A stretch of DNA of 64,000 bases from positions 1-64,000 of the IMG/VR virus record IMGVR_UViG_3300021963_005267, one strand, 5' to 3'. This DNA is from a virus. Positions 1 through 64,000 of this stretch are shown here, piece by piece. The notes beneath the pieces are model-generated. The model was not told where the DNA came from. It saw only the letters and a program-made list of their open reading frames with translations, and did not search any database. The number at the start of each line of letters is the position of its first letter. Positions within the stretch are counted from its first letter, which is position 1. The translations under genes were made by a program, and so were the position numbers.

Positions 1-622
1 CCAGCAGGATTGAGTCACAGTCATCGAACACGATAACGTTACCCTTCTCTGAATACTTGTACAATTGCGAGTAAAGACCCACAGCACTCATGGCGCCCTT
101 GATCACTTCGTACTTGGGCTTGCGTTGCCCCAGCACATTGAACAGATCTTCTTTGCCCAGGACTTCTTCTACACCGTAGCTTTTGCCCACGCCCGGAGGA
201 CCCGTGACGATCATGGCACGTACATTGCCGTCCTTGACAGCCTGCGTCATGTTCTTAAGTACTTCAAAACGGCCACGCAGTCGTGCTTTGATCTCATCAT
301 CAGTCTGATCAGAGACCACAGCATCAGGCACAACATCCTGCACAAAGCTTATGACACCTTCGGGCTCACGGCGCAATGCATTCAGCATACTGGGCTCGGG
401 GGCACCACTGACCACACGATACGAGTCTGCACTGGCGCATCGTATACGTATAGTCCTTTCTGGAAAGCCCGGTGAGCTAGCACCGTTGACAGTTACATAG
501 CCCTGCCCGTCTGAGCCCTGGCGATAGTGTTGCACCAGTTCAAAAACAGCGCCAGCCACTGAAGTATCCTGTCCACGTATCTTGTATACGCCTTCGAGGA
601 TTTGGATTTGAGGTTGTGACAT
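1..622 (-). CDS. P-loop (AAA-like) ATPase, runs off the window edge
   Basis: Not in the ORF track; manual translation from ATG 622 (SD AGGAG) gives MSQPQIQILEG...MIVTGPPGVGKS (Walker A)...VIVFDDCDSILL (Walker B), open to the window edge. Confidence 0.85.
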   Translation of the reverse strand, partial: MSQPQIQILEGVYKIRGQDTSVAGAVFELVQHYRQGSDGQGYVTVNGASSPGFPERTIRIRCASADSYRVVSGAPEPSMLNALRREPEGVISFVQDVVPDAVVSDQTDDEIKARLRGRFEVLKNMTQAVKDGNVRAMIVTGPPGVGKSYGVEEVLGKEDLFNVLGQRKPKYEVIKGAMSAVGLYSQLYKYSEKGNVIVFDDCDSILL

Positions 623-657
623 AGAGTCGTCGCTCCTAAGTTGTTAAAGGAATCCAT

Positions 658-686
658 ATTATATGCTCACAAAAAAGCCCTGTCAA
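658..686 (-). promoter_or_regulatory. sigma70-type early promoter for the ATPase
   Basis: Minus strand TTGACA-17 nt-TATAAT, perfect consensus. Confidence 0.85.
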
Positions 687-693
687 GCAGGGC
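671..693 (-). terminator. Rho-independent terminator overlapping the -35 box
   Basis: Minus strand GCCCTG-CTTGA-CAGGGC followed by T6, downstream of ORF 719-1000. Confidence 0.7.
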
Positions 694-718
694 GTGAACT
701 ATTCGTGAACAACAGTGT

Positions 719-1000
719 TTACAGCGTTCGGTAGTCCGAAACACGATCCCAGCGGAACGATCTCCATTCCATTTTCTCTAGATCGAACACGGGCTGCACC
801 ATCGGATTGGGCTCTTTTAAACCCTTGGGATGCTGCGAGGCTGGAACCCATCCCAGGTTAGTAGTACCACGCAGCACACGGCTGCTGCCATCTGCTTTGG
901 TAAACGTGACCTCTACTTCGCCCTGTGCCAATGCCCTACGGACTTCATCGCGGAACTGATCCTGCTCTACTAGTGTGCGATCTTCAAATACTACTGCCAT
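719..1000 (-). CDS. Small SH3/Sm-like (WYL_2/DUF2693-type) phage protein
   Basis: Pattern VTFTKADGSSRVLRGT...VFDLEKMEWRSFRWD is typical of this T4-like phage family; SD GGAG. Confidence 0.7.
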   Translation of the reverse strand: MAVVFEDRTLVEQDQFRDEVRRALAQGEVEVTFTKADGSSRVLRGTTNLGWVPASQHPKGLKEPNPMVQPVFDLEKMEWRSFRWDRVSDYRTL

Positions 1001-1033
1001 TTTATTCTCCAGTCAAGTAATATATTTAACCTT

Positions 1034-1118
1034 TGGTGCCCGGAGCCGGACTCGAACCGGCACAGCTTGCGCCGAGGGATTTTAAGTCCCTTGTGTCTAC
1101 CTATTTCACCATCCGGGC
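1034..1118 (-). tRNA. trnL: tRNA-Leu (anticodon UAA)
   Basis: Reverse complement GCCCGGATGGTGAAATAGGTAGACAC-AAGGGAC-TTAAAA-TCCCT, long variable arm, GGTTCGAGTCC T-arm, encoded CCA. Confidence 0.95.
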
Positions 1119-1120
1119 TG

Positions 1121-1197
1121 TGGTGGGCCCCCCGGGACTTGAACCCGGACTCAACGGATTATGAGTCCGCTGCTTTAACCAATTAAGCTAAAGGCCC
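1121..1197 (-). tRNA. trnI: tRNA with CAU anticodon, most likely tRNA-Ile2 (lysidine, reads AUA)
   Basis: GGGCCTTTAGCTTAATTGGTTAAAGCAGCGGACTCATAATCCG...GGTTCAAGTCC...GGCCCACCA; paired first acceptor position and no GGG/CCC initiator anticodon stem; resembles bacterial Ile2. Ile2 versus elongator Met is an inference. Confidence 0.85.
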
Positions 1198-1208
1198 AAC
1201 GTACCGCT

Positions 1209-1236
1209 ATTATACAGGTTTTTTTGGAACAGTCAA
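1209..1236 (-). promoter_or_regulatory. sigma70-type promoter for the tRNA pair
   Basis: TTGACT-16 nt-TATAAT, 11 nt upstream of the CAU tRNA. Confidence 0.7.
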
Positions 1237-1539
1237 CGTGTTTGGGCCAATGACCTTATCACGATCAGGGTCGCGATATCCCGCAGCAGTGTTGCCCGCA
1301 GCAGCACGTTCTTTGCTGACGATCCATTCTACTACAGGATCCAAACGCTGCGCAACTATATCCGGCGCAGCTGCTGCCAACTGATCCAGGTCATATTGAT
1401 TGGGATAGTGCCGCAACACTGCACCCGCCTGCGATCTGATCACAGCAGGCACCCCGGGAGTCTTCTTGGGATCCAGCAGCTCCTGTAGGAACTGTCTAGC
1501 GTAATTAATAGCGCGATATCTTTCGTCTGGTAATGTCAT
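1210..1539 (-). CDS. BPSL0761-like hypothetical protein
   Basis: N-terminus MTLPDERYRA...FLQEL...P.VIR.QA..VLRHYP matches the recalled family pattern. Confidence 0.65.
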   Translation of the reverse strand: MTLPDERYRAINYARQFLQELLDPKKTPGVPAVIRSQAGAVLRHYPNQYDLDQLAAAAPDIVAQRLDPVVEWIVSKERAAAGNTAAGYRDPDRDKVIGPNTLTVPKKPV

Positions 1540-1563
1540 AATCCGGGCTCTAGCAGCGGGGTC

Positions 1564-1734
1564 TTATATCCAGCTGCCCTTTCTACATTGATCCTGCACA
1601 CGATCGGGATTAACTTCCCGCTGCTGTAGTATATAGATCACCTGTGCAGCTTCATTCCAAGCTACATAATTGCCAAAGCTATAGCTGACAATGATCACAA
1701 GTGCTAGTACTACAGCTGAAAAGATCGTGCGCAT
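1564..1734 (-). CDS. Small membrane-anchored protein (56 aa)
   Basis: Manual translation MRTIFSAVVLALVIIVSYSFGNYVAW...; starts 8 nt after a sigma70 -10 box. Confidence 0.55.
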   Translation of the reverse strand: MRTIFSAVVLALVIIVSYSFGNYVAWNEAAQVIYILQQREVNPDRVQDQCRKGSWI

Positions 1735-1742
1735 AATATAAT

Positions 1743-1771
1743 AGTGTATAAAGGATTGAGCGGGTTGTCAA
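1743..1771 (-). promoter_or_regulatory. sigma70-type promoter
   Basis: TTGACA-17 nt-TACACT. Confidence 0.7.
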
Positions 1772-2255
1772 CTAGAATCTGTTGCATGTTGTATATATGC
1801 ACATGTGTATACTTATATAGTGTATAAGAGCTTATATGCTACAGCGGGGTCTACCGTAGGAACACTGTCGAGGCGATCCCCCCAGTCGATCACGGTACTC
1901 TAGGGTGTAGAACTGTGTGATAAAGTGCAGAAAAGTGTGAAATCTGAGGTCTTTTGAACCGTTTGGACTATTTTCGTTTTAAATTAACTAGGGTTTTTAC
2001 TGTCTGGGGATGGTGGTTTAAGAGGCTTAACAAAAATGGTTCTACACACGCACAAGATAGTCCCCACCCGGATATGCTACAGCGGGGTCTATGCTATACA
2101 CTATATACTAGAGTAACTTAACCCAGATCCAACCTATGACTAGGCCCAGATCAAACGCTAGTACGCATATGCCAGCGAGTGCTAGCGTGTAGTACAAGTG
2201 ATCTTCTACTATGCTCTTGATTTTATCCATCATATGAATATTTACAGCGGGGTCT

Positions 2256-2462
2256 ATGTCTAAGCCGTTAAAACTGTTGTGTTATCGTGTATTATATACT
2301 CATGATGCTGAACCCATTTGGGCTACAGTGCAAACATACAACGGCTATGTAGAACCTAAGCTATCATATACTTACTTTTGGATCATAGAGTCTTATGCTA
2401 GTCTATTAGTCTTGCGCCACCCGGAACTGGTTCGCTATAGTAGTAAAGACTATTACGCTTGA
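2256..2462 (+). CDS. Hypothetical protein
   Basis: 68-aa ORF starting immediately after the 4th repeat copy. Confidence 0.45.
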   Translation: MSKPLKLLCYRVLYTHDAEPIWATVQTYNGYVEPKLSYTYFWIIESYASLLVLRHPELVRYSSKDYYA

Positions 2463-2593
2463 TCTTTAGTAAGGTACTCTTATTTGTGCGCAAACTCTAC
2501 TGGGATCTTGTGGCAGATTTGGAAACGTTGTACCGCACAGTTGCGTACACGCTGATACGAGTGTACTGATCATTAGTAGTGTTAAAGTTTTAG

Positions 2594-2791
2594 TCATCGC
2601 AGCTTGCGGTCTAGTCTGTCTAATGCTTTACGGAATCTATAGTAGTTCTTATTGTCATCACGCATAGCTTCACCCAACTGTGCTTCAAGGAATCCAATTT
2701 GATACAGCATCTGTAGTCTGGGATTGTTGGGGAATAATCTGCTGGCTTTTTCCAACAGCTCAGTGCGTATATACTCTCTGTAGTTGCTCAC
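2594..2791 (-). CDS. Hypothetical protein
   Basis: 65-aa ORF, GTG start, co-oriented with neighbours. Confidence 0.6.
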   Translation of the reverse strand: MSNYREYIRTELLEKASRLFPNNPRLQMLYQIGFLEAQLGEAMRDDNKNYYRFRKALDRLDRKLR

Positions 2792-2811
2792 AGTCGCTCT
2801 TCTGCTGTGTA

Positions 2812-3003
2812 TTATCCCTGTGCACCTATGACCTGTATGCGCCCGGGTGCTAGATCTATGTTGATGTCAGTGATAGGTTTGTTCCATTCTGATTCGGGCA
2901 GTAGATGTTCTTCTCTGTACTGTTCTACACCGTTGTCCAGTACTACTCTAATGATGTAGCGTCCGTCAGCGCGGTTTTCTACGTAGGTTTGATTTGATAA
3001 CAT
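2812..3003 (-). CDS. Hypothetical protein
   Basis: 63-aa ORF with SD AGGAG and upstream TATAAATA. Confidence 0.7.
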   Translation of the reverse strand: MLSNQTYVENRADGRYIIRVVLDNGVEQYREEHLLPESEWNKPITDINIDLAPGRIQVIGAQG

Positions 3004-3021
3004 TGGGGGATCTCCTATAGA

Positions 3022-3029
3022 TATTTATA
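3022..3029 (-). promoter_or_regulatory. T4-late-like promoter TATAAATA (representative of many copies)
   Basis: Perfect TATAAATA here and at 51291 and 60819 (+). (A)TAAATA also precedes genes at 4869, 7131, 7709, 15358, 17148, 22222, 31800, 35426, 45733, 46970, 50879 and 54941 (+), and 1023, 13072, 15347, 49005 and 50017 (-). Confidence 0.75.
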
Positions 3030-3067
3030 GGAAAATTTGCTGTCCCGCTTACCGCTTCGCGGTCTTG

Positions 3068-3700
3068 TTAGGCCACTAGGCGCAGTCGGGGAGTCAAATC
3101 CTGTAGATAGTAGGCCTGTGCCAAGGGATCCCGTAGCATGGTGATAAACTTGTCATAGTCTATCTTTACGGTGCCCCAGTAGTGTGTTTGGAATGTGTTG
3201 AAGTTGGTGCTGTTCTGTAGTCCCCAGGGCCAGCGTTCAAAGTTGTCCAGGCTCATGTGATTTAGGCTTGAGTCCTGTGTCACATACTTGTGCTGCTCTA
3301 GGGTGATGGGTATGCAGCACATGAACTCAGTTAGGTCTCTAGAATTTTCCACCAGTGCTAGGTTCTTGGCACGGAATAGCGCACTAGGATCTAGATTCTT
3401 GTCCACTGATCTACCTGGGCTTTTGGTTTTGGTCAAACCCAATAGGAAACGATTCTGTTGTCGTATGTGATTAAAGTCTAATCGGAAACGCAGCTTAGGC
3501 TCTCCTGTGCTGCGATCTGGTACTGTGGTCCAGGCGGGCTCTCCAGTGATCAAGCACTCTAAAGGGGTATTGGGATCTCCCATGTACCAGTGTTGCAGTA
3601 CTGTTAGATTGAGATTCTTGTAGTAGGCTTTCTTGATCTCTCCAGGCTTGAGACAAGTGGGTTGGAAAGGGTCTTGGGGGTTTACGATGAATTTTTGCAT
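3068..3700 (-). CDS. Hypothetical protein, possibly a degenerate HNH-like nuclease
   Basis: 210 aa; CLITGE...LDFNH...EFMCCIPITLEQH resembles the HNH beta-beta-alpha layout. Confidence 0.5.
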   Translation of the reverse strand: MQKFIVNPQDPFQPTCLKPGEIKKAYYKNLNLTVLQHWYMGDPNTPLECLITGEPAWTTVPDRSTGEPKLRFRLDFNHIRQQNRFLLGLTKTKSPGRSVDKNLDPSALFRAKNLALVENSRDLTEFMCCIPITLEQHKYVTQDSSLNHMSLDNFERWPWGLQNSTNFNTFQTHYWGTVKIDYDKFITMLRDPLAQAYYLQDLTPRLRLVA

Positions 3701-3740
3701 AGGTTACGGTGTCTAAACAGTGGTCGTCCTTTAGATATAA

Positions 3741-4856
3741 TTATCTTCGTAGATTCTCTGCCCACTGCGGATCTGGCCGGAGATTTAATCTGGCACGGGC
3801 CTGCCGTCTAGTCTGCTGTGCTCGGGTGATGAGATTCTGTAGGTTCTGTTCTGCTGATTGATCTAAGACCTGCGGGGGTAACTGCATGATTTCCTCTGCT
3901 GAGGCTAGGGCACGATCTATGTGTGAGTATGCTTGGGGTCCCTCGCGGTCGTAGTCGGGATCAGCGAGATGTTGCCTTAGGGTATCAAACCCTAGACTCT
4001 CTAGATAGTCCAGTACTCCTGGTCTACTTATCCACACACAGGGGCTGCGATTGATCAGTGATCTATAGGTCTTTTCTGTTATGAACTCTGCGGGCGCGGC
4101 CCATTCTCTGCTGGCAGTTTCACAGACTATGCTGACCCTGGTGCTGGCGTATATTTCTGGGTCAAAAGGATAGCCTGGGCACACATAGGTCTGCCCCGAG
4201 CGGTGATGGTCTACACCGTCACGGGCTCCTAGATGAACTTCAAGCCAGGCCCAGAAATTAGGGTCATTGAACGGTTGGCTGCTTTTATGCCAGGACCTTA
4301 AGGCTGTGCTGTGGGCCAATAGGCCCAACTCAGCATCATCAGCTAGACCCTGCTGCCACAGTCGATAAATGGTGTAGAGCCTACTGGGTCTAGTTTCTAG
4401 TTTGCTGATCAGGCAGTTGACCCTAGGCTGTCTATGGCTGGGCAGAGTTAGACTGGGTGTGATCAGCTGTTGTTGCCAACGATATACAGCACTGAGCGCA
4501 AAGTAATCGATCAGTAGGTGTGGTCTAGATCTATAGCTGTCAGCTACACAGGGATTGACAAACCAACAGACTGGGCCCTCACGCCGTTCATACTCTTCAG
4601 CATAGGGCTGACCTGGGCCCGATTCATAGCTGTAGTCATAGATCAATTCTGTAGGCAGTCTACGCTGTCTGCGCTCTAGGATCAGCTGTTGCTTGCTCTG
4701 CTGATTCCAGCTGTCTATGATCCATAAGGGTCCTGGGTGTGAGCTTGCTAGATCAGGATCTCCAGTGCGCTGCTCTGGAGGTATGCCCAGATAGTCGGCT
4801 AGATCCAGATTAACACCTGCGCTGAGATTACTGTAATAATATAGATTCATCAGCAT
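3741..4856 (-). CDS. Putative GT-B glycosyltransferase-like protein (GT10-like C-terminal motif)
   Basis: SIVCET...FITEKTYRSL...P...G.LDYLESLGF motif. Start moved to ATG 4856 (or 4850) because the tracked extension overlaps the divergent gene. Confidence 0.55.
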   Translation of the reverse strand: MLMNLYYYSNLSAGVNLDLADYLGIPPEQRTGDPDLASSHPGPLWIIDSWNQQSKQQLILERRQRRLPTELIYDYSYESGPGQPYAEEYERREGPVCWFVNPCVADSYRSRPHLLIDYFALSAVYRWQQQLITPSLTLPSHRQPRVNCLISKLETRPSRLYTIYRLWQQGLADDAELGLLAHSTALRSWHKSSQPFNDPNFWAWLEVHLGARDGVDHHRSGQTYVCPGYPFDPEIYASTRVSIVCETASREWAAPAEFITEKTYRSLINRSPCVWISRPGVLDYLESLGFDTLRQHLADPDYDREGPQAYSHIDRALASAEEIMQLPPQVLDQSAEQNLQNLITRAQQTRRQARARLNLRPDPQWAENLRR

Positions 4857-4878
4857 ACTTATGCTGGTTAAATACAGT

Positions 4879-5991
4879 ATGGCCAATCCTTTAGACCTCA
4901 TCGTAGACACTGCACAGATCGCCTCAGTGTCAAATCCACAGCGTACCACAGTTAATCCTGCGGCCGCACAAATAGCACTGGCAGTACAGAATACCCAGGG
5001 CCAGACAGCTACCTTGCCCACGACCACTCCTACAGAGCCTGTGATAGTCACACAGATTACCCGGGCCCAGACCGCAGAGAGTCTACTGGGCGGTACTGCT
5101 AATCAAATACCCGTACAGACTGCACTGGACACCACGGGCTATATCACAGCACCTCAGGTCGCTGATCGTTATCTATATTGGGACGGCACCAGCATACGTT
5201 GGAATGCAGTCAGCGTAGTTACCAGCTATAACGATCTAACCAATAAGCCTAACTTTGCTGCGGTGGCCACATCGGGCAGCTATAACGATCTGTTGGACAA
5301 GCCCACTATCGTTGTAGACTATAACAATCTATTAAACAAGCCCACATTGTTCTCGGGCAGCTACACAGATCTCAGCAACAAGCCCACTATACCCGCAGCC
5401 CAGGTCAACAGTGATTGGACTGCCAGTACAGGAGTAGCCCAGATATTAAACAAGCCTACCCTGGCCACTGTGGCTACATCTGGACTGTACACAGATTTGG
5501 GCAGCTTGCCCACCCTAGCCACAGGCAACGTTAAAACAGTAGCAGTGTCAGGGCAGACCAGTGTAGCACTGGCACTAGACGGTACCCTGACACTAGCAGC
5601 AGCCACAGGCAGTGGATTTATAATCACTACCAACAACACTACTAAAACAGTGACCCTAGGACGTAGGACAGCCAAGACGGGTGACACTATTTCCACAGGC
5701 ACTTATACTATGGACTGTTCCCTATACGAAGCTTGGTACTTTACAGCCAGCGGTTCTATCTCGCTGGCATTCAGCAACATACCTGCGTCAGGTAATCTGT
5801 TCGTGGCCTATCTGTTTATAACCAATGGTAACGGCTCGGGAGCTATCGGTGCATTCCCTAACGGTACATTCTGGCCAGGGGGCACTATACCCACATTGAC
5901 CGCTGTGGCTAATAAGACAGACGTATTCGTGTTGGCCACAGCAGACGGAGGCGGTAAGTGGTTCGCTTCAGTAGTTGGCCAGAACATGTAA
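4879..5991 (+). CDS. Tail-fibre-like structural protein
   Basis: Repeated (VATSG)SYNDLxNKP fibre motifs; start ATG 4879 after TAAATA. Confidence 0.75.
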   Translation: MANPLDLIVDTAQIASVSNPQRTTVNPAAAQIALAVQNTQGQTATLPTTTPTEPVIVTQITRAQTAESLLGGTANQIPVQTALDTTGYITAPQVADRYLYWDGTSIRWNAVSVVTSYNDLTNKPNFAAVATSGSYNDLLDKPTIVVDYNNLLNKPTLFSGSYTDLSNKPTIPAAQVNSDWTASTGVAQILNKPTLATVATSGLYTDLGSLPTLATGNVKTVAVSGQTSVALALDGTLTLAAATGSGFIITTNNTTKTVTLGRRTAKTGDTISTGTYTMDCSLYEAWYFTASGSISLAFSNIPASGNLFVAYLFITNGNGSGAIGAFPNGTFWPGGTIPTLTAVANKTDVFVLATADGGGKWFASVVGQNM

Positions 5992-5994
5992 TCT

Positions 5995-6990
5995 ATGTAC
6001 GCACCGCATAATCCTACTCTTAGTTTTACCAGCGTAGCTTCAGGTTTTGCCAACACAGCCAGTACGATCACTACGTTAACTACGGGCGTGGCAGTACCAG
6101 CAGGGTCTTTGGTAGCAGTTACCTGCCAGATCAATGCAGCAACATCTACGGTAGGTACTATCACTCTTACAGGATCTGCAGGAGGGTTTGGTACCCAGAC
6201 CTGGTCCAACTTCCAGGCTAATGGTGCTGGTACTGCTTGCCATAGCCTATTAGTATTCAAGATCGTTACGGATATGCCCGCAGGCACTACACTGACTGCT
6301 ACTAGGAGTGCCAACTGGCCCAACGCTGAAATACGCATGATATTGTGTTCGGGCTGCAACAGACTGAGTAATTTCAATACCATTTCCGGAACCTACGGAG
6401 CCAACGCCGTAGGCAGTAATACCCTGACCTACGCATCAGGCACGGTGTCGGTACTGCATCACAGCAAAAGCAGCGTTAACATAACACTGGCAGTAGCCGA
6501 CAGCCAACAGGCCGTTGCAGGTATTGGTGGAGGTGGTAATCCTGATTATCTAGGAACCAATAGACCCCAGGTAACTACTATTTCTATAGCATCTAATCTA
6601 TTAAGCACAGCAAATCCACACGGATTGAACATAGGACAGAGTATCATTCCTAGAACAACCACAAATGGACTTACATCTGGTACTAGATATTTTCTAATCG
6701 CTGACGGATTTACCACGACGGCTTTTAAACTATCTCTAACTGCAAATGGCACCGCAGTTACACTAACAGATGGAACAGTAACAGTGATACACGATGTAGG
6801 ATATCAATCTATCGCTGTGCAGGGAGGATCGGGAACAGTTAACGGTGCTGCTGGTACAGGATTCCGTTATCTAGTAACTGCCACAGTTTATCCTCTAATA
6901 GGCCCTAATGTTGGGCAGACTTTTCTATGGCAAACTGGTGCCACAGTAGCACAAAACTGGTGTGTAACCACATACCGATTAATACCCTAG
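5995..6990 (+). CDS. Thr/Gly-rich beta-structured virion protein
   Basis: 331 aa; TANPHGLNIGQ...GLTSGTRYF...FKLSLTANG segment of the kind seen in phage tail proteins. Confidence 0.65.
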   Translation: MYAPHNPTLSFTSVASGFANTASTITTLTTGVAVPAGSLVAVTCQINAATSTVGTITLTGSAGGFGTQTWSNFQANGAGTACHSLLVFKIVTDMPAGTTLTATRSANWPNAEIRMILCSGCNRLSNFNTISGTYGANAVGSNTLTYASGTVSVLHHSKSSVNITLAVADSQQAVAGIGGGGNPDYLGTNRPQVTTISIASNLLSTANPHGLNIGQSIIPRTTTNGLTSGTRYFLIADGFTTTAFKLSLTANGTAVTLTDGTVTVIHDVGYQSIAVQGGSGTVNGAAGTGFRYLVTATVYPLIGPNVGQTFLWQTGATVAQNWCVTTYRLIP

Positions 6991-6999
6991 GAGAAAGAT

Positions 7000-7134
7000 A
7001 TGCAGAACTTAACTATTGAAGAAGTACAACCTCTACCAGTAGAGATCGTCAAAGAGCATCTTGAAAAGATAGAAAAAGAACAGGCAGAAAAGCAGCAAGA
7101 ACAGCCCACTGATAATTCGGAACAACCGCAATAA
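7000..7134 (+). CDS. Small acidic hypothetical protein (44 aa)
   Basis: SD AGGAG, ATG 7000 to TAA 7134; below the track cutoff. Confidence 0.55.
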   Translation: MQNLTIEEVQPLPVEIVKEHLEKIEKEQAEKQQEQPTDNSEQPQ

Positions 7135-7144
7135 ATATTTTATT

Positions 7145-7513
7145 ATGAAAAAGATCTTTATTCTATTGTTAGCATTTGCCCTTAGCGGATGTGCTGCCGT
7201 TGATTGGGTTAAGAAAGTTTGGCCTAGAGCACACGACCCGCAGTTAGTACGTCAATGGGTTGATGCTAGAACAGCACTAGATGATGTAGATTGTGAAAAG
7301 ACTCCTACAGGATGGGCACAGGTTGTAGAACCTGCACGTAGATTAAGTTTGTATGCAGAGTTTCGTAAAGATCCGCAGCAGGAGAATCTAAAAGGATTGT
7401 TAGCACACGCAGAACGAATGAGCAAGGGTGGTAGTAAAGCGTTCTGTGAAATAGGTAAGAAGACAGCCGTCCAGCGATTAGATGCAGCAAGAACAGCCTG
7501 GGAGGGCAGATAA
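7145..7513 (+). CDS. Lipoprotein
   Basis: MKK-hydrophobic stretch-LSGC lipobox. Confidence 0.8.
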   Translation: MKKIFILLLAFALSGCAAVDWVKKVWPRAHDPQLVRQWVDARTALDDVDCEKTPTGWAQVVEPARRLSLYAEFRKDPQQENLKGLLAHAERMSKGGSKAFCEIGKKTAVQRLDAARTAWEGR

Positions 7514-7704
7514 TGGATCACCAGTTAGTAGTAGAAATGCAGACCATTAAGGAACAATGGCAAATAGGTAATCTCAGTCTAGAAGAAAGAGATTATCTGT
7601 TAAAAGAAATAAGAGATATTAGAGCAGCGCAAGAATGCGCAGGTGATGAAGTAATGTTCCGTTATGTGTATCAAACATGTAATCTTATAATGAGTATGAC
7701 ATAA
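7513..7704 (+). CDS. Hypothetical protein
   Basis: TAATG stop/start coupling to the lipoprotein gene. Confidence 0.7.
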   Translation: MDHQLVVEMQTIKEQWQIGNLSLEERDYLLKEIRDIRAAQECAGDEVMFRYVYQTCNLIMSMT

Positions 7705-7722
7705 TCCAATAAATAAAAGACT

Positions 7723-7971
7723 ATGAGAATCAGTGATATAATTTTTGAAACCGAGCAAGAAGTAGACGAAGCTAAGGCCACTCGTAAGTATTGTCTCAGA
7801 CCTAAAAAGGACATGAGTGCCAGCGGACTAAGTAGCTGCAAGGCACAGGGATTCGTTCCTAGAGAAACAGGAAAGAGTCAGAAGGTTGGTAACGAACGTA
7901 TCAAACTTGACGGCAAGAAGATGAAAAGCACCAAGTACGGAGGTCCGGTATCACCAACTCGCACAGGTTAA
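7723..7971 (+). CDS. Small basic protein, putative internal head protein
   Basis: MRISDIIFE N-terminus, Lys-rich body, late-type promoter at 7709. Confidence 0.65.
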   Translation: MRISDIIFETEQEVDEAKATRKYCLRPKKDMSASGLSSCKAQGFVPRETGKSQKVGNERIKLDGKKMKSTKYGGPVSPTRTG

Positions 7972-7986
7972 AGGGAGCTGACCTAA

Positions 7987-8550
7987 ATGATAGATGAGCA
8001 AGTAATAAAGCAAGGCAGTTTACTTATTGCTCCACCCAGGATGCAAGATCCTAGATTCCGTAAATCAGTCATAATGATTAGTCAAAGTCGTGATTATGGA
8101 CATCAGGGCTTTGTGTTAAATCGAAAAACAGACAATACCGTTAATCAATTAATAGAAGATACAGGAATACAACTTAAAGTTGATGTACCTTTATACTGGG
8201 GTGGTCCTGTCAATGTCCAGAACGTATGGATGCTACACGACAGCATGTGGCGTCTACCCTACACAATAGAAATAGATGACAAATGGTCAATGACCAGCCA
8301 TAGAAGTATGTTCGAATATCTAGACAATGAACATAGGCCTAGACGCTATAGAATATTCTATGGATTTGCTGGATGGGGTCCAGAGCAACTAATTGGAGAA
8401 CTAAGAGGTGATCCGCCTTTTAATCACAACACTAGTTGGCTGACCTTAGAAGAACCTGATCCTCATTGGATAACACAAAGACCAGCAGATGATCTATGGA
8501 CTGATGCAGTCCAATTCTGTGCTGCTAAAACAGTGAGCCAGTGGCTTTAA
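7987..8550 (+). CDS. algH: YqgE/AlgH family protein
   Basis: LLIAPP.MQDP.F.KSV, G.VLNR, YWGGPV, GFAGWGPEQL.GE...SW motifs. Confidence 0.9.
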   Translation: MIDEQVIKQGSLLIAPPRMQDPRFRKSVIMISQSRDYGHQGFVLNRKTDNTVNQLIEDTGIQLKVDVPLYWGGPVNVQNVWMLHDSMWRLPYTIEIDDKWSMTSHRSMFEYLDNEHRPRRYRIFYGFAGWGPEQLIGELRGDPPFNHNTSWLTLEEPDPHWITQRPADDLWTDAVQFCAAKTVSQWL

Positions 8551-8726
8551 TCTGGTTGCAGAGTAAATCTGCTTAAGAAACTTTCCTTATAACAGCTAAA
8601 CTCTTGACCTTGTTGGTTACGATAATGAACCCAAGTGTGTCCTTCAGCATCATCAACTACGTGGATGACAGTGAACTTCTTACCATCGGCACTGCTCCAA
8701 TTAGTTTGAGGTTTAACAGTTTCCAT
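8547..8726 (-). CDS. Hypothetical protein
   Basis: Start at ATG 8726 (METVKPQ) with SD AAGGA and TAATG coupling. Confidence 0.7.
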   Translation of the reverse strand: METVKPQTNWSSADGKKFTVIHVVDDAEGHTWVHYRNQQGQEFSCYKESFLSRFTLQPD

Positions 8727-8962
8727 TATTGTCCTTTCAACTCTTTTATAACCTGTTCTTTGGCTCTGCGATCCAGATCTGCTTCTTCGGCTTGCCAAAT
8801 CTTATAGGCCATTAGATCCATGAATTCAATGATGGCTTCTTTACCATTCTCAGTTAAGTGACAATAGTTGCTGCCTACACTGCTTCTATAGAAATACTTA
8901 TTGTTATTAAGTATCTCCTGTAGTCCTCCATAGACTAAATCTTTAATTGCTGTTTTCTGCAT
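8726..8962 (-). CDS. Hypothetical protein
   Basis: Start at ATG 8962 (MQKTAIKD), 1 nt after the ligase stop; the tracked extension overlaps the ligase. Confidence 0.7.
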   Translation of the reverse strand: MQKTAIKDLVYGGLQEILNNNKYFYRSSVGSNYCHLTENGKEAIIEFMDLMAYKIWQAEEADLDRRAKEQVIKELKGQ

Positions 8963-8963
8963 C

Positions 8964-10289
8964 TTATAGTTTTTCACCTTTCGCAAAACCTCGGAATCGG
9001 AGGAACCTGGGGAAACGTAGTGACCACACGTCCTCGCTATCCTGGCTCCTAGTAGCTGCATCTGCACGGACCTCCAGGACTTGACCAATGAGCGTATCTT
9101 TATCTTGCCAGAAATCAATGCGCTGATCATCGGAAAAACCTGAACCAACGTTAACTTTAATATACTTGCCGTCATCTTCACCTTCACAAATCAATGCCCC
9201 TAGGCGACCCTCATTACGGCCTGTTCCTTCCTCATAGGCAGTTACAGTTAGACTTACTTCGATAAATGGTTTCATCTTCAACCAGCTAGCTGAACGTTTA
9301 CATTCATAAACTGCATCAACATCTTTGATCATGATGCCTTCATATCCTTCATCGACCATTTTCTTGTTATAGTCTTTGAATTCTACATCACCTACTAGAG
9401 TATCAAGATCTACTTCAATGTAAGGTACGACTTCAATACAGCCGCTGTCTTTGAAAATGTTTTCAAAGTTCTTGATAAAGTTCAGTCGGCGCTTTTGTCC
9501 TAGGGTACTCTTACCTTGTTTAAATTCTGCCAACGGAATCATGTCAAACAGATTAAACACAGCGTCACCGGCATTGACATTGTCTTTGCGATGTACTTGT
9601 TTCATAAGGTCCTGGAAAGTGTTACTCATAATCTCTCCGTCTAGCACATAGCTACGACCAAACTCGTCTAAGTAACCTTCGAGGTACTTGGTAATATGGC
9701 TGAAGTTCTCTAGGACTTTACCATTGCGAGTGTACTGAGTAACAGTACGACTTTCATAATCAATAACAGTAAGGCAACGCACACCGTCTAGTTTCTTTTG
9801 TAGAATCTTTTTACCAGTAACTTTGCTTTCGTGATTAGCTGAATCGTGTGCCAGCATACATTCGAACACAGGAACTGCGTACTGTGTCTTTTTTTGTTTT
9901 TTAGCCACAGTGTTTACAGTTTTTTCTGAAACACCGCAACGCAGATCTTTAATAAGGATACGACGATAGAAGTCATTCCATTGTGCCTGTGTAGCCACAC
10001 CCATTGCTAGTAAGATAGCATCGCGGGCAGCGTGACCAGTGAGTTCACGACGATACAGACTATCAGTCAATTGTTTAAAATTTGCCCAGCTGAGTCCTTG
10101 ACCGTTGTTTTCTTCTTTGATAGGAACTTGCTTAACACCAAAGGTGTATAGGTTATCTAAACACATACGGATGCCTTCGAAGAACTCATCAAGTCCTTCT
10201 TCCATTGCATCTGCTAAGATCTTTTCTTTGGCTAGGCGAGAGTTATCTGCTTCAAGTTTTTGGATGATAACTTCGGGTTGAGTACGCAC
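8964..10289 (-). CDS. lig: ATP-dependent DNA ligase (T4 gp30-like)
   Basis: Motif I KLDGVR, LDGEI, EGIMIK, WLKMK, OB-domain VGSGF and SLRFPRF. Confidence 0.95.
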   Translation of the reverse strand: MRTQPEVIIQKLEADNSRLAKEKILADAMEEGLDEFFEGIRMCLDNLYTFGVKQVPIKEENNGQGLSWANFKQLTDSLYRRELTGHAARDAILLAMGVATQAQWNDFYRRILIKDLRCGVSEKTVNTVAKKQKKTQYAVPVFECMLAHDSANHESKVTGKKILQKKLDGVRCLTVIDYESRTVTQYTRNGKVLENFSHITKYLEGYLDEFGRSYVLDGEIMSNTFQDLMKQVHRKDNVNAGDAVFNLFDMIPLAEFKQGKSTLGQKRRLNFIKNFENIFKDSGCIEVVPYIEVDLDTLVGDVEFKDYNKKMVDEGYEGIMIKDVDAVYECKRSASWLKMKPFIEVSLTVTAYEEGTGRNEGRLGALICEGEDDGKYIKVNVGSGFSDDQRIDFWQDKDTLIGQVLEVRADAATRSQDSEDVWSLRFPRFLRFRGFAKGEKL

Positions 10290-10320
10290 AGTCTGCTCCT
10301 AGTTGTTTAACAATATATGT

Positions 10321-10349
10321 ATTATATCGTCAGAGCTGTAGACTGTCAA
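10321..10349 (-). promoter_or_regulatory. sigma70-type promoter for the ligase
   Basis: TTGACA-17-TATAAT; the -35 overlaps the MTase TGA stop. Confidence 0.85.
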
Positions 10350-11284
10350 CTAGGTTCGAAGAGATTATTGATATGATCGTTGCCTGTAAACCTTTGGCTC
10401 ATTTTGGCAAACATAGCAGGATCACGTTCGATTAGTATTGCTTTTCTATTAAGGTCTTGGCAGGCGATACCACAACTGCCGCTGCCAGCAAATGTATCTA
10501 GTACAGTGTCTCCTGGGTTCGAACACAACTCAATAAAGAACTTGAGTAATTCTACGGGTTTCTCTGTAGGATGTATCTTGTTCTTGCCCAATCCGCCACT
10601 GTAGGTAATAGTGTTAGGAACCACTGCGTGTACGATTCCGTTAGTAGTCTTTCTTGTGTTATACATTTCTCGGCTTTCTTCTAAAGCCATTTTAAAGATA
10701 TCATCAAGAGACATCTTGCCTAGATTGTCTTTGACTGTTTTGTATACGATACTGCTCATTTTGTCAGCAGTAGCATAACGCTCAACATAGGAACCTATTG
10801 GAGTATCTGAATTGAATACACGATTTCCACCTGGCTTGATACCCCATAGCAGATATTCACAACCGCTTACAGGATTAACTGCACGATTAAATGGAACTGC
10901 CGCAGGCTTCTTCCAAGTCCAAACACGTTTGGGTTCAAACCCTTGTTGTTCCATTATCTTCCAAAGATAACTGATATACTGATCACTGATGAACACAGCA
11001 AATGTTCCACCCTTGCGCAGTTTCTTAAACCAAAACTTTGACCAATCAGTCATTTGTGTCAAGAACTCATCGTGTTCTACATTATCCCAATCCTGTTCAA
11101 ATGCTTCTGAAAACTTTTGATTATGTATAGTGCTCTTGTTCTCGCCTGTTTCTTTATCGATCCAAACAGGTTTAGCACCATCCTCACTGATGTTGTAAGG
11201 AGGATCAGTGAACACGAAGTCGACAGAGTTATCTGCGATCTTATCGTCTTGTTCTAACATATCACCTTGGATTCGTTCAATCAT
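10346..11284 (-). CDS. Beta-class N6-adenine/N4-cytosine DNA methyltransferase
   Basis: N-terminal DPPY (motif IV), HPTEKP, C-terminal DTFAGSGS (motif I). Confidence 0.92.
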   Translation of the reverse strand: MIERIQGDMLEQDDKIADNSVDFVFTDPPYNISEDGAKPVWIDKETGENKSTIHNQKFSEAFEQDWDNVEHDEFLTQMTDWSKFWFKKLRKGGTFAVFISDQYISYLWKIMEQQGFEPKRVWTWKKPAAVPFNRAVNPVSGCEYLLWGIKPGGNRVFNSDTPIGSYVERYATADKMSSIVYKTVKDNLGKMSLDDIFKMALEESREMYNTRKTTNGIVHAVVPNTITYSGGLGKNKIHPTEKPVELLKFFIELCSNPGDTVLDTFAGSGSCGIACQDLNRKAILIERDPAMFAKMSQRFTGNDHINNLFEPS

Positions 11285-12504
11285 TTCTTTTTCCTAGCTG
11301 CACCTGGCCAATTGTGGAATGCTGCTGTCGCTCTGCTCCAATAACAAAATGTCCAGGAGTTAACATCGGCGAACTTCTGTTCAGCAATTATAACACGTTG
11401 CGTATTTAAATCTATCTTAACATCATAGAACTTACATCCGGTTAGTATTCCTGCTAACACTTGGCTGACTTCCTGTGCATTCTCCTCGGCCCATACTTGT
11501 TGTATTAAAGTACATAATGTAAAGTAGAAAGGGCATTTATTATGTGTGTCACCGTTAGTCCAATATTCTCTTGCTGCCTTCTCGCCTTCAGGGACTCCCC
11601 AATGATTTAGATTCTTAGGATGACTATCGATCCAATTGTAGAATACGTCGTAGTCTGTTTGTTTGATAAATTTAGCAACAGCATCCTCAGATGTACCTCC
11701 AACCCATTCGGCAAGCTCAAGTATAAAAGAACAGCTCTCGCTAGATGCTTTGAACAGTTCTTCTTTATCCCAATTGCCACAAGCCCAGAACACACGTTCA
11801 ACAGGAGTGTTCTTAGGAATGATAGATGCAAACTTAGACAGGTTAACCTGTCCCCCCATACTGCTCTTTACACTGACCGGAACACCATTTTCATAGAAAT
11901 CTACCAATGCATTATTGATAGTGTTGACAAATGCGATAGTGCTTTCGTTTGAGCTTGCGTGTAATGCTGCTAGACTTTCACCTAGATCAGATTCTATCTT
12001 ATTTCGTTCTTTGTTATCTAGCAGTATAGGATTAATAGTAAACTGTCTATCCTCCTCAAAGCTCATTACTAGATCTTTCATTACAGATTTGTGCTCATCG
12101 GAAACGATAGAAAGATTATCTATGCCGTTTAGAATAGTTTCCAATAGATCAGAATGAAGATGGTAGACCTGACCGCCTAGTCCTAGTTTCTCTGGACTGA
12201 ATGTCTTGCGAGGATATACTCCGCTGGCTCTGTCTACAGAGTTTAATAAAAAATAAACATCCTGATCCTGCCAACGTCCTTTATATCCTCTACCATCATA
12301 GAGAGGACTTCCGCTGGCTTTAGCAGAAACTACTTCTGTTACTCCGCAATTACTCAACAATGTTCTAAGACTGTGCTCATTGTCGATCATTGAATCGGGA
12401 TAGAAACGGATCCTATACCCAAAACGAGGGTCTGGTGAATGCTTTAGATTACGAGCGTTGAGATTTGGATCAGAATCTTTTAAGGATTTGATTAGTTCTT
12501 TCAT
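11281..12504 (-). CDS. Hypothetical protein, putative PD-(D/E)XK-type restriction-like endonuclease
   Basis: ESDLGE...NNALVDF...VSVKS catalytic-like pattern; ATGA overlap with the MTase. Confidence 0.5.
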   Translation of the reverse strand: MKELIKSLKDSDPNLNARNLKHSPDPRFGYRIRFYPDSMIDNEHSLRTLLSNCGVTEVVSAKASGSPLYDGRGYKGRWQDQDVYFLLNSVDRASGVYPRKTFSPEKLGLGGQVYHLHSDLLETILNGIDNLSIVSDEHKSVMKDLVMSFEEDRQFTINPILLDNKERNKIESDLGESLAALHASSNESTIAFVNTINNALVDFYENGVPVSVKSSMGGQVNLSKFASIIPKNTPVERVFWACGNWDKEELFKASSESCSFILELAEWVGGTSEDAVAKFIKQTDYDVFYNWIDSHPKNLNHWGVPEGEKAAREYWTNGDTHNKCPFYFTLCTLIQQVWAEENAQEVSQVLAGILTGCKFYDVKIDLNTQRVIIAEQKFADVNSWTFCYWSRATAAFHNWPGAARKKK

Positions 12505-12512
12505 CGTGATAC

Positions 12513-12541
12513 ATTATAGCACCACGATGAAAGTTTGTCAA
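12513..12541 (-). promoter_or_regulatory. sigma70-type promoter with the -10 box enclosed in an 11-bp inverted repeat
   Basis: TTGACA-17-TATAAT-8 nt-ATG; arms CTTTCATCGTG/CACGATGAAAG at 12498-12508 and 12523-12533. Confidence 0.85.
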
Positions 12542-13050
12542 CCCAGATAATTGGACCAGCTAGGATGACGCAGATGGAATCCTCGCTCTCTCCTGCGTTC
12601 TACTAGTTCGTAGTAGTCAGGTTTGTGCGGCATCTTTTTTGGACGCATCTGTGTCTTGTCGCTCTTGCGATAGTTACAAGGTTTGCAGGCTGTGCTCAAA
12701 TTGGTCCAGGCGCTTTTCCCACCCTGTGAGATAGGAACCACGTGATCAATCGTAGCTTCGTTGTCTTTGCAAACTGTACCGCAGTATTGGCAGACGTAAC
12801 GATCTCGTAAGAAGATATTACGTTTGGTTAACCTTAATTGGTTTTTCTTTTTGAAATACTCATTTAGGATAATCACAGCAGGTACGGGCGTAGACCAACG
12901 AGCGGATCTCACGATCCAATCCTCGTGCCACTCTAGCACCCTGGCTTTTTCTAAAACCATGTATCGAATTGCTTCCTGCCATGTTACGGTAGAAAGCGGC
13001 AATAGGCTAACTGGTTGTGCGTCAGCGTTTAAAACTAATGTATCTGCCAT
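12538..13050 (-). CDS. HNH endonuclease (McrA-like)
   Basis: RDRYVCQYCG...TIDHVVP.S.GG...W.NL.TAC..CN..K. Confidence 0.92.
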   Translation of the reverse strand: MADTLVLNADAQPVSLLPLSTVTWQEAIRYMVLEKARVLEWHEDWIVRSARWSTPVPAVIILNEYFKKKNQLRLTKRNIFLRDRYVCQYCGTVCKDNEATIDHVVPISQGGKSAWTNLSTACKPCNYRKSDKTQMRPKKMPHKPDYYELVERRRERGFHLRHPSWSNYLG

Positions 13051-13103
13051 TTTAATTCACTTTGAAAAAAGTATTTAACCCTGCAAGTGTATACTCTTTT
13101 TGC

Positions 13104-13132
13104 TTGACATACAACGGTCCGTTGTATAAAAT
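13104..13132 (+). promoter_or_regulatory. sigma70-type promoter with a palindromic spacer
   Basis: TTGACA-17-TAAAAT; ATACAACGG-T-CCGTTGTAT at 13109-13127. Confidence 0.8.
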
Positions 13133-13161
13133 ATACATACTTTATTTGAAAAAGGATTAAA

Positions 13162-13572
13162 ATGGCAGTTTGGAAAATCTCAAACAAGTCCAAGAAGAAC
13201 TGCGAAGAACGTCAGTTCTGGACTAAAGACGGACAAACTATTGTTCGCATCGAAGGATTCCGTTGGGGTACATTTACTGTAGAAACAGATGATGACAATC
13301 CCCCAGAAGGCATTACTGCGGAAAATCCAGACGGAGTCGATATGTATAGTTACTCGGGTGAAAATGCTCCTAACGGTGCAGAGCTAGACATGATGGACGA
13401 TGGTTGCTACGGTGACATGGAGTTCCCTGACGACATGGACGAGGAAGAACAAGAACGTATCCAAGAAGGTTGGGATGAAGATAGCTATGACTTTATGGAA
13501 GGCGATGGTTGGGTTAACGACGAAACTGAAGCCTGGTTATTTGGTGAACTCGACATTGAAAGGATTGATTAA
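13162..13572 (+). CDS. Highly acidic hypothetical protein
   Basis: About 40 of 136 residues are D/E by hand count; SD AAGGA. Confidence 0.8.
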
Positions 13573-13573
13573 A

Positions 13574-14164
13574 ATGGCACTAGTACCAATGGTAGTTGAA
13601 TCTACAAGCAAAGGCGAGCGAGCCTATGATATCTACAGTCGTTTGCTCAAAGAGCGGATTGTTATGTTAAACGGCGAAGTAGAAGATCACATGGCCAATC
13701 TTGTAGTAGCACAACTGTTATTCTTGGAAAGCGAAAACCCAGAAAAGGATATCAATCTGTTTATTAACAGTCCTGGTGGGGTAGTTACAGCAGGAATGAG
13801 CATCTACGACACGATGCAGTTTATCAAGTGCGATGTTGCTACCTATGTAATGGGTCAGGCCTGTTCAATGGGCAGTCTATTAGCACAAGCAGGTGCAGCA
13901 GGTAAACGATTTATGTTACCCAATGCTCGTCACATGATCCATCAGCCCAGCGGCGGCGCTCGTGGACAAGCCACAGACATTCAGATTCAAGCTGAAGAGA
14001 TCCTTAAGATGAAAAAGAATCTTACAGAGATCTATGTTAAACATAACTCAAAAGGCAAGACCTATGATGAGTTTGCCCGCGACATGGAACGTGATAAGTT
14101 CATGTCAGCTCAGGAAGCTTTAGAATACGGGCTTGTTGATCAGGTTATTGACAAACGTGTTTGA
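13574..14164 (+). CDS. clpP: ATP-dependent Clp protease proteolytic subunit
   Basis: Start MALVPMVVE; [24 protein letters not shown] (Ser), MIHQP (His), ERD (Asp). Confidence 0.97.
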
Positions 14165-15338
14165 GTGCGGTGATTAGATCACTTATCATAGCGTCATCAT
14201 GAAATGGTGTAGGCGCAAAGCGTAAACGCTCTGTGCCGACATCAACCGTAGGATAGTTAATAGGCTGCACGTAGATGTTATAATCGTTTAATAAACGATC
14301 GCTCATCATTTTACATTTCTTAGCTTCGCCTACTAACAGCGGCACGATGTGAGTAGTAGAGCATTCCATTAAAGGTAATCCATTTTCTTTTAACAGAGTT
14401 TTTAATTTGTTTGCTCTTTCCTGATGCTTGACGCGAATCTCATCGTGATCTTTTAACCATTTGACAGCTGCCAGGGCACCTGCACAGGCCACAGGACTCA
14501 TACTGGTAGTAAAGATAAATCCAGCAGCCACTGAACGAATAGCATCGACGACGTCAGCATCGGCAGCTATATAACCGCCTTGGACTCCAAACGCTTTGCC
14601 TAATGTACCGTTGATTATATCAACTCGGCTTTCCAAACCTAGTTCTTCAACCTTGCCACCTCCGTGGGTGCCATAGAGTCCTACCGCGTGTACTTCGTCG
14701 ATGTAAGTGATAGCATTGTATTTGTCGGCTAAGTCGCAGATCTCTTTGATGTGTCCTACATCACCGTCCATCGAATAAACTGATTCAAATACAATACAAG
14801 GTGTTTGTCCAGTTAGAGTTACATTGATCAATTTATCTTCTAGATCTTGTAAATCATTGTGTTTAAACACAGTTTTGGCTGCACGACTATGACTCATTCC
14901 TACTATCAAACTGTTATGATTATTTTCGTCTGATAAAAAATGTATATCAGGAATGATTTTGCTAAGGGCAATCAATGTCCATTCGTTGGCTACATAAGCC
15001 GAACTGAACAACAAGGCTCTGCTTTTATTATGCAACATTGCAAGCTCATGTTCTAATGCCACGTGATAGTGGCTGGTACCCCCTATGTTGCGTGTACCAC
15101 CTGATCCAGACCCTGTTTGGTCTAAAGCGGTGTGCATGGCATCTAATACAACCTTGTTTTGACCCATGCCTAGATAATCATTTGAGCACCAATTAACTAT
15201 AGTTTTAATGTTATATGGGCCGTACCAAATTGCTTTAGGAAAATCTCCTCGCTCGCGGACGATGTCGTTAAACACACGATATTTTCCGTTATCTTTGAGA
15301 TCTTTTATTAGTTGTTTGAAAGGTTCTTTGTTGATCAT
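14145..15338 (-). CDS. hemA: 5-aminolevulinate synthase (PLP-dependent, Shemin pathway)
   Basis: [37 protein letters not shown] (PLP lysine), [16 protein letters not shown]. Confidence 0.95.
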
Positions 15339-15346
15339 AGTAAGCT

Positions 15347-15363
15347 TATTTAACCGCTAAATA
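15347..15363. promoter_or_regulatory. Back-to-back late-type promoters
   Basis: TAAATA on minus (15347-15352, toward hemA) and on plus (15358-15363, toward the structural cluster). Confidence 0.6.
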
Positions 15364-15381
15364 TTCAATCGGAGATTTGAA

Positions 15382-15633
15382 ATGGATATTGTACAACTAG
15401 ATGTGCCTTTGTTTATACGGCTGTTAGAGCTAGCACGTGAAGATGTTAAGCAAGATGCTGATTTGCACGATGTAGCAGAAGCAGTGATCAAAATGAGCCA
15501 AAATGGTCCTGTGACTATGGCAGACTATGACGAGATCGTAGCGTTTATGAATAAGCAAGGAGAACCTGCTCCTGAACAGCCCGCAGAATCTTATGATGAA
15601 CTAGATAGGATCAAGCATCTAGGAGGTCTATAA
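15382..15633 (+). CDS. Hypothetical protein
   Basis: 83 aa, SD GGAG; LDVPLFIRLLELARED motif. Confidence 0.75.
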   Translation: MDIVQLDVPLFIRLLELAREDVKQDADLHDVAEAVIKMSQNGPVTMADYDEIVAFMNKQGEPAPEQPAESYDELDRIKHLGGL

Positions 15634-16055
15634 TGGCCAACATTACTATTTCTGTACAAAGCTTTTTAAACTCAGCTAACAATCTAAGTATCACTATCGA
15701 TAATGCACAGACTGTGGCTCAATTAAAAACTGCTATCAATGCAGCTGAAAGTACTCCGACCGCTATAATGGATTTGTTTCTAAACGGAACAAAGCTAACA
15801 GATGCAACAACATTAACAGCCAGCGGATTAATCTCAGGATCATATATTAAAACATCTAACAATTTAACACAGGCTGGGCTTTGGACTAAACAGGAACGAC
15901 AAGATTATAAATTACAATTAGCAGCATTGAGAAGATCTGCAACTGGTCGTCGATCAACTTACGATGTTAACGAGCTGCCTAATCCTTATAATGGAAATGA
16001 TAGTGCTCCGGACGACGGAGCATCTACATTAGTAGTTGGCCGCCCTTGGAGTTAA
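15633..16055 (+). CDS. Ubiquitin-like (beta-grasp) domain protein with a C-terminal extension
   Basis: Residues ~3-73 align by eye to ubiquitin: [18 protein letters not shown] and [28 protein letters not shown]. Confidence 0.7.
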   Translation: [140 protein letters not shown]

Positions 16056-16058
16056 TCT

Positions 16059-16874
16059 ATGGGCGTTCGTAATAAGAATTCTACAAATTACGTCCATCCT
16101 GACGAAGCTAATATTTTAAACCTTCATAAGGCTATGGAGTATAATAGTGGCGGACAGCCTGTTGTACGAGTACAGGATTTTAACCTAGCTGTTGCTCAGG
16201 GTAAAGTACCAGGAGTCACAGGAATAAACATTTCAGGTTATCAGCCAGCCGCAGGAACGACTTTCACTCCAGCCTGGCGTGACGGAGCGTATGTTTACTT
16301 TCCTACAGCACAAGTAGTTCGGGTGTGGAGCGAGTCAGCATCCGACACTAATGTAAGTGTTCAAATTATTGGATTAGATGCTAACTACGTACTTCAAACA
16401 GAAACAGTTTTATTAAACAATGGGATAACTGGAGTACTTACTACTAAACAGTTTTTAAGAATTAATACTATTCGCCTAACACGAACTCCAAACAATTTAG
16501 GATTATTACACGCAGGTAGTAGTGATAAGGCTATAACACTAGCATACATTGGAACTGTAGCTTCGGGGCCTGAGATGGGAATAAGCCAGATGACTGTCTA
16601 CACCGTACCAGCAGGATATACATTTTATCTAACACAAAGTAATTGGTACACAGCAGGTAGCCAACCAGCTAACTATAGAAGTTGGACACAAACTCCTGAC
16701 GGACTTATTACAGTTGTTTTGAACTTTCCTTTAGTTTCTCAGTATAATTCTACAAAAGTTGTTCCTCGCCCGTACCCAGAAAAAACAGATATACAATGGC
16801 AAGTTTCAGCTTCGGGTAACGTAGCTATTGGCGGACAGATAGAAGGTTATCTGATTAGTAATAGCGTAATATAA
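16059..16874 (+). CDS. Putative virion structural protein
   Basis: 271-aa beta-rich ORF in the late cluster. Confidence 0.65.
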   Translation: MGVRNKNSTNYVHPDEANILNLHKAMEYNSGGQPVVRVQDFNLAVAQGKVPGVTGINISGYQPAAGTTFTPAWRDGAYVYFPTAQVVRVWSESASDTNVSVQIIGLDANYVLQTETVLLNNGITGVLTTKQFLRINTIRLTRTPNNLGLLHAGSSDKAITLAYIGTVASGPEMGISQMTVYTVPAGYTFYLTQSNWYTAGSQPANYRSWTQTPDGLITVVLNFPLVSQYNSTKVVPRPYPEKTDIQWQVSASGNVAIGGQIEGYLISNSVI

Positions 16875-16887
16875 GATAAGTAATAAT

Positions 16888-17151
16888 ATGAGAGCTAGAG
16901 AATTTATCATTAATGTTCCCATTAATATTAAAATTAATGGCGATGGTGATCCAGAAGTGGATGTAGCAGGTTCGGATCCCGCCAAGGATCCATCTGATCT
17001 TGACCCAAATCCTGTAATGGTACCTCCATTACAACAAGAATTAGAGCTTAAAAAAGCTGATCAAGGAAAAACTTCTCCGATAATTAAAGATCTAACACAG
17101 GACGAAGTAGAACACGATCCCCAAAATCCTATCTATAACAGACCCAGATAA
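16888..17151 (+). CDS. Hypothetical protein, putative internal head protein
   Basis: MRAREFI N-terminus, late-type ATAAGTA upstream. Confidence 0.65.
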   Translation: MRAREFIINVPINIKINGDGDPEVDVAGSDPAKDPSDLDPNPVMVPPLQQELELKKADQGKTSPIIKDLTQDEVEHDPQNPIYNRPR

Positions 17152-17173
17152 ATACCCAAAGTAGGGTGAATCT

Positions 17174-20100
17174 GTGGCATTTTTTAGAAAAATACAAGCA
17201 GGCCTAGTCAAGGCTAATATTACCGATTTTGTTGGAGAAGTAGGAACTCTCTTCTTCAATGTTGAAACCGGAGAATTGCGACTTTCTGACGGTGTAACTC
17301 CTGGTGGCTTGCCAGTCAGCGGAAATTCTACAACAGTTGTAAGCACTGTAACACCTAATAATCTTCCTAATGGTTCTTTTTGGTATAATCCTGATAATAA
17401 CGAACTTCTTGTTTATCACGACGATGGATATTCGCCTAATTGGGCCACAATTAGTGGTGGTAATGGTTCAGGAGTTAGAGGTTTCACGGGTAGTCAAGGT
17501 GTAGGATATACAGGTTCACGAGGTTCAGTAGGTTCAGTAGGCTATACTGGTAGTCTTGGTTATACTGGTAGTATTGGACCTCTAGGACCTAGAGGCAACA
17601 TCGGTTACACCGGTTCTGCCAGCACAGTAGCAGGATATACAGGATCATTAGGATATACAGGCTCTGCAGGCGCTGGCTATACAGGTAGTGCTGGATTTGT
17701 AGGAAGTCAAGGAATACAAGGACAACAGGGAAATCTAGGACCACAGGGGTATTCCGGTTCACAGGGTATTATTGGCTACACAGGTAGTCGAGGTTTTACA
17801 GGATCGCGCGGAGATCAGGGTGTAATTGGTCCTGTTGGTCTCACTGGTTCTACAGGATATATTGGCAGTAGGGGAGTCCAGGGAGAACAAGGTAGTCAAG
17901 GATTGCAAGGATTTACTGGTAGTGTTGGAGCTCAAGGACCAATGGGCTATACTGGTTCGGCCAGTACTGTAAGAGGGTATACCGGTTCAGTTGGGTTAAC
18001 AACAGGACTGACCAGCAACTTAATTAATACAATTACAGTTGACAGTGGTTATAGTATATTACCAGAAACAGATTCGCAACAGGATTTGGGATCTTTACAG
18101 AAAAAATTTAGATCTCTTTATCTGTCTTCAAATACATTATACATTGAAAACAACAAAATCACTGTCAATCAACAAGGTGAATTTTTATTCTTTGATGGAT
18201 CTAATAATCTAGTTCCTGTACACGCAAAAGAAATCTTTATTGGTAGCGAAGAAGATTCTGCATTAATTAGAAAAAATCCTGCAACTGGTCTCGTTGAACT
18301 ACTGCTCAATCCCGGAACTACAGAACAAGAAACTTATAACATTGCTATTGGTTTTACTGGTAGTCAAGGATATACCGGTAGTAGAGGTATTCCAGGAGAA
18401 TATGCAGGTCTAGGATATACTGGAAGTCAAGGAGTTATAGGATATACTGGCAGCACTGGTTATACTGGAAGTTCTGCTAAACTTACAGTTAGTCTTATAG
18501 ATAATAGTACAGTATCAAATGTATTGACTAATATTGATACAATTAGATTTGACAGTGATGCTGGATTTGACGTTACTGATTTAGGGCAAGGTGCTGTTAA
18601 AGTTGGTATGAACTCTACCTTTAAGTATTGGGTAGTAGAAGGACAAGACACCCTAGTAGCACAGGGCTTAGATACAATCAAATTAGTTGCAGGTAATAAT
18701 ATTACTTTGGTTACTAATGCTACTAATGATCCTAAGGAACTAACAATCTCAGCGAATGCACCCACTGGGTTTGTAGGATCTAAAGGTTATACCGGTAGTC
18801 AAGGATTGCAAGGATTTACTGGTAGTAAAGGTGAAATCGGAATTCGAGGCGCACCCGGGGCGGACGGTCGAGACGGACAAATTGGATACACTGGTAGTTT
18901 AGGTTATACCGGTAGTCGTGGATCAAAAGGCGATCAAGGTGATCAGGGAGCAATTGGCTATACGGGCAGTCAGGGACCGCAAGGTGATCAAGGACCTACA
19001 GGTGATACTGGAGACACCGGTTTTGTAGGAAGTAGAGGAGCATTAGGATATACTGGCAGCATTGGTTACACAGGTAGTCAAGGTATTCCAGGTGAATATG
19101 CTGCCTTAGGTTTCACAGGCAGTCAAGGAGTTATTGGATACGTTGGATCTTTTGGCTACACAGGTAGTCGGGGTATTACTGGATACACAGGGTCAATCGG
19201 AAATTTAGGATATACTGGTAGTATTGGCTACACAGGTAGTCAAGGGGTAGGATACACAGGATCTCTAGGTTATGCAGGCAGTCAAGGTGACATTGGGTAC
19301 ACCGGTTCAATAGGATATACGGGTAGTCAAGGAGTAGGATACACAGGATCACAGGGCAATATTGGATACACAGGATCACAGGGCAATATTGGATACACAG
19401 GTAGCAGAGGTATTCCAGGAGAATATGCAGGTCTAGGATATACCGGAAGTCAAGGTGACATTGGGTACACCGGTTCAATAGGATATACGGGTAGTCAAGG
19501 TATAGGATATACGGGTAGTCGAGGTAGTACTGGATTTACTGGATCGTTAGGTGACCAAGGTCCTATAGGTTATAGTGGTAGTCGTGGGTTTGTGGGTAGT
19601 CGCGGAATACAAGGTGAACAAGGTATTCAAGGTATCATTGGTTATACAGGAAGTCAAGGCGCCCAGGGCGACCAGGGCATTCAAGGTGACCAAGGTGACC
19701 AAGGCAATACAGGATTCACAGGAAGTAAAGGATTTACCGGTAGTCAAGGTATCCCAGGTGAATATGCTGCTCTAGGATATACTGGATCTCGTGGGGTTAC
19801 TGGATTTACAGGCAGTCAAGGCATTCAAGGAATTCAAGGAGTTATTGGGTATACTGGTAGTCAAGGTAATACAGGATTCACAGGAAGTAAAGGCTTTACT
19901 GGTAGTCAAGGTATCCCAGGTGAATATGCAGGTCTAGGATATACTGGATCACAAGGATATACTGGGTTTGTAGGATCCAAAGGTGATCTAGGAGACCAAG
20001 GACCTAGAGGTTATTCAGGAAGTCAAGGCGTTCAAGGCGTTCAAGGCGTTCAAGGGGACATTGGTTATACTGGCAGTCGTGGATTTACTGGTAGTCAAGG

Positions 20101-22225
20101 TATTATTGGAGTCACTGGTAATACAGGGTTTACTGGTAGCCGAGGAGTTATTGGCTACACAGGTAGTCAAGGCCTAATAGGAGACACTGGTTTTGTAGGA
20201 AGTCAAGGATCATTAGGATATACCGGTAGTATTGGCTATACAGGTAGTCAAGGTATTCCAGGTGAATATGCTGCTTTAGGATTTACAGGTAGTCAAGGCA
20301 TTCAAGGCATTCAAGGAGTTATTGGGTATACTGGTAGTCAAGGCAGTATAGGATTCACAGGAAGCAAAGGATTCACAGGTAGCATTGGTAATTTAGGATA
20401 TACTGGCAGTCAAGGTATACAGGGTATACAGGGTATACAGGGTATACAGGGAGTCATTGGTTATTCTGGCAGTTTAGGTTATACAGGTAGTCAAGGACAA
20501 CAAGGGGATGTTGGTTTTGTAGGAAGTCGAGGACTAACTGGTTTTACAGGTAGCAGAGGTATTCCGGGAGAGTTTGCTGGTTTAGGTTACACTGGGTCGA
20601 TAGGATTTACTGGTTCCAAAGGAGAAAAAGGAGACCCAGACGGATACACCGGTAGTAGAGGCTATACAGGCAGCGAAGGATACACAGGATCTAAAGGAGA
20701 TCTTGGAGATCAAGGCCTTAGAGGTTTCACAGGTAGTCAAGGTGTTCAAGGTGTTCAAGGCGATCAGGGATCAGAAGGATACGCCGGTAGTAGAGGATAT
20801 ACAGGTAGCCAAGGATTTACAGGGGCACAGGGTCTTGTAGGATATACCGGTAGTAGAGGATATACAGGCAGCAGAGGATCACAAGGTATACAAGGAGACC
20901 TTGGTTATACTGGCAGTGAAGGATCTCAAGGCCCCCAAGGCGACACTGGTTATACTGGATCTGCCAGTACTGTGATAGGTTTCACAGGTAGTCAGGGAGT
21001 CAACGGATATACCGGCAGTCAGGGATTTACAGGAAGTGTTGGTTATACTGGATCTGCCAGTACTGTGATAGGTTTCACAGGTAGTCAGGGAGTCAACGGA
21101 TATACCGGCAGTCAGGGAGTCAACGGATATACCGGCAGTAGAGGGTTCCTTGGATCACAAGGTATTGTCGGCCCTATTGGTTTTACCGGATCACGAGGCA
21201 ATATTGGTTATACGGGTTCACAAGGCGACATTGGACCTATTGGTTACACCGGCAGTAAAGGTGATATTGGATTCACTGGCAGTGTTGGATTTGTAGGATC
21301 AAGAGGTGCCGACGGAGTCATAGGTCAAGATGGTTATACTGGATCACAGGGCAATATTGGATACACAGGATCAAGAGGTATTGACGGAGTCATAGGTCAA
21401 GATGGTTATACTGGATCACAGGGCAATATTGGATATACCGGATCAAGAGGTATTGACGGAGTCATAGGTCGAGATGGATATACTGGATCAAGAGGTGCCG
21501 ACGGAGTCATAGGTCGAGATGGCTATACAGGTTCACAAGGCAATATTGGTTATACTGGATCAAGAGGTGCCGACGGAGTCATAGGTCGAGATGGTTATAC
21601 TGGTAGTCAAGGTATCCCAGGTGAATATGCAGGTCTGGGTTATACTGGATCAAGAGGTAATATTGGTTATACCGGATCACAGGGCAATATTGGTTATACT
21701 GGATCAAGAGGTGCCGACGGAGTCATAGGTCGAGATGGTTATACCGGATCACAGGGCAATATTGGTTATACTGGATCAAGAGGTATTGCTGGAGAATATG
21801 CAGCTCTAGGTTACACAGGATCACAGGGCAATATTGGATACACAGGATCACAGGGCAATATTGGATACACAGGTAGTCAAGGAACCACAGGTTTTACAGG
21901 TAGTATTGGTGTTACTGGTTATACGGGATCAAGAGGATTACAAGGAACTGGATTAAACATTACAGGATTTGTTGGATCAAGTGCAGCATTGTCTAATCAA
22001 TATAACGGCACAATAGGAGACGGGTATCTAGCAGTTAATACCGGTAATCTATGGATATGGAACGGAAGTCTGTGGACAGATGTTGGCCAAATAAGGGGAT
22101 ATACAGGCAGTGCAGGCACAGGCGGTGGCGGTGGTGCAGCTAATTTTGGTAATCTTGATGGCGGTTTGCCTAACAGTAACTATGGCGGAATACAGAGCAT
22201 AGATGCTGGCGGAGTCACAGCATAA
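17174..22225 (+). CDS. Large collagen-like fibre protein (GYTGS/GFTGS Gly-X-Y repeats)
   Basis: 1683 aa, GTG start; Mtd_N-like N-terminus, long Gly-X-Y tracts dominated by GYT-GSQ, two internal globular segments. Confidence 0.9.
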   Translation: MAFFRKIQAGLVKANITDFVGEVGTLFFNVETGELRLSDGVTPGGLPVSGNSTTVVSTVTPNNLPNGSFWYNPDNNELLVYHDDGYSPNWATISGGNGSGVRGFTGSQGVGYTGSRGSVGSVGYTGSLGYTGSIGPLGPRGNIGYTGSASTVAGYTGSLGYTGSAGAGYTGSAGFVGSQGIQGQQGNLGPQGYSGSQGIIGYTGSRGFTGSRGDQGVIGPVGLTGSTGYIGSRGVQGEQGSQGLQGFTGSVGAQGPMGYTGSASTVRGYTGSVGLTTGLTSNLINTITVDSGYSILPETDSQQDLGSLQKKFRSLYLSSNTLYIENNKITVNQQGEFLFFDGSNNLVPVHAKEIFIGSEEDSALIRKNPATGLVELLLNPGTTEQETYNIAIGFTGSQGYTGSRGIPGEYAGLGYTGSQGVIGYTGSTGYTGSSAKLTVSLIDNSTVSNVLTNIDTIRFDSDAGFDVTDLGQGAVKVGMNSTFKYWVVEGQDTLVAQGLDTIKLVAGNNITLVTNATNDPKELTISANAPTGFVGSKGYTGSQGLQGFTGSKGEIGIRGAPGADGRDGQIGYTGSLGYTGSRGSKGDQGDQGAIGYTGSQGPQGDQGPTGDTGDTGFVGSRGALGYTGSIGYTGSQGIPGEYAALGFTGSQGVIGYVGSFGYTGSRGITGYTGSIGNLGYTGSIGYTGSQGVGYTGSLGYAGSQGDIGYTGSIGYTGSQGVGYTGSQGNIGYTGSQGNIGYTGSRGIPGEYAGLGYTGSQGDIGYTGSIGYTGSQGIGYTGSRGSTGFTGSLGDQGPIGYSGSRGFVGSRGIQGEQGIQGIIGYTGSQGAQGDQGIQGDQGDQGNTGFTGSKGFTGSQGIPGEYAALGYTGSRGVTGFTGSQGIQGIQGVIGYTGSQGNTGFTGSKGFTGSQGIPGEYAGLGYTGSQGYTGFVGSKGDLGDQGPRGYSGSQGVQGVQGVQGDIGYTGSRGFTGSQGIIGVTGNTGFTGSRGVIGYTGSQGLIGDTGFVGSQGSLGYTGSIGYTGSQGIPGEYAALGFTGSQGIQGIQGVIGYTGSQGSIGFTGSKGFTGSIGNLGYTGSQGIQGIQGIQGIQGVIGYSGSLGYTGSQGQQGDVGFVGSRGLTGFTGSRGIPGEFAGLGYTGSIGFTGSKGEKGDPDGYTGSRGYTGSEGYTGSKGDLGDQGLRGFTGSQGVQGVQGDQGSEGYAGSRGYTGSQGFTGAQGLVGYTGSRGYTGSRGSQGIQGDLGYTGSEGSQGPQGDTGYTGSASTVIGFTGSQGVNGYTGSQGFTGSVGYTGSASTVIGFTGSQGVNGYTGSQGVNGYTGSRGFLGSQGIVGPIGFTGSRGNIGYTGSQGDIGPIGYTGSKGDIGFTGSVGFVGSRGADGVIGQDGYTGSQGNIGYTGSRGIDGVIGQDGYTGSQGNIGYTGSRGIDGVIGRDGYTGSRGADGVIGRDGYTGSQGNIGYTGSRGADGVIGRDGYTGSQGIPGEYAGLGYTGSRGNIGYTGSQGNIGYTGSRGADGVIGRDGYTGSQGNIGYTGSRGIAGEYAALGYTGSQGNIGYTGSQGNIGYTGSQGTTGFTGSIGVTGYTGSRGLQGTGLNITGFVGSSAALSNQYNGTIGDGYLAVNTGNLWIWNGSLWTDVGQIRGYTGSAGTGGGGGAANFGNLDGGLPNSNYGGIQSIDAGGVTA
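20024..21860 (+). repeat. In-frame tandem repeats within the collagen gene
   Basis: (CAAGGCGTT)x3 at 20024, (GGTATACAG)x4 at 20414, and near-identical GGATCAAGAGGT...GACGGAGTCATAGGTC blocks at ~21296-21740. Confidence 0.85.
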
Positions 22226-22254
22226 ATATGAAAATAATAGCAGATTAATAAAAA

Positions 22255-24513
22255 ATGGCCATACAAATACAGTTTAGACGAGGTACAGCAGCCGAATGGA
22301 CATCGGTTAATCCCATTCTTGCCGAAGGAGAAATGGGTATTGAAACCGACACCAATCTTTTTAAAATTGGAAATGGTAATGATACCTGGACAAGTTTACC
22401 CTACGGCGGGTTACGAGGATATAGCGGTAGCTCAGGATACACTGGCAGTATAGGAAATATATCAGTTGCTAACGTTCTTTATGTAAGTAAAAGTGGTAAT
22501 GATTCAAACAGCGGAACTAGCCTTAATCTAAGCAAACTAACAATTAAAGCAGCTCTTCAGATAGCCACTAACGGAACTACTATTTTTGTTAAAAGTGGTG
22601 ACTATACTGAAATTAACCCAATCACTGTTCCAGAGGGGGTGGCTGTGGTTGGAGACAGTCTTAGAACAGTTACAGTTAGACCTCAAACTAAAACCACAGA
22701 TTTATTTTATGTAAACAACGGTGCATATCTTGCACACATGACATTTAAAGATCATGAAAGCCCTGCTGCCGCAGTATCTTTTAATCCCGATGGATCAGCA
22801 GGAGTTATTCATACTAGTCCTTATGTACAAAACTGTACTAGCATGACTACTACAGGTACAGGTATGAGAGTAGACGGAGCACACGCCGGCGGACTACGTA
22901 GTATGGTCGTTGATGCTTATACACAGTATAATCAAGGTGGAATAGGTATACATCATAAAAATAGAGGTAACACACAGTTAGTGTCAGTGTTTACAATCTG
23001 CTGCGATGTTGCTGTACTTTGCGAAAGTGGCGGATTCTGTAGTCTAACTAATAGTAACAGCAGCTTTGGTAATTACGGACTGAAAGCAGACGGTGTAAGT
23101 TCTACACTGTATTCTGGAAAAGTTAACGGCGCTGCTAATGGAAGAACATTTGTTATAGATAATCTAACTATTAGACCTAACGTTGGTGATGCTGTTAAAT
23201 TTACCGGAGATACTACTTATTATACACTTGCATCTAGCACAGCCTTTACCAGCGGTGCAACAACTATCACTTATCCAAGTTATACCTCTGAACCAGCTGA
23301 TGCTAGAAACCTTAGACAGAACGTATTAGATGCAAAAAGTAAAATACAAATTGATGTTATAGATTATCTAAACGAAACTTATCCTAATTTTAATTTTAAT
23401 CAATTTAAATGTAGTAGAGATGTTGGCCTTATCATAGATGCAGTAGTAGATGATATGGTGTTCAATACAAATTATAAATCAATTCAGGCAGGTATCAGCT
23501 ATTACAGGGGCACTGCTAGTGAAGTTATTAACAATCAAAAAACAGAAACCATTGCAGGTATCAATTTTGCTAGAGATGCGGTGCTAGATATATTGAGTTC
23601 TGACAGTACACAAGGACCAGAGTATACAAGAGTTCAAACTAATTTTAACACCATTACAAATATTATTAATAGTGGACTAAGTGCAGCACCATCCTACGCA
23701 TTTAATAATCCAATAGGAACAACTACAAATAGAGCAAGAGCTAAAACAATATTACAGGCTAATCGTAGTTTTCTAATTGAAGAAGGAATCGCTTATATAA
23801 CTGCAAACTACTCTGGACTAAGTTATGATTCTACAAAGTGTCGCAGAGATATCGGATATATTGTAGATGCAGTAACCTATGATATGCTCTATGGCGGCAA
23901 TAGTCAAACTGCTGATGCTGCTGATGAATATTATAGTACAGGAACATTACAAGTTCCAACAGGTGAAAAACAAGCTACTATTGATACATTTGCTTATTTA
24001 AAAACTGTAGTTGCTCAATGTCTAGTCAATACATCTGTTACAAGATTGAATAATTCTGTTAATCAAAATACTGCGAATCCAGCAGCTTCTAATACTGAAG
24101 TAGACATTTGTAATGGATTGTTTGATATAGTAACTAATCTAATTACTAATGCTTATTCTAGCACCATCACTTTAGAAGAATCTGTACCAGAACAAATAGC
24201 AGACAATGCCGCAGTGACATTCCATCAATTCAGTTTAATTACAGCATCGGGACAAACATTTGAATGGGTTGGCGCCGGAACTAATGTAAATACAGCCCTA
24301 CCATATCTTGGTGGTATTCCTGTGTCCGAAAATCAAGTGGTACAAGTTAATCAAGGAAAAGTATATTATACCGGAACTGATCAAAGAGGTGACTTTAGAA
24401 TAGGTAACGATTTAATAATTAATAGAAACACGGGAACTATCACTGGAAGAACATTTACCAAAAGTTTATTTGCCGTTATGACCCCTTATATATTAGCAAT
24501 TGGAGAAAAATAA
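22255..24513 (+). CDS. Structural protein: Mtd_N-like domain, beta-helix region and two helical CxRD repeats
   Basis: IQFRRGTAAEWTSVNPILAEGEMGIETDT..FKIGNG; YVSKSGNDSNSG; KCSRDVG and KCRRDIG repeats. Confidence 0.85.
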   Translation: MAIQIQFRRGTAAEWTSVNPILAEGEMGIETDTNLFKIGNGNDTWTSLPYGGLRGYSGSSGYTGSIGNISVANVLYVSKSGNDSNSGTSLNLSKLTIKAALQIATNGTTIFVKSGDYTEINPITVPEGVAVVGDSLRTVTVRPQTKTTDLFYVNNGAYLAHMTFKDHESPAAAVSFNPDGSAGVIHTSPYVQNCTSMTTTGTGMRVDGAHAGGLRSMVVDAYTQYNQGGIGIHHKNRGNTQLVSVFTICCDVAVLCESGGFCSLTNSNSSFGNYGLKADGVSSTLYSGKVNGAANGRTFVIDNLTIRPNVGDAVKFTGDTTYYTLASSTAFTSGATTITYPSYTSEPADARNLRQNVLDAKSKIQIDVIDYLNETYPNFNFNQFKCSRDVGLIIDAVVDDMVFNTNYKSIQAGISYYRGTASEVINNQKTETIAGINFARDAVLDILSSDSTQGPEYTRVQTNFNTITNIINSGLSAAPSYAFNNPIGTTTNRARAKTILQANRSFLIEEGIAYITANYSGLSYDSTKCRRDIGYIVDAVTYDMLYGGNSQTADAADEYYSTGTLQVPTGEKQATIDTFAYLKTVVAQCLVNTSVTRLNNSVNQNTANPAASNTEVDICNGLFDIVTNLITNAYSSTITLEESVPEQIADNAAVTFHQFSLITASGQTFEWVGAGTNVNTALPYLGGIPVSENQVVQVNQGKVYYTGTDQRGDFRIGNDLIINRNTGTITGRTFTKSLFAVMTPYILAIGEK

Positions 24514-24849
24514 ATGGCAGCATTGCCTTTAAACACATTTAGGACTAAGGCTTTCGAGCTAACTACATCAGTTCAAACAATCTACACAACTCCCGCAGGG
24601 TTAACTACTATTGTCCTAGGAGCACAGGCCAGTAATATTGGCAATAGTCCGGCCACAATTACATTTACTCTAAGAAAAAATAATACAGATTATGTGATGC
24701 TGAATGCATTTGAAATCCCACCTAACGATTCTGCAGAAGTAACCACAGGTAAACTAGTTATTGAAGAAGGAGCCAGTGTTAAAGCAGTAGTCAGTGCTAA
24801 CAATACCATAAATTTAATATTAAGTATTTTGGAAACATCTAATGAGTAA
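24514..24849 (+). CDS. Small virion structural protein
   Basis: 111-aa beta-rich ORF abutting the upstream gene. Confidence 0.7.
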   Translation: MAALPLNTFRTKAFELTTSVQTIYTTPAGLTTIVLGAQASNIGNSPATITFTLRKNNTDYVMLNAFEIPPNDSAEVTTGKLVIEEGASVKAVVSANNTINLILSILETSNE

Positions 24850-27385
24850 CACAAGATTACTAAGCGGAAAGAAGAAAAAGAAAACAGGTGCTGCTCTTGA
24901 CAGTGACCGATACGACTATCTTGATCTATCAAATTCTGAACCCGATCTTGGTCTTCCTGTAGTAAATGACAGTGTACTAATTGGTGACACAGACGGTACC
25001 AGGACCTGGACCGATATCACCACTTATGCAGAACAATTCAAAGGTTATTCAGGCAGTGCTGGATTCACCGGCTCTGTGGGATTTGTGGGCAGTCAAGGCG
25101 TTCAAGGAAACTTTGGCGGAGTTACATTTGATTATACTTTTAATTCTGGGACCGCTGCATCTGAACCAGGTGCAGGTAAATTAAAATTCAACCAAGCGGA
25201 TATCACTACTGCCTCTCAGTTATACATCCAAGACACGGACGATACTAATACCAATCTTGACTCTTATTTGACCACCATTGATGCTAGCACCAGCCAACTC
25301 AAAGGACATGTAAGGATCAGTAACAAGGCCAACAGCAATGATTTTGTTATATTTGCAATAACAGCCGCTAGCACAAACAACAGCACATATTTTACAGTCC
25401 CGGTCAGTTACGTTAGTGGTACAGCTTCATCGTTTGACAACAATGAAGATATTATTGTTACATTTGCTAGAACTGGTGATAAGGGAGATATTGGTTACAC
25501 AGGTTCACGAGGTGCTGACGGCACCAATGGAACCAGTGGAGCTGTTGGATATACAGGTTCACGAGGTGATATTGGTTATACGGGTTCACAGGGCGATATT
25601 GGTTATACGGGTTCACAAGGCAATATTGGGTACACAGGTTCACGAGGCGCTGACGGCACCAGTGGAACCAGTGGAGCTGTTGGTTATACAGGTTCACAAG
25701 GCGATATTGGTTATACGGGTTCACAGGGCGATATTGGTTATACGGGTAGTATTGGCTATACAGGTTCACAAGGCAATATTGGTTACACAGGTTCACAAGG
25801 CGACATTGGTTATACGGGTAGTATTGGCTATACAGGTTCACAAGGCGATATTGGTTATACGGGTTCACAGGGCGACATTGGATTTACTGGTAGTCAAGGA
25901 GATCTAGGATACACCGGTAGTCAAGGCGCTGGTTTTACAGGTAGTCAAGGTGTCATTGGTTATACAGGATCACAAGGCGATCTAGGTTACACTGGATCTA
26001 AAGGTCTAGCTGGCAATTTTGGTGGAGCCACCTTTGGATACAATTTCAATACAACCACGGCAATAAATGCTGATCCTGGATCTGGAAAATTTGCTGTCAA
26101 TAACTCAAATTTATCATCCGCTACGGTAATATCTATTAGCAGATATGATTTTTATGCAAATGATATTAAAGCTTATTTGTTAACTGTTTGTGATAGCACT
26201 TCGACAAATAAAGGTTACATAAAATTTACAAGCCAAGCAAATCCTCAGTTATTTACATTTTATACTATTACAAATACTGTCGTTGATAACACAGATTATG
26301 TAAACTTAACTCTCACTTACGTTTCAGGAACTACTTCTCCTTACAACAATAACGAAGACATGTTCTTGACTTTTTCAAGAACTGGTGACACTGGATTTGT
26401 TGGCAGTCGAGGCGACTTGGGGTACACTGGTAGTCAAGGCATACCAGGAACAGCCGCAGCCATTGGTTACACTGGCAGTCAAGGTTATCAAGGATATACT
26501 GGATCACAGGGTGCTGGATTTACTGGTAGTCAAGGAGATCTAGGATACACCGGTAGCCAAGGATATACAGGTAGTCGAGGTAATGATGGAACTAGTGTTC
26601 AAATTTTAGGAACCGTGGCAACATCTGCAAACTTGCCAGGGTATCCAACCAGCTACAACGGTGCCGTAGGAGACGGATATATTGCTAGTAATACTGGAAA
26701 TCTATGGACATGGACTGGCTCAGCGTGGGCAGACGCTGGACAGGTTAGGGGATACACCGGAAGCCAAGGTCCTGCCGGAGGATATACTGGTAGTGCAGGA
26801 ACTCCCGGGTATACTGGATCAAAAGGTGCATTACAGCCCTGGACCAGACATGTTGTAAACTACACGGCCGTAGATGGAGATAGAATTTTAGCAGATACAT
26901 CATCAGGATCGTTTAATATTACTTTGCCTATAAGTCCTCAAACAGGATATTATGTTCAAATAAGTGATGGTGCAGATTTTTCTGTTAATAATCTAACTGT
27001 GTTAAGAAATGGCAGCACTATCGAAGGATTAGGAGAAGATGTTATTGTTGATCTTGCAGGTGTTACTATAGAATTTATTTATGGAGCATATACCTGGCAG
27101 GTTACAGCTACTACTGGTGCTCGAGGTCCAATCGGATATGCTGGATCTGCTAGCACTGTACCGGGATACGTAGGATCCCGGGGTCCTGTTGGATATACTG
27201 GAAGCGGACCAGGATTCCAATCGTTAGGAACACAAACCCCAGTAATTCTTCAATACAACGGTAAAACCATAAATGAAAATATTACAATAACTAGTTCTAT
27301 GAATGCCTGGGCCGCTGGCTCTATAACCATTGGCAATGGTTACACTGTAACTATTGAGACCGGGGGAGAACTGATAATTTTATGA
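24842..27385 (+). CDS. Collagen-like fibre protein with a duplicated globular domain and a baseplate gp9/gp10-like segment
   Basis: GYTGS tracts; two copies of GNFGG.TF.Y.FN...TF.RTGD; ILADTSSGSFNITLP.SP..G..V.ISD segment. Confidence 0.85.
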   Translation: MSNTRLLSGKKKKKTGAALDSDRYDYLDLSNSEPDLGLPVVNDSVLIGDTDGTRTWTDITTYAEQFKGYSGSAGFTGSVGFVGSQGVQGNFGGVTFDYTFNSGTAASEPGAGKLKFNQADITTASQLYIQDTDDTNTNLDSYLTTIDASTSQLKGHVRISNKANSNDFVIFAITAASTNNSTYFTVPVSYVSGTASSFDNNEDIIVTFARTGDKGDIGYTGSRGADGTNGTSGAVGYTGSRGDIGYTGSQGDIGYTGSQGNIGYTGSRGADGTSGTSGAVGYTGSQGDIGYTGSQGDIGYTGSIGYTGSQGNIGYTGSQGDIGYTGSIGYTGSQGDIGYTGSQGDIGFTGSQGDLGYTGSQGAGFTGSQGVIGYTGSQGDLGYTGSKGLAGNFGGATFGYNFNTTTAINADPGSGKFAVNNSNLSSATVISISRYDFYANDIKAYLLTVCDSTSTNKGYIKFTSQANPQLFTFYTITNTVVDNTDYVNLTLTYVSGTTSPYNNNEDMFLTFSRTGDTGFVGSRGDLGYTGSQGIPGTAAAIGYTGSQGYQGYTGSQGAGFTGSQGDLGYTGSQGYTGSRGNDGTSVQILGTVATSANLPGYPTSYNGAVGDGYIASNTGNLWTWTGSAWADAGQVRGYTGSQGPAGGYTGSAGTPGYTGSKGALQPWTRHVVNYTAVDGDRILADTSSGSFNITLPISPQTGYYVQISDGADFSVNNLTVLRNGSTIEGLGEDVIVDLAGVTIEFIYGAYTWQVTATTGARGPIGYAGSASTVPGYVGSRGPVGYTGSGPGFQSLGTQTPVILQYNGKTINENITITSSMNAWAAGSITIGNGYTVTIETGGELIIL

Positions 27386-27951
27386 GCGCAGGAATACTAG
27401 AAGTTGATGAAATACAAAGTCCGGACAATTTATTAGTTTTTGAAAAACCATATCATCCGTCGGGCTATGTTGTACAGACAAAATATGCAAGAACAGACGT
27501 AACCGCGGTATTCAGCGCACCGGCAGCCCTTATTGGCACTGTGGTTACTCCGCTGTCCATAGGTTTTACACCAAAATATTCTAATAGTAAAATTTTAATA
27601 GAATGGATGATTAACGGTGAATTTTATCACGATGCAGGATTTTTAATATATCAAAATGGACTGCCAATTACTACTAGTAATTACGAAGGACAAAATAGAA
27701 CCAACCTCACCAGTAGTAAATACTATTATAGTGTAGGAAAATATGATGGAGCAAACGATAATTCTACTACTCCAAATAATTATTATATTCAATATAATAC
27801 TATTTCTAGCGACACAAACTATAGATCTTATGACATAGCAGTTAGAGCTTACACAGCAACATCATTTAATCTAAATAGATGTTTTACTTCTCCTAGCGCC
27901 AGTGCGGAAGTTGGCGTTAGCTCTGTTTTAATTATGGAAATTAAACAATAA
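27382..27951 (+). CDS. Tail-fibre tip/adhesin-like paralog 1
   Basis: Shares VVQ...TPK..SKILI...NGE...YEG.N...YD...ST..NY.IQY...MEI with the following paralogs. Confidence 0.75.
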   Translation: MSAGILEVDEIQSPDNLLVFEKPYHPSGYVVQTKYARTDVTAVFSAPAALIGTVVTPLSIGFTPKYSNSKILIEWMINGEFYHDAGFLIYQNGLPITTSNYEGQNRTNLTSSKYYYSVGKYDGANDNSTTPNNYYIQYNTISSDTNYRSYDIAVRAYTATSFNLNRCFTSPSASAEVGVSSVLIMEIKQ

Positions 27952-28526
27952 TGAGCTCAATAGCCTGTAGATCAATAAAATCAAGAGCTGGTGGTGCTAT
28001 CACAGTTACAGCTGGAACTAGAATCATAAACCCTGGTTCAATTATTCAATATTTGCCTGTGAGAACTAATGCATTTAATACCTATGGTTCAGCAACCACA
28101 GGCGATGGTACACGCATAACTGATCTAGATTTAATTATTACTCCAAAACTTGCCTCCAGTACTTTGATAATGCAATGGATGGTCAATTGTGAAGTGAATC
28201 AGGATACTGTTTTTTTAATTCATAAAAATAATATTTTAATTACTGCTGAAAATTATGAAGGAAGAAATTCAGTAGGGAATCAAGGATATATCGGATATTC
28301 TCTTACTAATTATGACGTTGACACTGCTAGTACAATGAGTAATTATTTTATTCAGTATGCTATACCTGCTTTCAGCACCGATACTCAAACATTTTCTCTT
28401 GCTGTACGTTCGTCTTCAGCCACAGCTCAGACATTTTATTTGAATCGAACAGCAGGATCTGCAGGTCAGGCTCAGTACGAAAATGCTGTTAGTCTAGGAA
28501 CTATTATGGAAGTTGGTAATGAGTAA
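27951..28526 (+). CDS. Tail-fibre tip/adhesin-like paralog 2
   Basis: Same conserved pattern as paralog 1. Confidence 0.75.
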   Translation: MSSIACRSIKSRAGGAITVTAGTRIINPGSIIQYLPVRTNAFNTYGSATTGDGTRITDLDLIITPKLASSTLIMQWMVNCEVNQDTVFLIHKNNILITAENYEGRNSVGNQGYIGYSLTNYDVDTASTMSNYFIQYAIPAFSTDTQTFSLAVRSSSATAQTFYLNRTAGSAGQAQYENAVSLGTIMEVGNE

Positions 28527-30027
28527 AATAATAGTAAAAAATATAAAACCTCAAAGCAAGAATGCTGCTGCTATTGGAATTGAATCTAACACTTCGTTGA
28601 TCTCGCCAGGACAGATAATTCAAGTGGTTACTAACAGGGTGGATACAGATTCCACTTATTCATACACCGCTACAGGTAATGGAACATTAATAACCCCACT
28701 AACAACTTCGATTTATCCAGTGAAATCTAACAGTATTATTTTGGTAAAATTTAATCTGGTAGCTGAGGTATTGCAAGACTCTACTTTTTTAATTCATTTG
28801 GCTAGACAAACCTATGTACCGGCAACACCACCAGGTCCTATAGGAGTAAAAACTTTTAATATTTCTCCTGCCGTTAACGGCAAAACATCTTGGGATCTTG
28901 AAGTTGATGGTCCATTGTCTTTGTCTACTTATGGAACTTGGACCCTAACTCCTACAAATAATTTTACCAACGTAGTAAAAATCTGGGGCGGTGGTGGAGG
29001 TGTTCCAACTTACGCGGCTTCTAATTATGGCGGAGCTGGAGGGGCTGCTAAGGGAACAGTTTCTTTTACTTCTGGCACAGCTTATCAATTGATAGTAGGA
29101 CAAGGAGGAGGAGGAGTGGTTGCTAATAGAAATGCTGGAGGTGGCGGTGCAGGATCAGGTATACAGTTTGCCAGCAATAGTTCTCCAATTTTAGTAGCAG
29201 GTGGCGGCGGCGGTGGCTATGGTGGCGTTGGTCGCCGAGGTGGCGGCGGCGGTGGAACTACTGGACAGGCTGGTGAGGGTTTTGGTGGCCCTGGAGGTAC
29301 ACAGGCCGGACCAGGTATTGGTATAAGTGGTGGTAGAAGAACAGGTGCCAGCGGTTCAGGAAGAAATGGTGGGCAATTAGGCACTGGCTCAGCAGCAACT
29401 AGAACATCAACAGGATTTGGTACAGGTGGTGCCGGAGCGTATAATGGTGGCGATGCAGGATCAGGCGGTGGCGGTAGTGGATATTTTGGCGGAGCTGAAG
29501 GAGGTGGTGATGCTGGAGGTTTTGGTGGAGGAGGAGGATCCGGTTACTATAATCCATCATATGTTTCTAATGCAACTTTATATCAAGGTAATTATGAAGT
29601 TCCGGGCAACAATTCTGATATCGACAGAGGAACAGCAGGTAATCCTGGTGTAGGTACTAATCCAGGATTTGACGGTACTGATGGAAAAATCTTTCTGTCT
29701 GCTACACTGCAACCTGCATATTGGACCACCAATGCCCTAGACCTAGCATCTGATGCAGGCTACGAAGGCAAAAATCCAGTAAGTGCAAATGCCTGGGTAG
29801 GATATACATCTGCAGCCTACGACAATGACACAAACAGCACACCTAGTAGTTATTTTATTCAATATTACGTGCCGGTATCAGGCAGTGGAAAAATAGATAT
29901 AGGATTGGCAATCAAAGGATCAAACACCACAGGAATATTGGCACTAAATAGAGCATACACTGTAAATGCCACCGCTAATTATGAATTTGGTGTTAGCAGT
30001 GTGACTGTGATGGAGATAGCCCAATAA
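28519..30027 (+). CDS. Tail-fibre tip paralog 3 with an inserted glycine-rich domain
   Basis: Start ATG 28519; the two paralog halves flank IWGGGGG...LVAGGGGGG...GGGGSGYFGG...GGGGGSGY. Confidence 0.8.
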   Translation: MSKIIVKNIKPQSKNAAAIGIESNTSLISPGQIIQVVTNRVDTDSTYSYTATGNGTLITPLTTSIYPVKSNSIILVKFNLVAEVLQDSTFLIHLARQTYVPATPPGPIGVKTFNISPAVNGKTSWDLEVDGPLSLSTYGTWTLTPTNNFTNVVKIWGGGGGVPTYAASNYGGAGGAAKGTVSFTSGTAYQLIVGQGGGGVVANRNAGGGGAGSGIQFASNSSPILVAGGGGGGYGGVGRRGGGGGGTTGQAGEGFGGPGGTQAGPGIGISGGRRTGASGSGRNGGQLGTGSAATRTSTGFGTGGAGAYNGGDAGSGGGGSGYFGGAEGGGDAGGFGGGGGSGYYNPSYVSNATLYQGNYEVPGNNSDIDRGTAGNPGVGTNPGFDGTDGKIFLSATLQPAYWTTNALDLASDAGYEGKNPVSANAWVGYTSAAYDNDTNSTPSSYFIQYYVPVSGSGKIDIGLAIKGSNTTGILALNRAYTVNATANYEFGVSSVTVMEIAQ

Positions 30028-30353
30028 TGCCAAAAATTGTCAGAGAAAAAGTATATGGTGTTGCAGAAGCACTAATTTCGTTAAGTCCCCAGGCCAGATG
30101 GGGACTGGGCAGCGGCAACACCTATGAAGAAATTCAGTGGCAGGATCCCGAAATACCAATGCCTACTAAAGATCAGGTGCTGGCAGAAATTACAAGATTA
30201 CAAACTGAATGGAATAAAACACAATATCAAAGATTAAGAATGGCAGCATATCCTAACATAGAAGATCAATTAGATCAAATATATCACGAAGGTATTGATA
30301 AGTGGAAAGAAACTATTGCAGCCATAAAAACTCAATATCCTAAATCGGAGTAA
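30027..30353 (+). CDS. Tail-fibre assembly/XkdW-like protein
   Basis: L.P.A.W...TY..I.W.D...PT...EI.RL...R..AYP.I.DQLD; paralog of 31471-31800. Confidence 0.7.
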   Translation: MPKIVREKVYGVAEALISLSPQARWGLGSGNTYEEIQWQDPEIPMPTKDQVLAEITRLQTEWNKTQYQRLRMAAYPNIEDQLDQIYHEGIDKWKETIAAIKTQYPKSE

Positions 30354-30358
30354 AAACT

Positions 30359-30919
30359 ATGGCAGGATCCTTGACAGTAGATCAAATAACCAGTTCCAAT
30401 TTAACTGTTAGTGGAACAATCACAACTGGTTCAAGCAACACACCTCATTATCCATTGGTACTATCTACTTTGCAGAATGCTAGTGGAACTGCTGTTACTT
30501 TTACAAATATTTCTTCCTGGGCAAAAAGAATTACAGTAATGTTTAATGGAGTATCTACTACCGGAACCAGTCATTTGCTTTGTCAATTAGGTACAGGAAC
30601 TTTTGTAACTTCTGGGTATAATAGTTCCGGATCAGGGTGTATAAACGCTACTAGTCCAGCTGTGGCAGTTTCAACAGCAGGATTTATAATCTTAAATGAC
30701 ACTGCTACAGATATTAGATCAGGACATGTATCTATTACTTTAATGGGCAATAACATTTATATATCATCACATACTCTAGCAGGAGATTCAACCCGAGACG
30801 TTGTTTGGTGGGGAGCAGGATCTATAAATCTTGGAGGTGTTGTAGATAGACTAAGAATAACCACAGTCAGTGGAACCGACACTTTTGATGCTGGATCATT
30901 TAACATAATGTGGGAATAA
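30359..30919 (+). CDS. Tail-fibre-associated beta-sandwich protein
   Basis: SGTAVTFTNI.SWAKRITVMFNGVST...DRLRITTV.GTDTFDAG pattern. Confidence 0.7.
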   Translation: MAGSLTVDQITSSNLTVSGTITTGSSNTPHYPLVLSTLQNASGTAVTFTNISSWAKRITVMFNGVSTTGTSHLLCQLGTGTFVTSGYNSSGSGCINATSPAVAVSTAGFIILNDTATDIRSGHVSITLMGNNIYISSHTLAGDSTRDVVWWGAGSINLGGVVDRLRITTVSGTDTFDAGSFNIMWE

Positions 30920-30925
30920 AAATAG

Positions 30926-31474
30926 ATGAGCACATTAACAGTCAAAACCCTAGAAGGATTTGCAGATGTTAACAATATAATATCTGTTAGTTCGGGACAT
31001 GTTATATATACACCTGGATCGGTAGTGCAGGTTGTTAACACTACAAAAACTGATACGTTTTCAGGAACATCAAATACTACCGAACTTTTAGTGACAGGAA
31101 TGGCAGCTACAATAACACCTAAGAAAACTTCTAGTAAAATACTATGCACCGCAGTGATCAATCATGGACAACTTAGTACGACATATAAAGGTTATTTTAA
31201 AAGGAACGGAGTCAAAGTTGGTGTTGGAGACACCGCAGGATCTAGGCAGACAGCATCGTCGCCTTTTCCATTAGCCACTGACACAAATCAAGGCATGAAC
31301 TCTGTTATCTGTTTTCTTGATTCTCCAGGAACTACAGTCTCACTAACTTATCAATTATACGTAATAAATGATAATGCCACAGCATTTAATTTAAATCGAT
31401 CCAATGCTGACGCAGATTCTGTCACTGGCGGCAGATATGTTTCTACTATAACTTTAATGGAAATAGCGCAATGA
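30926..31474 (+). CDS. Tail-fibre tip/adhesin-like paralog 4
   Basis: PGSVVQVV...ITPK..SSKIL...LDSPGTT...TY...STITLMEIAQ. Confidence 0.75.
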   Translation: MSTLTVKTLEGFADVNNIISVSSGHVIYTPGSVVQVVNTTKTDTFSGTSNTTELLVTGMAATITPKKTSSKILCTAVINHGQLSTTYKGYFKRNGVKVGVGDTAGSRQTASSPFPLATDTNQGMNSVICFLDSPGTTVSLTYQLYVINDNATAFNLNRSNADADSVTGGRYVSTITLMEIAQ

Positions 31475-31800
31475 CCGAAACAGTATTCACTGATCTTCCT
31501 GCCGCTTTAGTAAACCTCCGTCCTGGTGCTGTCTGGGCGTTAGAAGGTGATACTTATGATAAGTTAATTTGGAAAGATGAAATTCAAACCAAACCCACAG
31601 AACAAGAATGCCAAGATGAGATGTTCAGATTATGGGAACTAAAAAATAATACTGCATATAAAATTGATAGAGCCAAAGCGTATCCTTCAATTGGTGATCA
31701 ATTAGATGCACTATTTCATGCAGGAGTTTTTCCGCCTGAAATGGCAGCTCAAATTCAAGCGGTCAAAGATCAGTATCCAAAACCCAAAACTGACGATTGA
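31471..31800 (+). CDS. Tail-fibre assembly/XkdW-like protein
   Basis: LRPGAVW...RAKAYPSIGDQLDALFH; paralog of 30027-30353. Confidence 0.7.
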   Translation: MTETVFTDLPAALVNLRPGAVWALEGDTYDKLIWKDEIQTKPTEQECQDEMFRLWELKNNTAYKIDRAKAYPSIGDQLDALFHAGVFPPEMAAQIQAVKDQYPKPKTDD

Positions 31801-31827
31801 TAAATATCTAAAATAAGGTATTTTAAT

Positions 31828-34800
31828 ATGGCCGTAAGTATACAAACTCTGTTATCTTCCAATCTCCCGCTAGGTTATACGGGCAGTATTGGCTATACGG
31901 GCAGTCAGGGATACACGGGCAGTCGTGGAGATAAAGGGGACAAATATAAAACTACATCATCAACATCGATGATCATTACTTCTTCTGGCACAAAGAATTT
32001 TGTGATAGAAACAGGATTGGCCTATACCACTAATCAAACCATAAAAGTAAGCTACAATCCCAGCAATTATATGACTATGAATATCGTCAGCTATAATGAT
32101 ATTACCGGAGGTATTGAAGCTACAGTTTACAACAGTACAGGCACAGGCACTTATACAAGTTGGGTAGTAAATTTAGAAGGGGCAGTAGGAGAAGTAGGAT
32201 ATACAGGCAGTCAAGGTTATACTGGCAGCTCAGGTGCGTATGCTGCTGTGGGATACACAGGTAGTCAAGGTGTAGGATATACAGGCAGTCAAGGCAATAC
32301 TGGGTTTGTAGGTAGTCAAGGTCCAGCCGGGGGTTATACTGGCAGCGCAGGCTTTACTGGTAGTCAAGGATACACAGGCAGCGGATCATCTGTAGCTGGT
32401 TCTAATACACAAATACAGTACAACAACAATGGGGTACTTGGCGGCAGTGCTAACTTAACTTGGAACCAGACTACGACTACGTTAACTGTAACAGGAAATA
32501 TTTACGCACCAAGTGAAGCTAATGCATCTTATCCGGGTGCATATAGAGCTGGATTTTTTGGCAGTGATGGATTTCTAGAAAGCAATTTTAGTGCAGGTAA
32601 TGGACAAAATGTTTACATAGCACAGGGTTTAACTTCAGGTCCAGGTGTACCAGCTACCAGTTTGTATCTTGGTCCAGATATGAATTTAAACCCCGCCAAC
32701 AATGCCAATTCCAATATCTATATAGGTGGTGGGAATAACACCTCCCAGATCTATTTGAGAGGTACGTCGTATTTGAATAATACAATGACGTATGGGCCGG
32801 CAGTTACCGGTGCGCCAACTGGTTATACTGGTGCTACATATAGAGTTGGTGCTCTTTATTCAGATGGCACATTGCAGTCGTTCTTTAGTGCAGGCAATGG
32901 AGTAAATTTTTATCTAGCACAGGGATTAACTGCAGGACCAGGTGTAAATCCTACCAGTTTGTATCTTGGTCCAGATATGAATTTTAATCCTGCTAATAGT
33001 GCCAATGCTAATATCTATATAGGTGGTGGGAATAACAACTCAAATTTATATTTGCGTTCTAATGTATATTTTCCAAATGAAGCTAATGCATCTTATCCGG
33101 GTGCATATAGAGCTGGATTTTTTGGCAGTGATGGATTTATAGAAAGTAACTTTGGTGCAGGTAATGGACAAAATGTTTACATAGCACAGGGATTAACTAC
33201 ATCAACAGGTCCAGCACCTACTAATTTATATCTTGGTCCAGATATGAATTTCAATTCAACTGGTAATGCCAATGCCAATATCTATATAGGTGGTGCTAAC
33301 AACAACTCTTTGATTTATTTGAGAGGTGTACCATATTTCCCAAATGAAGCCAATCCCGCATATCCGGGTGCATACAGAGCTGGGTTTTTTGACAGTGCTG
33401 GTGGTTTTGAAAGTAATTTTAGTGCAGGTAATGGACAAAATGTTTACATAGCACAGGGATTAACTGCAGGACCAGGTGTACCAGCTACCAGTTTGTATCT
33501 TGGTCCAGATATGAATTTAAACCCCGCCAACAGTGCCAATGCCAATATCTATATAGGTGGTGCTAACAACACCTCTCAGATCTATCTACGTGGGAGTAGC
33601 TACCTACAAAATACTTTGACCTATGCACCGGCTGCTACCAGTGTTTCAACTGGTTATACTGGTACTACATATAGAGTTGGTGCTCTTTATTCAGATGGCA
33701 CATTGCAGTCGTTCTTTAGTGCAGGCAATGGAGTAAATTTTTATCTAGCACAGGGATTAACTGCGGGCCCAGGTGTAAATCCTACCAATTTGTATCTTGG
33801 TCCGGATATGAATGTAAACCCCAACAACGGCGCTAGTGCCAATATCTATATAGGTGGTGCTAACAACAACTCTTTGATCTATCTACGTGGGATACCATAT
33901 TTCCCAACTGAAGCAGCACCTACATATCCAGGTGCATATAGAGCTGGGTTTTTTGACAGTGCTGGTGGTTTTGAAAGTAATCTTGGTCCAGCAAATGGAC
34001 TAAATGTTTACATAGCACAGGGATTAACTGCAGGACCAGGTGTACCAGCTACCAGTTTGTATCTTGGTCCAGATATGAATTTTAATCCCAACAACGGCGC
34101 CAATTCCGTTATCTATATAGGTGGTGCTAACAACAACTCTTTGATTTATTTGAGAGGTGTACCATATTTCCCAACTGAAGCAGCACCTACATATCCGGGT
34201 GCATACAGAGCTGGGTTTTTTGACAGTACTGGTGGTTTTGAAAGTAATTTTAGTGCAGTAAATGGACAAAATATTTACATAGCACAGGGTTACACCGCAG
34301 GTCCAGGTGTACCAGCTACCAATTTGTTGATTGGTCCGGATATGAATATGAGTCCCGTAAACAACGCCAATTCCGTTATCTATATAGGTGGTGCTAACAA
34401 CAACTCTTTGATCTATCTACGTGGGATACCATATTTCCCAAATGAAGCCAATCCCGCATATCCAGGTGCATATAGAGCTGGGTTTTTTGACAGTACTGGT
34501 GGTTTTGAAAGTAATTTTAGTGCAGCAAATGGACAAAATGTTTACATAGCACAGGGGTTGACTGCAGGTCCAGGTGTACCAGCTACCAATTTGTATCTTG
34601 GTCCGGATATGAATATGAGTCCCGTAAACAACGCCAATGCCAATATCTATATAGGTGGTGCTAACAACACCTCTCAGATCTATTTGAGAGGTAATTCTTT
34701 AGTAGCACCTTTATCTGGTGTAGGTAACAGAGCTGTGTACAGTAATGCTAGCGGATCTTTAACTAATTCATCTTCTGACATTACTCACAAAACCAATATC

Positions 34801-35052
34801 AGAGCTTTACCTTATGGATTAGATGAAATATTACAATTAATACCTGTAATTTTTAATTGGGTAAATCAAACTAAGTATGGATCACAGGAAGAACTTGGTC
34901 TTATTGCCAATCATGTTGAACAAATTATTCCAGAATTAGTATCTACTAACAATGATGGATCGAAATCTTTAGATTATCCAAAACTAGTTGCACCTATAAT
35001 TAAAGCCATACACCAGCTTGCAGAAAAAATCAATGTATTAGAAAATAAATAA
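31828..35052 (+). CDS. Tail fibre with collagen N-terminus, 8 long repeats and a C-terminal S74 intramolecular chaperone
   Basis: GYTGS tracts; SSDITHKTNI...GL..I.QL.PV.FNW...GLIA..VE.I.PELV autocleaving chaperone motif. Confidence 0.9.
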   Translation: MAVSIQTLLSSNLPLGYTGSIGYTGSQGYTGSRGDKGDKYKTTSSTSMIITSSGTKNFVIETGLAYTTNQTIKVSYNPSNYMTMNIVSYNDITGGIEATVYNSTGTGTYTSWVVNLEGAVGEVGYTGSQGYTGSSGAYAAVGYTGSQGVGYTGSQGNTGFVGSQGPAGGYTGSAGFTGSQGYTGSGSSVAGSNTQIQYNNNGVLGGSANLTWNQTTTTLTVTGNIYAPSEANASYPGAYRAGFFGSDGFLESNFSAGNGQNVYIAQGLTSGPGVPATSLYLGPDMNLNPANNANSNIYIGGGNNTSQIYLRGTSYLNNTMTYGPAVTGAPTGYTGATYRVGALYSDGTLQSFFSAGNGVNFYLAQGLTAGPGVNPTSLYLGPDMNFNPANSANANIYIGGGNNNSNLYLRSNVYFPNEANASYPGAYRAGFFGSDGFIESNFGAGNGQNVYIAQGLTTSTGPAPTNLYLGPDMNFNSTGNANANIYIGGANNNSLIYLRGVPYFPNEANPAYPGAYRAGFFDSAGGFESNFSAGNGQNVYIAQGLTAGPGVPATSLYLGPDMNLNPANSANANIYIGGANNTSQIYLRGSSYLQNTLTYAPAATSVSTGYTGTTYRVGALYSDGTLQSFFSAGNGVNFYLAQGLTAGPGVNPTNLYLGPDMNVNPNNGASANIYIGGANNNSLIYLRGIPYFPTEAAPTYPGAYRAGFFDSAGGFESNLGPANGLNVYIAQGLTAGPGVPATSLYLGPDMNFNPNNGANSVIYIGGANNNSLIYLRGVPYFPTEAAPTYPGAYRAGFFDSTGGFESNFSAVNGQNIYIAQGYTAGPGVPATNLLIGPDMNMSPVNNANSVIYIGGANNNSLIYLRGIPYFPNEANPAYPGAYRAGFFDSTGGFESNFSAANGQNVYIAQGLTAGPGVPATNLYLGPDMNMSPVNNANANIYIGGANNTSQIYLRGNSLVAPLSGVGNRAVYSNASGSLTNSSSDITHKTNIRALPYGLDEILQLIPVIFNWVNQTKYGSQEELGLIANHVEQIIPELVSTNNDGSKSLDYPKLVAPIIKAIHQLAEKINVLENK
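32512..34692 (+). repeat. Eight tandem 267/297-bp coding repeats
   Basis: Anchor TA(T/C)AGAG(C/T)TGG at 32542, 32839, 33106, 33373, 33670, 33937, 34204 and 34471. Confidence 0.95.
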
Positions 35053-35065
35053 ATTTGGAGATTAT

Positions 35066-35404
35066 ATGACTATTAATTTTGAAACTTCAAACATAACGCC
35101 TACTGTGTTATCTGAATACCGAGGTAATCAAAATGTACTCAAAGAGATAACTTACTGTTTACTTGCTACCAATACAGAAAGTGGTGCGCAGGCATATGTG
35201 ACTAGAGTGCATACCTTAGACATTGATAGAGAATACACTGCTGAAAATCCTTTTATTCCATTTGAAAATTTTACTGCTGAACAAATAAATTCAATAATTC
35301 AAGAAGCTATTCATACCTGCAGTTGGGATAAATTTTTGGAAAAAAAACTTCAAACGATTGCTGCTGAATCTAACAACATTAAAACTTTTTCATTTCAAGA
35401 TTAA
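35066..35404 (+). CDS. Hypothetical (fibre-associated) protein
   Basis: SD GGAG; FIPFENFT motif; follows the fibre gene. Confidence 0.7.
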   Translation: MTINFETSNITPTVLSEYRGNQNVLKEITYCLLATNTESGAQAYVTRVHTLDIDREYTAENPFIPFENFTAEQINSIIQEAIHTCSWDKFLEKKLQTIAAESNNIKTFSFQD

Positions 35405-35451
35405 AAATCATATGTTGATCTCCTAATAAATATTTTTATCTAGGAGGTAGA

Positions 35452-35655
35452 ATGAATCAACATCAAATGCAAAGCAAATTAACTGCAATGAAACTTCAAC
35501 AAGAAGAGTTGTTAAAAACTCTTGCACAAAAAGACAGAGAAGTACATCAAATTAGAGAAAATGTTCTCAAAATACAAGGTATAATTGATTTTTTAACTTT
35601 AGAGCTAGAACCCGAATCATCTAGTGATCATAAATTAGATATCAATGGCTCTTAA
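35452..35655 (+). CDS. Small coiled-coil protein
   Basis: Strong SD AGGAGG, heptad pattern. Confidence 0.75.
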   Translation: MNQHQMQSKLTAMKLQQEELLKTLAQKDREVHQIRENVLKIQGIIDFLTLELEPESSSDHKLDINGS

Positions 35656-36202
35656 TAATCAGTTATTAAATAACAATTATCTTGTTATTGATAATCTAAT
35701 ATCTGCCGAACAGGCAAATGTCATTTATAAAGATTTCAAAAAATTCTGTGATCTTGCTTTATTTGGAAATTTCGGAGATTCTCAAGCTCCGAAAAGTCCA
35801 TATGTATACAATTATCATCCATTCTTAGAAATTTTAATTGACAAAATACCAGTAGTAAAAGAATATTCTAATGAATCAGTTTTTCCAACTTACACATATG
35901 GAAGAATTTATAAACATAATGAAGAACTCAAAATTCATACAGATAGAGAGGCTTGCGAAATTAGTATAAGTCTGCATCTATGGGGCGATAAAGAATGGCC
36001 TTTCTGTATCAGGACCAGTCAAGGTGAAACTAAAGAAATATTTCTCAATCCTGGGCAGGCAGTTTTGTATCTAGGATGTGCTGCAGAACATTGGAGACCA
36101 AAATTTTACGGTTACAATTATGGTCAAGTATTTTTACATTATGTAAGATCTAACGGACCAAACGCCTGGGCCTATTTTGATAAAATTAAAAAACCTCAAT
36201 GA
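35645..36202 (+). CDS. 2OG-Fe(II) oxygenase-like protein
   Basis: PTYTYGRIY...L..HTDR.ACEIS.SL...L.PG.A..Y.G...HWR...QVFLHY (HxD...H). Confidence 0.85.
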   Translation: MALNNQLLNNNYLVIDNLISAEQANVIYKDFKKFCDLALFGNFGDSQAPKSPYVYNYHPFLEILIDKIPVVKEYSNESVFPTYTYGRIYKHNEELKIHTDREACEISISLHLWGDKEWPFCIRTSQGETKEIFLNPGQAVLYLGCAAEHWRPKFYGYNYGQVFLHYVRSNGPNAWAYFDKIKKPQ

Positions 36203-36759
36203 AAGAATTATCCGATTATATTAAAGTTTTTGACAATATAGTTCCGTTAGATGTTTGCGACAATATTGTTTCAAGTTTAAAAGACAGTCCATTGTGGACT
36301 CCAGCAGTTATTGGAAAACGCGGTCTAACAGATAAGTCAATTAGAAATCTTGATATAATTTCTATGTCTAACAAATCTATTAAAGACCAATCCAAATTTA
36401 TTAGAGAGATTGATGACAAATTTGTAGTATACAGTTTAAAAGCTATTAAACGCTATAAACAAGAATTTGATAAAGTAATGATCAATAACGACACCGGTTA
36501 TGATCTATTAAGATATAATGAAGGATCTTTTTATACTACTCACACTGATAGTTTTTTAGAAAGACCAAGAACAGTAAGTTGTAGTTTTGCTCTCAATGAA
36601 GATTTTGAAGGGGGAGAGTTTGCATTTTTTGATCGAGAACTTACTTTTAAACTAAAAAAAGGATCTGTAATAATGTTTCCAAGTAATTTTATGTTTCCGC
36701 ACGAAATTTGTAAAGTAATTTCAGGAACACGTTATTCAATTATAACCTGGTATGTTTAA
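36199..36759 (+). CDS. 2OG-Fe(II) oxygenase, prolyl-4-hydroxylase-like
   Basis: LLRY..G.FY..HTD...LNEDFEGGEF...FPSNFMFPH...V..GTRYSIITW. Confidence 0.9.
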   Translation: MKELSDYIKVFDNIVPLDVCDNIVSSLKDSPLWTPAVIGKRGLTDKSIRNLDIISMSNKSIKDQSKFIREIDDKFVVYSLKAIKRYKQEFDKVMINNDTGYDLLRYNEGSFYTTHTDSFLERPRTVSCSFALNEDFEGGEFAFFDRELTFKLKKGSVIMFPSNFMFPHEICKVISGTRYSIITWYV

Positions 36760-36764
36760 AAAAT

Positions 36765-39700
36765 ATGAAACTGGCAATAATAGATATAATTGGTATTCCT
36801 TATGATGGAAATACAGTATTCAAACAAGGTCTAGGTGGTTCAGAAAGTGCTGTAACCTATATCAGCAAGGACCTTGCTAAATTAAATTTTGATGTTACAG
36901 TGTTTAATAACTGTGATCTAGATCACGCTCGTCCAGGAGTATATGATTCAGTTACCTATCGTCCGTTATCTGACCTATCTCAAGATCACGATTTTGACAT
37001 AGTGATCAGCAGCAGAACTGTGATACCTTTTCTCACAGACACACAGTTTCAACAGGTAGGTGACATTAGAGCACTGCCATTTGCTGATAAACTAATTTAC
37101 CAACGCATTCTCAGCAGAGCCAAGCAGCGTATCTTATGGATGCACGACACATTTTGTCTCGGCGACAATCTCATCGAAGATCTAGTTACCTCGGATAAAA
37201 TTACCACTGTATTCACCCTCAGTGATTGGCATTTGACCTATGTGTTGAATTGCCATCACGGACGTAGGCGTAACTTTGAAGTGTTGAAACACAAAACATT
37301 CATCACACGCAATGGTGCATACCTACATAAACAAGAAGTAGACATAAAAGCCAAAGATCCCAACAGATTTGTCTATAACGCTTCAGTTACCAAAGGTATG
37401 ATTCCTTTGGTCAAAGAAATTTGGCCCAGAGTCAAACAACAGCTGCCTCAAGCCAAACTCACTGTGATTGGTGGCTACTATAGATTCACAGTCAACGGAC
37501 AGCCAGATCAACAGGAACAAGACTGGCGTCAAATGGCCAATGATCCTGCAAATCTACAATTGGATATAGAATTCACTGGTGTTATTCCTCAAAGCGAAAT
37601 AGCTGATAGATTGGCCGGTGCTAACTTTATGATTTATCCTGCTGCTTTCCCAGAAACATTTGGCATCAGCACACTAGAAAGCATCTGTTACAACACTCCA
37701 GTTATAACCTGTAGATTTGGAGCCTTAGAAGAAGTGGCTCTGTCAGGTGCCTGTTATCTGTTAGACTATGCCATAGAGCCAAATGTTCTGTTTCAAGACA
37801 TCAACACACAGCAGCAGATTCAAAAGTTTGTAGAGCTCACTGTCAATGCCTATCACAACACCTATCTACATCAACAGAAACAGTACTATGCCAACATAGT
37901 TAAACCTATAGCCGGGTGGGACACAGTGGCTCTGCAATGGAAACAGTTTTTCTATAAAAACTGCGGGCTTTATCTCAGTCTAGAAGAATATCGAAGAGTC
38001 TCTAAGATAAATCGCAGAGTTCATAAGATCTACAATAGACGATATCACAACGTTGTGGAATTAGAAAATTACAAATCCAACAGTGAACAAAAGATCAACA
38101 TAGTCAGCACATTCTACAACAATCAAAATTATATTGCAAGGTGTATTGAAAGTGTAGCTAGCCAAGACTATGACAATTATCATCACTATCTAATCGATGA
38201 CGCCAGCACAGATAGCACAGTGTCTGCGGTCAAACAGTGTCTAGAACAACTACCACAACATCTACAGAATAAATTTACTCTAATTGTCAACGATCAAAAT
38301 CAGGGTGCTGTGCGCAATCAAGTAGATTTATTTAGAACTCTAGAAACTGACAGTATCATAATGATTCTAGACGGCGATGACAGTCTGGTTAATGACAATA
38401 CTGTGTTATCCTACTACAATACTCTGTATCAGGATGATCTAGAATTTACCTATGGTAGTTCTTGGAGTATGGTTGATAACATTCCTCTAATCAGTCAGCC
38501 CTATCCAGAACAAGTAAAACAAAATAAGAGTTATAGACAGCATCATTTTAATTGGATACTGCCTTATACTCATCTGCGTACATTTAAAAAATATCTTATA
38601 GATGCCTGTACCGATGATCAATTCCAAGACAGTCAGGGAAAATGGTATCGTGCAGGAGGTGATGGCTCTGTGTTTTATGCACTGATAGAACAGGCTGAAC
38701 CCAACAAGATACTCTGTATACAAGACATAGTTTATAATTACAACGACACTAATCCATTAAATGACTACAAGGTAAACGCAGATGAACAAAATCGTTCAGC
38801 AAAAGAAATTATAGGAAAAACACAGATGCCAAAAAAAAAGATATTGATAGCCATACCCACAGCCAAGAATATAGAACCGGATACATTCAAGAGCATCTAC
38901 GATCAGATCATACCAGAGGGTTTCGAAACCACATTTCAATTCTTTTATGGATATAGAATAGACCAGGTACGAAATCTCATTGCTGATTGGACTATTAAAG
39001 GATTTGATTATCTTTGGGCCGTAGACTATGACATGTCGTTCCCTCCCGATACCCTAGCAAAATTATTAAGTTACGATAAAGATGTTGTTACTGCTTTATA
39101 CAGACAGCGTAAACAAGAACAGATTTTAGAAGTATACGAATCAACTGACTGGGGCGGAGTCACACATATACCGTATCATAAAATACAAAATCAGGGATTA
39201 ACAGAAGTTGCTGCTTGTGGATTTGGATGTGTATTAATTAAATCTGATGTGTTTAAAGTTGTAGGGTACCCTCAATTTGAATATCATGTTGCTCTTGACC
39301 ATGCTAATACTGTTAGCGAAGATGTTGATTTTTGTCGAAAAGTTAAAAATCGAGGATTTAGTATCTGGGCAGATACTACAATTTTATGCAGACACATAGG
39401 TCAATTTTATTTTGACATTGTATCAGAAACAACGCCGGCTACTAAAATTATAGACTATACCTCTAGACTTAGAGAATTGGGTAGTCAGCGACTTATTCCT
39501 TCTCAACACGTAGAATTTTTACAATCGCTATCTATAGAACCTAAGGTAATATACGACATAGGCGCCTGTGTATTGCACTGGACTAATGAAGCCAAACGAA
39601 TATGGCCATCTGCTGAATATGTAGTGTTTGAAGCTATGCCAGAATGTGAATTTTTATATAAAGAAAATAATTTATTATATCATGTTGGAGTGTTAAGCAA

Positions 39701-40109
39701 CAGCACAGGAAAAGAAATAGAGTTTTATCAAAATACATATCATCCAGGCGGCAATAGTTATTATCGTGAAAATGTAGAAATTAATCCTGAAGCTAATGAT
39801 TATTTTAACGAAAATCATCGTAGAACATATACAACTGTAACACTAGATGCTGTGGTTAATCTTAAAAAAATGCCTTTGCCTGATCTAATTAAAATGGATG
39901 TTCAAGGAGCAGAATTAGATGTATTAATGGGTGCTCAGGAAACTCTAGCTCAATGCAATCATGTTATTTTAGAGTGTCAAAGCGTAGAATATAATAAAGG
40001 AGCTCCTTTAAAAGAAGAAGTAATAGCATTTATGCAGGGTTTGGGTTTTAAAAACAATGGTCTATTTTGTTCTAACGGTCCAGATGGAGATTACTATTTT
40101 ACCAGATAA
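36765..40109 (+). CDS. Multidomain GT4 + GT2 + GT2-like + FkbM methyltransferase fusion
   Basis: GGSESA and ETFGISTLE (GT4); CIESV..Q.Y...IDDASTD and LDGDD (GT2); ILIAIPT...VDYD...GFGCVLI...SEDVDFC; YDIGA...IKMDVQGAE (FkbM). Confidence 0.9.
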   Translation: MKLAIIDIIGIPYDGNTVFKQGLGGSESAVTYISKDLAKLNFDVTVFNNCDLDHARPGVYDSVTYRPLSDLSQDHDFDIVISSRTVIPFLTDTQFQQVGDIRALPFADKLIYQRILSRAKQRILWMHDTFCLGDNLIEDLVTSDKITTVFTLSDWHLTYVLNCHHGRRRNFEVLKHKTFITRNGAYLHKQEVDIKAKDPNRFVYNASVTKGMIPLVKEIWPRVKQQLPQAKLTVIGGYYRFTVNGQPDQQEQDWRQMANDPANLQLDIEFTGVIPQSEIADRLAGANFMIYPAAFPETFGISTLESICYNTPVITCRFGALEEVALSGACYLLDYAIEPNVLFQDINTQQQIQKFVELTVNAYHNTYLHQQKQYYANIVKPIAGWDTVALQWKQFFYKNCGLYLSLEEYRRVSKINRRVHKIYNRRYHNVVELENYKSNSEQKINIVSTFYNNQNYIARCIESVASQDYDNYHHYLIDDASTDSTVSAVKQCLEQLPQHLQNKFTLIVNDQNQGAVRNQVDLFRTLETDSIIMILDGDDSLVNDNTVLSYYNTLYQDDLEFTYGSSWSMVDNIPLISQPYPEQVKQNKSYRQHHFNWILPYTHLRTFKKYLIDACTDDQFQDSQGKWYRAGGDGSVFYALIEQAEPNKILCIQDIVYNYNDTNPLNDYKVNADEQNRSAKEIIGKTQMPKKKILIAIPTAKNIEPDTFKSIYDQIIPEGFETTFQFFYGYRIDQVRNLIADWTIKGFDYLWAVDYDMSFPPDTLAKLLSYDKDVVTALYRQRKQEQILEVYESTDWGGVTHIPYHKIQNQGLTEVAACGFGCVLIKSDVFKVVGYPQFEYHVALDHANTVSEDVDFCRKVKNRGFSIWADTTILCRHIGQFYFDIVSETTPATKIIDYTSRLRELGSQRLIPSQHVEFLQSLSIEPKVIYDIGACVLHWTNEAKRIWPSAEYVVFEAMPECEFLYKENNLLYHVGVLSNSTGKEIEFYQNTYHPGGNSYYRENVEINPEANDYFNENHRRTYTTVTLDAVVNLKKMPLPDLIKMDVQGAELDVLMGAQETLAQCNHVILECQSVEYNKGAPLKEEVIAFMQGLGFKNNGLFCSNGPDGDYYFTR

Positions 40110-40198
40110 ATATCAAAAAGATCTTTGTAAATCAAATTATGACCTACAGAAAGTATATAAACATCATCGGCGAGAGTATACTCTAAAGGAGCAAACAA

Positions 40199-40834
40199 AT
40201 GAGCTTCTTAGTAGCAAATCTTCCCCCAATACACTGTTTCGTTCGTAAAGAATTTTTATATGATTTCCAAAAAGGACACGGTGAGTATGAACCTTGCATA
40301 TGGGTTAGTATCAAAAGTCTACGAAGTCAAGCATTTAGGATTGAATCATATTTGCCGCGTTATGGCGCACTTTATGACAAACTACCTTTACATGCGTTTG
40401 TGTCACGCACAGAAGATCTTGAACCAGAAAAGTTTTTACCTCTAGACACATTACAGATTTGGGATTGTTTCAGTTACGATATCGCGATTATACAGAAAGC
40501 TTTCTTGCGTAATCTCAGCTGTAAGTTTTACGCCAAAGACAAACAGATGTACGGCGGCGACTATATGTTTACTGTGGACAATGCCAGTCCAGATCTTAAT
40601 ATAATCGATACCAGTTACAGTGAATGGCCAGAAGATCATAAGAGCTTTAACTTCATACAACTGGACAACGGGCAGTATGCGGCACAGCCTAACAACCGTT
40701 GTTTGTTCTTTGATGCAGCCAGCAATCCTAAGGAAATTCAGTTCCCAGACTTCAAAGTTTGCACTAAGAAATACGTAGTAGAAACTAATCCAAAATGGAG
40801 ACTCGGTGATAGCGATACAGTAACATACGAATAA
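40199..40834 (+). CDS. Conserved-looking hypothetical phage protein
   Basis: 211 aa, SD AAGGAG. Confidence 0.8.
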   Translation: MSFLVANLPPIHCFVRKEFLYDFQKGHGEYEPCIWVSIKSLRSQAFRIESYLPRYGALYDKLPLHAFVSRTEDLEPEKFLPLDTLQIWDCFSYDIAIIQKAFLRNLSCKFYAKDKQMYGGDYMFTVDNASPDLNIIDTSYSEWPEDHKSFNFIQLDNGQYAAQPNNRCLFFDAASNPKEIQFPDFKVCTKKYVVETNPKWRLGDSDTVTYE

Positions 40835-40859
40835 ATACAGTTATTATTTTGGAATAACA

Positions 40860-41672
40860 ATGAAAAAACTGCTACTATTATTATCTTTATTCGTATCTAC
40901 TGCATTTGCCTGGGATCAAAGACCCCCGCTTCCAGTAGAAAGCTGCCAAGTTCATAGCCCTTATGGATTTGCCCAAACAGCAAGAGCAGCACAGCCAATC
41001 TGTAGGGAAGCATATCTTGTAGCATACGATCCCCCTGCTAAGATCCCTATGTATGTTGCTTATACATTACTTCCACAAAATGCCTTAGGATGCTTTCCAC
41101 GTACGAACGCATTCGTTGCGGATCAATCAATACAGGGCGGTCCACGTCCAGATGATTACGCAGGCACAGGTTACGACAAAGGACATGCTGCTCCCGATGG
41201 TGATCTTAGCTGGTCACAGATTGTGGAGTATGAAAGTTTCTTGATGACAAATATGTATCCACAACATGGAAGTTTAAATCGTGGAATTTGGAAGCTTCTG
41301 GAAACATCAGTGCGTGGGTGGGCGGTTCAGCAGAACAACGCTTTTACTATCTACGTGGGGGCATACTATGGAGCTGGTAATGAAACTATTGGCAAAGGTG
41401 TTATAGTTCCTCATGGTTTCTACAAGATTGTTATCAACAACAACACAGGTGCAGTAGCAGGTTGGGCTTTCCCTCATACCAAACCTTACGTCAATCTAGG
41501 CAACGACCTAACTAAATTCCGTGTACCGGTTGCACAGATTATGCAACAGGCAGGAGTTAATTTTGCATTTCCTCCTAACGCAAAAGAATTACAACCTGGC
41601 GGCGAATGGCCGGTAGACTACGGTGCATTGACTAATGCCAAACGTGCCAAGTGTGGGAAGAATGCCGAATGA
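40860..41672 (+). CDS. DNA/RNA non-specific endonuclease (NucA/EndoG family) with signal peptide
   Basis: MKKLLLLLSLFVSTAFA signal; YDKGHAAP, F.MTNM.PQ...LNRGIWKLLE, VP.GFYKIV. Confidence 0.92.
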   Translation: MKKLLLLLSLFVSTAFAWDQRPPLPVESCQVHSPYGFAQTARAAQPICREAYLVAYDPPAKIPMYVAYTLLPQNALGCFPRTNAFVADQSIQGGPRPDDYAGTGYDKGHAAPDGDLSWSQIVEYESFLMTNMYPQHGSLNRGIWKLLETSVRGWAVQQNNAFTIYVGAYYGAGNETIGKGVIVPHGFYKIVINNNTGAVAGWAFPHTKPYVNLGNDLTKFRVPVAQIMQQAGVNFAFPPNAKELQPGGEWPVDYGALTNAKRAKCGKNAE

Positions 41673-42505
41673 AATCCTTTAAAGACTATCTAGAAGAAGC
41701 AGATCGTAAACGCCAGGATGCTGAAGACGATCCAGAACGTCCTAAAAAGACCAAAGAAAAAGATGACACTGACTGGAGCGGCCTAGACGATCTGTTTTCT
41801 CCAAAAGCAGATAATCCTCTAGTGCCTCAAGAACCAGAGAGGAATCAAGAACGCCCCGAAGAGCCCGGCGGTGAGGATCCTCGTAGAAGAGCTAGCCAAC
41901 GAGATACACAAAGAGCAGCAGGCAATGTAACTCCTAACGATCGTATGCGTGATCTATTAAGCCGCATGCGTGACATTGAAAATGATCCAGATGATCCAGG
42001 GTATCCAGAACCAGAGAACCCAGATGTGCCTGCTATAAGAGTTGATACACAAAACTTGCCCGCAGTAGCCGGACAAAACTTACAGGCAGCTGGAGTACAG
42101 AATCCAGACTTCCATCAGGTAGCTAACTTACCGGGTAACATGAATCGTGCTATCCGTTCGCTAGGACGTCAGTTATTCCGCTCATTTACAAGAACAGAAA
42201 CAAATGATATTTGGATGATTGGAAACCTAGGTGGTCAAGGTCCTAACAGCACACAAGAAGTTAATGCTGTGGCAAATTGGGTTAGAGAAAACGGAGATGA
42301 TATCGGTACTGGTAATATAGATTTTGATACCAGCATCCCAGGATATTCTGCAGATATTAGACAATACTCTGCGGGCGGTATTAGATGGTTGTTGGTTAAT
42401 GATGAATTTGGAAGATACATTTACAGCTGGCCAGAACAGGACAGTGTGCAGCAGGCAAATGCTCCTGCTCTAGGTAATGATCGTCCTCGCTTACCTAACC
42501 GATAA
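41669..42505 (+). CDS. Putative internal head protein
   Basis: Start ATG 41669, MKSFKDYLEEA; acidic, Pro-rich disordered N-half. Confidence 0.7.
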   Translation: MKSFKDYLEEADRKRQDAEDDPERPKKTKEKDDTDWSGLDDLFSPKADNPLVPQEPERNQERPEEPGGEDPRRRASQRDTQRAAGNVTPNDRMRDLLSRMRDIENDPDDPGYPEPENPDVPAIRVDTQNLPAVAGQNLQAAGVQNPDFHQVANLPGNMNRAIRSLGRQLFRSFTRTETNDIWMIGNLGGQGPNSTQEVNAVANWVRENGDDIGTGNIDFDTSIPGYSADIRQYSAGGIRWLLVNDEFGRYIYSWPEQDSVQQANAPALGNDRPRLPNR

Positions 42506-42507
42506 AT

Positions 42508-43392
42508 ATGACTATGAGAAAAGAATCATTACAAGAATTTGCTCAGCTATGCGAAACCTTTATTGCAGAAGCTAGCACCTCAATGGATCTTGTCAGGTCC
42601 AAGAACGGCGGTCCTCAGGTTATCAAAAAATTGCATAGCCAGGGGCTATCACACGAACAAAGCTATCAGCCTATAGAAAAGATCAGTTGGAGTGAGCTCA
42701 AAGGCAACTACAATAACAACTGGGTTATCATTGTCGGTGATCGTGGAGTTGGTGCAATCAAAGCCAGCGAACGAGATTATGAAGCATTAGCTAGTTCAGG
42801 TGGCGATGTTCTATCTAAGAGAGACGATCGTGGCGGTAACATATTAGATTTCTTAAAAGGTAACATAGGAGGTCTACGTAAATTTTATGTAGGTAGAGGA
42901 TCTAGTGATGTTAAAGACAAAAAGAAACAACGTGCTGATCTTAAGAAACAAGCAGATGCTACTACAGTTACTAGAAAAGATATCGTAAAGAAATTTAAAC
43001 CTTTGTGGGATAAAGCATTAGAGCAGGCCTATGCCGATGTTAAAGGCATGGCTGTTACAATGATCAAGAACGATGCTTTTGAAAAGGCTAAAAAGAAACT
43101 ATCCCAATTAGATTATATCACAAACGCTAGAGAACACATTGAATCTGGAAATACAGACTTCCCAGAATATGTAGAAAGTGCTGTACAGACAGCTATCTCT
43201 ATGGCAGCAGTATATCACTATCCAGAATTATCCGGAGAAATACAAACCTCTCGATACGGTTACAGATCCTCGGGATATACAACAACAAATGACGAAGGCC
43301 CTCGCAAGTTACTTCAGGACATAGCTAACGGAGATACTGCAAAGTTAGGATCTATATTGGCATACTTCAAGAGGAGCTTAGTATCAGGATGA
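42508..43392 (+). CDS. Hypothetical protein (putative virion-internal)
   Basis: 294 aa; QEFAQLCETFIAEA near the N-terminus. Confidence 0.75.
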   Translation: MTMRKESLQEFAQLCETFIAEASTSMDLVRSKNGGPQVIKKLHSQGLSHEQSYQPIEKISWSELKGNYNNNWVIIVGDRGVGAIKASERDYEALASSGGDVLSKRDDRGGNILDFLKGNIGGLRKFYVGRGSSDVKDKKKQRADLKKQADATTVTRKDIVKKFKPLWDKALEQAYADVKGMAVTMIKNDAFEKAKKKLSQLDYITNAREHIESGNTDFPEYVESAVQTAISMAAVYHYPELSGEIQTSRYGYRSSGYTTTNDEGPRKLLQDIANGDTAKLGSILAYFKRSLVSG

Positions 43393-44597
43393 GATTAATT
43401 ACAGATTTAGAACCAACATTTGAGCAAGCTCTAACAGAAGCAAACATAGCTTCTAAGATCAAAGATCCTCAAAAGATTAAATTACTAAGATTAGCAGTGC
43501 TTCACGATTCAACATTTCCTAAGCATAAGATAGCGGCTTTAGGACCAACGGCATTTCGTCAAGACCAGGATCCCAAGAAGCAAGCAGAGAACGATCAACA
43601 AATTCTACAGCTCTGGAGCGACACCATTGATAGATTATTATCAAACACTGAGTTTGGAGACCTTAGCGCAGACGGCAAGTTTGACGATTGGTTGTTTAAT
43701 CTTTATATTAAAGGTGCAGCAGACTACGAAGATATCTCGGGTGAAGCTGTTAATGCGTTAGGCATCTGGAAAGTATTGAGCAGGCGTGGTAAACTCAAGC
43801 CAATCGATCAGGACTTTAATAAATTTAAATCTATCAAGACTCTACAAAGAATTCGCAATGACAGAGATTATAGAAGAGAACTAGATCGTATTAAGGACTC
43901 AGAACGTATTGAAGCTCTTAAGCGTGATGCCAAACAGACTGTGTTAATTGACGATAATCGTTTCTATGTTATTGTTCCATTGAACTTCGGTAGTTGCTAT
44001 GTAACAGATAGAGGACAAGGATATACTCCTAACTTCTGTACAAGTTCTAGCAATGGTCACGAATGGTTCCAGCGTTATGCTCCAGACGGCATTATCGTAA
44101 ATGTAACAGATAAACAAAACATAGATGCTGAAGATGGCAAGTGGCAGATGCATGCTGCTACTAATCAAATCGTCAGAGGAGATCAGGAACGCAGACACGA
44201 TGTATCTTATAACGATCAACGATTTGCAGATCTGTTTCCAGGTCTAATGAAACGAATACTAGCAGCCTTAGCCAGCAAAGCAGATGAAATTAAACAAGGA
44301 TCTGTTAATCTAACCCGAAGCGGCGAAGGTTACGATGTACAGGCCAACATTGACATGATGAAACGCAAGTTCCCAGCATCATTTGCATCAGAAGCTCCGG
44401 CAGAAGAAGAAGAGGATACTGGTCCAGGAACTTATTTGATCACGCATACAACATCTGGCAGAACAGCACGAATCACAGCAGAAAGCAAACAAGATGCTAT
44501 TGACAAATTGTTAGCTAGACATCCAGACGTAAACCTAGAAGAGTTTACTATCAAGAAGCAAAAAGAAGAACCTACTGACGAGGATCTAATTCAGTAA
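43389..44597 (+). CDS. Hypothetical protein (putative virion-internal)
   Basis: 402 aa, ATGA coupling, LTEA near the N-terminus. Confidence 0.75.
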   Translation: MRLITDLEPTFEQALTEANIASKIKDPQKIKLLRLAVLHDSTFPKHKIAALGPTAFRQDQDPKKQAENDQQILQLWSDTIDRLLSNTEFGDLSADGKFDDWLFNLYIKGAADYEDISGEAVNALGIWKVLSRRGKLKPIDQDFNKFKSIKTLQRIRNDRDYRRELDRIKDSERIEALKRDAKQTVLIDDNRFYVIVPLNFGSCYVTDRGQGYTPNFCTSSSNGHEWFQRYAPDGIIVNVTDKQNIDAEDGKWQMHAATNQIVRGDQERRHDVSYNDQRFADLFPGLMKRILAALASKADEIKQGSVNLTRSGEGYDVQANIDMMKRKFPASFASEAPAEEEEDTGPGTYLITHTTSGRTARITAESKQDAIDKLLARHPDVNLEEFTIKKQKEEPTDEDLIQ

Positions 44598-44690
44598 CAC
44601 CTACCTTAGGACGTTATCGTTACATAGGTGTGCCCGGCTGCTGGGCAGAGCGTTATGGGAGTCGTGCCCCGGAATGGCGCTCTAAGTGAG
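44597..44690 (+). ncRNA. Candidate structured RNA element (three hairpins)
   Basis: GC-rich spacer between convergent genes: ACACCTA/TAGGTGT, TGCCCGG/CTGGGCA, and AGAGCGTTA/TGGCGCTCT enclosing GGG-AGTCGTG-CCC. Strand uncertain. Confidence 0.45.
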
Positions 44691-44692
44691 CA

Positions 44693-44899
44693 TTACCAAT
44701 GTCTAATAGTATTTGCTATAATAAAACAGCAAGTCACTACGTGTATAACTACCCAGAATGTTTTTAAGAATAATGCTATCCTAGCTTCTCGGATAGTTAA
44801 TACAGGTACTGTGGGCCGATCCTCGTCGGTGTGACCCATTAGATGACCAGTGGCTCTGGCCCATATCCGTTCAAGACTTCTGACCGGTGATGATTTCAT
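44693..44899 (-). CDS. Small membrane protein
   Basis: 68 aa with a hydrophobic C-terminal segment. Confidence 0.65.
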   Translation of the reverse strand: MKSSPVRSLERIWARATGHLMGHTDEDRPTVPVLTIREARIALFLKTFWVVIHVVTCCFIIANTIRHW

Positions 44900-45461
44900 A
44901 TACTTCTCGCCAATTTTTAACTACAGGATAGGTACATTCGTGATGCATATTGTGCCCGTGTTCAATAAGAATCGAGCTCAATCCCAATTCGTGCCCAACA
45001 TCAGCATTAGCCGGCTTATCTTCGATCCACCACATACCGCTTTGCTTATAAGGAGATAACGCACCGTCTTTATCTGCTCCGGTATCTAGACAAATCACAT
45101 CTTCGATAGCATTACCAAACAACTTACGCAGATTCATTTCTCGAAGTCTTTGTGCGTTTTTGTCTAGGCTCAAGCTAGTAATGACCCGGAACTGATATCC
45201 GTGCTCTTCGTGGAGCCGTTTAACATAGAACGTGCTGTCTCTTAATGCAGGAAGAAATCCAATGGCTGCTGATTCGTTAAAAGTCTTTACAACCTTCTTA
45301 GCGTCTTTCTCGTCTAATTCATTGTAGTGATGATGCAGGTAATAACTTTTCTTGTTGTCTGCGGTAAGTGTGTAACCACGTTCTTGCATCCAAACTGAGA
45401 ATGCCCATTCCCAATCAAGTAATACGCCGTCTGCGTCTGTGAGTATGATTTTGTTTTTCAT
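44871..45461 (-). CDS. HAD-superfamily hydrolase, 5'(3')-deoxyribonucleotidase-like
   Basis: ILTDADGVLLD motif I, VITS motif II, K...WIEDK motifs III/IV. Confidence 0.85.
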   Translation of the reverse strand: MKNKIILTDADGVLLDWEWAFSVWMQERGYTLTADNKKSYYLHHHYNELDEKDAKKVVKTFNESAAIGFLPALRDSTFYVKRLHEEHGYQFRVITSLSLDKNAQRLREMNLRKLFGNAIEDVICLDTGADKDGALSPYKQSGMWWIEDKPANADVGHELGLSSILIEHGHNMHHECTYPVVKNWREVYEIITGQKS

Positions 45462-45670
45462 TTATAAAAAAGTCCAAAAATGTAAATTGCCAATAGTCCA
45501 CCGTTAATAACCACAAGGTTCCATTCTTTGATCCTTAAACTCCAAATCAAATAAAGAAATGCTCCTGCGTTTAATAACCAAATATTGGTTGGGTCTATTC
45601 GTAAACTAGTGCAGACTGCACCAGCTAGCGTTACAAAACACGCAGCCCATTTTAAGATAGAGTCTAACAT
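45458..45670 (-). CDS. Small multi-pass membrane protein
   Basis: Start reassigned to ATG 45670 (MLDSILKW), 6 nt after a sigma70 -10; three hydrophobic segments. Confidence 0.7.
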   Translation of the reverse strand: MLDSILKWAACFVTLAGAVCTSLRIDPTNIWLLNAGAFLYLIWSLRIKEWNLVVINGGLLAIYIFGLFYK

Positions 45671-45676
45671 AATCCT

Positions 45677-45705
45677 ATTATATACACAGTTATAGATCTT
45701 GTCAA
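45677..45705 (-). promoter_or_regulatory. sigma70-type promoter (leaderless)
   Basis: TTGACA-17-TATAAT-6 nt-ATG. Confidence 0.85.
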
Positions 45706-45763
45706 GTAGTTTGTTCCAGTTGCTGCCCTGCCATAAATACTGGGTCATATTAAAGGAGACCCC

Positions 45764-46972
45764 GTGAAACAAAGAAATTACACACAAGACACAGTCCGCA
45801 AGTTACAAGGCTCATTACAAATTGAGCATACTTTAGCAAAACGTGGCGCATACAAACTACGCGAGCTATTAGCAAACGAACCATACGTTAATACGCTAGG
45901 CGCATACAGCGGTCAACAAGCCGTTCAACATGCCAAAGCAGGACTCAAAGCAATTTACCTATCAGGCTGGCAAGTAGCCGCAGCCGCAAACACAGCAAAC
46001 CAAACATATCCAGATCAAAGTTTATATCCAGTAAACTCTGTCCCAACAATCGTACGACAAATTAACAATGCTTTCCGTCGTGCTGATCAAATTGAATACT
46101 CAGAAGGTAATGCGACTACAGATTACTTCTTACCAATTGTAGCAGATGCTGAAGCAGGCTTTGGTGGTGCGTTAAACGCATATGAACTAATGATGGCAAT
46201 GATTGAAGCAGGAGCCGCAGGCGTACACTTTGAAGATCAATTAAGTTCAGAAAAGAAATGTGGACACTTAGGTGGTAAGGTTTTAATTCCTACTAGCCAA
46301 GCAATTCGCAACCTACAGGCCGCACGTCTAGCAAGTGACGTAGCAGGTGTTGACACAGTTATCATGGCACGTACAGATGCCGAATCTGCTACACTGATCA
46401 CTAGCGATCATGACCCATTAGACAAGGATTTTATTATTAATGAACGTACTGACGAAGGTTTTTACAAATTTAAAAACGGGCTTGATGCTTGTATTAGGAG
46501 AGGTCTTGCTTATGCCCCTTACGCTGATCTCCTTTGGTTCGAAACTAGCACACCTGATATCAAACAGGCTAGAGTCTTTGCTGAAGCGATCCGTGCCCGT
46601 TATCCTGATCAAATGCTTGCTTATAATTGCAGTCCTAGTTTTAATTGGCAAAAGTTTTTAAGCATTGAAGAATGTGAAACATTCCAACGTGAACTAGGCG
46701 AACTAGGTTATAAGTTTCAGTTCATAACACTAGCAGGCTTCCACTCGGTTAATCTTGCTACATTTGAACTTGCTGAAGCATATCGTTTACGTGGTATGGC
46801 TGGTTATAGCGAAATGCAACAACGTGAGTTTGAAGCACAGGCTCGTGGCTTTACTACTGTTAAACATCAACGTGAAGTTGGCGTTGGTTACTTTGATTTA
46901 ATTAGTGAAGCAGTTGGTGCTACATCTACAGTTGCTAACAAGAGCTCTACAGAAGCAGATCAGTTCCACTAA
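45764..46972 (+). CDS. aceA: Isocitrate lyase
   Basis: [42 protein letters not shown] signature, YNCSPSFNW; GTG start with SD AAGGAG. Confidence 0.97.
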
Positions 46973-46979
46973 ATATTAA

Positions 46980-47687
46980 ATGGAAACTATTATAGCAACG
47001 TTAGTGATGACGCACATCACAATAGTGTGCGTCACACTATACCTGCATCGTGGACAGGCTCATAGAGGCATAACCTTTAATTTTATATTTGAACATCTAA
47101 TACGTTTTTGGTTATGGCTTACTACTGGTATGGTCACAAAACAATGGGTGGCGATACATCGTAAGCATCACAGATTTAGTGATGAACAAGGCGACCCGCA
47201 TAGTCCGCACGTATACGGTATTTGGCGTGTGTTGTTTAAAGGTGCTGTATTATATCATACTGCAAGTAAAGATTCTGAAATGATTCAACAATACGGAGTT
47301 GGTACTCCAGACGATTGGATCGAACGTAATTTGTATACCCCACACAGTCGCTGGGGGATTCTCTTAATGTTGGTCATAGACCTTGTTCTTTTTGGACCTG
47401 TAGGACTAGTAGTTTGGGGTATACAAATGCTTTGGATTCCTTTCTGGGCCGCAGGAGTAATTAACGGCCTTGCTCATTGGTGGGGGTACCGCAATGGTGA
47501 AACAAAAGATAGATCTAGAAATATATTTCCTATTGGCATTATCATTGGTGGTGAATGCCTTCACAATAATCATCATCTTGAGCCTGCTAATCCCAAACTA
47601 AGTCGTCGCTGGTTTGAGTTTGACATAGGATGGATGTGGTTTAAAATCTTTAATTTATTAGGATTGGCTAAACTTAGAAATGTTTGA
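46980..47687 (+). CDS. Membrane acyl-CoA/fatty-acid desaturase (delta-9/DesA-like)
   Basis: Three His boxes: HRGQAH, HRKHH, HNNHH. Confidence 0.92.
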   Translation: METIIATLVMTHITIVCVTLYLHRGQAHRGITFNFIFEHLIRFWLWLTTGMVTKQWVAIHRKHHRFSDEQGDPHSPHVYGIWRVLFKGAVLYHTASKDSEMIQQYGVGTPDDWIERNLYTPHSRWGILLMLVIDLVLFGPVGLVVWGIQMLWIPFWAAGVINGLAHWWGYRNGETKDRSRNIFPIGIIIGGECLHNNHHLEPANPKLSRRWFEFDIGWMWFKIFNLLGLAKLRNV

Positions 47688-48303
47688 ACGTGTGCCTGAG
47701 CCAGAGCTGATGCTGGACAAAGAACAGTGTGAGACATACAATCAAGAGTTCATAGACGATCAATCAATAGTAGAAGATTTCGTTAACTCCTACAAACAAT
47801 GCATAGGACTTGATCAAGGGTCTGTTGTTGATCTAGGGTCCGGATCTTGTAACTTTATTATTGCACTGGCTAACGCCTACCCAGGTTTAACTTTTACCTG
47901 TTATGAAGCCAGCGATGAAATGATAAAGATAGCAACAAACAACATAAGGTCTGCAGGGCTGGCCGACAGAATACAACTAGTACAACAAGACTTCTTTAAC
48001 GCCACTGGACAATTTGATGTAGCAATTGCTAACAGAGTATTACATCACGTAAACGATACAGAAAGTTTTTGGAATCTAATTTCTAAACTAGGAAGCAAAG
48101 TCTTAGTATGTGATTTGGAAAGACCTTATACTTCGGAATTCTTAAACTATACCCTTCCTGCAGATTTTATTAATTCTTTAAAATCTGCATACACTGTGCC
48201 GGAAGTATCGGATCAAATAGTTAATTACGATTACACCATAGAGAAGAAATCGTTACCAGCTGATCTGTCCAGATTCACAGTGTTTACCAAAAAAGATAAG
48301 TAA
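47680..48303 (+). CDS. Class I SAM-dependent methyltransferase
   Basis: RVPEPELM, VVDLGSGS, VLHH, DLERP. Confidence 0.85.
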   Translation: MFERVPEPELMLDKEQCETYNQEFIDDQSIVEDFVNSYKQCIGLDQGSVVDLGSGSCNFIIALANAYPGLTFTCYEASDEMIKIATNNIRSAGLADRIQLVQQDFFNATGQFDVAIANRVLHHVNDTESFWNLISKLGSKVLVCDLERPYTSEFLNYTLPADFINSLKSAYTVPEVSDQIVNYDYTIEKKSLPADLSRFTVFTKKDK

Positions 48304-49000
48304 CATCGCCTTTGACTACTGCGTAGGCCTGCAGGGTCATTCGTTGATCTTTAGTCCCATTAATATCTGCGTGTCCTACTCTGTGCAGTATCTTTTTTGT
48401 TTGTATCAACAAAGATCCTTGTGTGTAATGCACAGTTTGAAATTCTTTTAATTTACAATCAGGATTACCGCAATCGTCTCCGAGCAAATCGTGATGATTC
48501 TCACACAGCGGAGTTTCTGGTGCGTTTCGATCTGAAGTAAATTCCGCTTCTGTTTCTGGAAAATAATCGAAGCTAGACTCTGATCCAGAGATCATTAGTC
48601 CTAGTACATAGTATCGATCAAAGTATGTATCAAACTTATCGTAATCCGGAAACTCTACATTGTAAGGGTATCTAATTAAGATCTTGTCATAGTGCCATAC
48701 ACAGGGTCTATTGGAAAAATCTCTTTCTATTATCTGAAATCCTGGACGAGCAAGGTATTGGCAGAATCTAACTTCTTTTTGAAAAAGTGATGATACTTTT
48801 TTACAGAATAAATCAACGGTAGCAAAACTGTATGTGTTATTGTTTAGATAGCTGTCGTTTTGATTTCTTAAATAGCTGTTGCCCAACACAAACATATCTG
48901 TGTCCGGACATCGGATCCACTTATCTTTATGTTCTGTTATTTCTTTTGCAGCATCTGTGCATTCTTGTGCAGTAAAGAAATTTTCTATTAGGTTGATCAT
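48284..49000 (-). CDS. Putative 2OG-Fe(II) oxygenase-like protein
   Basis: PGFQI...WHYD...Y..GSL...LHRV...RMTLQ (HxD...H...R). Confidence 0.6.
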   Translation of the reverse strand: MINLIENFFTAQECTDAAKEITEHKDKWIRCPDTDMFVLGNSYLRNQNDSYLNNNTYSFATVDLFCKKVSSLFQKEVRFCQYLARPGFQIIERDFSNRPCVWHYDKILIRYPYNVEFPDYDKFDTYFDRYYVLGLMISGSESSFDYFPETEAEFTSDRNAPETPLCENHHDLLGDDCGNPDCKLKEFQTVHYTQGSLLIQTKKILHRVGHADINGTKDQRMTLQAYAVVKGDVTYLFW

Positions 49001-49015
49001 ACCCTATTTAACAGA

Positions 49016-49035
49016 AAGCCCCCTTGCGGGGGCTT
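49016..49035 (-). terminator. Rho-independent terminator
   Basis: Minus strand AAGCCCCC-GCAA-GGGGGCTT followed by TCTGTT, downstream of the small-ORF cluster. Confidence 0.7.
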
Positions 49036-49066
49036 ATTCTTATCATATACGCTCTATGAGCTTATA

Positions 49067-49336
49067 TTATTTCTTCACGCCGGCATTAACAAATGAGTAC
49101 ATTTTTTCGGCGGCTTCTAATACTTTATCGACACCTGGATATTCAGGCATACTAACTGTTGTTACGATCTGACCAGTCTTCTCATCACGAGAAGCAGTCA
49201 TTTCCCAACCGTGTAACTTAGCGTGGAATTCACCCTGGATGTGATCCTTAGCCAATGCTAAGATGTCGGCACGGATTTCGTAACCGTTTTTATTAAATTT
49301 AACTTCTGGTAGTTTAGGTGTTTCAAATTGTGACAT
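49067..49336 (-). CDS. Hypothetical protein
   Basis: SD AAGGAG; NKNGYEIRADIL...AEKMYSFV. Confidence 0.8.
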   Translation of the reverse strand: MSQFETPKLPEVKFNKNGYEIRADILALAKDHIQGEFHAKLHGWEMTASRDEKTGQIVTTVSMPEYPGVDKVLEAAEKMYSFVNAGVKK

Positions 49337-49365
49337 AATGTTTTCTCCTTTGTGTGTATGTCTGT

Positions 49366-49596
49366 TTAAGCCTTAGAGCTGGCTTCTGCTTTCTTTGGAA
49401 ACAGTACCTTGGATACTGATTCTACGGAATACTTAGTCATGTCGATAGTGTTGTTAACAGCCATCTTGGCAAATTGTGTTTGCGCATCAATGTATGCGTG
49501 GGCTGCTTTGTTTAAAGAGGGATCTTTAAAAATCTGATCAGTGATGATCTTTTTAGTAGTTTGAAAACTATCGATGTAAAAGTGTGGTGTAAACAT
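49366..49596 (-). CDS. Small helical protein, phasin-like (tentative)
   Basis: Start ATG 49596 with SD AGGAG; amphipathic helix pattern YIDAQTQFAKMAVNNT. Confidence 0.5.
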   Translation of the reverse strand: MFTPHFYIDSFQTTKKIITDQIFKDPSLNKAAHAYIDAQTQFAKMAVNNTIDMTKYSVESVSKVLFPKKAEASSKA

Positions 49597-49627
49597 AAAA
49601 TTCTCCTGTGTGTTTAGTATGTGTAAC

Positions 49628-49657
49628 ATTATATATCTCTATCCTATGTAAATGCAA
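49628..49657 (-). promoter_or_regulatory. sigma70-type promoter
   Basis: TTGCAT-18-TATAAT. Confidence 0.6.
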
Positions 49658-49672
49658 CTATATATGGCTAAA

Positions 49673-49792
49673 TCAGTCTCTTAACATCAACTGTTTAGCT
49701 AGGTCTGGATGACCTCTTCTTGCTAATTCCGCCGCTGCTCTGGCTCTGCCCATCGATTCAAAGAACGCCTTGATGTAAGACAACAAGTTCAT
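49673..49792 (-). CDS. Small protein (39 aa)
   Basis: MNLLSYIKAFFESMGRARAAAELARRGHPDLAKQLMLRD; ATGA-coupled to the upstream ORF. Confidence 0.65.
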   Translation of the reverse strand: MNLLSYIKAFFESMGRARAAAELARRGHPDLAKQLMLRD

Positions 49793-49971
49793 AGCATAAA
49801 TCCTCTCTGTTTGTCGTAGCCGTATTGAACACTCCAGTGTTCTACATCTGCGGCACTCTGTGGGTACTTCGATAGGATGTAGCGTTCTAGTTCGCTTTGA
49901 TAGTGTTGCTTTGGGAACATCTCTGCTAGCCGCTCTAAAAGCAATAGCATTTTTTCTGATAATTGTTTCAT
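49789..49971 (-). CDS. Small protein (DUF3563-like, tentative)
   Basis: SD GAGGA; ELERYI...PQSAADVEHW. Confidence 0.6.
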   Translation of the reverse strand: MKQLSEKMLLLLERLAEMFPKQHYQSELERYILSKYPQSAADVEHWSVQYGYDKQRGFML

Positions 49972-50102
49972 TGTGTTATCCTCTGTATGTGTGTAGACTC
50001 AGTGTTTCTACTGATTTATTTATGCTGCGATCGCACGAACTCTAAATAATTTTGGACATCAGAAATGATTTAAGGTAAATACTACATTAGATAATTACAT
50101 TT

Positions 50103-50372
50103 ATGAAACTAAGCACTCGATCAATACTTCAAGAACTTAACTCGATTGCCGAGGTAAGGCACACTGATTCTGTGTTTGAAAGCAGGGCAGTTAATATCAT
50201 TAACTCTGCGATCAACCTTATAGAATCTATGAAGAAGCACTATACAGCTGAAGAAGCAGATGAGCTAGAGCGCAGACTGTTGAATTCTATCAAAGGGCAG
50301 GATGCTGCCAAATTTACCCGAGGCATACGTAAAGTTGCCGAAGATCGCAAATCCCGCAAAAAAATGGTCTAA
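50103..50372 (+). CDS. Hypothetical phage protein
   Basis: 89 aa after TAAATA. Confidence 0.75.
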   Translation: MKLSTRSILQELNSIAEVRHTDSVFESRAVNIINSAINLIESMKKHYTAEEADELERRLLNSIKGQDAAKFTRGIRKVAEDRKSRKKMV

Positions 50373-50448
50373 GACCCTGGTTCTCCAATAATCGGATAAA
50401 TAACTATGGCGACCTCTGAGCGAGGTTATTTAAAAGGAGAACTTTATC

Positions 50449-50823
50449 ATGCCAAATACATATTCAGATCTAACAAGCGAAACAGTTGCAGCCAATTATG
50501 GCAAGCACGTTATCAACCAAGCTGACGTAGGCCGCGAGCTTATCGTTAAAGTTGCACTAACAAACATGACCAATGCAAACGTTACATCAATCCGTAACGC
50601 AATCACTCTACCAGGTGGTTCTGGTGGTACTTTACCAGCTAACACTGGTGATGCATTCACTGTAGCAGCTATCGGTACAGCAGATGGTTCAGCTTTTGTA
50701 AGCGGTACCACTGACGTTATCTATATGCGTGTACAAGGTACTGGTACATTTGACACAACAGACGCAGCAGCAGGCACAGGTGCTACTGTTACCGTTGAGG
50801 CAGTGTTTACACCAGCAATGTAA
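50449..50823 (+). CDS. Putative abundant small virion protein
   Basis: Late promoter, strong SD AAAGGAGA, Ala/Thr/Gly-rich, own terminator. Confidence 0.75.
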   Translation: MPNTYSDLTSETVAANYGKHVINQADVGRELIVKVALTNMTNANVTSIRNAITLPGGSGGTLPANTGDAFTVAAIGTADGSAFVSGTTDVIYMRVQGTGTFDTTDAAAGTGATVTVEAVFTPAM

Positions 50824-50845
50824 TTTTCCTAGGGATGGGAAGATG

Positions 50846-50871
50846 AGGGCGGATTTATTCCGCCCTTTTTT
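50846..50871 (+). terminator. Rho-independent terminator
   Basis: AGGGCGGA-TTTAT-TCCGCCCT followed by a T-run. Confidence 0.85.
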
Positions 50872-50895
50872 GTTGGCCATAAATAGTAGCACATT

Positions 50896-51303
50896 ATGGC
50901 ACGATACACTGTAATCACTTTTGTAGATATCACACGGACCAATCCCACAAGGTCCGAGACTGATAAACTTAAACTAGCACAACAATCAAACTTCAATAGT
51001 TTGTTGCAGGCCATTGGTCTTAGATCCAATGTCAATTGGGAAGAAGATCCTAAAAAATTATCTGGGTGCTATCACAGTGTGTTTGAAGGCAAAGCCAATC
51101 ATTGGGTTTGGACATTCGATACTGAACGTGATGATGTATTCTTGCAAGACGATGATCCTGTAGCACTATTAGTAGAAGACCTACACGGAGTACCCATAAT
51201 AGATCAATTAGAAAATACAGTAGATATCTACCCTGCGGTGTTTAAAACTCGAGGTGACGACATCAACACCTGGATCAAAATACCATTCGATATAAATAGT
51301 TGA
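50896..51303 (+). CDS. Hypothetical protein
   Basis: 135 aa after ATAAATA. Confidence 0.75.
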   Translation: MARYTVITFVDITRTNPTRSETDKLKLAQQSNFNSLLQAIGLRSNVNWEEDPKKLSGCYHSVFEGKANHWVWTFDTERDDVFLQDDDPVALLVEDLHGVPIIDQLENTVDIYPAVFKTRGDDINTWIKIPFDINS

Positions 51304-51386
51304 TACAGGCAAACATTTTAGGCATTCTTAACTTAGGCACATGTCCATAACGGACCTTGACTTAACATACAGGAGAACGGCCTAGA

Positions 51387-51776
51387 ATGGCTAGAGTAAC
51401 AGCACTGCAACCAGTCGCGGAGCGAGTAAGCGTACTGGAGACTAAAGTTGAAAACATAGACGAAAAACTCGACGATCTCAAAGCAGACGTTAAAGATATG
51501 CACGATTGTTTAGATCGTACTAGAGATTTGATTGATACTAAGCTCGATAATATGTTAGATGAGTATCGCATCAATAGGGACAAGTTTTACGAGCATGCCG
51601 ACAAGCTCAACTCAGAGCAGACTGCACAGCACAACGAACTTGCAGCTAAATTATCGGAGTTAGAAAAGGTCAAGCACAAATTTATGTTGTACGCTATGGC
51701 TGGATTAGCATTTGCAGCCGGCGCTGGATGGATCAATCATTTGGATCTAGATAAGCTAGTCAAATTCTTTTTATAA
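51387..51776 (+). CDS. Coiled-coil protein with C-terminal transmembrane segment (XhlA/holin-like architecture)
   Basis: Heptad repeats followed by FMLYAMAGLAFAAGAGWI; SD AGGAG. Confidence 0.65.
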   Translation: MARVTALQPVAERVSVLETKVENIDEKLDDLKADVKDMHDCLDRTRDLIDTKLDNMLDEYRINRDKFYEHADKLNSEQTAQHNELAAKLSELEKVKHKFMLYAMAGLAFAAGAGWINHLDLDKLVKFFL

Positions 51777-51819
51777 TATAATAACAACATTTAAATAAAG
51801 GAACCCCGGTTCCTTTTTT

Positions 51820-52260
51820 ATGTCCAATATAAACCGTAATCTTAAAACGGTAATTGAAAACACCCATAAGAGGCTGTACGAAAATTACCAAATAATGCCT
51901 GTGAAAACAGAACAGGGCATTCTGGTAGGTACGGTTTTGATAGTCAGCAACGAATCGGTAAAAGATCTTTACCTTAAAGAACAACTGGTTTACAAAGATG
52001 TAAGTCTAAATCAGGTAGTCATAAGATTAGCTAACATATTAGCCAAGGACGGGAAAACTGCTAGGGCTGATGTGATATATAGGGCAGATCAGGAGTATGG
52101 CAAGTTCCTAACAGAAAGCCAACTATTACGTAGACAGTATCAAAAATCTCGAGAATCACAAGATCACGATAGGGCTGATATGCTATTAGCCCGGTACTGC
52201 ACAGCCCGCGACAAAGCCCTATCAGCTAAAAAACAAGTTTTGTCTTTGGTCGCGTTCTGA
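51820..52260 (+). CDS. Hypothetical protein
   Basis: 146-aa ORF in a co-oriented run. Confidence 0.7.
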   Translation: MSNINRNLKTVIENTHKRLYENYQIMPVKTEQGILVGTVLIVSNESVKDLYLKEQLVYKDVSLNQVVIRLANILAKDGKTARADVIYRADQEYGKFLTESQLLRRQYQKSRESQDHDRADMLLARYCTARDKALSAKKQVLSLVAF

Positions 52261-52291
52261 ATAAATATACAATAATTCTGGATTTATAAAC

Positions 52292-53353
52292 ATGAAAACA
52301 TTTCAAATATTAACTAGAACTTCCAGCAAGCAGATGAACGAATCGTTTGAAAAAACGTTCGGATCCAAGCTAAATCTAGAAGGTTTCAGCTTGACTCAGC
52401 TAGAAGATGCTAGAAATAGGCTACGCACAAAGATCAGCCAGGTACGTGCAGAAGCAAACTTTAACGAAACAATCGAAAACGAAGATGTAACTAAAACACA
52501 GTGGATGTTAGACATCATCAACAAAGAGATTTCAGAAAGAACTGAACAACAGGTTGATGAGTCCGATCCTGCAGAAATGTTCAAAGGCATCGACATCGGA
52601 GAAGCTTCGCCAGGCGATGACGACGATATGGCAAAAGATACCGATTACGATGATAAGGATTCAGAGTATGACGACGAGGACGGAGAACCTCGAGGATCAT
52701 ATGACAGCAGCGATGATGCAGAAGCCCTAGCATCTGCAGGTTTTGGATCGGATGAAGACTATGGGCATTACGGCGATGACGAATCGTTTGGAATATATGA
52801 CAGTTACGATTTTAATACTGGACAACCAATTGGAGAAAGCATGAAAAAAATCAACGAAAGTGAATTAAACAAAGCATCCGCTGTTGTTTCTGCAAAGAGC
52901 ATGGTGGACAAAGTAAGCCGCTGGATCGAAGAACTAGCAGGCATGGAGAATGACACCCTACTAACACTAGGTGATAGTATCCGTGATGAAATGGGACAGG
53001 AACAGGCCAAACAGTTTTTAAGCACTGTTGCTCCTTCTATCCAAGCAGCATTAGATACACTAAAGACTGCTCGTGAAACGATGGCTTCTGGTGTAAGAGG
53101 ACTGACAGGTGAAGAACAATCTGCAGAAATGATTGGCGCAGAACCAGAAGGCGGAATGGGTGCAGAGCCAGCAGCTGATTCAATGGCTGATGCTGGTGCC
53201 GATTCAATGAATGATGCTGATGCTGCGAACAATGCAGAACTAGACAACTTTGCGGCAGCAGAACCAGCAGCAGGTGGACTAGAGGCAGCTGGACGTGAGA
53301 AGCGTGAAAGCATCAATCGTCAAACTCGTTTAATGAACATTCTGGCAGGCTAA
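52292..53353 (+). CDS. Acidic prohead core/scaffold-like protein
   Basis: Very acidic, helical, repeated (I/M)NES motifs; late promoter upstream. Confidence 0.6.
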   Translation: MKTFQILTRTSSKQMNESFEKTFGSKLNLEGFSLTQLEDARNRLRTKISQVRAEANFNETIENEDVTKTQWMLDIINKEISERTEQQVDESDPAEMFKGIDIGEASPGDDDDMAKDTDYDDKDSEYDDEDGEPRGSYDSSDDAEALASAGFGSDEDYGHYGDDESFGIYDSYDFNTGQPIGESMKKINESELNKASAVVSAKSMVDKVSRWIEELAGMENDTLLTLGDSIRDEMGQEQAKQFLSTVAPSIQAALDTLKTARETMASGVRGLTGEEQSAEMIGAEPEGGMGAEPAADSMADAGADSMNDADAANNAELDNFAAAEPAAGGLEAAGREKRESINRQTRLMNILAG

Positions 53354-53844
53354 TGAGACTAGACGAAATTGTTTCCGAAAAGGAACGCCAACAGTTAGAT
53401 GAGATATTACCTGCGTTAGCAGCTGGTGCTGCCATTGCAGGTAGAGTAGCGTTAGGCGGTGCTCAACTAGTTGGTAGAGGTGCTATGGCAGCTGGTCGAG
53501 CAGTAGGTAGCCTAGCAGCTCGAGGCGCTAATGCCTTGGGGCAGGCAGTTAAATCTGGTGCCCAAGCAGCAGGCCAAGCAGTTAAGACTGGAGCACAAAA
53601 CGCTGCTACCAATGTAGCCAAAGGTGCAAGCCAGCTAGGTCAACAAGTAGGTAAAGCCGCAGCAACGTCAAACATGGCACAGGCTGTAGCAGGTGGCAGT
53701 GCATCGTCTGAACTGGATAAAAAACAAAAAGAGTTAGACGATAGAGAACAGGCAATACAACAAACAACACAGCAACAACAGATTCAGATGCAGCAATTAC
53801 AAAAAGCTTTAGATGACTTCAAAAAACAAACAGGCCTAAAATGA
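53353..53844 (+). CDS. Ala/Gly/Gln-rich putative internal protein
   Basis: MRLDEIVSE...QLDEILP N-terminus. Confidence 0.7.
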   Translation: MRLDEIVSEKERQQLDEILPALAAGAAIAGRVALGGAQLVGRGAMAAGRAVGSLAARGANALGQAVKSGAQAAGQAVKTGAQNAATNVAKGASQLGQQVGKAAATSNMAQAVAGGSASSELDKKQKELDDREQAIQQTTQQQQIQMQQLQKALDDFKKQTGLK

Positions 53845-54236
53845 GATTTAAAGAATTTGCACCAATCTTTGAAGCTGATGCAGTTGCTGGTGATCAGTTC
53901 GTTCTAGCATTGAATAACTACATTAACACAGCAGCTTTAAAAGACAAAGAACAGGGACTTCCTATGAAGTTCAACTGGAAAGGTTTTGCTAACCTAATGA
54001 AGCATTATGGTTACGAAATGGCAGCAGATTACGAAACATTCAAAGTCATCTATGACGGCTCTCCAGAAGCTGTTAAGGCTAAGATCAAAGACTTCAATCG
54101 TGATTATATCGAATTAGAAGTACCCGGCATAACTAATGATAACCCAGAGTTAGCTCCAGGTCAGGATTCGCAAAACGCGGTTAACCAAATGGCCGCAAAA
54201 GCAGCCGATAAACAGTTGAAACAAGCAGCCGCTTGA
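53841..54236 (+). CDS. Putative internal head protein
   Basis: MRFKEFAPIFEA N-terminus. Confidence 0.7.
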   Translation: MRFKEFAPIFEADAVAGDQFVLALNNYINTAALKDKEQGLPMKFNWKGFANLMKHYGYEMAADYETFKVIYDGSPEAVKAKIKDFNRDYIELEVPGITNDNPELAPGQDSQNAVNQMAAKAADKQLKQAAA

Positions 54237-54269
54237 TGCTAAACTGTTTGATATAATCAAACAATAATT

Positions 54270-54944
54270 ATGACACTACTCGTAGACAAATACAAATACC
54301 CCGCCACCACACGCGAAACAATCGATGGTAAGAGACATTATGTTTCAGAAGGCTTAGATCCTGTACCTAGCGTTACAACTATCTTAGATTCCACAAAAGA
54401 TAAAACTTTTCTTATAGCCTGGAGAAAACGGGTAGGAGAAGAAAAAGCTAGACAAATTACTACTGAAGCAGCAGGTGTGGGCACTTCAATGCATACTTAC
54501 TTAGAAAAGTATGTCAAGGGTGAAACTATTAAAGCAGGCTCTAATCACGTACATCAGCAGGGCTTTAAAATGGCTGAAATAGTTATAGCCAAAGGACTAA
54601 GTCAAGTCAATGAACTTTGGGGCAGTGAAGTTAGCCTTTACTACCCGGGTTTATACGCAGGAACTACTGACGGAGTTGGTGTCTTTAACGGTAACCCTGC
54701 TATCATTGACTTCAAGCAAACTAACAAACCTAAGAAAGAAGAATGGGTTGAAGATTACTACCTACAGTTGGTAGCATACGCAATGGCCCATAACGAGATG
54801 CACGGAACAGATATCCGTGAAGGGCACGTTTTAATGTGTTCTAGAGATCTAGAATATCAACAGTTCGATTTAACCCCAAATCGCTGGAATGAGTACCAGG
54901 ACAAGTGGTTAGCAAGGGTTGAACAATACTATGCTAGCAGATAA
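54270..54944 (+). CDS. PD-(D/E)XK exonuclease (T4-like phage / MGME1-like)
   Basis: PSVTTIL, WRKRVG, GT.MH..LE, YAGTTD, IIDFKQ, Y.LQL.AY. Confidence 0.9.
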   Translation: MTLLVDKYKYPATTRETIDGKRHYVSEGLDPVPSVTTILDSTKDKTFLIAWRKRVGEEKARQITTEAAGVGTSMHTYLEKYVKGETIKAGSNHVHQQGFKMAEIVIAKGLSQVNELWGSEVSLYYPGLYAGTTDGVGVFNGNPAIIDFKQTNKPKKEEWVEDYYLQLVAYAMAHNEMHGTDIREGHVLMCSRDLEYQQFDLTPNRWNEYQDKWLARVEQYYASR

Positions 54945-54968
54945 ATACCCAATAACGGGAAATTATCT

Positions 54969-56720
54969 ATGGCAGTAGTGCAAATATCCAAAATACAAGT
55001 TCGCAAAGGCGAAAAATTAAAGACAGGAATTCCACAGTTATCAGGGGGCGAGTTTGCGTGGGCTGTAGATACGCAAGAATTATACATCGGTAATGGAAGT
55101 GTTGCCGACGGAGCACCTGCTGTAGGAAATACCAAGATCCTCACAGAGTTCGATAACATATTAGATCTTTCTAGATCTTATAAATTTGAAGAGGCTAATC
55201 CTTCTATCACAAACAGTATAGGTAGGAGTCTCCAATCCAAGTTAGACGACTTTGTAAACGTAGCAGATTATGGTGCAGTCCCAGATGTCAGCACAGATTC
55301 TACCGCTGCATTCCAAGCAGCGTTGAATGATCTATACATAGGGGCTAGCAATAACACAAAGAAAAAATTATATGTTCCACCGGGGCAATATAATTTTCTT
55401 ACTAACCTAACGATTCCCACAGGTGCGGTAATACAGGGAGAATCTGTAGATTCAGTAGTATTAAACATCGAAGCAAACAGTATTGTTACTTGCACAGCGG
55501 TAGGTACTATTTTAGGTTTGTTCACCTCCACTGATAGACCAGAAAACATAACAGTTTCAAATTTAACTGTTAAACGCTCAACTGGTCAACTAGTTCTAAC
55601 TGGTGTTAGAAATGCCTACATACAAAATGTAAAATTCCAGGGCGAATATATTATCGGAAGTTCTAGCGGTAGTTCTGCGGTTACTTGGCAGAACTCTACA
55701 GAAGGAACAAAGGTAGATGACATATTCTTTGACAGATGTCAATTTGAATCTGTACCTATTGGTGTGTATGCTATCTCCTCAACATCTCTTGAGACCGGTG
55801 TGAAATTTAAAGATTGTAAGTTCTATGTAAACTACAACGGAATTTATGTATCTGGAATAACTGATCAAGTGTATCGTTGGAAGATCGAAAACTGTATATT
55901 TGATACCATCACTGCTGCTGGTGTATATTCTACAAATGGTGTAGGAACAAAGATATTAAATTCTACTTTTAGATTAGTAGGCAACGGCGGTAGTGGCGGT
56001 CCGACTAGTCCTCAAACTCCAATGGTATACTTTAATCAATCAATTAATAATCAAGTAATTGATTGTTGGTTTGATAGATCACAAGCATATAATATTGTTA
56101 ATTCTAATCTAAGAGCATCAGTACCAGAAGTACTAGGAGCAGGACACGTTAAGGTCGGAAATCAAATCAAATCAGATATTGTTAAGACTGATGCATTCAG
56201 ACCTCTAGCAGTATTCAGTTGCCTTAATAGAAAAGTAAATCTTGATTATGTTTTAAAATTAGGCGACTATGTAAGACAAGGACAACTGACCATTGCCATC
56301 CAACCAGATCTTGCTGCCGCTGCGTTATCAGATCATTATCAATATACAACTACCCAAGCTAACTTCACAGGTTCGATAACTGGTAGCATATTGACTGTAA
56401 CAAATATCACCAACGGGCAGATTAATGTCAACGACGTTATTGTTGGCACCGAAGTACAGGGTGGTACTAGAATAACTGCTATTTTAACGGGATCGGGAGG
56501 TGTTGGTACATTCTCTGTAGATCTTTCACAAACATCGGTATCATCAGCTATGAGAACAGCAGGTTCAGGAGCATCAGTTATGTTTAATTTTGATTTTGGT
56601 TATGAGATTAGAGACAATGATGCAGACTCGGGTGCTGAGACTCTTGTTCTCACATATAAAAATCCGTTAGCAACAGGACAAACAGGCGCAATAAACTTCT
56701 TCGTATCATACGGTGTTTAA
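54969..56720 (+). CDS. Beta-helix (pectate-lyase-3-like) tail-associated protein
   Basis: Mtd_N-like N-terminus; VNVADYGA..D...DSTAAFQAAL...LYVPPG.Y. Confidence 0.8.
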   Translation: MAVVQISKIQVRKGEKLKTGIPQLSGGEFAWAVDTQELYIGNGSVADGAPAVGNTKILTEFDNILDLSRSYKFEEANPSITNSIGRSLQSKLDDFVNVADYGAVPDVSTDSTAAFQAALNDLYIGASNNTKKKLYVPPGQYNFLTNLTIPTGAVIQGESVDSVVLNIEANSIVTCTAVGTILGLFTSTDRPENITVSNLTVKRSTGQLVLTGVRNAYIQNVKFQGEYIIGSSSGSSAVTWQNSTEGTKVDDIFFDRCQFESVPIGVYAISSTSLETGVKFKDCKFYVNYNGIYVSGITDQVYRWKIENCIFDTITAAGVYSTNGVGTKILNSTFRLVGNGGSGGPTSPQTPMVYFNQSINNQVIDCWFDRSQAYNIVNSNLRASVPEVLGAGHVKVGNQIKSDIVKTDAFRPLAVFSCLNRKVNLDYVLKLGDYVRQGQLTIAIQPDLAAAALSDHYQYTTTQANFTGSITGSILTVTNITNGQINVNDVIVGTEVQGGTRITAILTGSGGVGTFSVDLSQTSVSSAMRTAGSGASVMFNFDFGYEIRDNDADSGAETLVLTYKNPLATGQTGAINFFVSYGV

Positions 56721-57138
56721 TCTTCATAAAGAAGATAGGATCAAAGCGTGGAAAGACTTCAGAGAAACCCTAGAGACAAGTGCCACTCCGCTGGAGGATG
56801 TGGCACTGTTCTGGAGCCACTGCCCGTTTGTTAATCACTATCTGAATCCACAAGATCCAGCAAGCTGGCCAGATCCCTGGAAGCTAATCATTGACGGAAA
56901 GTTTGATAATTTAGCTATTGCTCTTGGTATGCTTTATACGTTAAAATTAACTCAGCGGTTTATTGAGAGCGAATGCGAGATACATATGTCTATGTCCCCC
57001 AACGAAAAAGAACACGATTATTTTTTAGTTGTTGACAAGAGTCACGTTCTTAATTTTGATTATGGAAAGTGCTCACCGTTATCTGCCGTCGCAAGCGGCT
57101 CTTCCAGCATCATTTGGTCCGGTCGAGAATTACCATAA
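56713..57138 (+). CDS. Hypothetical protein
   Basis: GTG start overlapping the upstream gene; WPDPWKLI motif. Confidence 0.7.
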   Translation: MFNLHKEDRIKAWKDFRETLETSATPLEDVALFWSHCPFVNHYLNPQDPASWPDPWKLIIDGKFDNLAIALGMLYTLKLTQRFIESECEIHMSMSPNEKEHDYFLVVDKSHVLNFDYGKCSPLSAVASGSSSIIWSGRELP

Positions 57139-57169
57139 ATATTCCATTATAATAAAAAATAGAGGCGAT

Positions 57170-59515
57170 ATGACAACGATTACTGTTATTAAAAGAAACG
57201 GAAAGAAAGAGCCACTGACATTAGAAAAGTGGCAGACACAGGTAGCAAAAGTATGTAAAGGTATCGCTGACGTCAGTCAGTCGATGATAGAAATCAAAGC
57301 TCAACCTCATTTTTACGATGGCATTACCACAAATGAAATTGATGAAATAACTCTACGTGCTATCGTAGATTTAATTGATGTTGAACACAATCCCGATGTG
57401 GGTCATACCAATTATCAATATGTAGCAGGCAAGCAACGTTTGTCTATGCTACGTAAGGATGTATATGGTGAATACGATCCTCCCCACCTTTACGAAATCG
57501 TAAAGAAAAATATCTCAGTTGGTCTTTACACTCCAGAACTTCTTAAGTGGTATTCAGAAGATGATTGGAACAAGATGGACGACATGCTAGATCACGAAAA
57601 AGATGAAGATTACTCGTATGCTGCGATTGAACAGTTAATAGAGAAGTATTTGGTACGCAATCGTGCGACAAAAGAAATTTATGAAACCCCACAAGTTAGA
57701 TACATGGTAGCGGCTGCTACTGTGTTCCATAAAGAAGAGCCTAATAGTGCTCGCATGAAGTTCATTAAGGAGTATTACAATGCGGCTTCAGACGGTTTAT
57801 TTACTCTCGCTACTCCTGTTCTTGCTGGGCTTGGGACTCCCACTAAGCAGTTCAGTAGTTGTGTTCTCATTCGCAGTGATGATGATCTTGACTCCATTTT
57901 TGCTTCTGGCGAAATGATGGCTAAGTATGCTAGTAAACGTGCTGGCATTGGTTTAGAGATTGGCAGACTTCGTCCACTAGGTGCACCTATTAGAGGTGGC
58001 GAAATTATGCACACTGGCATGATTCCTTTTTTGAAGAAGTGGTTCGGTGACTTACGTTCTTGCTCACAAGGCGGCATTCGAAATGCGAGTGCTACAGTTT
58101 TTTATCCTATTTGGCATCATCAGTTTGACGACCTTATTGTGCTTAAAAACAATCAAGGAACTGAGGAAACTCGTGTACGACACATGGACTACGGAGTTGT
58201 ACTATCAGCGTTCTTTTGGCGTCGTTTTAAAAACAAAGAAGATATTACTTTCTTTGATCCTAACGAAGTACCTGATCTGTACGAGGCCTTCTATCAAAAT
58301 ACAGAATTATTTGAACAGTTATATGTAAAATACGAAAGACAAAAAGGTCTACGTAAAAAGACAATGAATGCCGAGGAAGTGTTTAAATCCGGCATCTTAA
58401 AAGAGCGCACTGATACTGGTCGTATCTATCTAGTGTTTATTGACAACGTGATGAACCAAGGACCTTTTGATCCTGAGTATCATACAATTTATCAGAGTAA
58501 CCTTTGCTGTGAAATTCTATTACCTACTAAGCCCTTTAAACGTTTGGATGACCCTGATGGTCGTATCGCTCTATGCACGTTGGGATCGATCAACTGGGGT
58601 GCTTTCCGTAATCCGGAAGATATGCGTCGCGCTTGTCGTATTCTTCAGCGTAGCCTTTGCAATATATTGGACTACCAAGACTTTCTATCAATACAATCTA
58701 GACTCAGCAATGATGAGATACAACCACTAGGCATTGGTGTAACTAACCTAGCTTATTGGCACGCCAAACGTGGACACAAGTACGGCGAGAAAGATGCTCT
58801 GGCTGAAGTTAAGAGTTGGATGGAGCATCAGGCTTACTACCTAACAGAAGCTACAGTTGAATTGGCTAAAGAGCGTGGCAAGTGCCTACATTCAGATCTT
58901 ACTAGATATGGTAAGGGAGAATTTCCTTGGGAGCATCGTGCCAAAGGAGTTAACGAACTCACAGACTTTAAACCAGAATTAGATTGGGAACCTCTACGCA
59001 AGGATATGAAACAATATGGTGTACGCAATGCTACACTTATGGCTATTGCTCCAGTCGAGTCTAGTAGTGTTGTTATTAATAGCACAAATGGAATAGAAAT
59101 GCCAATGAGCCTTATCTCTACTAAAGAGTCAAAGGCCGGATCGTTTACTCAAGTAGTACCAGACTTCCAAAGATTGAAAAACAAATATCAATTGATGTGG
59201 GAACAAAAAGACTGTTTAGGATATCTTAAAACAGCAGCAGTGTTAGCAGCATATGTTGATCAAAGTATCAGTACTAACACATTCTACAATCCAGCGCACT
59301 TCCCAGAGCGCAAAGTTCCAACTACAATGATCGCTAAGAATCTAATGTTAGCACATCATTGGGGTATCAAGACTTTCTACTACAGTTTGATTAACAAAGC
59401 AGGTAGTAAACAGCAAGACCCCGAGCCGAAATTAAACGGACATCATATAGCAGAGTTAGAAGCTAATGGATTTAGTGTCGACATAGAAGATGACTGCGAG
59501 GCATGTAAGTTATGA
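57170..59515 (+). CDS. nrdA: Ribonucleoside-diphosphate reductase class Ia, alpha subunit
   Basis: Start ATG 57170 (SD GAGG); ATP-cone VIKRNG, QFSSC, SCSQGG.R, SNLCCEI, KTFYY, C-terminal CEAC. Confidence 0.97.
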   Translation: MTTITVIKRNGKKEPLTLEKWQTQVAKVCKGIADVSQSMIEIKAQPHFYDGITTNEIDEITLRAIVDLIDVEHNPDVGHTNYQYVAGKQRLSMLRKDVYGEYDPPHLYEIVKKNISVGLYTPELLKWYSEDDWNKMDDMLDHEKDEDYSYAAIEQLIEKYLVRNRATKEIYETPQVRYMVAAATVFHKEEPNSARMKFIKEYYNAASDGLFTLATPVLAGLGTPTKQFSSCVLIRSDDDLDSIFASGEMMAKYASKRAGIGLEIGRLRPLGAPIRGGEIMHTGMIPFLKKWFGDLRSCSQGGIRNASATVFYPIWHHQFDDLIVLKNNQGTEETRVRHMDYGVVLSAFFWRRFKNKEDITFFDPNEVPDLYEAFYQNTELFEQLYVKYERQKGLRKKTMNAEEVFKSGILKERTDTGRIYLVFIDNVMNQGPFDPEYHTIYQSNLCCEILLPTKPFKRLDDPDGRIALCTLGSINWGAFRNPEDMRRACRILQRSLCNILDYQDFLSIQSRLSNDEIQPLGIGVTNLAYWHAKRGHKYGEKDALAEVKSWMEHQAYYLTEATVELAKERGKCLHSDLTRYGKGEFPWEHRAKGVNELTDFKPELDWEPLRKDMKQYGVRNATLMAIAPVESSSVVINSTNGIEMPMSLISTKESKAGSFTQVVPDFQRLKNKYQLMWEQKDCLGYLKTAAVLAAYVDQSISTNTFYNPAHFPERKVPTTMIAKNLMLAHHWGIKTFYYSLINKAGSKQQDPEPKLNGHHIAELEANGFSVDIEDDCEACKL

Positions 59516-59742
59516 TAAATTGGAAAAAAGAAGGCGAAGTGGTTCGTCAAGGATTTAGCTTTTATCATCCTAAAGACGAATACAGTGCAGGTGGATGTTT
59601 ACGCATCGGAAATCGGTTATGGAGAGTGCGTTACTCAAAGTTTGCAAAAAAATGGTTTGTTGGATACGATAAAATAGATTCAAATGCCCTACGAAAGTGG
59701 GAAGAACAAAACGGATATAAAAATGAGCAAGGCACAGTATAA
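59512..59742 (+). CDS. Small basic/aromatic hypothetical protein between nrdA and nrdB
   Basis: ATGA-coupled to nrdA; overlaps the nrdB start by 20 nt. Confidence 0.6.
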   Translation: MINWKKEGEVVRQGFSFYHPKDEYSAGGCLRIGNRLWRVRYSKFAKKWFVGYDKIDSNALRKWEEQNGYKNEQGTV

Positions 59743-60823
59743 TTTAAACACAAAGACAGACTATCTAAGTCGTAAGATGTTCTTGGATCCAGCAGGTCCA
59801 GTTACTATACAACGATTCGAAGAAGTCAAATACAACAAGATTGCAGACTTTGAAAAAACTGCACGTGGTTTCTTTTGGGTACCAGAAGAGATCAGCTTAA
59901 CCAAAGATGCACAAGACTTTAAGGAGGCCAGTGATGCAGTTAAACATATCTTCACTAGCAACCTGCTTAGGCAAACTGCTCTTGACAGTCTGCAAGGTCG
60001 CGGCCCAAGTCAAATCTTTACTCCGGTCGTAAGTCTACCAGAACTAGAAGCACTAGTCTACAACTGGACATTCTTTGAAACTAACATTCATAGTCGTTCA
60101 TATAGTCACATCATTCGTAATATCTATAACGTGCCTAAGGAAGTTTTTAACACTATCCACGACACACAAGAGATCGTAGACATGGCAAGTAGTGTTGGAA
60201 AATACTATGATAGATTACATACAGCCAATTGTAATATAGAAGCTGGATTACACGTAGATGAAGACTATCATATTAAATCAATTTATCTAGCTCTACATGC
60301 TTCGTATGCGTTAGAAGCATTCCGCTTTATGGTATCATTTGCTACAAGCCTAGCAATGGTTGAGAACAAGATCTTTATTGGTAATGGTAATATCATTAGC
60401 CTAATCTTACAGGATGAACTGCTACACAAAGGGTGGACTGCTTTCTTGATTAATCAAGTAGTCAAAGAAGATCCTCGTTTTGCAAAAGCAGCGCAGGAAT
60501 GTCAAGAAGAAGTTCTACAGATTTACAGAGATGTTATCGCTGAAGAAAAGTCCTGGGCCGATTATCTATTCAAGAAAGGCCCTGTTATTGGCCTTAATGC
60601 TAATATCCTAAAAGATTTTGTTGATTACACAGCAGTTGGCGCATTGAAAGATATCGGAATCAAATATTGGAATCCTGCTCCAAAGAGCACACCTATTCCT
60701 TGGTTTAACAAACATAGCGATACTAGCAAGAAGCAAACAGCATTACAAGAAAACGAAAGTACAAACTACGTAATCGGCGTAATGAGTGATGCAATAGATT
60801 ATGATGAGTTGCCTGCCCTATAA
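59723..60823 (+). CDS. nrdB: Ribonucleoside-diphosphate reductase class Ia, beta subunit
   Basis: Start ATG 59723; FFWVPEE, LDSLQGR, E..HSRSY (radical Tyr), LEAFRF, DELLH. Confidence 0.97.
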   Translation: MSKAQYNLNTKTDYLSRKMFLDPAGPVTIQRFEEVKYNKIADFEKTARGFFWVPEEISLTKDAQDFKEASDAVKHIFTSNLLRQTALDSLQGRGPSQIFTPVVSLPELEALVYNWTFFETNIHSRSYSHIIRNIYNVPKEVFNTIHDTQEIVDMASSVGKYYDRLHTANCNIEAGLHVDEDYHIKSIYLALHASYALEAFRFMVSFATSLAMVENKIFIGNGNIISLILQDELLHKGWTAFLINQVVKEDPRFAKAAQECQEEVLQIYRDVIAEEKSWADYLFKKGPVIGLNANILKDFVDYTAVGALKDIGIKYWNPAPKSTPIPWFNKHSDTSKKQTALQENESTNYVIGVMSDAIDYDELPAL

Positions 60824-60834
60824 ATAGTTTTACT

Positions 60835-61020
60835 ATGAAATGGCAAGAACTCACAAATCAACAGAAACTATACCTAATAACAATCAGAGTTAAGGAACCC
60901 GGATACAGTCGTTTGATAAAAACAACTGTATTCGCGGCTAATGTCGACATGGCTAAGAAATTAGCCAAAGCACAATATCCAAATTGTAATTTAATCGGAA
61001 TCCCAAAGGAGATAAAATGA
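60835..61020 (+). CDS. Hypothetical protein
   Basis: 61 aa, 8 nt after a perfect TATAAATA. Confidence 0.7.
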   Translation: MKWQELTNQQKLYLITIRVKEPGYSRLIKTTVFAANVDMAKKLAKAQYPNCNLIGIPKEIK

Positions 61021-62528
61021 CACCCGTTGTAAGGAGCAAGCATAAGGCTCTCCTCTTCCTCATCGCGAGAGAAGGCGAAGCAGGAAGATCCGGTGGTGGT
61101 CATCGTATCGCAACTGAAATCAGAAAACACGGTTGGGATGTTGAAGTAGTTGATTTTTTTCGATTTTGGACATTTGAGGAAATAAAGCAACTGTTAATCT
61201 CCAGGATCGACGAAGATATGAAATTTATTGGTTTTGGATCATTGTTCTTGCAATGGCCAGAAATCGCCGAACAAACAGCAACCTGGATAAAAGAAAATCA
61301 TCCAAACTTATTGATCATCTATGGTTCGCAAACATATGCAGAAATTAATACCAAACATATAGATTATCAGATATGTGGTTATGCTGAAACAATTTTTATA
61401 AAATTATTAAAGTATTTGTTTGCTTCAGGTGATCCAGTACAGTACATAACCATTAAAGGAACTAAAGTCATACAAGGCGGATGGGATGCTGCTCCCTGGA
61501 GAGATCCCGATATCATCTATGAAGATAGAGATTTCATACAGCCCTATGAATGGCTTTCTATAGAATTCAGTAGAGGGTGTAAGTTTGTATGTGACTACTG
61601 CAATCATCCTATGATCGGTGTTAAAGGAGATTGGACCAGAGATGCTGACAGCTTTGAAAGACAGATAAAAGATACCTATGATCGATTCGGATCTACAAGG
61701 TACATGATTAGCGATGAAACTTTTAACGATCGCACTGAGAAAATTACAAAGTTTGCCGATGTCGTAGAGAAGCTAGACTTCCAGCCTTTCTTCTGGGCAT
61801 TCATACGCCCGGACCTGTTAGTAAAGAGAGGACAGAAGGAATGGGACGAACTGATACGAATGCAGGTAGTTTCTCATCTGTACGGTATAGAAACATTTGG
61901 TCACGAATCGGGAAAAGCCATTGGAAAAGGCATGCATCCAGATATTCTAAAGCAAGGATTGATCGATGCCAAGAATTATTTCCACGAAAAGAATGACGGA
62001 CTCTACAGAGCAACTATCACACTCATAGCAGGTCTTCCTCACGATACAGAAGAACAAGTAGAAGCAAACTTCCAGTGGATGATAGACAACTGGCAAGGTG
62101 AAAATGTAGTTTCGAATGTGCTAGACATTCCTCGTAAGAATGAATTCCATTTCTTAAATCAGAATTCAAAGATGACAATGGATTATGCAAAGTACGGATA
62201 TGAACAAGTATCTGAAGAAGAAGAAAAGCAGATCTGGGAAATGTTAAAAAAATATGAAAATTATAACTATGTTACTGGTTTCCGACCAGATAACATGATA
62301 TGGAAAAATAAACATACCAACTGGGGAAGAATGGCAGAGTGGGTAGAGCTAATGTATTATAGATTTCACGAACACGATATTAGATATCCGATACAACGTT
62401 TCTTTTATACTGCACCCGATTTGCCAATAAAAGAATTATTGTCTTATAATTATAAAAAAGGTTCACCGAAGCTTAATCTTAATTATGAAATGATCAATAA
62501 TTATAAGAATAAAAAATTAAGTGTGTAA
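61017..62528 (+). CDS. B12-binding-domain-type radical SAM protein
   Basis: N-terminal Rossmann-like region, EFSRGCKFVCDYC (CxxxCxxC), SDETFND, IRPDL, GIET, LIAGLP.DT. Confidence 0.88.
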   Translation: MTPVVRSKHKALLFLIAREGEAGRSGGGHRIATEIRKHGWDVEVVDFFRFWTFEEIKQLLISRIDEDMKFIGFGSLFLQWPEIAEQTATWIKENHPNLLIIYGSQTYAEINTKHIDYQICGYAETIFIKLLKYLFASGDPVQYITIKGTKVIQGGWDAAPWRDPDIIYEDRDFIQPYEWLSIEFSRGCKFVCDYCNHPMIGVKGDWTRDADSFERQIKDTYDRFGSTRYMISDETFNDRTEKITKFADVVEKLDFQPFFWAFIRPDLLVKRGQKEWDELIRMQVVSHLYGIETFGHESGKAIGKGMHPDILKQGLIDAKNYFHEKNDGLYRATITLIAGLPHDTEEQVEANFQWMIDNWQGENVVSNVLDIPRKNEFHFLNQNSKMTMDYAKYGYEQVSEEEEKQIWEMLKKYENYNYVTGFRPDNMIWKNKHTNWGRMAEWVELMYYRFHEHDIRYPIQRFFYTAPDLPIKELLSYNYKKGSPKLNLNYEMINNYKNKKLSV

Positions 62529-62530
62529 CT

Positions 62531-63673
62531 ATGCTTTTTATCCACGACACTGTAAGTCTTTGTAATACCTGCTACAGGCACGTTCCTGCTTTTGTGTTTG
62601 AACGTGACGGACAAATATTCCTAAAAAAGAAATGTCCATTCCACGGAGAAAGCGAAATATTAGTTGAGCCTGATGCTGCATTATTCCATAGTTTAGAATA
62701 TGTGTCTAGAGATGATCAGTCTATACTATTTGAAATCACTGATAAGTGCCAGCTAGAGTGTCCGCACTGTTATCACTTACCAGACAACAAAACACAAGAT
62801 AGAACGATAGATGATATACTTGAACAATTAAGGTCATTTCCAAAAGAGTCTTTTATAGTAATGGCTGGTGCCGAACCATCACTAAGACCCGACTTCATTG
62901 AAGTAGTAAAATCAATAAGCAGCATGAATCACTTTAATGATAATGCTGTTAACATTCTAACAAACGGTATTAAATTTAGCAGTGTGTCTTTTTGCGAACG
63001 AGCAGTAGATGCTGGGCTGAATAGTGCATTTATAGGATTGAATCATTATTCATATAACGGACCTAATGTGCATCAGCAGCAACTTACCGGAATACACAAC
63101 TTTATTAAAAGCGGCGGTAGAGTTGATATTGTTTCGTATACATTAGAAACATTAGATCATATACCTGATATATTAGACGAAGTTGCTAGTTTAAAAAATT
63201 CAGGTGTTGGACAGTTTAGAATACGATGCGGCAGTTTTATCGGACGCAGTTCTGATAGTCAACGTAGTTACATTAGCAACACGATAAAAGCTATCGAAAA
63301 CTATGTAGGTAAAGAAAATCTCAAGATGATACCGGGAACTGATCACAATCTGTATCACATTAATTTAATGTGGAATGGAGCGATGTTACGGATCATACAA
63401 TGGCCCGATGTTCAATCTATAGACATGGAAGAACTTAACATGGGTCCATACTGTCAGTTCTATGGAAAGCCGATAACAAATTTCGTTCATCAGGTTATAG
63501 TAAGAGATATCTACAAAAATATGAAATTTCCTTTGTATGACGGAGTTCCGAATAAGTTTACGATTTACGGAGATAAAACTTACTGGAGAGATACCTTTAC
63601 TGGTATGAAAGAGATTAGCGATTACGATTACAAATCTAATACATTGTTAGCAGATCGTGTACCCCAATTTTAA
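62531..63673 (+). CDS. Radical SAM protein with an N-terminal CxxC...CxxHG metal site
   Basis: TVSLCNTC...KKCPFHG; EITDKCQLECPHCY; AGAEPSLR; LTNGI. Confidence 0.88.
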   Translation: MLFIHDTVSLCNTCYRHVPAFVFERDGQIFLKKKCPFHGESEILVEPDAALFHSLEYVSRDDQSILFEITDKCQLECPHCYHLPDNKTQDRTIDDILEQLRSFPKESFIVMAGAEPSLRPDFIEVVKSISSMNHFNDNAVNILTNGIKFSSVSFCERAVDAGLNSAFIGLNHYSYNGPNVHQQQLTGIHNFIKSGGRVDIVSYTLETLDHIPDILDEVASLKNSGVGQFRIRCGSFIGRSSDSQRSYISNTIKAIENYVGKENLKMIPGTDHNLYHINLMWNGAMLRIIQWPDVQSIDMEELNMGPYCQFYGKPITNFVHQVIVRDIYKNMKFPLYDGVPNKFTIYGDKTYWRDTFTGMKEISDYDYKSNTLLADRVPQF

Positions 63674-63675
63674 AA

Positions 63676-64000
63676 ATGAAGATAGCGATAACCGGACATA
63701 CAAACGGAATAGGTAAAGAACTAGATCTTTATTATCATAATAAAGGAATAGAAACTAAAACCTATAGCAGATCAACAGGGCACGATATATCAGATATCAG
63801 TGTTAGAAATAAAATTATCAGTGAAACACTAGACTGTGATGTGTTTATTAATAATGCATACGATACAGTTGGACAAACTGACATAGCCTCTAGATGGTTT
63901 GAAGAGCATAAAAATTCTCCTCACTTGTTAGTAAACATCAGCAGCATTGCACCCATAGCTGACAGATATATTAGTCCCAGGATAAAGCCTGTAGAGTATA
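63676..64000 (+). CDS. Short-chain dehydrogenase/reductase, runs off the window edge
   Basis: MKIAITGHTNGIG (TGxxxGIG), DVFINNA, VNISS; not in the track. Confidence 0.85.
   Translation, partial: MKIAITGHTNGIGKELDLYYHNKGIETKTYSRSTGHDISDISVRNKIISETLDCDVFINNAYDTVGQTDIASRWFEEHKNSPHLLVNISSIAPIADRYISPRIKPVEY

Follow-up and report, generated by a model that had tools for sequence, protein, structure and literature searches.

A ubiquitin-fold domain joined to a conserved helix and GRPW module in a protein family of uncultured jumbo phages

Non-conjugated ubiquitin-like (UBL) domains are common in eukaryotes, and domains of ubiquitin proper, i.e. of the PF00240 type, are to our knowledge regarded as eukaryotic or archaeal. 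In bacteriophages, beta-grasp domains are known from tail assembly, namely from gpI of phage lambda and from tail proteins of Mu-like phages (PMC1779556; PMC1949818). The tail assembly protein I of lambda (TAPI) carries an N-terminal ubiquitin-like domain and is itself not found in the mature tail (PMC1779556). Regarding jumbo phages, Laminin G3 and other concanavalin-fold lectin domains are associated with the tail fibres and with other virion components (PMC7824862). Compared with these systems, two features of the locus presented here are new, that is the occurrence of a domain of ubiquitin proper, without a JAB partner, in a widespread family of bacteriophage proteins, and its junction with an undescribed, docking-like module bearing swappable lectin domains; a published description of the family was not found in the literature searched. 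The locus lies in a window of 64,000 nucleotides, i.e. the whole stretch of DNA analysed, which is part of an IMG/VR virus record of 106,583 bp judged about 30% complete.

The gene and its surroundings in the window

The ubiquitin-fold gene is the second of a tight string of genes on the plus strand (Table 1). It is a real gene under purifying selection, and this selection is strong on both halves of the protein, with dN/dS values of 0.05 and 0.04 for the two halves against the closest relative and a median of 0.10 over 43 pairs. Upstream of the string, the TAAATA motif is a partial match to the T4 late-promoter 8-mer TATAAATA and, going by these six nucleotides, is possibly the core of a T4-type late promoter; the full 8-mer TATAAATA is not enriched in the window, where 3 copies were found against 5.8 expected. 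No plus-strand terminator-like site is present within positions 15200-17400.

Table 1. Features of the ubiquitin-fold locus, in coordinates of the window
Feature	Position	Strand	Basis or remark
397-aa ORF	14145..15338	-	upstream, on the opposite strand
TAAATA motif	15358..15363	+	read in the sequence; about 19 nt 5' of the first ORF of the string
83-aa acidic ORF	15382..15633	+	stop overlaps the start of the ubiquitin-fold gene (TAATG)
Ribosome-binding site AGGAGG of the ubiquitin-fold gene	15621..15626	+	sequence; 7 nt before the ATG
Ubiquitin-fold ORF	15633..16055	+	140 aa
Ubiquitin-family beta-grasp, residues 1-78	15633..15866	+	Pfam PF00240, AlphaFold2, Foldseek, Z 14.1, PDB profile matches
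C-terminal helix and GRPW module, residues 83-140	15879..16052	+	alignment invariants, AlphaFold2
Stop codon	16053..16055	+	one residue past GRPW; the lectin-like domain starts here in long relatives
271-aa gene	16059..16874	+	starts 3 nt past the ubiquitin-fold stop; phrog_8198; N-terminal motif
87-aa ORF	16888..17151	+	resembles small acidic proteins found upstream in relatives
1683-aa collagen-like (GYTGS-repeat) fibre protein	17174..22225	+	first large fibre gene

The small acidic ORF heading the string belongs to no significant Pfam or PHROG family and is kept in that position only in the closest relative (L002). The 87-aa ORF further downstream has in common with the small acidic proteins of relatives an MRAxE start and an MVPPLQQ motif, as judged by eye only. 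Past the 1683-aa gene come an Mtd_N protein, a Collagen protein and a Peptidase_S74 fibre. The preliminary description had placed the reading frame, with the residues that it quoted, at the head of a virion-fibre cluster. The frame and the quoted residues are indeed there, and the placement is right for the window since the homologue of a fibre protein encoded by the 271-aa gene, then the collagen-like, Mtd_N, Collagen and Peptidase_S74 proteins, follow downstream.

A ubiquitin-type beta-grasp without conjugation features

Residues 1-78 form a ubiquitin-family beta-grasp, with a likeness to ubiquitin well beyond chance. At the sequence level, residues 13-72 match Pfam PF00240 in hmmscan at E=1.5e-5 and 25.1 bits, for a gathering threshold of 25.4 bits, and a six-frame search for the same model gives 26.0 bits, just above it; the window's protein is thus borderline with respect to this threshold, which the family passes, as the relatives P0121, P0131 and P0158 reach 33.9-38.5 bits. 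A family profile built on 41 members finds ubiquitin monomers in the PDB at E of about 1e-6, ISG15 at 3e-8 and a viral ubiquitin at 1e-7 (6kna, deposited under the name 'Viral ubiquitin'), and phmmer run on 1.8 billion representatives recovers eukaryotic polyubiquitins. At the structural level, the AlphaFold2 model of the 140-aa protein has a mean pLDDT of 83 and a pTM of 0.76, with residues 1-80 at a pLDDT of 94-98 and arranged in the order beta-beta-alpha-beta-beta-beta. Foldseek aligns this model with ubiquitin, NEDD8, ISG15 and SUMO at TM-scores of 0.85-0.92 and an rmsd of 1.0-1.5 A over 73-75 residues. In an independent search, comparing structures all against all, Z-scores reached 14.1, with an rmsd of 1.1-3.1 A over 75-79 residues, and all 50 of the 50 matches listed are eukaryote-type ubiquitin or UBL entries; structures of ThiS, MoaD and bacterial Ubls are absent among the fold matches listed by either Foldseek or this search.

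For residue-level comparison, ubiquitin was mapped through the ungapped HMMER alignment, in which the profile position equals the ubiquitin position plus 5. The residues of the ubiquitin domain that are invariant in the family are Q9, S10, N13 and K32. The latter maps onto K27 of ubiquitin, the buried structural lysine, and the other lysine positions of ubiquitin covered by the alignment (K11, K29, K33, K48 and K63) are occupied by residues other than lysine. Of the I44 patch, H68 and V70 correspond to K73 and S75 in the phage protein. Besides, the beta1-beta2 loop is about four residues longer than that of ubiquitin and, as VQS[FL][LI]N, is the most conserved stretch of the domain, including the invariant Q9, S10 and N13, a pattern suggesting that this VQSxLN loop is a specific binding surface.

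The equivalents of G75-G76 of ubiquitin are Q80-A81, after which the chain continues into a conserved helix, and no glycine is conserved at these two positions among 41 aligned relatives. Neither the window's own record nor any of three complete relatives of 355-360 kb showed a ThiF-type E1, and the Prok-JAB and JAB models also gave 0 matches in them; the search for an E2 (UQ_con) gave 0 matches too, with a control that was equally silent. Judged from its sequence, the ubiquitin-fold protein cannot be conjugated.

Beyond the ubiquitin domain, residues 83-140 are the most conserved part of the family and hold most of its invariant residues, namely R89, Q90, K93, L94, R101, L115, P116, Y119, L133, R137, P138 and W139. 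In the AlphaFold2 model, this part consists of a helix over residues 86-104 (TKxxRQxxKLxLAxLxR), with a pLDDT of about 85, followed by an LPxxYxGN...GRPW stretch with a pLDDT of 48-72. This helix and GRPW module has no match in Pfam or PHROG, the tail has no usable match in the ESM Atlas, and the whole 140-aa protein falls in no PHROGs family. A 293-aa relative, in its BFVD model, can be superposed on the full length of the protein with a TM-score of 0.89, so the 140 residues behave as a single unit in two independent predictions. The preliminary description had proposed, from the letters of the DNA, a eukaryote-like ubiquitin fold to be compared with ubiquitin by Foldseek, the lack of a terminal Gly-Gly, and a tail ending in GRPWS. 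All three hold: the fold is borne out by PF00240 at its threshold, the PDB profile matches, the polyubiquitins recovered by phmmer, the AlphaFold2 fold and the beta-grasp that Foldseek found; the Gly-Gly is lacking, with no glycine conserved there in the family; and the tail, of roughly 60 residues, is the best conserved part of the protein.

Distribution, architectures and conserved neighbours of the family

The family comprises at least 289 protein clusters at E<=0.01 in a near-length search, 208 representatives at the 50% identity level and at least 302 confirmed IMG/VR loci, and its members are named 'hypothetical protein' or bear an obvious misnomer in every source seen. Carrier contigs reach 355-360 kb; three are rated complete, one of them with terminal repeats, and a single copy of the family was present in each of the 4 genomes searched. 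In one complete genome, the large terminase beside the gene shows 48-51% identity to those of PA5oct, Phosso and Atu_ph07, which are T4-like jumbo myoviruses. Metagenomes from several studies, of marine, estuary, aquatic and freshwater origin, contain near-identical DNA. Among cultured phages, a tblastn search of 50,697 phage records, run with the short form and with the long one, disclosed no relative of the unit of ubiquitin domain and GRPW module; with the long form, the ILEI domain alone matches a tail protein of Alteromonas phages.

The short form made of the ubiquitin domain and the tail, which is the one in the window, is the majority architecture. Many relatives carry, directly past GRPW, a lectin-like domain (Laminin_G_3, ILEI or GLEYA/PA14). 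In one protein (P0138), a long N-terminal extension precedes the unit of ubiquitin domain and GRPW module. The helix and GRPW module also stands alone, as residues 9-66, N-terminal to Laminin_G_3 in P0199, P0218 and P0242, and at three loci (L089-L091) the gene slot, between the small acidic protein and the gene with the N-terminal motif described below, is filled by a protein with the GRPW module and no recognisable ubiquitin domain. Since it is found without the ubiquitin domain in these two settings, the GRPW module is the constant element of the family, and the ubiquitin and lectin domains are exchangeable additions.

When all ORFs of 77 loci were clustered, a recurrent order emerged, in which a small acidic protein of about 100 residues is followed by the ubiquitin-fold gene, then by a protein of 450-700 residues and by a further large protein or the large terminase; the small acidic protein precedes the ubiquitin-fold gene in 40 of the 77 relatives. 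The downstream proteins are alike only in their first 40 residues or so, with the consensus N-[ST]-T-x-Y-x-H-P-x-E-x-N-L-L-x-L-H-x-A-M-x-Y (hereafter the N-motif, reading NSTNYxHPxExNLLNLHKAMEY in the window's 271-aa protein), and their bodies vary and match PHROG families of 'virion structural protein'. By a six-frame HMM count, at least 47 of 80 loci have the N-motif immediately downstream, and a divergent second form of it occurs in some further loci. In about a third of the loci, the gene bearing it is absent or escaped detection, and no co-variation of the tail sequence with the two classes of N-motif is visible by eye; both observations, together with the non-structural surroundings in some complete relatives, count against the virion-associated role proposed below.

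The body of the 271-aa protein is homologous to cyanophage proteins, mostly hypothetical, a few being named 'tail fiber protein'; the labels 'virion structural' or 'tail fiber' appear in few records, and the genes belong to the g16-g17 structural island of T4-like cyanophages. These cyanophage homologues have neither the N-motif nor a GRPW-module neighbour, and a hidden analogue of the module was not found upstream of the homologous genes in the T4-like cyanophages S-RSM4, S-RIM12 and MA01. The AlphaFold2 model of the 271-aa protein has a mean pLDDT of 38.7, from a shallow alignment at about 70% identity, which is too low for the model to be of use. The complex predicted for the ubiquitin-fold protein and residues 1-70 of its downstream neighbour scores 0.04, for a mark of 0.32, and speaks neither for nor against an association. 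In another group of loci, the gene is flanked by a tail-fibre-like gene and by an Mtd_N-type fibre that bears a Peptidase_G2 chaperone domain, and in six loci it comes immediately before the large terminase. The wider surroundings in one complete genome include ribonucleotide reductase, endolysin-like, methyltransferase, ClpX-like ATPase and Hsp20 genes.

Possible roles and comparison with known systems

The best explanation, to which we give a probability of about 0.5, is that of a virion-associated adaptor or decoration protein made late in infection, in which the GRPW module would dock and the ubiquitin fold would be an exposed, non-conjugated domain. The carrier is an uncultured, aquatic, T4-like jumbo myovirus, and the gene, which is probably expressed late, encodes a protein in two parts. 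Residues 1-78 are a true ubiquitin-family beta-grasp used as an integral, non-conjugated domain, as in eukaryotic UBL-domain proteins. Residues 83-140, an amphipathic helix plus an extended peptide, would dock the protein onto the virion's fibre apparatus, the likeliest place being close to, or by way of, the product of the adjacent virion-structural gene. The relatives with a carbohydrate-binding domain past GRPW would act as auxiliary adhesins, and the copy in the window is the minimal and commonest form of the family. We infer the presence in the virion, the docking by GRPW and the identity of the partner from the architectures and synteny described above. The ubiquitin fold itself may be a small, stable, exposed domain, which could understate its role as the invariant VQSxLN loop points to a binding surface. 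Among the ideas of the preliminary description, a virion decoration domain agrees with this explanation, in view of the structural and fibre neighbours, the lectin fusions and the lack of a conjugation signature.

The main rival, by analogy with the tail assembly protein I of lambda, is an assembly factor that would help the neighbouring fibre protein to fold, trimerise or attach and would then be released. Lambdoid and T1-like phages do encode a Ubl-bearing tail assembly protein next to their host-specificity fibre (PMC1779556), the ubiquitin-fold gene and the structural gene after it are closely coupled, and the short form itself lacks a receptor-binding domain. Yet the lectin-like adhesion fusions of the relatives would be purposeless on a protein discarded before release, and the gene is also found without an adjoining fibre gene, directly before the terminase. 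In addition, Lambda_tail_I is absent among the Pfam matches of the protein at E<=1, and neither a conserved C-terminal glycine nor a JAB/NlpC-P60 partner goes with it. This role appears rather unlikely. The same lectin fusions, pointing outside the cell, weigh on the preliminary suggestion of a non-conjugatable Ubl decoy, which would block the E1/E2 enzymes or the deubiquitinase of Bil-type or type II CBASS systems or shield a targeted fibre protein, since an intracellular enzyme decoy makes little sense on such proteins. Moreover, the ubiquitin domain is the dispensable part, as both the GRPW module and the gene slot are kept where it is absent, the nearest structural matches among those listed are eukaryote-type Ub/UBLs, and the gene belongs to a late-type structural string rather than to early anti-defence genes. 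No similarity to the defence-system proteins of PADLOC was seen at E<=1 for the protein, a long relative and two neighbours, which bears weakly on the matter because the PADLOC models represent defence and not anti-defence proteins. The decoy gained no positive support, from a PADLOC link or otherwise, and it is the GRPW module rather than the ubiquitin domain that is constant. What keeps the idea alive is the beta1-beta2 loop, invariant as a binding surface would be, the conjugation of a Ubl to the central tail fibre of phages by Bil, as reported in a preprint (bioRxiv 10.1101/2023.09.04.556158), and the presence among fibre genes of a gene for a ubiquitin fold lacking Gly-Gly; the decoy still seems highly doubtful.

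A further option is an adaptor for Clp, in which the UBL domain would deliver or recognise substrates for the phage ClpP/ClpX, by analogy with the UBL shuttle factors of the proteasome. A bona fide clpP does lie two genes upstream of the ubiquitin-fold gene in the window, and genes for a ClpX-like AAA+ protein and Hsp20 lie five to seven genes downstream in one complete relative. This linkage is rare, however, with ClpP in 3 and a ClpX-like protein in 2 of about 77-80 loci, and conservation among the neighbours is confined to the small acidic protein and the virion-structural gene. We know of no recognition of ubiquitin folds by Clp proteases, and the chances of such an adaptor look very slim. 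Taken more broadly, it is improbable that the ubiquitin fold, on or beside the fibres, acts either as shield or mimic against Bil-type immunity or as handle for the phage's Clp; were it so, this would be the first bacteriophage-encoded ubiquitin-based counter-measure or signalling device.

Returning to the adaptor or decoration protein, what is seen in jumbo phages of about 355 kb is a large unannotated family in which a ubiquitin-type fold serves as a fixed building block, and this bears on the question of how early, and in which roles, folds like that of ubiquitin were put to use outside conjugation. If the docking reading is true, it would represent a new plug-in system for auxiliary adhesins in abundant uncultured giant phages, as well as a handle for predicting what these phages bind.

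As for the known systems, eukaryotic ubiquitin and the integral UBLs (Dsk2, Rad23, parkin) have in common with the phage domain the beta-grasp topology and a sequence homology of about 19-25% identity; the lysine equivalent to K27 of ubiquitin is also invariant in the phage family, and the integral UBLs are likewise non-conjugated and followed by other modules. Compared with eukaryotic ubiquitin, the domain is phage-encoded, has a longer beta1-beta2 loop with VQSxLN, carries K73 and S75 in place of H68 and V70 and lacks Gly-Gly, and its partner, the helix and GRPW module, matches no Pfam or PHROG family. The lambda TAPI resembles it in combining an N-terminal beta-grasp with a small C-terminal module beside host-specificity fibre genes, but TAPI is ThiS/MoaD-like, with a conserved glycine at the end of the beta-grasp, a Gly-rich linker and a paired JAB plus NlpC/P60 protein, gpK (PMC1779556), whereas the present family is of the ubiquitin-proper type, without conserved glycine and without JAB in three complete genomes.

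The Ubls of Bil/Bub and related E1-E2-DUB operons are likewise ubiquitin-like folds at work in the phage-bacterium arena, but they end in glycine and are encoded with E1, E2 and deubiquitinase, whereas the phage protein has no Gly-Gly and no such neighbours. Virus-encoded members of the ubiquitin family also exist as the v-ubiquitin of baculoviruses, which is found in budded virions, and as the Ubls of giant viruses; the 6kna structure matched by the family profile is presumably baculoviral, and BFVD lists many giant-virus Ubls as fold matches. These are close copies of host ubiquitin with Gly-Gly, in eukaryotic hosts endowed with a conjugation machinery, whereas the present family, which occurs in phages of bacteria, has diverged deeply and is devoid of Gly-Gly. 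Finally, Hoc of phage T4 combines Ig-like domains with a C-terminal capsid-binding domain, sometimes serving adhesion. It has no relation to the phage family in sequence or fold, and the analogy would be functional only, the logic in both cases being that of small, stable, exposed domains joined to a separate module that binds, or in the present family may bind, the virion.

A shared N-terminus on otherwise unrelated proteins

The 271-aa protein encoded directly downstream of the ubiquitin-fold gene belongs to a family with 2455 metagenome clusters at E≤1e-5; each of the best 120 cluster matches is at least 67% identical, and the contigs carrying the family reach 360 kb. The protein matches no Pfam family, its PHROG match is limited to the unnamed phrog_8198, and its AF2 model reaches a pLDDT of only 38.7. 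Its conserved N-terminus, NSTNYxHPxExNLLNLHKAMEY, precedes bodies of 270-860 aa that are otherwise unrelated to one another (alignment A2), and this motif looks like an attachment peptide common to interchangeable virion proteins.

Features of the ubiquitin-fold gene neighbourhood and of related viral loci (L-numbers; coordinates within each locus)
Feature	Locus	Coordinates	Strand	Remark
clpP, true	window	13400-14164		two genes upstream of ubiquitin-fold gene
271-aa downstream protein	window	16059-16874	+	very abundant family
N-terminal motif, ~40 residues	window	16059-16180		also in 47 related loci; alignment A2
Small acidic protein	window	16888-17151		
Small acidic protein	L025	7699-7998		
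Small acidic protein	L090	5372-5728		
Large fibre N-terminus compared	window	17174-17300		
Large fibre N-terminus compared	window	22255-22380		
Large fibre N-terminus compared	L050	1493-1620		
ILEI/FAM3-type domain	L013	8001-8861		coordinates of the long form that ends in this domain; also in 13 other loci; Pfam PF15711, E=1e-11
362-aa protein	L090, L091	5728-6816 in each		in ubiquitin-fold gene's slot
Stand-alone GRPW module, 73 aa	L096	5980-6201		49.5-kb viral contig
ClpX-like AAA+ gene	L008	12863-14071		complete relative
Hsp20	L008	14638-15075		complete relative
Cyanophage homologue of downstream body	L084 (S-RSM4)	4732-5771		
Cyanophage homologue of downstream body	L100 (S-RIM12)	6512-8167		

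Variant architectures

Some long forms, i.e. relatives carrying a lectin-like domain after the conserved C-terminal GRPW module, end in an ILEI/FAM3-type domain, whose annotations otherwise come from animals and whose sole match among cultured phages is the tail protein Pb4 of Alteromonas podophages. In the 362-aa protein of L090 and L091, the first ~90 residues, possibly a highly diverged beta-grasp, give no match to the ubiquitin profile and are followed by the GRPW module, then by Laminin_G_3. The stand-alone GRPW module lacks the neighbours usual for the family and adjoins a 657-aa protein whose N-terminus resembles a signal peptide.

Flanking genes

Small acidic proteins (87-118 aa), judged by eye to share a start of the MRAxE(I/F)I type and a motif resembling MVPPLQQ, are encoded upstream of the ubiquitin-fold gene in 40 of the 77 relatives; in the window, an acidic ORF similar by eye is placed after the 271-aa gene instead. 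Further along, the giant collagen-like protein adjoins a 752-aa protein (22255-24513) with a Pfam Mtd_N domain. The N-terminus of the collagen-like protein, MAFFRKIQAGL..., loosely resembles by eye MAIIQISKIQ..., the conserved start of the large fibres that, in a different set of relatives, are encoded on either side of the ubiquitin-fold gene. Clp-type genes lie close to the ubiquitin-fold gene in only a handful of loci, including the complete relative L008, where a ClpX-like gene with a zinc-ribbon match at its N-terminus and an Hsp20 gene occur a few genes downstream.

Comparison with T4-like cyanophages

Cyanophage proteins homologous to the bodies of the downstream proteins lack the NSTNYxHPxExNLLNLHKAMEY motif. 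In T4-like cyanophages, the genes for these homologues occupy the variable island that separates g16 (small terminase) from g17 (large terminase); in S-RSM4 and S-RIM12 a small unrelated hypothetical gene precedes each of them.
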